A stretch of DNA of 64,000 bases. It comes from Amoebidium appalachense. Lineage: Eukaryota > Protista > Ichthyosporea. Both the position numbers and the translations under genes were made by a program. Shown here in pieces: positions 1 through 64,000 of this stretch. The DNA lies in contig CAVNZM010000004.1 of assembly GCA_963693365.1 (NCBI GenBank), forward strand, positions 141,948 through 205,947, given 5' to 3'. Numbering within the stretch: position 1 is the first letter of the stretch; each line of letters opens with the position of its first letter. The notes beneath the pieces were generated by a model. The model did no database searches, was not told where the DNA came from, and saw nothing but the letters and a program-made list of their open reading frames with translations.

Positions 1-199
1 GTAGGTGTATCAACATGTGTTCGTATATGAACGTGTGTGCACACATGTGTAACTGCGTCAACACTTATCACTTTGCATCCTAAGCCCACCCGCGCCCTTT
101 CAAGCACACACTCAACCACCCCCCTGGCTGTCCCATCAACAATCACCCCCCACCCCCCTGCACGTGCACATGCCTTATGGGTGCACATACCGGGGTCCT

Positions 200-1295
200 T
201 TGCATACTGTGTCCTGTGCACAATGCTCTGCCGAGCCTGGGCCTCCTGCGCATTCCTGCAGCCCAGCCCACCAATCAGCTGCATGCATACCCCATGGTGT
301 CCTCCAATCAGCATGTGCACACACCCAGGTAGACATATACGCCCGTCTGTGTAGTCTCAACCACAGCACTCACATGCCACCGAGCAGAAAGTCAGAAGGA
401 TACAAGGAGGAGAAACAAACAACGATAGTGGGGGGCAGGCGCCCGGGGGGATCCTATCTTTTTTTTATCTTTTCTTGTTATTTTCTATTTTTCTATATAT
501 TTGATTTATTTTTCTCGTTATATTTTCTTGTTTTTGCGTGGGGAAGGGGGGTGGGGGGGGGGGGGGGGGGGGTGGCATGGCCTACAGTGTCAGCAGCTTG
601 TTGAATTTGACCTGTGCCGACGACTTGACCACGTGCTCGTTGTGGGACACCCCTGTGCACCCGTCAGTCCCTGTCTGCAACACAGCCCCCCTTTACCCCC
701 CCCCCCCCCCCCCCCCCCCCCCATATCCTTCAGCACCCCATCCCCTCATCCCCACCCCTTATTCTTTAAAGAACGCAAACTTCCCGGTCTATCCCGATAA
801 TCCGAGATATGGAGAACAATGTGGTTCAGTGCAACAACCGAGCAAAACGGCACCCAGCCAGCTTTTAGAACTCCTCCCCCCCCCCTCCCCCCTTCCCAAA
901 AAAAAATAAATAAATAAAAAATAAAAAATAAATAAATAATAGTAAAAAATAAATAAACAAATAAGGAAAAAAATAAATTTACAATAAAAAGAAATTCCCC
1001 TCCACCTTCCCCTCTTGCTCACTCTACCGCTGATCGAATATCCCCCCCCCCCCCCCCCCCCCCCCCCCCACACACACATTTCCTAGCCAAGCAGACACAC
1101 GCACACACACTCGCGCACGCACGCACGCACGCACGCACTACACACATCTTGGGGTCACGTACGGATCAGGGATGTGAATTTGCACAGTAGGTTGCCTGCG
1201 GAGTCGCAATACTGCCCCACACCACGTTAGTCCAGACCCCGTTTTTTTCCTTTTTTTTTTTTTTTTTTTTTTTTTTTGCGCGTGGTGGTTGTTGG

Positions 1296-1329
<34 letters not shown>

Positions 1330-1501
1330 ATCAGCAGCCGAGGACTCCCTTTCATATGTGGCCGGTTAGACTAAATGGCTCACACGAGGATGGAGGGTTG
1401 TGGGCCTGTGCCTCTGGTTGGGTACCTTTTTGATGCGCATTACTACGCACTTTCCGACCAATCTCGAATGCTCGGGTTGGACCGGAGGAGTGGGAGGCGA
1501 A

Positions 1502-1532
<31 letters not shown>

Positions 1533-1639
1533 TAAGGGGGACAGGTGTCTGCCCGGAGATCACCAAGCAGATTAAGATGCAGCTAAGTGCAAATCTGGCA
1601 AGAAGAAGAACTAGGGAGAAGCACAGGTGAGAATGTGTT

Positions 1640-1696
<57 letters not shown>

Positions 1697-1697
1697 T

Positions 1698-1732
<35 letters not shown>

Positions 1733-1938
1733 CTGCTTGCCCACCCACCAGCAATCTGATGTTGTAGATTGCTATGCCCCTCTTTCGGATTTCTTCCAAA
1801 AGTTTTGGTGGCAATGGTGGCCCCTGGAAGCTCTGCCGCCCGAAAACGAAAAGGTCAACACGGTACCTTATGCTGCTTGTCGATTTACACATACCCCGTC
1901 CTCACTTTCCCCCTCACCCCCCCCCCCCTCTCCCCCCC

Positions 1939-1973
<35 letters not shown>

Positions 1974-2240
1974 CGCCCCTCTCTCACTTACAAGGACCTC
2001 GCTCCCCTTCCCAAAATGACAACACTCCCCTTTGCGGCAAATTCAGTGTAGACATACAAATGCTTTGCCCCCTCCCTCCCTCCCCCCCCCCCCTCGCCCC
2101 GTCCCACCCAACCCCTTCCCTCCTCCCGCCTATCATCCCTGCATAGACCTTGTCCGTTCGTTCATCACCGATAATACCTTCACATACCCCCCATCATCCC
2201 CCCCCCCCCCAAAAAAAAAAAAATAAATAAATAAAATAAA

Positions 2241-2272
<32 letters not shown>

Positions 2273-2460
2273 ACAGACCAACACATATTCTTTAGGCTGG
2301 CTCCCTCCCCCCCCCCCGCCGAAATACACACCCACAAACACAACCCCCCCCCCCCCCTCCCCCTCGCAAAAAAAGAAATGGATTTTTTTTGGATCAAAAC
2401 CTTTGTCACCTGTACCACCAGTCAAGTCGGAAAATGCACCTTGCTCAAATCTCTTAGCCC

Positions 2461-2507
<47 letters not shown>

Positions 2508-3820
2508 TCCAAAAAAAAAAACCCCCCTCCCTCTCCCCCTGCCACTGCCGTCCTTATCAAACCAACGGCCACCACCATCCCAGCCACTCTCTCTGCTACC
2601 CCAAAAACACAAGGGACTTTGCCTTCACATACTCATGCCGTCTACCTTCTATACGCCTCTCTCCTCAACCTCCTTTCCCCATCCCCCCCCCCCCCCCCCC
2701 CTCCCCTCCCACCCACACCCACCTACTCATCCACCCACATACCTACCCACCCACCCCTCCCCCCACCCACCTCCACCCACCCACGCACCTACACAACCAC
2801 GCACCCAACCCCCCCCCCCTCCCCCTCCCTCCCACGCACCGTCCTGTACTGGCCATCCACACTCAGCAGCACGTATGCACGTGCATCTTCCCCCCGGAAC
2901 TCCGGCAGCTGCACCTCGAACAGCAGCGAGTAGGGCTCCTTGCGTGCTTTGAATGCCCCCAGAGGCACGGCCTGAACATGTTGCAAGACCTTAGCCCGTC
3001 ACCGGACCCATAACCTTCCCCCCCCTCCCACCCTCGCCCTTCCACCTCGACAACCTCCTAATTCCCGTCACCCCCACCACATAACACCACGACCACCACC
3101 ACTACCAGTACAACCATCACCGACCTCAACGTTTGTTTTCGACCGAGTGCCTAAACTAAGCCGGGAGGGGAGGAGGGAAAGGAGGGGGGGGGGGGGGGGG
3201 GGGGGGGAAGGGGATGGCAGACCATCGCACGGTAGTTTTCAAAGCGAAACTCCTTAGTTTTGATCTTGTCGAAGGTCATTATGTGGAACAAATTAACGTC
3301 CTTCTTCACTACCATCCTGAACTCCACGCTGTGGCGGCCCTTTTCCATCTGTGTCATGTCTGTGTACTCGGGTGCAAGTGGGTCCAGCCGGCCACCCTTT
3401 GTGGGAAACCGCCTAGTGAAGCCCTCCCACGTGCCATCCTGCTGTTGCTGACGAAACTGCAGGTCCAATATGCGCACTGCAAACACATACGGGATCAGGC
3501 AGGGTGTTGGTTATGTATTAGGTGCAGGCGAATTGTGGTCAAAAGGGGATGCTCTAGCGGAAGCTTCGATGCGTGCGTGTCGTTGACCTAAACCAGCTGT
3601 GCGTGTGTAGGGTGCGTGCATATGTACTGCCCTTTACGTGCATACCCCAGTAGCTGGCGTATTTGGTTGGCCCTGATATGAAGCTGAGCGTGGTGTGCGT
3701 GTAGCTCGCAAGTAAGAGGGTACCCATAAAGGGTTGGAGGGATAACGCAGGGGGGCAGGCAGGGCGGGTACCTGTGTCTGATATGGGCGTGTACTTGGGC
3801 TGGCTGGCCGTGTTGCCCAT
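200..3820 (-). CDS. Multi-exon hypothetical protein with N-terminal myristoylation motif; 3' end uncertain and may run off the window
   Basis: Kozak-like gccgccactATGG at 3820. GT-AG exons 3820-3772, ~3672-3646, ~3478-3225 and ~2988-2880 splice to MGNTASQPKYTPISDTGPTKYASYWVRILDLQFRQQQQDGTWEGFTRRFPTKGG...; MGxxxS fits the myristoylation consensus. Further exon-like blocks lie at ~2455, 2175, 1885, 1480, 1235, 865 and 675. No family recognised. Confidence 0.55.
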
Positions 3821-4490
3821 AGTGGCGGCTGCGCCTATCCCTCGTGTGCCTCTCCGCCCCTCGGCGCGTACTGCGGCATCTATGCCCACACGCGCTAGTT
3901 ATGTCTCAGACACTATTCTACTTGCATGGGTCAATGTTGACAAGCAAGAAACCTCTAGAGCTGGCACCTTCAACGTTTGAACTCTCAGTGGCACGGTGCA
4001 AAGTGTGACGCGTGATGTTGTAGGTTTTTGTTTCTTCCGTCTGAACTGGCCAATGAAACAAAGCGGCTCACAAAACAACCAATCGGCAACCTTTCTGTTC
4101 AATATTTGTGACGTCATTATGACGGCAGCATTCCTGCCTGAGGGCGACCAAGCACCTCAGGCACCAGGGCCTGAGGGCGAGCTCCCGTGCCCCCTTCCGA
4201 GTCTTTCAACTTGTCATGATCATGAGGCTGAGGACTCAACTCGGACAAGTTTTCCACATCTATGCAGCCATTGTACGAACCTGGCCGCCAAATAAGCCAC
4301 CAACCTGCGAGCTCTCTTTCGCACCTGCTTACGGTGATGCACCTACGCTACTGTGGCCGACACCAAACACTACACTAATAAGTTGGCATAGGCTTTGCAA
4401 GTTGGAGAGAGCCGACAGGATCCTGTAAGGGGTCTGTAAGACCTCACGGAGCATAAAGGGCGCACGGTGCAGGGTTACACAGGTGTCAGC

Positions 4491-5102
4491 ATGGCGCACA
4501 CAGAGAGCAAGCGCGTGTGGGGGCAGACGCTGGCCACGCAGCAGGAGAGTGTGGCCACAGTGCAGGGCATACAGAGGGACCTGGCGCAGGCCATAGGCGC
4601 AGGCACGGCCACTATGGGCGAGCTGGAGCACCAGGGGGCTGCACTGGGCAACATAGAGAGGAACATGGACAGTATAGCGGCCAGCCTAGGGGGTGCAGAC
4701 AAGGCGCTAAGTGCTATGGAGGCTCAGTGGAACCCCTTTGCCTGGCTGTGGGGTGGCGGCAAGGAGGGCAGCGCCAATTCCTCACAGCAGGTGGCCACAC
4801 AGAAACAGACTGCACACAGTCAGGGGGAGAGCCAAAAAGAGCAGGCAAAGGCCAGCGAAGACGAGGGCTGGTTTAGGTGGCCATGGAGCAAGGCCCCGGC
4901 CGAGGTGCAGGCACAGCAGGGCGAGATAGACCGCGGGGTAGATAGTGTGGCCGAGAGTGTAGCACACCTCAAGGGGCTGGCCCTGGGGCTGGGCGAGACG
5001 TTGGATAGCCACAACCAGCAGCTGAATAGACTGGGGGGCAAGGTCGACAGCAACGTGGAGGGAGTGAGGCAGGCAAACCGGAGGGTGGACGGGCTACTGT
5101 AA
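4491..5102 (+). CDS. SNAP-25/SNAP-29-family Qbc-SNARE, intronless (203 aa)
   Basis: Two t-SNARE heptad motifs joined by a linker: ...GTATMGELEHQGAALGNIERNMDSI... (Qb) and ...EIDRGVDSVAESVAHLKGLALGLGETLDSHNQQLNRL...VRQANRRVDGLL (Qc). No TM helix. Confidence 0.85.
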   Translation: MAHTESKRVWGQTLATQQESVATVQGIQRDLAQAIGAGTATMGELEHQGAALGNIERNMDSIAASLGGADKALSAMEAQWNPFAWLWGGGKEGSANSSQQVATQKQTAHSQGESQKEQAKASEDEGWFRWPWSKAPAEVQAQQGEIDRGVDSVAESVAHLKGLALGLGETLDSHNQQLNRLGGKVDSNVEGVRQANRRVDGLL

Positions 5103-6065
5103 ATAGGGTATGGACAGTGGCCTTGTGTGGCACGGGTGTGCTCTGAAAGGGTGCCACCTTGTGGTGGCCACGCGCTTAGAACTGTAAACGTTTGTGAGAG
5201 ACCATGGGTATCACCTTAAGACTCTTTCAACGCTTTCTTTTGTATGTATGTTAGAAGTGCAAGGTAAAAATGGCAGTACGGGCAAGGAACTGACAGACTG
5301 GTGTTCCAGGCTAGACGGCACGTCTGTCCTCTTTCATTCTTCGTAACGGTAACACAGCCACTGCTGGGGTATGAAGGGTATGATGGCCTTGTGTTAGGTT
5401 TAAAAAGAAGGACACTGAAAAGAGTGATACAGTTGAAACTGTGCACGGCTCCAAAAGGATGGTTTCAACACCCCTTAATACAGACGGTGTTCACCTCAGG
5501 AGTGTTGTTGCCGAGAGCGGGCATTCCGACCTCGTTGTCCGACCCACCGAACTTCATAGCTGGCGGTTACGCAGACAAAAACACAAGCCACAACGCGTAG
5601 GATTAGCCCTATATCCTAAACATTCGTGTCGTGTGATGTCTGTAGGAGCAGTGTCCGACACATACACATAAATAACTAATGCGTACACATACCGTTCGCC
5701 TGCAGAAGTTGAAAACAGGAGCGTTAACCATCCAAGAACGGCGCCCACACTTATGCCAGGAGCGTGCACACCCACGGTACAGATATACGTACGTTTAGTT
5801 GTGAACTACGTAAAACTACGAGGAGACACGAAACTATACACGATGACAGACTCGTGATGCTGGCACACGTCATTTCTGACCTGCCAGCAGCCCTGGTGCT
5901 TTTCACACGGCTCTGCTTCACGGTGACCGGCATTGCCGCTGCATACAAGGGTACTATTCCTCACTCACATACGTAGGTGACACTCGCGCACATATGACCC
6001 GTTGGAATTTAGTTAGGCTCAAAAGGTTTCTTCTTTGCTTTCAGTCCACAACGGTGCAAGTTCTG

Positions 6066-6164
6066 TTCAGTGACTCGGACTTCCAGTTGCTGAGTCAACT
6101 CTCTAGCGGAGATTTCAGTGTGACTCGGGCTTCCAGTTGCTGAGTCAACTTGTTTAGCGGAGAT
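6066..6164. repeat. Tandem duplication of a ~50-bp unit containing TGACTC..GAGTCA inverted arms
   Basis: ttcagtgactcggacttccagttgctgagtcaactctctagcggagat is repeated with few changes, ~360 bp upstream of the metalloprotease ATG. Confidence 0.75.
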
Positions 6165-6523
6165 CTTGCATGTGATTGGCTAAATAAAATGCAGCCAATG
6201 ACTGGAAACTCAAATCTGAGAATAGATGCGCATGATCCATTTCATAAAGCCCTTTTATAGAACATTTTGAAATTTACTTTAAACGCTACAGAAACCTAAT
6301 ATCTATTATTATCAACTTAAATTGTCTGTGTGTTTCGCCGAATGTGTGGTTGCAAGACGTTTGCGCCAACACCGGGCCTCCATGACACAAACTTCGCTGC
6401 AAGCCCGGTGCACAATCCTATGTATGTAGGGTTGAATGGGGTGCACCTGATATGCCAACCACAGTCCAAAAATATCAAAAAAGATCAGATGCAGGTGCCG
6501 GCAGGCCACAGCAGGCAGGCGGT

Positions 6524-22611
<16,088 letters not shown>

Positions 22612-24512
22612 GCGTACTTTGAGAAGAAGAAGTGAAATGGGTCAATAAAATGAGGAAAAAACAGTGTTGCTGTGGCTCAATAGGGACATCTTGCTCTGCC
22701 TAGGTGACTGGGGGAAGGGGTGAGAGGGGAGGGGGGTCATCGAATATCTTTTGTCTTATTAAGGGCGTGGGGCCACAGGGATAAGCGACAATCTCCCACG
22801 GATGACAGTTGACGACGATGCATATGGGAGGGTCTACGTGTAGCACGTGCGGATGCTGTCGTGCAACTGCATATGAATCATGCGAATGTACATATCCATT
22901 AGCTGTATGAATGAAAACTTGTAGTGAATGTGTGCCATACTTTGTATTCCATGCCTCTATGGTTTTTTTGTTTATTTTTACCCCACAATTGCCTGTGAAT
23001 CCGAACTTTTATAATATGCCCAAATTAATACCAAGCCCTAAATCTAGATGGAGTTTCTTTCAATGACGAGAGCCAAGTGCTGGCTTACGTCATGGTTACA
23101 GTGTCGACGTTGCACTAGTAACAGAGAAAAGGTGATTAGCTAGACTTCAAAACTGCAATCTGATCTAACTAGCTATGTGTCTGAGCGATCAATTTGCCAC
23201 CTAACATAACTACTAGATTAGGACCGGATCGCCTTTGCAGAGGTAAAGTTATACATGCAGCCACACTGTGTAGGCCGGGCGCGTGGAGTGCAGATCAACA
23301 AAGCAAGTCAGAGTGGCCAGTAGTAGAGGTAGTTCAAATTCGGTAACTGAGAGAAGTGAGCCGGTCAGTCAGTTTATTATCTGCTGGGCAAACAGGCTCC
23401 GCCCGGTAGCAAATATACTATGATCAGCACGAATCCAACTGGTTGGTGCTATTTATCATATGGTAATTCTCATTTATCCTTCGATACACCCGTTGTGCGA
23501 TAGGACTATAAGCCCCTCAATAATGTGGCTGGTCCACAACACTAATGGAGCTTTTACATAGTATTACATGGGTTCCTAACGCCGCAAAGACTATGCAGTT
23601 ATAACTTACTGTGTGGCAATGTTTTTAACTGCAAGAGTAACTTAAACTTGCCGATAAATCACCACGTGCAGGCTCTACTAAAGAATGCAAACCAATAAAT
23701 AGCTAGGTATTCAATTGGATGGCTCCAAACACGGCAACCAAACGAGAAGCTCTGGCAACAGGATGGCAACACATTTAGCAATGTCGTGGACACGCTATGC
23801 ATACCAGCAGAAGCACCGAAACAACAAACAATCACAGATACAAAACTGTGTGGTTTCCTTGGTTAGTGGCTATAACCAAAACCGGAAAACCATAACCTTG
23901 CGTGCGCAAGGACTAAGTGCAAATGAATTGCCAATGTAGCCAGTTGCCTCCCATTCACTATGTATTTGAGAACATAAACTCTCCAGGCAAGAGCCCGTGG
24001 TAAGAGTGCACACAAACAGATACGGCAGCTATAGGGGCACGGCAGCTATAAGTCGTGTTGCGGAATGATTTTTTTCTTATCTTTTATTTGCCCTCATTTT
24101 TTGGCCCACACTGTTGCCTTATGTAAAGCACTGCCAGTTTTGGATAGACATGGATGGAAGAATACCTTAGACTTGTCATGATGTTTGGATTTTTAGTGTG
24201 AATAAATTTTGAATGTAATTATGTGTTACCGTAAATATGCCACACGGTGCAAGTTTCCTGATATTTACTTGGTGTCTGAAGAAGGATGGGGAAAAAACAA
24301 AAAAAGGGTGAAACCCAACCAATTGATTTTCTTCTTAGTTTATATGGCGCTTCATAGAGTAAGACCATATTTTATAGAGTAAGAAAACCCTGGTGTATAA
24401 CACTATACCGACTAGAGTCTATGTACCTGATATGACTACTCTGAGGGGCCCCAAGCAAAAAACCCCCATATATATATATATATATATATATACCTGAAGC
24501 TGGTCCCTCTTG

Positions 24513-24689
24513 TGCCAAAAAAGGAAATAACCTCTCTTCCTCCGCCTGTTCAAGCCCCTCCACTCCACAATGGTTACTGTGTAGCAATGCACCTGGTTCT
24601 CGGAGCCAAGAAATTGGAGTCCAATTTTTTTGGGCCAAAAAAGGAAATAACCTCTTTCCATCCGCGTGTTCTGGCCCCTCCACTCCACA
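24513..24689. repeat. Imperfect direct repeat (~57 bp, period ~121 bp) in the AT-rich intergenic region
   Basis: gccaaaaaaggaaataacctct...gcccctccactccaca occurs at 24513 and 24634. Confidence 0.7.
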
Positions 24690-24931
24690 GCCGTTACGTA
24701 TGGCAATTCTATATTTTTAGCAGTTCTTGTTGCTAATCAGACAAGGGCATTTATAAAATGTGTGACAGGAAAAGTTCCTGATGACTTGATTTCAAGCTTG
24801 ATTTATTAGTTCTTTTGCAAGTGGCCTCATAGTCCCTTGCATACTGTAGTCCTAGATCCTAGAATGGTAGAGTGCAAATTTATGAATTTCACGACCAAGG
24901 TATAAGAATGTTCAATATGGCAATATTTGGT

Positions 24932-24968
<37 letters not shown>

Positions 24969-25261
24969 TTGGTTATACGTATACTCGACAGCATCCGTAA
25001 ATTCTTAGGAAAGTGCACAACGTGACATGATGCTGGTGTGGTGGTGTTGTGATGGTGGTACACGGTCAGTTATATACTTAATCATTCTGTTGCATCAAGT
25101 TTAAGGCGGCCTCCAGCTAGACTGGTGCACCCCCTGCTCCCTTTCAACCGGATGCAGTGCCCCCCCCCCCCCCTCCCCCTTCCCCCCTCCTCTCACCCGT
25201 TTACTCAATCCCCATCCTGGCGCCGACTTACCCTCCCTCCCCCCCCCCCCCCCCTGTTTAC

Positions 25262-25299
<38 letters not shown>

Positions 25300-25949
25300 T
25301 CCAACAAACACAAACACATACACACGCTCCTGCCGGCGTGGCTGGAGTAGTAGCCTTGGGAAAGTGTGTACGTATATAGTTAAGGTTGTGAAGGATGGTT
25401 TAGTTTAGCTGAGCACATAGGTAGCACCCTAACTATGGTACTGTCGGTGCTGTGTGGTAGAAGATAATTTCCCTAGAGGGCCTGCAAAGGTACCCCGGGA
25501 ACAAAACGTGATAAAATAAAAAAATTAAAACAATACACACATGTGATTCGCGGCACGCACACACACGCACACGCCAGTGCACGCCACACTCAGACGCACG
25601 CGCGCACACAGAAACACGTGCACACACACACACACACACACACACCACACACACCTACAAACACACACGTACACATGTGTACACACCCGCACACACACGC
25701 ACACACAGCTTCACGCGTGTCACACACGCGCACACAAATTGATCCACCCACCGGTGTACGTGCACACACACACACATACGCAGACGCGCACACCCATATG
25801 CACAGACACACACCGTGGCACACACAGTTGCGCAGGTCACTCACCCACACGCGCGCACACATACGCACCCACACACTCACACGTGTGCGCAAGCATAGAC
25901 ACACACACACACACATGCACACACACACACGGACGCGCGCGCCCGTAGG

Positions 25950-26345
<396 letters not shown>

Positions 26346-27133
26346 CCCACACTCACCCCTCCCACCCCCCTCCCCCTCCCCTCTCCCCCACCACGGCTGC
26401 CATATTTAAACAGGCCCACCCAGTCTGCCAGACTCCAGTTGAAGCTGCGGCACTCAGACGGCCGGCTCACACTCCGGCTTACTCAAGCTCCTCGCCTGCG
26501 AAGTGCGAACTCGTGTGACGAGTCTTGTCGGACTCTATAGCTACGGCCGGTTCAACATCAGTGACTCATCACAATCACAATGGGCCCGATAGTTCGTCAA
26601 TTTGCGCGCATCTGACCCAAACCCAATCAAAATGTTTCTTTAGATTCGAATAACGCATATAGCCTATAAAGGCTAATAGTTATGAGTATTTACGCATTTG
26701 GATTTGCGGAGCTGTCAACCACACAGAATGGAGCTGGTGTCTATGGGCGGTGCTGTGTAGGCCAATCAATAACGGCCTAGATCCGCCGAGTTCAACGGGC
26801 TAATTTGTGTTTTCTTCGTTTTTGTGAACAACCCTCTGATAAAATACTTGTGATACTTGCAAACCCCAAAAACATAAACTTTAGAGTTAGCTTTCTAGCT
26901 AGTGTGAGTGTTGAAACCTGAAAAGCAAAGCAGCTTGATTACCTGTCAAGATCGCCGCCTTGTAGGTCAATTCGACTTTCTGCACATAAAAGGTTTCCAT
27001 AGCATCCACGTTTTTAATACTACCGTAGAGTTGTTTTCGTTAGCTTTGTAGCTTCTAATTAAGAGTTAGTACCGCGTAACCGACATTTTTGACTGGTGCA
27101 ATAAATTAAGTAATGGCCATCCACCCATAAACC

Positions 27134-29636
27134 ATGTCTGACCGTACCCTGACCGTGTGGCTTTCTTCCCTGGGGGTGTTGGACGACTCAGACCAGCAGC
27201 CAGATACCCAGCTGCCCCCCCGCCTGCAAGATGGCATCGTTTTGTGTGAGGCCCTCAATGCGCTACAACCCAACGCCATACCTACAATATACCGTAATAT
27301 ATCTGCCAGGGGCGCAAAGAGGGAGAACTTGGAGAATTTTGTTAGAGAATGCCAGGCCCTGCTACCGCCAGAAACAAAGTTCTTTGAGCCAGCGGGATTT
27401 GCTGAGCAGGGGACACAGGGCGACCTAGTGATAGGGGTTGTCAGGGCGCTTATGTTAGCAGCCAACCAGGAGGTAAATGGGCACGCGGAGGGTACAGGGG
27501 AGGATGACGAGGTGGGAGAGGAGAATGGGGGTTTTGACCTGGCACAGTTTGGAACGGGCAGGCGAGCAATAGCGCTGTATGCATATGCAGGAACGAAGAG
27601 CGACGAGTTGAGCTTCTCGGAAGGGGCTATTATTGAACTAATAAGCACACCCGATGAGGGTTGGTGGGAGGGAAGGATAGGTGACATGTTCGGGTGGTTC
27701 CCAACACCATACGTGCAGGAATTCGACGGCGAACCCCCAGTAGTAGAGGCAGACAACGCAACAACGGCAGAAACGGGCACTGCAAAGCACGGCAATACGC
27801 GATTATCGGCCGACGAGGTAGACCCCGAACACAGGCAGCAGGTGATAAACGAAATAGTCGAGTCGGAGTACAACTTTATTATGGAAGTCGAGTCGTTTTT
27901 GCGCAAATATGGCACGTCTTTCCGGGAGTTGCCTACCATTCCAGACAAAGCCAAAAAGGCGCTGTTTTCGAACCTGTTCCGAACGGTGCAGTTCCACAAC
28001 CAGTTCTACGACCGCCTGGCCGAGGAGACGAAAGACCCCAACTACGGCCGCCTGTTCATCAGCAGCTTGCCGGGGTTCTATGCCCTCTACACGAAATACT
28101 TCACGGCCCACCCGTTGTGTGTGGATGTGTTTAAGCGGTACCGGAACGAGCCGTCGTTTGTGAAACTGTTCCAGGAGGAGGAGCAGAGAACACAGCAGCA
28201 GGGGCTGGCAGCCGTCATAGTGCCCATGATACTGAACCGACCCATCGAGAGGGTCAAAAAATACCCCGTCCTGCTCAAGGTGTGTGGTGCTTCGACCATA
28301 TATGCTCCACTTTACCGTTCTCACACAGCACTGTGTTTGTGTGTGCCAGATCTACACCTGCTTTCACTGGTGTCGTATGACACCCACACACACTTGAGCT
28401 CGCGCATACGCACCTGTCTCTGTTTTTCCTTCGGCCACAGCCCTTGATCTCCTTTCTGCCTCTTTTCTGTCCATCCTCCCCCCACTTCTTTTCGTGCCTC
28501 CACTCTCCCTCGAGGACTGTTTCTGCTTACTCTGCACACTCTCTGTTGATTTGTTTCTGCACGCCGCTCTATGTCCAGCACCGTGTTCTTTGATGCCGTT
28601 GCACTTCATCATGCTCCAAACAACCCCTCCCCACCCCCCTCTTCCGCCTCTTCCCCCCCCCCCCCCCCCCTCTCCCCCTTCATCCCCGGGGCCTCCATGC
28701 CCATCCTTTGCTTCCCTAGCCCCCTCCATCACCAAGCCGGCCTGCCTTGCTTCTCGGCGCTTCTTACCCGTATCAACCACTCTGAACACTGTCCCTCCCT
28801 TCTGTCCCCTTCTGCTTCCCCTCCCCCCCCCCCCCTCCCCCCAACACACACACCCGACTCCACACACCCCACTTCAGCTCATCCCGACTTGGTGTTTTAG
28901 TCCCTCCGCTCCCTCACTCGTTCATCCAGTCACGTCACGTATTCACATTAACATGAATGCATGAGACCAAGTACAGATACACAGCCCTGCCTTTTGCCTG
29001 TCCCGCAATCCGTGCCCTCCTGCACCCACAGTTCTCTGCTCTGCTAACTCCCACATGGCTGCTCTAATCCCCTTAACGTGCCCCCACCCCACCCACCCCC
29101 TTCTGCATTCCTTTGCCTCCTTGCCACGTAGCACCTCGGCGTTATTGCTAGTCCATATCCCCCCTTTGCCCCCCAACCACCGTCCCCCACCCCTCTCCCG
29201 TCGCCTTTGCCTTGTCTGGCTCTCTCTGCCATTCTTCCCTCTTCCCTGCCTCCCTCCCCCCCCTCCCCCCCCCCCCCTCCCCCCCCCCCCCCCCCCCCTC
29301 CCTCCCCCCCTTCCACACACACACACACACACACACCAACACCCACCCCAGCCCCCCCAACACAACTACACACACACCACTACCGCCACATCCTCACCTT
29401 CCCGCTTGCTGGGGCCTCTGCAAGCACCAGTGCCTTCCTTTTCCTCTTCATACAATCATCTCCTAGCCACAATATTGAGCCCTCCTCCCTCCCCCCCCCC
29501 CCCCCCCCCCCCCCTCCTCCTTCCCCCCCCATCCTCATCCTCTTCCTCCTTCCCCTTCTCCTCTGGTACGTAGGGCGCCTGCCTGGCACTTGCATGCTCT
29601 TCGGGCAAACAACACATAACCAACGTGCCCCCCCCT

Positions 29637-29677
<41 letters not shown>

Positions 29678-31021
29678 CCCTCCCCCCCCCCCCCACACAC
29701 ACACAGTGTTATTTTGCATACTCGGCCTTGTGTTGGCCATCGTAAATGCTCTAGTGATGGACTCCCCCCCCCCCCCCCCCACACATCTTCACCGTTTTGC
29801 TCACCTTGCTTGCATAAGCAACCCTGCTCGTCTTTGATCAAGACGGGTTGACCCACCCAAGTTCAGTTGATGCTGCTGTCTGAGTTGGAGCGTCGTATAT
29901 ACGCGGGCTAAGGGGTCGAAACTCAGACGCAATTGATGACTTGGGCCCTCCCTGAGGATGGGCTCTGCTTATGACGCATACTGTGCGCATGGCTGATGCT
30001 GCATACTTGAATGTTTGCCTTTGCATGTGTCCTGCATCATGCTTCTCATCGTCTATGCGTACTTCGTACTGTGTTCCGCATTCAAACCCCCCCCCCCCCC
30101 CCCCCCCGTTACGCGCACGCATGCACACACCGCTCTGTTGGCGACAGCTCCCTTGGAACCCATGCGGCATGTTACCCGCCGGCGTAACATAACTCGGACT
30201 ATCGGTTCGGCTTTTTTCAAGTCCAAAGCAATGGGTGATAACATATTTCCGGCTGACATCCGGGGGCATAGCTTTCCGTTCGAAGACGATAAAGTTCTGC
30301 CCTAGTAAGCGTGTTACTACCCTGCGGCGTGGGTCAAATCTCATATTTTCCCCTCTGATTGCGAATTCTGCGGCCTTCGGGACTTAATTCTTTTCAGCTG
30401 GTGTAGTATGTTAGCCAGGGAAGTATCGACTTAGGTATCGACGATGGAGCTTCCTAGAAGCCCCGTCTCCTGAGTTCCTATCTATATTTTTCTTGCTTCT
30501 GCTTACTGCTGCAACTTTAACCCCCGGCCTTTCCCACTGCCCTTGCCTGCATAAGCAACCCTGCTCGTCTCTGATCAAGACGGGTGACCTACCCATGTTC
30601 AAGTGAAACAGTATCTGAGTTGGGTTTCGTTAACGAGGTGAATAGGTCGAAACTCGGGTACTGTGGATGACGTGGGCCCCCCCTGAGGATGGGCTCTGCT
30701 TATTATGCATTTATGTATGTCTTGCATTCTGCATCGTGTTATCCGTTTGTTCTTGTGTACTTCGTACTTTTTGACGCATTCAAACCCCCCCCCCCCCCCC
30801 TCTCCCTCCCACCCTTTTTTCCCAGCCCTATTGCACATGTATGCTCAGTGTGGTAGCTTTTCATGCGAAAGATACCTCTCCCCCCTCCCCCCCTCCCTCC
30901 ACCTTCCCCAAGAGGATGGGCTCGGCTGTTTATGCATACTTTTTATATATGGTTTGTGATCAGCATTCTGTTGTCGGTCATGAATGTGTACTTCATACAC
31001 TATATGACCCATTCTAGCCCG

Positions 31022-31052
<31 letters not shown>

Positions 31053-31550
31053 TCTCCCCTTGTATCCCCATGTGGCCGTTGAGTCTAATGTGTGTTCTCT
31101 CCACTGTGATGTTTGTTTCTTTTCTTTTCTCTTACACCCACCTTTGATATTGTGTGCAACACCTTGGCCCCCACCTGATCCCAACCCAACCGTCCTTCTG
31201 TACCAGGGTCTGATGCACAGGCTCACACATACACATGATCACGTATGCCGTGGTATGCAACCCACATTGTCACCGAGCACATGCACACACGCCTGCCGTA
31301 CTCGGCACACAGTACTCCTCCCTCCCCTCTCTGCCGCCCCAAAGCTGGGACCCTCATACACTGAGCCCTTTTTTATGGTGCATCGGTGCTGTAATCCACC
31401 TTAACCACATAGGAGTGCGCTTGAACTTTTGACAGCGTGCAGGCACACCCTATTCTTCGGATATTCATTTCTGTACCTGCCTTTGCCCCCACTGGCAGCA
31501 CAGATGTCATGCATTATCGCATACCTTGGGCACAGAGGAGTTTGCCCCCC

Positions 31551-31585
<35 letters not shown>

Positions 31586-32674
31586 ACCCACCACACACAC
31601 ACTAATATTGTGCTGCAGGAGCTTGCACGGCACACGCCGGACAGCCATGCCGACAAGGCGGCGCTGCTGCAGGCCGTGGGGGAGTACACGCGCATGGTGG
31701 GGGCAGTGGACAACATGCGGCGGCTCAAGGACTTTGAGCGCACCCTGGCTGGGGCCGAGCTGGAGGGTTTGACCCAGGCACAGCTGCTGGGCCTGGGGGA
31801 CCTGGAGTACTACACCACTGTGCTGGCTAGGGGCAGGGACGGCAGCCTCAAGGAGCGGGTGCTGTGCCTCTACAGAGACGCCCTACTGGTCTTCAACCGC
31901 ACCCTGCGCTCGGGCCAGCGCGCCGTGTTCCGGCTCAAGGACAAGTACGGGCTGGGGGGGCTGGTGGTGTCTTTGGTGGAGGACAGCGAGGAGGGGGAGC
32001 ACGTGTTCAGCATGGGCACGGACAAGAAGACCCTGCTGCTGGCCCTGGCCCACTCGGCAGCTGACAGGGACGAGGCCATCAGCGCCCTGCAGCTGGCCAC
32101 AGAGCAGGCCGGCCGGCAGGCGGGGGCGGGCAAGAAGAGCCTCACGCAGCGCATCAACCAGACCCTGGACCGCACCCTGGACTACCTGACCAAGCAGGGC
32201 CCAGACCAGAGCCCCACGCCCCGGCACAAGCCACCGCCCATCCAGCGCAGCCACAGCAGCAGCGACCAGCACCAGGGCCCCATGCAGAGCCCCAGTGCCC
32301 CGGCCCTGCACCCCGTGCCCTCGATGCAGCGCCGCAGCCGCTCCATCGACACCAGCGCCCAGGACCCCACGGCCTCACACAGGCCCAGCGACAGCACAGA
32401 CAAGACTCTGGCCCCGGCACAGCCCCCGGCCCGGCCAGCAAGTGGGGGTGGGCCAGCAGCCACACTGTGCACAGACAGCAAGCCGGCCGTGTTTACACCG
32501 TCAAAGGGGCTGGACGAGGGCAGTGAGCTGGCCAAGATGTTCGGTGTGGTCAGTGATCTGCAGCGGCAGATCAAGACCCTCAAGGCAGACTTGGACGACA
32601 CTAGGGCACGACTGGACGAGGAGCAGAGGGCACGCAGGGCACTGGAGGAGTGGATTCACACCCGCCTCAAGTAG
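27134..32674 (+). CDS. PIX/COOL-family RhoGEF (ARHGEF6/7-like): CH-SH3-DH-PH-coiled coil; two exons 27134-28279 and 31619-32674
   Basis: CH: LQDGIVLCEALNALQPNAI...ENLENFV. SH3: AIALYAYAGTKSDELSFSEG..EGWWEGRIGDMFGWFPTPYV. DH: VINEIVESEYNF...PIERVKKYPVLLK|ELARHTPDSHADK. PH: ERVLCLYRDALLV. The C-terminal LDEEQRARRALEE matches the beta-PIX trimerisation coil (LEEEQRARKDLE). In-frame GT-AG junction. Confidence 0.92.
29813..29973 (+). ncRNA. Structured RNA motif, copy A (unclassified; intronic, sense)
   Basis: Closing stem ataagca/tgcttat; hairpin gctcgtct-TTGATCA-agacgggt; pseudoknot gaccc/gggtc; long stem cccaagt..tgtctgagt/actcagac..acttggg. Pairings covary with copies B and C. Confidence 0.55.
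30146..30451 (+). ncRNA. Putative multibranch structured RNA between motif copies A and B
   Basis: Nested helices agctcc/ggagct, acccatgc/gcaatgggt, atgttac/gtaacat, ggact/agtcc, taacat/gtgtta, gggca/tgccc and gaatt/aattc, with a cTTCGg tetraloop. Single copy, so no covariation evidence. Confidence 0.35.
30486..30787 (+). repeat. ~300-bp interspersed element carrying the structured motif (copy B; core 30551-30703)
   Basis: Near-identical to the reverse complement of 43870-44176, and homologous to copy A, including the 3' gtacttcgtac...gcattcaaac-polyC tail. A degenerate 3' partial copy lies at 30911-31020. Confidence 0.85.
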
Positions 32675-32845
32675 CCTTTATTCTTTGTTGTAAACACATT
32701 CGTGCCTAACACGTTACTTGCATACGTGCATACATATGAGGTGCGTTGGCTGGGTCAGGTCCACATGGACGTTGCATGGCCAATTACAGTGACGCCAGCA
32801 CGGCATCCAGCTCTTTGGCGGTGTCTGGGGGCCAAAACGCATGAG

Positions 32846-32874
32846 TCACACTGCCCACCCACACCACCCCACCC

Positions 32875-32920
<46 letters not shown>

Positions 32921-33453
32921 CATGCACGCACCCCGTATGGCCTTAGTTGTGCAGCCCTTGACAACCATGTCTGCGCCCTGCTTTGCTCTGCCCTTGATGT
33001 CAGCTGGCAGGGTGGCCAGCCACTCATTCAGGCGGCTGCGGATGTGTGCAGCCTTGAGGGCAAAGTGCTGCCTGGCCACCTCCCCAAACACCTGCCCCTC
33101 AGCGTCAGCATGCAGGCCCATAGTGCCCAGCCCTGGTGTGCATGCACATGTGTGGGCTGTGGCAGGGAGACACGGGGGGGGGGGGGGGGGGGGGGGGGGG
33201 GCATACACTGGGGGGGTTCTTGATGTGGTCCAGCATGGCGTAGCGCATGGTGGCATAGCGCACGGCCTGGCTGTAGCCCCGGGCCTCCTCGCTGTGCCCG
33301 TGGTGCTCAAAGCCCTGCAGCCCACCATGCACACGTCAACTGCGTGTGTGGGTGTGTGAAGTGTGTGTGCATGTGTGATCATGCTTTGTGTAAAACTTTA
33401 TCTTTGATTTTTTTGGGTGGAACCGTGGTGGTGGTGGTTGCTGGTGGGGTGGT

Positions 33454-33545
<92 letters not shown>

Positions 33546-34208
33546 GGGGGGGAGGGCACTGGGTGGCGCAAATAAGCGAAGTGTGAGCCCTTTTATGCGT
33601 TTCTATGCAGGTGCGCTAGCATGCAACCGTAGCAGAATGAGTAGAATGGTGCCATGGTTGGACCCAACACCCAACCACATATGGGGGAAGCACACGAAAA
33701 GGGCCGTGCCCTATACACCGCTTAGCAGCCCTTCGAACTGTGTACTGCATTCGTTCACTGATAAAAGCAAGCTAGACGAACCTACGTTCATGTTAGTGTC
33801 CCTAAGACAAATAAGTGTGGGTGGGACGGGGTGCGGGGTGGTGGGTGGGGGGATGGGGTGGGGGTTCACGTACAGGCTCGTTTGAGTAGGGCTGGTCGAC
33901 CATGATGAGACTCTGGATGGAGATCAGCACCTGCAGCAGTGTAGACGTGCCTGCACTCCAGCCTGTGTGTGTGTGTGTGTGTGTTTGTGTTTGTGTGTGT
34001 GTCCGGGGGGGGAAGGGGGGGGGGGGGTTGGTTAGAGAAGTACGAATGGGCAAACCCTGTAAGTTGGACGGTTGTAGTGTGTGCGCGCGAAAAGAGGGAA
34101 TGGGGTGAGGTTCACAAAGGTTAATCGAGAGCTGAGAGGCACCAAGATGTTCCGTTGGCACAGTGAATGTGCAGCCAGGTTTGCAGAGCTGATGCGTCAC
34201 CGTTTGTA

Positions 34209-34242
<34 letters not shown>

Positions 34243-35163
34243 CGTGTGTGTGCGTGTGTGGGTTTAGGGTGGGGGGAGGGGGGGGCGGATTGGGGGTGGG
34301 GAGGGGGAGAGGGGGGGGGGGGGGGGGGGGGAGGGCAGGGGAGGAAGATGGGGGCCGGGGAGGTGGGGTACGGACCTGGGCCGCTCCAAGTGCCTAGCAG
34401 AGACAGGCAGACCTTGCCACAGTTGTCTGCAAGACAAGGGGTCAGCGTGGAACCACATGGCCACAGGGGCCAATATCACGTGTGGGTGCATGCATGTGCG
34501 TGTGTGGATTTCCTTAGCATTTCCTGTTGTATCTCGGTTTAGATGTGTGTGTGCGGGCCTCTATGGTGTTTGAGGAAACCATACGGGTAGGCACCCATGG
34601 GGGAAGGGGGGCGAGGGGGGGGGTTGGGGGGGGATGTTCGCAGCTACTGATGTGAGCCCGTGTGTGTATTTAGGAGGCAATGTGCATCAGCGGGGCATGC
34701 ATGCATGAACCCGTCCAGGACATCAGCACAGCATGTGTGCACACATCTCATGAGCCACCGTGGTGTCTTGTGGCCACTTACACAGGTTGGGGTTGAACCG
34801 CACGGCCCCTCTGCCCCTGTGGCCGCACCGTGTCAGCAGGCCATATAAGGCAAGGGCAGCATGCAGGGGGCACCCACGTGGTGACCAGGCTCACGTGGGG
34901 GGGCACATTGGGGTAGCTGGCCGGCAGGTGGATGTCGAACTCAAACAGCCCATCCTCGTATGGCGTGTCCGGTGGACCCACCACTAGTGCCTGCATCCCA
35001 ATATGTATGGTCGGTGCAATGCTCACAATTGCTAAAGAAGTGTACAAGCGCACAAATGTACATCACACTCAGCACACGCACATCGATACACATGCACCCA
35101 CTCGCACACGTACTTGACCCCACCCACCCCCACACGCACGCCCACACAATATTCTGATATCAG

Positions 35164-35213
<50 letters not shown>

Positions 35214-35276
35214 TTCACCCACTGACACACACACACACACGTACGCGAGCGCGAACACATGCACACACGCGCACGT

Positions 35277-35314
<38 letters not shown>

Positions 35315-38300
35315 AAAGACACACATACACACACAGATTCGCACATACACACACACATACACGCACCCACACCTAAAGACACACACACACACACAGATTC
35401 GCACACACACACACATACACACACATACACACACACATACACGCACCCACACCCAACGACACACACACACACAGATTCGCACACACACACACACACACAC
35501 ACACAGATTCGCACACACACACACACACACACACACACCCACACCCAAAAACACACACACGCAGATTCGCACACACAAGCACACACACATGCCTTACTCA
35601 ACAATCCACAAAGAGCACACATTACCTGCTCGCACAAGTCCTCCCCACACATCCACACAGACGTCCATTCACACTGACATACACACACGATGACATGCAC
35701 TTACTCGCACACACACGCACTTACACATGAGCATATGCGCACGTGCAATCACCCATCCATGCACACACTTTCAGATTCATACAAGTACACGCCAACCAAC
35801 TCACGCATACACACACAAAACATGCCGCACAGTTCAACACATGCACACACATGCACACACGGGCAGTCACCTTCAGCACGTCCATGCGTGACTCGTCGAC
35901 CCTCACAAAGATCGTTGAGTCGTAGGCCAGCGGCAGGCTGGTGGCCAGGGACGATACCTCCTTGCTCACCCTGCATGGTGCATTAGTGCCCCGCTCAAAC
36001 CACACACACCCCTCACACCATGCAAACCACAGACAAACCTTACATCCATGCAAATCACACACACCCCTACTGTGCCCATCTAAACCACACAACACTTGAC
36101 CCCCAACCCGCACATGTAACCAAGCCACACATACCTGATGAGCAGGCCGGAAGGCGTGTCTTTGCTCAGCTCTGTAGGGAAGCTGTCAGCATACGACTTC
36201 CATGGGCACTTCTGTGCGCACCCTCTCCCCTGCATTATGCAGGCCGAAGCAAACCCTGCAGCACGGTGTGCATGCTGGTGCGGTGCATGGGTGCGCATGT
36301 CTGGCACGTGCATGCATGGGCATACCCTTGTGGTAGGTGTACTGGCCACTGCAGATGTCAGCCTGCTCCAGCCTCTTGTCCCTCATGGCCTCACAGTAGC
36401 GCCGTGCTGCTGCTTCCTCCCCGTCCCCCTCCCCCTCACTGCCCTCACTCTCCTCCCCCTCCACATCCCTGCCCCGCTTGTGGATGCCTGGTCCACATGT
36501 GCCCCGTCAGCAAGATCCAGCACACCTGCAGCGCTGACATGCCACGTGGCACCATATAGCCACACAGTATCCTCCTCCCCCTTCTCCCCTGCACCCTTCC
36601 CACACACAAGCGGAAAAAAAGGTGCAGAGGAAAAAAAAGTAAGGAAAAGAGCAGAAGGGGAAGACTTCCACACACACACGTAGTAGAAGCCATGGCAGCC
36701 CCATGCAACACATGCCATGGCGCAATGTGCACACACCTATGCCGAGCAGGGGTGCATTTTCAGCCAGGGCGCAGACCATGTCGTGTGTCTCACTGATCTC
36801 CAGCCCCATGGCCAGCGCACACGTGGCCGTCTCGTCCTCCACGTGGCTGAGCTGCAGCAGGCAGTGAGTCGTGGCCCTGTGGGAGTGTGCCCATGCAACA
36901 AACGTGGGGTGCGGTGGGGCGGGGTGGTGGTGAGGGGAGGGGAGGGGGAGGGGGGAGGGGGGGGGGGGGGGGTATTAATTACCTGACCACCTGTGAGGAA
37001 CTTTGCCTGCATGTGCAGGTCACGCAGACACTGTAGAATGCTGCGGCTGGGCCCCTCCTCGTCCTCACCCACCTCTGCACTCGCACACGTCAGCACGTGC
37101 TGCAGTGTCACGGTGTGCTGGCTGAGCCACCACGCATGCACATGGTGGCCACCAAGGGAGGGCATGTGCTCACCTGTGACTATGATGTAGGCCTGGGCCC
37201 CACACACGTCAGCCAGGTCAGCAAGCGTCAGCACCCTGCCTCCCACCCAATACCTACCAGGTCGGGGTGTGCAGCCAGCCGCTTGGTCAGCAGCAGCCCC
37301 TGCAGGTACAGCCCGTCCCGTGTGGCTGCATGCACAGGTCAGCAAATTGTCTGCACAAAACATGCAGACACCATACATGCAGCCACCATACATGCAGCCA
37401 CCATGCATCCAGCCACCATACATCCAGCCACCATGCACCCACACATCAACCATACATCCAGCCACCATGCACCCACACATCAACCATACATCCAGCCACC
37501 ATGCACCCACACATCAACCATACATCCAGCCACCATGCACCCACACATCAACCATACATCCAGCCACCATGCACCCACACATCAACCATACATCCAGCCA
37601 CCATGCACCCATACAGCCACCATGCACCCATACAGCCACCATGCACCCACACAGCCACCATGCACCCACAGAGCCACCATGCACCCATACAGCCACCATG
37701 CACCCACACAGCCACCATGCACCCATACAGCCACCATGCACCCATACAGCCACCATGCACGCATCCAGCCACCATGCACCCACACATCCACATGCCCTTA
37801 CCTATGTCCATGATGGCGTCATTTGTGAACAGTGTGGCCAGCACCTGCTGCAGGGTTGCCGCCTGGCGGTGGAACACGGGCAGCCACACAAAGTCCGTGG
37901 CCTGCATGCTGCCCTCGTTGTCCCTGCACCACACCCAGCCGTAAGTTGGCTTTCAGAACACCCTAAAATGAAAAAGGGGAGCGTGGGGCGGATGTAGGGC
38001 ACGAAGGGAAAAGGAATGGGGGTGAGGGAGAGCAGGGCAGGACGTACAGGAATGCAGGGATGGCCTGGCACACGGCCCTGAGTGCTTCAGTCAGGGTGGC
38101 ATCACGTTGCTGCTGCTGTTGCTGTGGCCACGAGTCAGCTGGGATCCTGCAGCACCTGCATTGCTGCAGAACACAACCCCCCCCACCCCCCCCCCTCTCT
38201 CGCCCCCCCCCTCTCTCTCGGCTTACACCCCCCCCCTGCCCATTCTCCCCCCCCCATATATATATGTATATCTTTTCTTTACACCCACGCAAACACGCAC

Positions 38301-38454
38301 CCGTCCACTTATGGACGCACACATGCCCACACGATGCATGCATGCATGCATACACGCATGTGCGGACACACACAAGCCCACGTCGACGCTCACGCCCATG
38401 CTAACGCACAGGCACAGGCACAGGCACAGGCACACACACACACACACAGACACA

Positions 38455-38519
<65 letters not shown>

Positions 38520-39603
38520 GCACCTTGATGGAGTCCAGCACCTTCTGGTTGATCTTGTCGTTAGCCTGCCCGCCATAACCCGTGCCCCTGCCCTTGCTCT
38601 TGCTGCTCTTCTTGCGTCCCCGCACCTTGGCCTGCCCCCCCAACCATCAGCACCCTGTCCCCCCCCCCCCCTCCCCTGTATGCACGCACCACCACGTCAT
38701 CCATCTGGCCCCAGGCCTCCACCAGCTGGTCCAGTGCATCCACAGCCTGAAGGGTGGCCTGACGCTGGCAGCACACCTGTGGGGGTATTTGGGGGGGGGG
38801 GGGGGGGGAGGAGGAGAGGTGTCGGCCATCGGTGTTGTTGCTTGGTGTACCGGACAGAACAAGCTGAAGAGAGTGCCGAGTGCAGGCAAGAAAGCAAAAT
38901 GGAGAGAATGAGGGGGAGGAGAGCCACCATGGAGGGGGGAGAAGGGGGGGGGTGGTTGTGGACACTGCAGGGCACACATCCACAGCAAGAAGCATGCATG
39001 CAGCAGCACGGGGCCGTTACCTGGCCACGGTCTATGGGCAAGGTGCAGGCCGGGCAGTATGTGGTGCCGCACTTGCCACACCGCACCTGCTGGGCACCCT
39101 GCCACCGGGGTCCTGCCCCCCCACGGCCCTTGCTCCCTCTGCATGTCCCATTAGCAGCTGCCACAGCCAACCACGGTGCCCTCCCCCCCCCCCCGAGGGA
39201 CCCCCACAGCCTTGGGCACACCTCGGGCAGCCCACCTGCATGCCGGGCACAATGGGGGCTGTGCCCTGAGGGCGGCATCTATCCAGGCCACCACGTGGCC
39301 CAGCAGCTCTGATGATTGGCTGCTGCCCAGCCCCTCAGCTATGTCCCGCCACCTTAGCCCCTGCCATACATGGTTAGCCATGCGTGTGTTTAAATGGTAT
39401 TGCACAGGGACACACCCACCTGGCCACAGCCCTCCACGGGGCAGCCAGGACACAGGGCCGCCAGATTGTAGTCCTCCTTGCCCCTGCACATCACCTCGTC
39501 AGCATAGGCTATGCCTGCTACATTTTATGATTATTATCATACTGCCTTGATTTATACCCTGTCATTTTTTATTTCATTAATTTCTTTTGGTTGGTGGTGA
39601 GGG

Positions 39604-39641
<38 letters not shown>

Positions 39642-41310
39642 GGGGGGGGGAGGAAGGAAGGGGGAGTTGATGATGAGGTTTTGTGTAATAGCAGAAGAGA
39701 CACATTGCATTTGGCCATGGCCACAATATCAAGAGGGCAGGCGCAGTGGCTGTTTGGTGCTTTCTTCCGGTGCTTCTAGTCGTTTTATGCGAAAGCAGGA
39801 GGCAAGAGAGTGGGGCTTCTACTGTTTTGTATTGTGTGCATGCGCATATATGAACCCGTACCTTGGCTGTGTGTCGGCCACGACCGCCTGACACAGTGCC
39901 TGCAGACATGCACGGCACAGGCGGTGGCCACAGCCATACAGCGACACCGTCTGGCCCACCGGGCACACCGCCCTACAACTGCCAACACCACACTCTACTA
40001 GTGCCTCGGGCCCTGTGTCTGCACCCCCAAGATATCAGCACCTTGGGGAGGAGTAATGTGATGTTCTCCCAGAGGTGGGAGCTTGCCAAGCATGGAGGGT
40101 GGCTATGGCAACTGGAGTCGGCAGGTGTGGCCGTAAAAGGGGTGGAATGAGGGGGGGGGGGGGAGGGGGGGGGGGGGGGGGGGGGGAGGGGAGGATCTAA
40201 TACATCAGAGATTACGAATACCCGCACTACAGGCATGGCCCAGGCAAGGCCACGTGCACGTGCAGGGCAAAGCAAGGACAGGGTACCTTCATCGACCCTG
40301 CGTCTCTTCTGCGGCAGTGGTTTGGCGGGGGACTCCTCATCCAGCACCACCACGGTCTCTGCCTTGCGCTTGCGCTCCTTCTTGGGCGGTGAGTCTACTA
40401 TCTCCACCACGTCCTCCCCACCCCCACAGCCAGACGCATGTGCCTCGATGGCTGCAACCGCAAACTCTTTGTTGCACAGTGGACACGCTACCGTGTCTGT
40501 GTTGTCTGCTTCAGCCTGTGGGTGCCCGGGGGGGGGGGGGGGGGGGGGGGGAGGGGAGACAGGGCAGGGTTAATTACGCTTTTCGAGAAAGGCTGTCGAA
40601 CCTTTAGATTGCTGAAATAGTGTTTGTCGGCTGGCAGGGAAAAGGTTACAAGGTATGGGTCAGGTAAGGTGGAGGTGGAGGGAGAGGGGGGGGGGGGGGA
40701 CTGGGCATAATCGAGAGAGCACGGATTGGTTATGGGCGGAGGAGGGCCGGTGATAAGGTTGAAGGGGGGGGGGGTTATCCTTTCTTCACCTTCTCATTTT
40801 CTTTTTCGGGTTTTATTTACTTATTTATTATTTTTGGAGTGGAGGGGGGAGGGGGGGCGGGGGGTTAAGGTACAGCTTTTGAAGCAAGGGTCTATAGTGT
40901 TGCTGTACCCTTGGTTTATACGGATCGCTGTGCATGGCTGACACATGGGCATTAACAGGTATTGTGTGTCTATTCCCAACAAACACGTGAAATAACCACA
41001 TGCACACGCTTCCAAATTTGCAATTGCTCTTTGATGGATAAGGCCCAGAAAGTAGCAACTGGTTGAGGAGGTCGAACAAAACTTTCAGGCACCGATTGAG
41101 AAACTTAGAAAGAATGGTCGCTAAGCGGGAAACCCCGTCTTCGATAAAGTATACGGTCAAAGGACAGGAGTGAAATGGATGCTTGCCAGTCCAAGAGGGA
41201 GGTGCAGCAGCAAGCAGATCTAAAAGACAGGTGTGTGTGTGTGTGTGTGTGTGTGCGTGTGTGTGTGTTGTGTGTGTGTGTGTGTGTGTGTGTGTGAGTG
41301 CGTGAGTGCG

Positions 41311-41378
<68 letters not shown>

Positions 41379-41962
41379 TGTGTGTTTGAGTGTGTGTGTG
41401 CGTGTGTGGGTGTGTGTGTATGTGGGTGTGTGTGTGTGTGTGTGCATCCCTCATTGTGGCAGAACGGAAGGTCATAAATAACCACGTGGTGCATAAGCTA
41501 CAACACTCACTAACGCTGAGAGTAAGAGGGGGAAAGGGTTTCGCTGTAGCTGTCTTCCTGGTGTCAGCTCAGCACAAAACCTGGGCCCTTCATACCGTTG
41601 TACTGGCCAAGCAGGTCCCAACAATCACCAATCAGTAAACGTCAAGCATTCATTAGGGGAATTATGCGCTTTCCTTCCATAATGGCATAATAATGCAAGC
41701 GTTTTATTTGAATTGAGCGGCTCAGAGGTATGCAAGAGCAAAATTGGGTAATAAGGACCACTAAGTGCAAGGAAGCTGGGCAAGTACGAGTTAGGAGGCA
41801 GGCACAGACAGGGGTGGGGTGGAATGGAAGGAAGCGGGCTAGAGAATTAAATACATCATTTTGCCCGGCCTGCTCTTCATCACCCCCCGTGCAGGCGCTG
41901 GCATGGTCCTCTATCTCGTCATCAGGGTATGCCCGCCCACAAAGTGGACAGTCCACCGTCAT
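32846..41962 (-). CDS. BIRC6/UBE2Z-like ubiquitin-conjugating enzyme with two N-terminal UBZ4-type zinc fingers and a Cys-rich (IBR/RING-like) region; multi-exon
   Basis: [24 protein letters not shown] and [22 protein letters not shown] (CxxC-x12-HxxxC). [17 protein letters not shown] motif. UBC core: [14 protein letters not shown]|[31 protein letters not shown]|..VRFNPNL|.[15 protein letters not shown]|..[24 protein letters not shown]|GFE, with the catalytic Cys intact. Middle exon boundaries are approximate. Confidence 0.85.
37370..37790. repeat. Intronic minisatellite (cagccaccatgcaccca.., 19-bp and ~35-bp units)
   Basis: Seen directly. Confidence 0.9.
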
Positions 41963-42980
41963 GGTTGCTTGTAGCGCCTGCTCTCATCCACCCAGGCACT
42001 TTGCCTTTTATGGCATCCAATAGGAGTTTTTCTGTGTGTTATCCGCTACATATAGCTACTATTAATAAATAGCTACACTTCCTCTTCTTCCTATCCACTG
42101 CTACACAGCTGTCACACCTGGCCCCGCTTGACACTTTCTGGCCGGAAGGGTTTTGCAACACGATCATGAGTTCGTGACTCTCAGCTGCAGGGTCTCGAAC
42201 TCTCAAGTTGCGGGAACCGTTGCGGCACCCTGCTCGATCTGGCTCACGGCAGTGCAATCTGGTTGGCTACAAAAACAAGCAGCCAATCACCATGCGCTAT
42301 TTGCCCGCCAAAATGTTTGCGCAAACCCTGACTAACTTGCTATGTTTTTTTTGTAGTCTGAAACAAAAAAAAAATTCCTAAAACAGTGTGGACCACTATG
42401 TACCCTCCGTGTGCGTGCATGGCTAATAAATAGAAACATAGTTGATTTAATCGTGGCTATTCTTCTTGAGGTTACAAACTCAGGACCTGCAGCAGTAAAT
42501 CTAGATAATCAGGACCACGCAGTTAACATAATGTGCGCGAGTTGAAAAGTAGCACTTCATGGCCTGGCCAAAAACTTATGTTCAGTTCAAGAAGGTCGTG
42601 GTACTATTCCCTCTAGATAGCTAATTAGCCATGCTTACGAGGCACACATACACCACAGGCTTTGATGCAGTAGGAACGAACGAAGCTTATGAAATAAAAC
42701 AAATTCGCAACTGTTACAGCAGCACCCGGGCAGTGCAACTATGCTGCCATAGACCACCATGGCCAGATACGGGTACACGTGCAAGTCCGTACAATCAGAA
42801 GAGTGTGCACACAGGGCACACCGCACTTTACTAGTGTTGGCTCACAGCCCGGACGCAACTCCGAACGTGCAGGCTGGTGGCATTAGCGGGCAAACATACG
42901 TCCAATAGATAATCGTTCACGGTTACTATATAAGGCAACAAGATATGCTCGGCCAATCATCATGGGGCGCAGGCAGAGGC

Positions 42981-49097
<6,117 letters not shown>

Positions 49098-50184
49098 GGT
49101 GGCGGTGAATTCTCTGTACAGTCACGCGTAGAGGGGCAAAGTTAGACTAAGAGTTTGCTGGTTTGTAGCTCCTATATATGGCCTTTGCTATGTTTCGCCA
49201 CCTCCTTTCAACTAAGAATCGACAAAGTGTGACCAAGAGCAGGGAGGCTCGCATCGTGAAATATTTTCGTGGTAAACGGTTCCCGGCTGGGCAGAACATT
49301 AAATGACTTTTGGCCAATTAAAAATTACATCTAGACAGCCTACCTGTACGTAGTGACTATGCTTACATATGGCAGTGTCGTTTCCCTGCAGTTTAAATTC
49401 CTTAAACAGAAAAAAAAAAAACAAGCACATGTATATACAAATAACATATAGTATCATAAAAATTGGTGCCAAGTTTTTTTGTATGAGACCAATTTAGATT
49501 TACTAATTGAGAATCTCAATGTGTTTGCTACGCTCTAGAGAGATCCAGCCAGGCGAACTGGCGAAATGTAGGGTTGAGTGATCGACGGTCATATACCAAA
49601 TCCTGCTTATAATGCTTAAAATCAATAATCTGAATAGAAAAGGGGTTTTGCTCCATTAGTAAATTAATTTGATAAACAAAGCGACAAGCAATTTTTGTAT
49701 AAGCAACATGGGGTGTCCGGCGCCTATTTCGTAGCGAAAACAGGCAAAAACCATTATTTCATCATAGACGATCGACCTCGAGGCAAGGTGGTAAGGCTAT
49801 GCAAGACGAGGCGTTGTCGGAGCACCCCGACTGCTTATATCATTTTTGCGCGTCTTTTTATTTCCTGAAACTTTTTCTTATGGACGAAAACCAACTTTAT
49901 AGGTAAAATCAGGGCCTAACTGCTTTTGAGAGGCTGTCGGTCTGAGATTTTGGCCTGTCACCGCTTGAGCGGCCCTTACCTTGGCCCTTACTTTTGGCGC
50001 AACCAATCACAAGATTCGAATTGTTCCGGTGAGCCATATAAGGTTAGGCAGATATTTGAAAAAAAACATTTTTGCTTCATTCTGATTGGTTGTCACACCA
50101 CGGGGTTTCCCGATTGTTCTTCGAATGACATTTGCTATCACTATCAGACAGTTCTCCAATATCAGAACAGAAAACGGTCTCTAC

Positions 50185-50284
50185 CCAGATGGCCAGATGG
50201 CCAGGTCAAATTCAGTGTGTGGAAAAAGGTGGATAAAACGGGATAAAACGGTGAGCAAAATGATCTGGCCATCTGGCCATGTGG
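50185..50284. promoter_or_regulatory. Inverted iteron module 1 (ccagatggc, 9-bp period), origin-like
   Basis: ccagatggccagatggccaggtca (50185-50208) versus tgatctggccatctggccatgtgg (50261-50284): 22/24 inverted match around an A-rich spacer. Confidence 0.55.
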
Positions 50285-50800
50285 CCATGGAATCTCTATA
50301 TCTAAAAATAGCTGCCACTGCGCCGGGGCGTGGTTCCGGGAGGCAGGGGAGGCAGGGGGGGCACACGTGCAGGGGAGGCAGGGGGGGCACACGTGCAGGG
50401 GAGGCAGGGGGGACACTCACTGCCACCACTGGGGGCCGTGGTTCCGGCAGCAGGGGGGGCAGGGGGGCAGGGGAGGCACACGTGCACAGGAGGCTGGGGA
50501 GAGTGGGGGAACCATGGTTGTGTGTATGGCTGAGTTAAGACCATTTGTTCATGTAGCACGATCTTCTAGCATGCACGTGTTGGAATGCCACCACTGGGGG
50601 GCCTGGTTCCGGCAGGCAGGGGGGCTGGGGGGCCACCCAGTGTGTGGGTGTGCATGTGGCAGGGGAGCAGGGGGGCAGGGGAGCAGGGGAGCAGGGGGGA
50701 CTGGGGAGCAGGGGGGCTGGGGAGACTGGCATGCCACTCACGGGGAGGATAGTGTATGTTGGCACGTGGGGGTGTGTGGGTGATAAAGGCAGAAGCCACA

Positions 50801-51127
50801 ACACGTGTGGTGTCTAAACAGCCTATAGGCATGCTCCGTGTGCAGGCACCAATTTCTACCCTCTTCTGGTTGGTGCCAAGAGGCAGCTCCCTACACGTGT
50901 GGTGTCTAAACAGCCTATAGGCATGCTCCGTGTGCAGGGCACAATTTCTACCCTCTTCTGGTTGGTGCCAAGAGGCAGTGCCCTACACGTGTGGTGTCTA
51001 AACAGCCTATAGGCATGCTCCGTGTGCAGGGCACAATTTCTACCCTCTTCTGGTTGGTGCCAAGAGGCAGTGCCCTACACGTGTGGTGTCTAAACAGCCT
51101 ATAGGCATGCTCCGTGTGCAGGGCACT
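50801..51127 (+). repeat. 92-bp tandem repeat x3.5, with an inverted copy at 54299-54442
   Basis: Units start at 50801, 50893, 50985 and 51077 and contain the palindromes ACACGTGT and GCCTATAGGC. Confidence 0.92.
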
Positions 51128-51425
51128 AATTTGTTGTGCCTTCCTTTTTTGGTTAGATCTATACCCGGCCAATGGTTAGCAGCCACGGGTTTGTTTTCAT
51201 CAAGCTTAGACGTGATACTTTGCCAACCATCAAGGCCGTTTGAGTGACAATGACCGTTGATTGGTCAGATCTATCCCATTGAGCCTTGGCACCATTGCTG
51301 TAAGCTGCTTTGTACCATGGCATATAAAAGCAGCACACACGGTCACATTCACTCATTTCAACACTGACACTCAATAGTAAAAGGCGACACACAACAAACT
51401 TGTTTTTCAAACACTCACACGAAAC

Positions 51426-52589
51426 ATGGATTCTTTGAAAGAGGAGCTTCAACAGCTGCAGAAGCGCTTTGATTTTCTGTACACGGACCATTCGTCTCGC
51501 TTAACGGCCCTGCACACCGACCTCATCAGCCTCCGCAGTCAAGTGACCAATGAGAATGCTGCGCGTACCCCCCGACCCCCCCAACCCCAGCCCTCTGATG
51601 TAGAGGCACGACTGAGGGCAGCCGAAGAGCAGATCAAGACCCTGCAGGCCGAGCTTGCCAGCCTGCAACGGGCTGCAGCACCCCGTCGGGATGGCCAGGT
51701 GGCCTATGAAAGCTACATTTTCAGTGGCCCTCGCAAGACTACCATTGCCGCCAACACCACCACTGTGACTGCTGACCCCACCCCTGCCGCCAACACCACC
51801 ACTGTGACTGCCCCCACCCCTGTCGCAAAGACCGCCCCTGTGACTGCCCCCACCCCTGCCGCAAAGACCACCCCTGTGACTGCCCCCACCCCTGTCGCAA
51901 AGACCGCCCCTGTGACTGCCCCCACCCCTGCCGCCAAGACCACTCCTGCCAAGACCACCCCTACCACCAAGACCACTCCTGCCAAGACCACCCCTACCAC
52001 CAAGACCACTCCTGCCAAGACCACCCCTACCACCAAGACCACTCCTGCCAAGACCACCCCTGCCGCTAAGCCCAGGCCCAAGCACACCAAAACACCTGAG
52101 ACTTCGTTGCATGACCATACGATGGACCTCGATGCACAGCTAACTAGTGTGAGGGGGGAGCTCCAGAATGCTCGAGAGCGTGTCAAAGAGGCAAAGGCGG
52201 CTGAAGATGAAATGGCGGAGGGCCTGGCCATTGCTGCTGTGTGTGCAGCCCAAAACACCATAAAAAGCATCCGAAGGAAGATTCTGCGACGGGAGAAGAA
52301 CTTGAAGGCATACACAGGTGGTAATGAGTCTGTCTCTTCACCTGCCTCACCCGCCAAACGCGTCCATGATCAATGTGATTGGGACTCAGATGAAGCATTC
52401 AACCCCAAGCGGCTCAAACGACGGGCAAATCAGGTACTCGATGATATGACAGATGACGAATCTGCGTCTGATCGTGAGTCGGTCTTGTATGACCGCAAAC
52501 CTGAACCCAAACATAAACAAACTGAAGAAATTCCCCTCATTGATCTTGACCAGGAAGAGTTTGACCAGTATGAGCATGAGATGTACTGA
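51426..52589 (+). CDS. Hypothetical protein: coiled coil, Pro/Thr/Lys repeat stalk, coiled coil, basic NLS-like patch and acidic tail (387 aa)
   Basis: Intact ORF with TATAAAA at ~51323; (PAKTTPTTKTT)n repeats; PKRLKRR. Confidence 0.75.
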   Translation: MDSLKEELQQLQKRFDFLYTDHSSRLTALHTDLISLRSQVTNENAARTPRPPQPQPSDVEARLRAAEEQIKTLQAELASLQRAAAPRRDGQVAYESYIFSGPRKTTIAANTTTVTADPTPAANTTTVTAPTPVAKTAPVTAPTPAAKTTPVTAPTPVAKTAPVTAPTPAAKTTPAKTTPTTKTTPAKTTPTTKTTPAKTTPTTKTTPAKTTPAAKPRPKHTKTPETSLHDHTMDLDAQLTSVRGELQNARERVKEAKAAEDEMAEGLAIAAVCAAQNTIKSIRRKILRREKNLKAYTGGNESVSSPASPAKRVHDQCDWDSDEAFNPKRLKRRANQVLDDMTDDESASDRESVLYDRKPEPKHKQTEEIPLIDLDQEEFDQYEHEMY

Positions 52590-52989
52590 TTTGATTGGTC
52601 GACTAAGTGGCATTCTCTTTTGATTTGTATTTGAATTGATCGGTCTTGATTTATTTGTTTCTTTTCTCTTTTAGTTTGTATTTGAATATACTCGGTCCAA
52701 GTTGATTTGTTCTTTATAATCTGACTAGACTATCATGTACGTACTTACTCTTTTTCTATACAATCACTTGTGTTCATATTAAAGGATTCTGTGTACGTGG
52801 ACCACGGAAACATACACCATTTTTTGCAGTGCTTCATGCTATAAAATAACCATGAGAGACACAAACAAATACACTAAGTGTGTACACGTCTACCCATAGG
52901 CCCAAGTGTTGACATGTCTGCCCACAGTTCCCTAAGGCTTAAAGCACACATCTGCCTGTATGCCATAAACTTTACTTTCACCACAAGAC

Positions 52990-53582
52990 ACCCACCTAAG
53001 TACACTCTGCACCACCCTAAGTACACTGTGGTGCACAGCCCCACCCTAAGTACACATCTGCACCACCCTAAGTACACTGTGGTGCACAGCCCCACCCTAA
53101 GTACACATCTGCACCACCCTAAGTACACTGTGGTGCACAGCCCCACCCTAAGTACACGTCTGCACCACCCTAAGTACACTGTGGTGCACAGCCCCACCCT
53201 AAGTACACATCTGCACCACCCTAAGTACACTGTGGTGCACAGCCCCACCCTAAGTACACGTCTGCACCACCCTAAGTACATGTCTGCACCACCCTAAGTA
53301 CACTGTGGTGCACAGCCCCACCCTAAGTACACGTCTGCACCACCCTAAGTACACGTCTGCACCACCCTAAGTACACGTCTGCACCACCCTAAGTAGACTG
53401 TGGTGCACAGCCCCACCCTAAGTACACGTCTGCACCACCCTAAGTACACGTCTGCACCACCCTAAGTACACGTCTGCACCACCCTAAGTACAGGCACCAC
53501 CCTAAGTACAGGCACCACCCTAAGTACAGGCACCACCCTAAGTACAGGCACCACCCTAAGTACAGGCACCACCCTAAGTACA
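52990..53582. repeat. Hierarchical minisatellite built on CACCCTAAGTACA (52-, 22- and 17-bp units)
   Basis: Seen directly; the core contains CCCTAA. Confidence 0.92.
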
Positions 53583-53903
53583 ATATGCACGCTGGATACA
53601 AATGGCTTGGTGTGTGTGTGTGTGTGTGTTTTATTTTGCATTGTGTAAGGGGCGCTTTTTTTTGTTCACACTGCTTTACTTCGTGTAAATAATCAGTGGC
53701 GAGTTTTTTTTAGTTCACGGTGTGTTTGCGCATCATAGGATTTTGCTTTATTTTGCACTGTGTAAGAGGGACGGTTTTTTTGGGTCACACTTTTGCTTCG
53801 TAAAAATAAGAGGGACGTTTTTTTTTGTTCACACTGCTTTGCTTCGTGGATAGAAAGATAGAAAAACTAAACACCTCCTGCCCAACCGGCTGCAAACGAC
53901 ACA

Positions 53904-54248
53904 ATGGATGAAACAGATACACAGCGCCAAGATGCACACACCAAGCAGCTGCAAGAGACCAACAAGATGCTGAAGGAGGCCAACGAGGGGCTGCACGGGC
54001 TGATCCAGCAGCTGAGGGAGTTGAACAACGACATGGACAAGGACAACGACGCGCTGCGCACAATTAACAAGAACCAGCGGGAGGTGATCAAGGGCCTGCA
54101 AGAGGAGCGCAACAAGGTGTGCGAAGAGAACAAGAATTTGGTGGTGGAGAACCAAGAGCTGCAGCTGGAAAACGACAAGCTGAAGAAGCAAAAGGACTTT
54201 CTACGGGCCTGTCTCATACGGCTGGGCCAGTCCGCTAAGACTCCATGA
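53904..54248 (+). CDS. Small coiled-coil protein (114 aa)
   Basis: Heptad-rich ORF with GC3-rich codons. Confidence 0.7.
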   Translation: MDETDTQRQDAHTKQLQETNKMLKEANEGLHGLIQQLRELNNDMDKDNDALRTINKNQREVIKGLQEERNKVCEENKNLVVENQELQLENDKLKKQKDFLRACLIRLGQSAKTP

Positions 54249-54298
54249 AACGGATTGATACAATCATGAGGGATAACACTTGCGAGTGATTTCAGAAT

Positions 54299-54442
54299 AC
54301 CAGAAGAGGGTAGAAATCAGTGCCCTGCACACAGAGCATGCCTATAGGCTGTTTAGACACCACACGTGTAGGGCACTGCCTCTTGGCACCAACCAGAAGA
54401 GGGCAGAAATCAGTGCCCTGCACACGGGGCATGCCTATAGGC
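54299..54442 (-). repeat. Inverted copy (~1.5 units) of the 92-bp repeat
   Basis: Reverse complement of the 50801 unit. Confidence 0.9.
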
Positions 54443-54451
54443 AGTGATGGG

Positions 54452-54588
54452 GTGAGTAGGATGAGTAGCTTGAGTACCTACTCATCTGGTCTCCCCCCGG
54501 GTGTTCCAATTTCCTTTTGGATTGAGATTTAGGTATACCCGTAGCCCACAGTAGATGAGTACGTACTCATTCTACTCATCCTACTCAC
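54452..54588. promoter_or_regulatory. Inverted iteron module 2 (TGAGTAG, 9-bp period), origin-like
   Basis: gtgagtagg atgagtagc ttgagtacc ... gtactcatt ctactcatc ctactcac, with a perfect 17-bp inverted repeat. More TGAGTA/TACTCA copies continue to ~54716. Confidence 0.6.
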
Positions 54589-54918
54589 TATATGACAATT
54601 GCATATTTTTATACCTAAAAAGGAAACCTTTACCATATTTGGGTGAGTAACATCTAGTGGGGGAAACTTGTCTGTGTTACTCAGAATGAGTACCCTGAGT
54701 AAGATATTGTTACTCATGAAACAAATAAAAAACCATTAATTTTATGCTCAGAGTAACTTGAATTCAGGGCAAAGGAAAACGTTGGCTTTTTTACAAATTT
54801 GTGTGCGCACACACAAGCATGCGCTCGGACGACACGTTGGGTGTGGCCCTGCTTATATACGCGTGCTGCACCATCCGGGGCGCAGTCGCACACACACACG
54901 CACTGCGAGATACCTGCA

Positions 54919-55437
54919 TTATTCTCTACACTGCCGCCTATTTTTCTGTACTGATTCATATAACTGCAGCGACAGAATGTCGCACCCCATGTCATGCCAA
55001 AGGAAGTCCTTCAAAAAGTCGATTCGCAGAAGGGTTGTTCGTTTTCTCTTTGCCTCCATGGGGACAGCTCGTCCCTCGCTCATGCCCTCCTCCTCCGTCG
55101 GATCCCTCGGTGGCAGCAGCGACAGCGTGGTGTCCCAGCGCTCCCAGGTCAGCCGAAACGACTTGCCCCAATCCAGGTCGATGGTCACCGCATCCCCGGC
55201 CCCCTCCAGTGGACACGTCGAAAACACCAGGTGGTTGAGTCCAGTCCTGTTCGACGTTTCCACCGACTGCAGCGGCAGCATCGTGTCCGACAGCATCGTG
55301 TCGCCCTTGCCGAGTCTTGCGTGGAGCTGTAGCGGCCGGCTTGCCACCCTCCCGGCGCCGTTCGAGTCGAACGTCATGTTGGATACAAGCAGCGACAGCC
55401 GATTGACAAATAGCTTCAGGTCCTGCTCAAAAGCCAT
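54919..55437 (-). CDS. Hypothetical protein (172 aa from MAFEQDLK)
   Basis: Intact ORF, with TATAAAA on the minus strand at ~55495. Confidence 0.65.
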   Translation of the reverse strand: MAFEQDLKLFVNRLSLLVSNMTFDSNGAGRVASRPLQLHARLGKGDTMLSDTMLPLQSVETSNRTGLNHLVFSTCPLEGAGDAVTIDLDWGKSFRLTWERWDTTLSLLPPRDPTEEEGMSEGRAVPMEAKRKRTTLLRIDFLKDFLWHDMGCDILSLQLYESVQKNRRQCRE

Positions 55438-56105
55438 GGTCGGTTCTGGTGCAGATGCAGACTGGCAGCTCCCCGTGTCAGACACACGCTTTTATACCCT
55501 CCAGAGTCCCCGCCTGCGTCGGCGCACACTCATTCGCAAGGTGCCAGTTCTCGAGGCGCTGCATGACCACGAGTGCGCGCTTGCGTGTTTCGGTGTGTGT
55601 GTACGTGGGCCCGAATCGGAGTGTGAGGTGCTGAGCGTGCGCTGTTGCACAAGCATGTGGACCGCAGGTGTGCGACCGGGAGACATTGTGGTGGCGTGCG
55701 AGATCAAGCGCGCGGAGCCCGGGTGGCGCAAGGTGTATCTCGAGCTCGAGGAGGGCGCGTGGACCAGCAACCAATGTGCCGCAGGGTGTAAGCGGAGAAA
55801 GTGGTTTCACTAGGAGAGGTCGCCCACAATTTTTGGGTGAACGTCATGTCAAAACGAAGAGGTCGGTCCAAAAAGAGGGGTCACAGACGTGCAAGGAAGT
55901 ACGTCTATGCAGACGAGTTCATGCCAAAATACCGGAGACTGGTGCTCCGACAGAGTGTGCGAGTAAAGCGCCAAGCACATTGATATTTTTATTTCTGTTG
56001 TTGGATTTACATTGTATATTCACCCCAATGTGAAGTTGCAAAACCATTATTTGGATCGTTGGATTTACATTATATATTCACCCCGAAACTGTTTAAGATT
56101 TTTTG

Positions 56106-56483
56106 CTATAAGGCATGCCCCACGTTGCCCGCGTTGCTCCAGGGGGTCCCCTCGTTCCACTCATCAAGGTCCGCACCCACCCCCTCGAACTCCTGGTTGC
56201 GGTTGCGCCCGTAGGCTCTGTCAAAGACACCCTCGCGCAGCGGCAGCCCTGCTGCCTCCACCACGTGGCCGACCTCTTTGAAAAAATAGTCAAGCCAGCG
56301 CTCACCCCAATCTTCAAGTGCTGTGCTCAGGTCCTCGGTGGTTGCGCCGCCCGGGGCCATGGTGGTGAACCACCATGTTCCTTCCGCATCCTCACCCGAG
56401 CACACCCTGTCCATGTACCTCGTCAGTGCGTCCTCCGTCTTGGCGCGCCCTACGTCCCAGCGGTTTTTAGGTTCCATTAGCAC
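56106..56483 (-). CDS. Hypothetical acidic, Trp-rich protein (125 aa)
   Basis: Intact ORF with natural composition; no motif recognised. Confidence 0.55.
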   Translation of the reverse strand: MLMEPKNRWDVGRAKTEDALTRYMDRVCSGEDAEGTWWFTTMAPGGATTEDLSTALEDWGERWLDYFFKEVGHVVEAAGLPLREGVFDRAYGRNRNQEFEGVGADLDEWNEGTPWSNAGNVGHAL

Positions 56484-56557
56484 TGCGATGCATAATCTCT
56501 GTGTGTGCTCCCCGAGTTGCTGGGGAGGGGGCGCTCCAAACTATCTCTTCGGAAGGT

Positions 56558-56812
56558 ATGACTTCTCCGAACATTGCAAACCTGAGATTTGACAACCCGA
56601 GTAACTCGACAGTGCGCAGGGATGACATTGCCGCCGACCCGCACGAGTACCACCTGACCATCGACAACAGCACGCGCTTCATGCTCTACATGGGCACTTC
56701 ATTGGACGACCATGATGCACAGCTCAAGAGGGCTTCGATGTGGAGGGGCATAGCGCTTGCATGCATGGTGCTGCTCGTGCTGCTCGCCGGCGTGCTGGTG
56801 TACAGGTGGTAG
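56558..56812 (+). CDS. Small tail-anchored membrane protein (84 aa)
   Basis: C-terminal TM helix GIALACMVLLVLLAGVLVY. Confidence 0.6.
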   Translation: MTSPNIANLRFDNPSNSTVRRDDIAADPHEYHLTIDNSTRFMLYMGTSLDDHDAQLKRASMWRGIALACMVLLVLLAGVLVYRW

Positions 56813-56843
56813 GGGTGGGGGGGGGTTCTCAGGTGGGCTGGTT

Positions 56844-56968
56844 GTTGCAGCGGTTGAAGCTGTTGAACCGTTGAGGCTGGGCGGGTCAACCCATACACAC
56901 ACAGACCTATCCCACTTCTCTATTGAATACCCCACCTTCAACAGCTTCAACAGCTTCAATTCTTCAAC
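56844..56968. promoter_or_regulatory. Inverted iteron module 3 (GTTGAAGCT, 9-bp period) directly upstream of the helicase; TATA box at ~56974
   Basis: gttgcagcg gttgaagct gttgaaccg ... ttcaacagc ttcaacagc ttcaa, with a perfect 14-bp inverted repeat. Confidence 0.65.
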
Positions 56969-57022
56969 AAGGGTATAAAAGGAGCAGGCATGCTTTATTT
57001 TCTTCAGTCTATTGTAAGCATC

Positions 57023-58474
57023 ATGAGTGCGCCACCATCTTATGATGCATTTGAGGATCTTACGGTTGACCACAGCATGTTGTTTGACCCCCACACATGT
57101 GTCCAACGCTCACATTGGACTATGGATCAGGTGTTTGCCTTTTTGAGCCCAAACATCGCATATGTCAGTAGGGAAGGTGCCTATCTCGTCAAGATTTATG
57201 ACCAGGACACGAACCTGTACAAACACCATCGCAAAACAAAGGCTGCACTCCAAGAGTTTTTGGGTGCCTTTCTATTCCAGCTCGTCCCTGGTGCAAATGG
57301 CAAACAGGACACGTACAACGGCGCAAACGTGTTGAAAACACCATGCTTTCCATACTACACCTGTTTTGTTTTCGACCCGTCATCTCCAGACCCACGCACC
57401 GGAAACACCAAGCCAGCCTACCTTGTCCAACGTTGCCGGGCATACAACATGTTCAAGGGGTTGGCCGTTCCCCATCAACCCGAGAACATTTCTTGGCAGT
57501 CGGGTTCTGTTTCCTTGTTCGAACGTCATGCCTTTGAGGTTCTTTGTAACAACGACCGGGAGAGCTTTCACTATCTGATGCAATGGGTCGCACACATCTT
57601 CCAGTATCCGGAAGTCAAGTCCGGGACAGCAATTCTCATGAGGTCGATTCAGGGAATAGGGAAAAACATCTGGTGGGAGATCATCGCCAACATCATTGGC
57701 AGCTGTTATTGCGGTTATATCACACACAGAGAGCATTTGGAGGGCAAGTTCAATGCACATCTGGAGAACAAGCTACTGGTTGTGTGCGACGAAATGGGTC
57801 TAGGCAGTAACAGGGAAATTGCGAATCTGATGAAGGCTCGCATCACCCAACAGGTAAACATGATTGAACGGAAGGGGCATGATGCCGTGTGTGTGAAGAG
57901 TTTTGAACGCTATGTCTGGCTTTCAAACGAGAAATGGCCCGTTCGTGTGGAGGAATCAGATCGTCGTTGGGTATGTTTGCAGGGGACTCCAGTGGTCTAT
58001 CCAAGAGCCTACTACCAGAACTTTACACGCTTCTACGAAGACCCGGCAAACCTACAGGCTGTGTGCGATTACTTCATGAAGATGCCGAATGTTCCCCGTG
58101 TTCTTCCGCTTCCACCCAAGACCGAACTCTGGTGCGAACTGCGTGAAATGACACAGCCAGATGAACTCCTGTTTCTCAAAGACATGGCGACAGGCGCAGA
58201 GGGCATGTCTATCGAGCAACTTCCCAACGGGGCCCGTGTTACAGCCACCACGATGCTGCATCTGTACAAGGAGTGGCTTTCACTCAACGGCAAGACCAAG
58301 AGCATCCCGTACGCCAGTGTGAAGAGCATGGGCTCCATGCTGGGCAAGATACTTGGACCCAACAAAGGGGTGCGGAACAACCACCTGACTGTTGCACCTG
58401 GGATGCCTGCGCTGTCCTCGACGGGAACGTCGTACGCTTTTGTGTTCGACCATGAGAAGATCAAACAGGCTTAG
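57023..58474 (+). CDS. SF3 D5-like helicase (DUF5906/NrS-1-type) with C-terminal winged helix; no recognisable primase domain
   Basis: YLMQWVAHIFQYP; Walker A SIQGIGKN; Walker B LVVCDE; LMKARIT...IERKG; motif C WLSN; Arg finger DRRW; C-terminal LYKEWL..NG..S.KSMG..L. Confidence 0.9.
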   Translation: MSAPPSYDAFEDLTVDHSMLFDPHTCVQRSHWTMDQVFAFLSPNIAYVSREGAYLVKIYDQDTNLYKHHRKTKAALQEFLGAFLFQLVPGANGKQDTYNGANVLKTPCFPYYTCFVFDPSSPDPRTGNTKPAYLVQRCRAYNMFKGLAVPHQPENISWQSGSVSLFERHAFEVLCNNDRESFHYLMQWVAHIFQYPEVKSGTAILMRSIQGIGKNIWWEIIANIIGSCYCGYITHREHLEGKFNAHLENKLLVVCDEMGLGSNREIANLMKARITQQVNMIERKGHDAVCVKSFERYVWLSNEKWPVRVEESDRRWVCLQGTPVVYPRAYYQNFTRFYEDPANLQAVCDYFMKMPNVPRVLPLPPKTELWCELREMTQPDELLFLKDMATGAEGMSIEQLPNGARVTATTMLHLYKEWLSLNGKTKSIPYASVKSMGSMLGKILGPNKGVRNNHLTVAPGMPALSSTGTSYAFVFDHEKIKQA

Positions 58475-58777
58475 ACGATCCTCAACGCTGCGCCCGGGCT
58501 TGGGTGGCTGGGAGGGGCACGCGAGCATGGGGCCGGGGACGAAGGGGAGGCCCGGCAGGCGGCACGGGGCGGGCGAGCGACGCATGCCCCCAAGCCCCCC
58601 ACTGGGAATTACAACCGACTGGGGCGGCCCACGCAGCGGTTTGGGTTGTTGGTTGGGAAAAGCACCGGTTGGGGTCGCATTGTTTTGTCTTTTTTTTTTC
58701 TTGTATGGCTTGTTGTGTGGCCAGTGGCTAGGACGTGGCTAGATCCAACAGCCAATCAAATTGCGCCATTGGGTTCT

Positions 58778-58950
58778 CTGTGGTTACTGTGGCTACTTTT
58801 TCTCTCTGTGTCTAGTGTGGCTAGTGAAATAAATCAGGGGCGGGGTTGGGGGTTGGCGGCTTTTGATTGGCTGTTGCTAGGGAGATCTCGGGTTTGGGGA
58901 TGAGTTGGGAAGAAGTGGACACAGTAGCCACAATAGCCACGCGGTTACAG
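58778..58950. promoter_or_regulatory. Inverted iteron module 4 (GTGGCTA, 9-bp period) upstream of nuclease 1
   Basis: ctgtggtta ctgtggcta ... ctgtgtcta gtgtggcta ... gtagccaca atagccacg. Confidence 0.55.
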
Positions 58951-58990
58951 CAGCTTGTCTCTTTGGGTTTTTTCTTTTTCTCGGGCTTAT

Positions 58991-59656
58991 ATGATGGCCG
59001 ACTACGACGAGGCATCTGTCAGAGACAGACTAGCACGATTCGAAGGCGGGCAAACCGAGGTGCTAACACCGGCTGGACGTATAGACGTGCTGACAAGTAC
59101 CGAAATCATCGAAGTTAAGCGGGCATCTAAATGGAAATCGGCCGTCGGGCAGGTGTTGTCCTACGGGGGGTTTTACACCCAGCATCGCCCAAGAGTCCAT
59201 CTATTCGACACAGCGCCGATCGAGGTGTACAAGGTGGCAGTTGAGACAATGGCACGTCTGGGCATAAAAGTGACAGTCGAGCCCGACACAATGGAGCTTC
59301 TTTGGGGTTTGCGGTCAGATCCCCTGAAGACTCAGGCTGAGATGCAGCCAGTGGTGTGTGATCTTCCTGACATCACTCTCTGCCGCGACGACTACGTGTT
59401 GTTTCTCAAGAGTTTGGCCAACGATAAGGGTGGCACTCCGCACATCAAGGACGGCTCAATCACTGATTCCGCATCACTTTTACCCGTTTTCCAGGTCTGG
59501 TGCCAGGAAAATGGCAGAGACCACAGCAAGGCTAGTGTCAACATTATGGGCAGGACCCTCCGGCTGGTGCTTGGAGAGCGTGTGAGTGTTTATGTGCCGG
59601 GGTCCACCATCGCAAAAGGGTACAGGGTATCCTTCGCAAAAATACAGGCAAGCTAA
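58991..59656 (+). CDS. PD-(D/E)XK nuclease fused to a D5-type C-terminal winged helix (paralog 1)
   Basis: E..VRDRL..EV.TPAGRIDVLT..EIIEVK...WKSAVGQVLSY; the C-terminus aligns to the helicase C-terminus. Confidence 0.8.
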   Translation: MMADYDEASVRDRLARFEGGQTEVLTPAGRIDVLTSTEIIEVKRASKWKSAVGQVLSYGGFYTQHRPRVHLFDTAPIEVYKVAVETMARLGIKVTVEPDTMELLWGLRSDPLKTQAEMQPVVCDLPDITLCRDDYVLFLKSLANDKGGTPHIKDGSITDSASLLPVFQVWCQENGRDHSKASVNIMGRTLRLVLGERVSVYVPGSTIAKGYRVSFAKIQAS

Positions 59657-59901
59657 CAAATTGCTACGTGCCACAGCGAGGCCCAGCAGATTTGTTGTAG
59701 ACCACCCCGGGCCTGCGAGGGGCCTGGGGGCATGCGCGGCACGCGAGGCACAGGAGGCACGCGTGGCTGACGGGGCACCGGTGCACACAGGCCCCTCCCA
59801 GCCACCCCCAGTACACACAGGCCCCTCCCAGCCACCCCCAGCCACCCACTGGCAACCAACAATCGACTGGGGGTGATTTTTATTTTCTTGTGTTGTAAGT
59901 G

Positions 59902-60678
59902 ATGGCTACCTACGACGAGTCATATGTCAGGGATAGGCTGGCCAAGCTCGAAGGTGGAACCATTGAGGTACGCACGCCCGCAGGACGGATCGACCTGCTG
60001 ACGGCCACGGAAGTCATCGAAGTCAAGCGCGCTTCTAAATGGAAATCCGCCGTTGGGCAGGTCCTGTGCTATCAAGCCTACTGTCCGAACCATCGACCTC
60101 GGGTACATCTGTTCGATATTGCGTCCCTAGATTGCTTGAAAGTGGCGATCGAAACGATGACGATTTTGGGAATTAGGGCCACAGTCGAATCGGACACGCT
60201 GCAAACGGTGTGGGCGCCTCTCCCCCAAACAGAGCCCAAGAGGCCACCGGAGCAAGAATCCCAAGATGTGAGCGAGGACGAGGTTGTCAGCTGGGACGAT
60301 GTCAATGGCGAACACGTGTGCACCCGGAAGTGCGTCTCAGAATTCCTGGATGAGCTGAGCAAAAATCCTGAATGGTTGCCCAAGGGCTGTCACATCACAT
60401 CCGGGTGCTACATATCTTCAGCTGGCCTTTTCAACCTATATAGTTTGTGGCTGCCAAGCCACTGCAATCAGAACGCCTCGCTCCCGATTCGAACTTTTGG
60501 CGTGTATGCCAGTTCTGTCCTCGGAAAGCAGAAATCGGTGCGCATGAAGCGAATCACTACATGGCCGGGACACCCACCCCGGAAATCCGATCGTTCATCG
60601 GTTATGAATTGCTACAAACTCCGATACACCCGTATGCAGCGCCACACCACAGAACCAGAAAGCCCGACCCAAACCTAG
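59902..60678 (+). CDS. PD-(D/E)XK nuclease fused to a D5-type C-terminal winged helix (paralog 2)
   Basis: The N-terminal ~100 aa are highly similar to paralog 1 (GRIDLLTATEVIEVKRASKWKSAVGQVLCY); the C-terminal wHTH is strongly diverged. Confidence 0.8.
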   Translation: MATYDESYVRDRLAKLEGGTIEVRTPAGRIDLLTATEVIEVKRASKWKSAVGQVLCYQAYCPNHRPRVHLFDIASLDCLKVAIETMTILGIRATVESDTLQTVWAPLPQTEPKRPPEQESQDVSEDEVVSWDDVNGEHVCTRKCVSEFLDELSKNPEWLPKGCHITSGCYISSAGLFNLYSLWLPSHCNQNASLPIRTFGVYASSVLGKQKSVRMKRITTWPGHPPRKSDRSSVMNCYKLRYTRMQRHTTEPESPTQT

Positions 60679-60822
60679 CGTGAGGCGCGTGAGGCACGCG
60701 AGGCACAGGAGGCACGCGTGGCACGTGCGCCACAGGAGCCCCCCACAGCCACCCCCGGCCACCCCCGGCCACCCCCAGCCACCCAGGCCCGGGTGGGTGG
60801 CAGATATGGACTGGACCCGGGT

Positions 60823-61698
60823 TTATTGGCGTGCCGCGGCGGCCCAGGCAGCAAACGCCGTGCGGCCATCCGCAAGCGCCCGCGCGACCTTCCCGGGGTC
60901 GACGTCCATGGGCGACGCAAACAGCCTCCGCTCTGGAGCGACCACCACGAGGCGATCTCCGAGGCGGGTGCGGAGGTTGGCGAACTCGGTGGCCGCTAGC
61001 TCGGTGCCCGCGTCACGCTGCAGAGCATAGCAGAGCTCCATGCCCGTTTTTGGCACGGATTCGGCGGGGCAGTGCGCCAGCGAGTCGCACAGCACCGTGA
61101 CGTAGATGCCGTCGAACCCGTCTGCGGCATCCTCGAGTGCCTTGGTGAGGGGCACCAGCTCGGAGACCCCGCCGTCCAGAAACACGGTGCCGCCGTACTC
61201 CACGGGGGGGACCGCGAGCGGAAGGGCCGAAGACGCGCGCATGCCGACCTGGTACTCGGGCCCCGTGAACCACCGCTCCTTCTTGTTGAGGAAGTCCCAG
61301 GCGACGCAGTGGCAGCGCGTGTAGATGTCCGCGTCGATGCCCTCCAGAAGCGCCGCCGCACGCTCCTGCAGGGTGAAGCGGCTGTACGCCGCCCCGTACA
61401 GCATTGACCCCACAACCGTCCTCCAGCTTTTCGGAAGCAGCGCCATTGCGCCACCCCACGGTTCCACGATGTCCTCCACGCACGTCAGCTTCCCCAGCTC
61501 GCGCGCCAGGTCGTCCAGGCGGTCGGCAACCACGAACGGCGCCACCAGCGCGCCGACGGACGTGCCGTACACCCTGTCGACCTCGTACAGCCCCGACGCG
61601 AGCATCCCCTGCATGAACCCGACTTGGAAGCAGCCCTTGACGCCGCCCCCGGGCAGCAGGATCCGCACACGTGTCCTGGCTTGGGAGGGTGTGTCCAT
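60823..61698 (-). CDS. Patatin-like phospholipase
   Basis: GGGVKG oxyanion loop, GTSVG nucleophile elbow, ASSALP and DGG catalytic Asp. Confidence 0.92.
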   Translation of the reverse strand: MDTPSQARTRVRILLPGGGVKGCFQVGFMQGMLASGLYEVDRVYGTSVGALVAPFVVADRLDDLARELGKLTCVEDIVEPWGGAMALLPKSWRTVVGSMLYGAAYSRFTLQERAAALLEGIDADIYTRCHCVAWDFLNKKERWFTGPEYQVGMRASSALPLAVPPVEYGGTVFLDGGVSELVPLTKALEDAADGFDGIYVTVLCDSLAHCPAESVPKTGMELCYALQRDAGTELAATEFANLRTRLGDRLVVVAPERRLFASPMDVDPGKVARALADGRTAFAAWAAAARQ

Positions 61699-61730
61699 GT
61701 TGGTGTAGGGCGCGATAAGAGTCGACGGCT

Positions 61731-62597
61731 TCATTCCAAATCCAGGGCGTTGCACACCGAGACCAGGTTTGCCCTTGCGCAGTCCAGCACGAAGGCCGCC
61801 AGCTCGGAGTAGTCGTGGGGGGGCGGCTGGCTCTGCGCGGCCAGCAGCAGCGAGTGGTAGCGCTCGCGGGACCTACGGTCTGTGTACAACGAGAGGGGAA
61901 CGGCAATATAGGGCGAGAGCAGCACGCTGACCAACAGGCGGGCCACGCGCCCGTTGCCGTTGCTGAACGGGTGGATGTAGAGGAACTCCCCGAGGAAACG
62001 GGCGGCGACCTGTATGGCACCGAGAACGTCATTGCAGCCTTGGAGTTCGGTGCGTGTCCTTTCGAACAGACGCTTGAGAGCCTCTTCGATCTTGAACGGT
62101 GCAAGGTACTGATGACTGCAGCCTGCGGGAAGCGCAAAGCGCACCCGATACCGTCCAGCGCTATCGAGCAGCCCGTCCATGACCTTGCGATGGACCTCCC
62201 TAGCGAGCTCCACCGTAAACGTGCCTGGATCAATCCCCTTCCAAACCCACGGTGTGGGGAACAGCTCGCGAACTGCTATAACGACGTTTTTCAGTTTCTT
62301 CGATGAGCGCGTGTGTTTGGACGTTTCATCGGGGCAGGAGATCAGCCTCTCAATATGTTCGACTGGGACCTTTTCGTTTATTTCCAATTCCATCAGGTGC
62401 TTGATGTATAACACTAGGTGGTGCGTTGTGTATCCCTGCATGAACAAAGCGCTGCTCTTATCGTTATCCAAAAACGTGCGCACCAGGTGGAGGCAGCGCA
62501 CAACAGCCCCTTCGCTGAGTTGAGACATCACGGTGTTGAACCGACAGATAAAGTACCACAAACTGTCAAAATCGACCTTTACGTCACACGGCAACAA
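61731..62597 (-). CDS. Fic/Doc-domain protein (start uncertain; first ATG at 62528)
   Basis: EVHRKVMDG..AGRYR; IHPFSNGNGRVARLL, a variant of HPFx(D/E)GNGRxxR. Confidence 0.9.
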   Translation of the reverse strand: MLPCDVKVDFDSLWYFICRFNTVMSQLSEGAVVRCLHLVRTFLDNDKSSALFMQGYTTHHLVLYIKHLMELEINEKVPVEHIERLISCPDETSKHTRSSKKLKNVVIAVRELFPTPWVWKGIDPGTFTVELAREVHRKVMDGLLDSAGRYRVRFALPAGCSHQYLAPFKIEEALKRLFERTRTELQGCNDVLGAIQVAARFLGEFLYIHPFSNGNGRVARLLVSVLLSPYIAVPLSLYTDRRSRERYHSLLLAAQSQPPPHDYSELAAFVLDCARANLVSVCNALDLE

Positions 62598-62997
62598 CCC
62601 GGCCCATATCCACCTGCGCGTTCACCACCCTGTTCTCCTGCCCACCGGCCCCTACCCAGTCCACCGATTTCTCCACAAACCAGAGAGAACACGGCAGTGC
62701 CCATGAACGTTTGGCCCGCATTTTGCTAGAGAACAGCATCGCCGGTCCCCCCCATGTCTCCCGGAACCCAAGAGAACACCATGGCATCCCCAACCATGTC
62801 TCCCGGATCCTTGGAGAACAGGTGCCGGGGGTGGACCCTGTTCGCCGATTGCTTTTTCCTAGGAGCGGGGCATGAGGGGCACGCGAGGCATGCACGGCCG
62901 GGGAGGCACGGTGGTCTCGCAGGCGGCACGGGGCGGGCGAGCCACGCATGCCCCCAGGCCCCCCAGTGGTGGCATTGTATAAAAGGAGCACACAGCA

Positions 62998-63122
62998 TGG
63001 TCAGCAAGGTCTGGCGTGACGAGATGGGGTGCGAGCCCGAGACCACGCAGATGGTGGTCAACGGGGATGTTCGCACGGTCAAGCTGTACCCTGTGAGCTT
63101 CCTGGAGAAGCACGTTGTGTAG
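62998..63122 (+). CDS. Small ORF (41 aa) or gene remnant
   Basis: Preceded by gtataaaaggagca, the same 14-mer that precedes the helicase gene; GC3-rich codons. Confidence 0.4.
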
Positions 63123-63341
63123 GCAACCTCCCATGGATTGAGCGCTGAGAGACGGGATTCTTTCAAACATGGAACACAGAGTGTACCTGAGCACACGCGT
63201 ACTTGATAAACGATGAAGGCAAAAGCCACCGACTGTGCATCCAAGTAGGTCTACAAGCATGTGGTGCACACCCAAACGCAATCCACGCAGACCCCTTGCT
63301 ACAAAGCTTTTTTTGTGTGTCTGTACACAAGTGCAGGAGCC

Positions 63342-63842
63342 ATGGACAAACGAAGGGCGAAGATCCACGAGCTGGCGGGACAAGAAGGGTGGCCTGACCC
63401 CGAAACCATTGCGCCTCTTGCGCGGGCGCTGCAGTCGGAAACCGGCAAACCCATGACGACACGAAGATGGAACGCCCTCCGGACCCGCACTCAGCGGTGG
63501 CTGGAATGGCAGAGCAAAATTATGCCGACTACAGTGGACATGTCTGAGCCCCACATGTGCGGATGGTGTGGCCTTGTTTTCAGGTGCCCCACGCAGACGG
63601 ACTGCGAGTGTCCAAATGCGCGGGTTGATGAAAGCGTTGAGATCTGCTGCAGCGAGGAATGCGAGGCCAAACTCGACAGGTGGAGCTGTGACCTGTCTGA
63701 ATGAGACCGACTTATGAGACTGGAGGGCGGAAAGAGCGAAGTGCAGACACCAGCAAGTCGTATCGATCTCCTGACGGACACGGAGGTCATTGAGGTAAAG
63801 CGGGTGCATGAGTGGAAGGGGGCCATGGGGTGTCAAGAGTAA
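63342..63842 (+). pseudogene. Zinc-finger + PD-(D/E)XK nuclease (paralog 3), with an in-frame stop at 63702-63704 and 3' truncation
   Basis: CGWC..CEC..CCSEEC, then LSE*DRLMRLEGGKSEVQTPASRIDLLTDTEVIEVKRVHEWKGAMG in the same frame; homology ends abruptly at 63830. Confidence 0.8.
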
Positions 63843-64000
63843 AAATCTTGAAGCACTGGCATTGCCTGCTCTTCGCAGGATCTGATTGGATCTTGAATTG
63901 GGTGTGATCCAATCCCCAGCAGCCAATCGTGCAGTCTGGTGATCTGGATCTGAAAGCATTCTCCCAATCAAACGCGTGACTGTCATTCCAAGCATTGTTT
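63831..64000. mobile_element. Probable start of an inserted LTR or other TE
   Basis: Begins TGTCAAGA exactly where nuclease homology breaks (the expected GQ..Y motif is missing), and composition changes. The other end lies outside the window. Confidence 0.4.

What the first reader, a model, noticed from the sequence alone, without database searches (positions are those of the whole stretch)
57023..60678. Nucleases carrying diverged copies of the helicase's own origin-binding winged helix: candidate ori-targeted endonuclease system
Seen: the C-terminal ~95 aa of the SF3 helicase (DELLFLKDM..LHLYKEWLSLNG..ASVKSMGSMLGKILG..KIKQA) aligns with the C-termini of both downstream nucleases (DYVLFLKSL..LPVFQVWCQENG..ASVNIMGRTLRLVLG..KIQAS; VSEFLDEL..FNLYSLWLPSHC..LPIRTFGVYASSVLG). 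The two nuclease domains stay very similar while the wHTHs diverge sharply, and a third paralog swaps in a zinc finger. Known: in P4-alpha and SaPI Rep-type SF3 initiators the C-terminal winged helix confers iteron specificity. Inference: a conserved cutter with interchangeable origin-reading modules could cleave origins of competing elements or helper viruses, home into ori sites, or resolve replication intermediates. I do not know this architecture as a described system.
Basis: partly seen in the sequence, partly recalled or inferred. Interest (0 to 1): 0.88.

Follow-up and report, generated by a model that had tools for sequence, protein, structure and literature searches.

The report
Nucleases borrowing a helicase's origin reader
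In a mobile DNA element inside a protist genome, two DNA-cutting-type enzymes carry the same kind of DNA-reading domain as the neighbouring replication helicase, and related proteins appear to swap these domains, so they likely cut the replication origins of rival sister elements, a trick so far shown in a bacterial virus.

Summary
The core observation holds. The C-terminal ~95 aa of the DUF5906 SF3 helicase and of both downstream proteins are homologous (0 of 5000 shuffles per pair; profile-profile 98-99%). A confident model of nuc1 shows a NucS-like PD-(D/E)XK domain plus a winged helix. Corrections: the third copy is a broken fragment behind a stop codon, with the Cys-rich ORF upstream. The nuclease winged helices are only 17-27% identical to this helicase's, so 'its own' is unproven. 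New evidence: 7 of the 150 best relatives carry the same fusion, 2 in reversed order. Domain trees disagree (nuclease winged helices as one clade rejected, p=0.012), and one matches a different helicase at 49%. The element has three inverted iteron-like arrays by a strict scan, and a looser fourth. The concept is not new: phage ICP1 Odn fuses a nuclease to a captured origin-binding domain and cuts rival origins. This looks like an independent eukaryotic version from other parts. Cutting, binding and target are untested, and genomic context of the relatives was not obtained. New variant of a known kind; interest 0.62.

The parts
57023..58474 (+). SF3 (DUF5906, NrS-1/D5-like) helicase of 483 aa; no primase domain detected; Walker A GIGKN, Walker B CDE, motif C WLSN
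   Evidence: TATAAAA at 56974
58154..58471 (+). helicase C-terminal winged helix
   Evidence: by homology; not folded on its own
58991..59656 (+). nuc1: PD-(D/E)XK domain (aa ~5-100; E7, D32, E41, K43, Q54, Y58), flexible linker, winged helix (aa ~132-220)
   Evidence: (pLDDT 87)
59902..60678 (+). nuc2: same architecture; winged helix (60313-60657) closest to that of P0049 (42%)
63342..63704 (+). Cys-rich ORF of 120 aa, ends in TGA; zinc finger not tested
   Evidence: no Pfam hit
63705..63842 (+). broken third nuclease copy: 45 codons after the stop, keeps D-E-K, truncated before QxxxY
56853..56967 (.). inverted array of GTTGAA/TTCAAC repeats at 8-9 nt period, directly before the helicase TATA box; candidate cognate origin
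58717..58940 (.). inverted GTGGCTA/TAGCCAC repeats directly upstream of nuc1; looser, missed by the strict scan
54453..54755 (.). largest iteron-like array (TGAGTA/TACTCA, 14 GAGTA/TACTC copies, 9-nt phased triplets, 66% AT between the outer arrays)
50189..50288 (.). ATGGCCA inverted array near the left edge of the element
59729..59850 (.). GC-rich GGCACGCGA 9-mer array after nuc1; related arrays after the helicase (~58500-58605), after nuc2 (60684-60790) and at 62860-62970
60823..61698 (-). patatin-like phospholipase (cargo)
   Evidence: E=3.3e-18
61731..62528 (-). Fic-domain protein (cargo)
   Evidence: E=2.6e-15

Best explanation
nuc1 and nuc2 are chimeras of a PD-(D/E)XK nuclease domain and a winged helix of the kind that ends this family's SF3 helicases, and they likely work like phage Odn: the winged helix would bind iteron repeats of a sister element's origin and the tethered nuclease would cut there. 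Shown: homology, the two-domain predicted fold, conserved catalytic residues, discordant domain trees, and inverted iteron-like arrays in the element. Inferred: that these helicase winged helices read the arrays (as for SaPI Rep), that the nucleases are active, and that their targets are non-self origins. The last rests on their 17-27% identity to the neighbouring helicase's domain, which would spare the element's own origin. A cut would block or displace a co-resident variant, and repair from the cutter's copy could spread the cassette.
For: Homology. Fold: pLDDT 87 with alpha-alpha-alpha-beta-beta C-domain. Best structural matches: NucS 2vld Z 9.6 (rmsd 2.4, 89 aligned) for the N-domain; winged helices Dcc1 Z 6.3 (rmsd 3.4, 75 aligned) and RFX5 Z 5.8 (rmsd 3.4, 75 aligned) for the C-domain. 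Atlas: nuc1 C-terminus nearest Pox_D5 clusters, score 0.96, family on 18-55% of members of the top three. D-E-K kept in 143 of 150 relatives and E7/D32/E41/K43/Q54/Y58 invariant in 8 of 8 aligned fusions; pN 0.18 against saturated pS 0.76 between nuc1 and nuc2. Exchange: P0051's winged helix is 49% identical to helicase P0015's and at most 30% to any other nuclease's; P0053 and P0132 share 79% in the nuclease but 15% in the winged helix. AU tests reject nuclease winged helices as one clade (0.012), nuc1+nuc2 (0.022) and P0053+P0132 (0.0016). Iteron-like loci: 3 in 14.7 kb of element, 0 in 49.3 kb of host; 2 observed in 53.7-64 kb, where none of 300 shuffles gave any. Several variant copies co-exist in single runs (tables 3, 5, 8). 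Precedent: Odn's domain is 42% identical to PLE RepA and needs iterons to cut (PMC8263062); SaPI Rep winged helix binds oppositely disposed iterons through its wing (10.64898/2026.10.17.759575).
Against: No binding or cutting data. No helicase found matches nuc1 or nuc2 winged helices above 27% (3 helicases compared), so no target replicon is identified for this window's proteins. Genomic context of the relatives was not obtained: none of 44 loci fetched carried this winged helix, and whether P0051 lies beside P0015 is unknown. Synonymous sites between nuc1 and nuc2 are saturated, so 69% vs 22% alone could be unequal constraint. The winged-helix tree has no starred branch, and the six AU groups were named after seeing it. 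The nuclease domain is promiscuous: only 7 of 150 best relatives carry this winged helix, while 103 have the nuclease C-terminal to another region, among them KilA-N. Array spacers are only 45-66% AT and the scan's spacing was chosen after seeing the arrays. C-domain Z-scores are under 8.
Confidence: 0.45

Rival explanations
1. Selfish free-standing homing cassettes: the winged helix would aim the nuclease at a conserved site next to the helicase gene in copies lacking the cassette, and repair would copy it in. The outcome is spread of the gene, not exclusion of a rival. This overlaps with the best reading in biochemistry.
For: Signs of decay typical of such genes (recalled): broken third copy; a 379-nt frameshifting deletion of the nuc1 core, 59043-59423, in 2 of 4 runs. 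Related GC-rich repeats flank each cassette. Two joints in one run skip nuc1.
Against: Those two skipping joints have short sides (21 and 30 letters) and sit in repeats at 85% likeness, so they are weak. No empty allele with an intact target was shown. Homing does not need a Rep-derived reader.
Confidence: 0.2
2. Generic domain shuffling: the winged helix would be a sequence-tolerant DNA tether, one of many partners of a promiscuous viral nuclease domain, used for non-specific DNA degradation or processing.
For: The domain has 2007 relatives at E<=0.001, mostly with other partners; KilA-N fusions in mimiviruses are top viral fold matches; CdiA toxin nucleases are among the top solved-fold matches. 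Both domain orders occur.
Against: The apparent repeated exchange with helicase winged helices, including a 49% match, and several different iteron-like arrays in one element fit selection for new specificities better.
Confidence: 0.2
3. Replication partner of its own element: the nuclease would nick or cut at a self origin to prime synthesis (the helicase has no detected primase) or to resolve or excise copies.
For: No primase hit in the 483-aa helicase; no integrase found among the ORFs scanned; nuc1 has an array directly upstream.
Against: The winged helices differ strongly from the partner helicase's; core-deleted nuc1 copies exist; two divergent copies are not needed for one origin.
Confidence: 0.1
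4. Autoregulated cassette: nuc1's winged helix would bind the GTGGCTA array upstream of its own gene, as a relic origin-plus-rep unit in which the nuclease replaced the ATPase, and would act mainly as a repressor or competitor.
For: Parallel layout [array][ORF ending in winged helix][GC repeat] for the helicase and nuc1. One contig joins the nuc1 upstream region to a diverged helicase 3' end (run X18, record 11).
Against: Catalytic residues are fully conserved and under purifying selection; nuc2 has no comparable inverted array; that contig is a single record.
Confidence: 0.05

Closest known systems
Odn (Gp88) of vibriophage ICP1 (PMC8263062)
   Same: Chimera of a mobile nuclease domain and the origin-binding domain of a replication initiator; iteron origins; module swapping.
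   Different: Odn uses a T5orf172/GIY-YIG nuclease and a RepA_N domain in a phage-satellite conflict, with cutting shown. Here the parts are PD-(D/E)XK and an SF3-helicase winged helix, in a eukaryotic element, in both domain orders, with no target or activity shown.
SaPI Rep / P4 alpha / D5-type SF3 initiator-helicases
   Same: SF3 ATPase with C-terminal winged helix; penta/hexamer repeats in opposite orientations, often at 9-nt period.
   Different: No primase detected on this helicase; several different arrays in one element; the winged helix also sits on nucleases.
NCLDV and cyanobacterial KilA-N-type fusions of the same nuclease domain
   Same: Same ~95-aa NucS-like domain with D-E-K and QxxxY.
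   Different: There the nuclease is mostly C-terminal to other domains; 7 of the 150 best hits carry this winged helix.
DpnI and winged-helix fusion restriction nucleases (PMC3424567, PMC11037411; search listings only)
   Same: Nuclease plus winged helix; in DpnI the PD-(D/E)XK domain precedes the winged helix (recalled).
   Different: Their winged helices sense methylated adenine; this one is homologous to helicase C-termini.
Free-standing homing endonucleases (T4 Seg/Mob type; recalled, PMC10055350 listing only)
   Same: Optional, modular, decaying nuclease cassettes.
   Different: Different nuclease fold and a Rep-derived reader; homing not shown.

Membership tests
Odn (origin-directed nuclease) | T5orf172/GIY-YIG nuclease domain | tested here: not met
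   No Pfam hit; model and motif are PD-(D/E)XK. Not a member of the Odn protein family.
Odn-like mode of action | DNA-binding domain homologous to an initiator's origin-binding domain | tested here: met
Odn-like mode of action | High identity (~42%) to the target initiator's domain | tested here: inconclusive
   49% for P0051 vs helicase P0015, but 13-27% for nuc1/nuc2 against the 3 helicases available
Odn-like mode of action | Iteron-dependent cleavage of a rival origin | not testable with these tools
   needs biochemistry
PD-(D/E)XK nucleases | Restriction-like fold with E...D...E-x-K and QxxxY | tested here: met
   (NucS Z 9.6); NCBIfam NucS E=0.0034 for P0051, far below its cut-off
Pox_D5 (PF03288) winged helix | Pfam gathering score | tested here: not met
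   0 of 11 domains hit it
Pox_D5/RFX-type winged helix | Winged-helix fold and homology to SF3 helicase C-termini | tested here: met
   only nuc1 was folded, nuc2 and the helicase by homology
SaPI/P4-type initiator-helicase | SF3 ATPase motifs plus C-terminal winged helix | tested here: met
SaPI/P4-type initiator-helicase | Origin of opposed iterons around an AT-rich core | tested here: inconclusive
   Opposed arrays present, but spacers only 45-66% AT; binding untested
Free-standing homing endonuclease | Cassette-free allele with a cleavable site | tested here: inconclusive
   two weak skipping joints in one run
DpnI-type methylation-dependent nuclease | Methyl-adenine-sensing winged helix | not tested
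   not examined

The most novel reading that the evidence does not exclude
A eukaryotic mobile-element family runs an origin arms race: PD-(D/E)XK cassettes repeatedly capture the iteron-reading winged helix from sister SF3 helicases to cut rival origins, while elements accumulate alternative iteron arrays to escape. This would be an independently invented, protein-programmed counterpart of phage Odn, with a compact (~220 aa) swappable targeting module.
Probability: 0.35. Interest if true: 0.82.

Novelty: new variant of a known kind. Interest (0 to 1): 0.62.

Why it matters
In the papers found here, origin-directed nucleases are described for one phage-satellite conflict. A convergent version from different parts, inside a eukaryote, would show that capturing an initiator's origin reader is a general route to sequence-specific weapons among mobile DNA. 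It would also give a first testable role to a nuclease family of about 2000 representatives common in giant viruses and cyanobacteria, and natural winged-helix/iteron pairs for working out how SF3 initiators change specificity.

Tried and rejected
No whole genome is held, so copies elsewhere in the host could not be read. Viral-contig scans with nuc1, the helicase, the helicase alignment and the patatin found no relative. The fusion alignment gave 9 loci with the nuclease only. The metagenome scan gave 35 distant helicases (21-31% identity), none with this nuclease or winged helix. The winged-helix alignment was too variable for a locus scan. A 'longer' search with it returned only 2 proteins already known (weak evidence). 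No phage record matched nuc1; 8 plasmid records, 7 cyanobacterial, matched the nuclease domain. PDB sequence searches with winged-helix profiles gave nothing meaningful; Foldseek on PDB gave no E<=0.001. No D5, P4 or DpnI chain appeared among the 50 rows, where the nuclease domain filled the list, so that is inconclusive. The single-sequence fold failed (pLDDT 36). The Atlas search with whole nuc2 gave only a weak NucS_C lead (0.79). One search was circular (shared sequences) and is not used. Expression: no RNA holder listed. Summed contig depth was lower over nuc1 than over the helicase in runs X1 and X6, but it is not a copy number and is not used as evidence. None of 10 window proteins is in the exact-match collection. 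The sigma-70 scan is irrelevant for a eukaryote and found nothing. Earlier-findings look-ups were empty. No complex prediction was run: the open question is protein-DNA.
Full report
Setting. Positions 1 to ~49,300 are intron-rich eukaryotic DNA with a Rab6-like exon and a CH-SH3-DH protein (labels from my own reading), which suggests a holozoan protist. From ~50 kb to the window end lies an intron-poor block with an SF3 helicase, two nuclease genes, a patatin, a Fic gene and several unknown ORFs. It is a variable, multi-copy family: 20 of 23 listed runs, from 3 studies plus 9 rows naming none, hold it or a part, and single runs give contigs in several identity bands. No capsid, integrase or polymerase was detected in the ORFs scanned, but the element runs off the window, so its class is open. 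An ichthyosporean host such as Amoebidium is only a guess. PMC11244446 (passages and supplement search) reports giant-virus, adintovirus and Plavaka repeats there and mentions neither helicase nor patatin; its supplementary figures are pictures I could not read.

Observation. The three C-termini are homologous: 0 of 5000 shuffles reach the observed score for any pair. A non-circular profile test gives 99.2% for 9 nuclease domains vs 3 helicase domains, 98.3% without P0051, and 86.9% against 19 distant DUF5906 C-termini; reversed controls are under 1%. AlphaFold on a 58-row alignment gives nuc1 pLDDT 87, with two domains and a disordered linker (aa 109-128). The N-domain matches NucS (Z 9.6); the C-domain matches the winged helices of Dcc1 and RFX5 (Z 6.3, 5.8; modest). 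The Atlas places nuc1's C-terminus among Pox_D5 clusters (0.96), though 0 of 11 such domains reach a Pfam Pox_D5 hit. The third 'paralog' is a 45-codon fragment after an in-frame stop, downstream of a Cys-rich ORF, so it is a broken copy.

Family. A profile search of 1.84 billion representatives found 2007 relatives at E<=0.001. Of the best 150, 103 have the nuclease C-terminal to another region, 17 N-terminal, 4 both and 26 alone; 143 keep D-E-K. Seven of the 150 carry this winged helix: P0049, P0050, P0051, P0052 and P0054 in the window's order, P0053 and P0132 reversed. Five of these were in the profile used and P0052 is a cluster sibling of a profile member; P0132 is an independent hit at E 2.5e-9. 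A sibling of P0050 lies in a Daphnia sinensis assembly; the rest are unnamed. Structural neighbours among viruses are led by Tetraselmis virus 1, Feldmannia virus and mimivirus KilA-N proteins.

Exchange. Among 9 fusions, winged-helix identities are 10-42%; among the 7 whose nuclease domains were compared (P0052 and P0196 left out as siblings of P0197 and P0050, plus nuc1 and nuc2), identities are 40-79%. P0051's winged helix is 49% identical to helicase P0015's. nuc2's is 42% to P0049's but 22% to nuc1's, although nuc1 and nuc2 nucleases are sisters (91/86). P0053 and P0132 share 79% in the nuclease and 15% in the winged helix. AU tests reject nuclease winged helices as one clade (0.012; the helicase-clade test is the same split), nuc1+nuc2 (0.022), P0053+P0132 (0.0016) and the window's three (0.0002); nuc1+helicase is not rejected (0.20). 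Caveats: groups were chosen after seeing the tree, no winged-helix branch is starred, and synonymous sites between nuc1 and nuc2 are saturated (pS 0.76, pN 0.18). The duplication is therefore old, and the identity contrast alone proves little. The wing varies most in length (15-31 aa) but is no less conserved than helix 2 (both 22%).

Candidate origins. A motif-agnostic scan for 5-mers repeated at 8-10 nt in opposed arrays finds 3 loci in the element and 0 in 49.3 kb of host; in 53.7-64 kb it finds 2, and none of 300 shuffles gave any (spacing chosen after inspection). A looser fourth array lies upstream of nuc1. This resembles SaPI origins, where penta- or hexamer iterons face each other and the SF3 Rep winged helix reads them through its wing (10.64898/2026.10.17.759575, passages). 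The spacers here are only 45-66% AT. The TTGAA array abuts the helicase TATA box, so it is the best guess for the cognate origin (inference).

Variation among copies (4 runs laid of 23 listed, 54,400-60,680). A 379-nt deletion removes nuc1 codons 18-145 and shifts the frame in 2 of 4 runs. Two weak joints in one run skip nuc1 between GC-rich repeats. One contig joins the nuc1 upstream region to a diverged helicase 3' end (28 differences in 157 nt); a joint of the same depth continues into the post-nuc1 repeat. This hints at DNA exchange between helicase and cassette positions but rests on one record.

Mechanism. I favour an Odn-like origin-directed nuclease acting on sister elements (0.45), over homing (0.2), a generic tether (0.2), a replication partner (0.1) and autoregulation (0.05). 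Odn (PMC8263062, abstract and passages) fuses a T5orf172 nuclease to a domain 42% identical to PLE RepA_N, needs iterons to cut, and may drive origin swapping. The P0051/P0015 pair mirrors that identity. For nuc1 and nuc2 no matching helicase was found, which fits non-self targets but also drift. Every step from binding onward is inferred.

Novelty. It works like Odn by hypothesis but is not an Odn family member. Five literature searches (listings only for most rows) showed no described PD-(D/E)XK fusion to an SF3-helicase winged helix; the library lacks most subscription papers. PMC10055350, PMC11037411 and PMC3424567 were seen as listings only. Verdict: real, a new variant of a known kind, interest 0.62.

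Noticed in passing
window 51036-51132 and 54314-54410: 97-nt inverted repeats (97% complementary; 92-nt unit in tandem at 50801-51131) flank a 3.2-kb segment. In 3 of 4 runs a loose end at 54407 carries the reverse complement of 51133-51162, which suggests the segment is inverted in other copies or that contigs simply follow the other arm.
   Followed up: partly
window 52955-53600: Tandem array built from CACCCTAAGTACA units in 51-, 22- and 18-nt periods, inside that segment.
   Followed up: no
window 51426-52589 +: 387-aa ORF with coiled-coil start and a Thr/Pro/Ala/Lys repeat tract; only sub-threshold coiled-coil hits.
   Followed up: no
window 54919-55485 - and 56106-56483 -: Two ORFs with no Pfam, PHROG or NCBIfam hit; long contigs of two runs cover 55.0-56.5 kb with few differences.
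   Followed up: partly
run X1, loose end before window 59977: Letters resembling the third nuclease copy's start lead into nuc2-like sequence, hinting at further nuclease variants in other copies.
   Followed up: no
run X18, record 11 (window 58848-58960 joined to 58318-58474): nuc1's upstream region is joined through 20 letters to a diverged helicase 3' end: a possible chimeric or deleted sister unit.
   Followed up: partly
window 58746-58876 and 63879-63960: Inverted CCAAT-containing repeats upstream of nuc1, and GATCT repeats with CCAAT boxes at the window end.
   Followed up: no
P0015 / P0203: Related 700-aa helicase with an unassigned ~250-aa N-terminal extension.
   Followed up: partly
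window 60823-61698 -: The patatin has much higher GC3 (0.86) than its neighbours (0.60-0.73), suggesting a separate origin.
   Followed up: no
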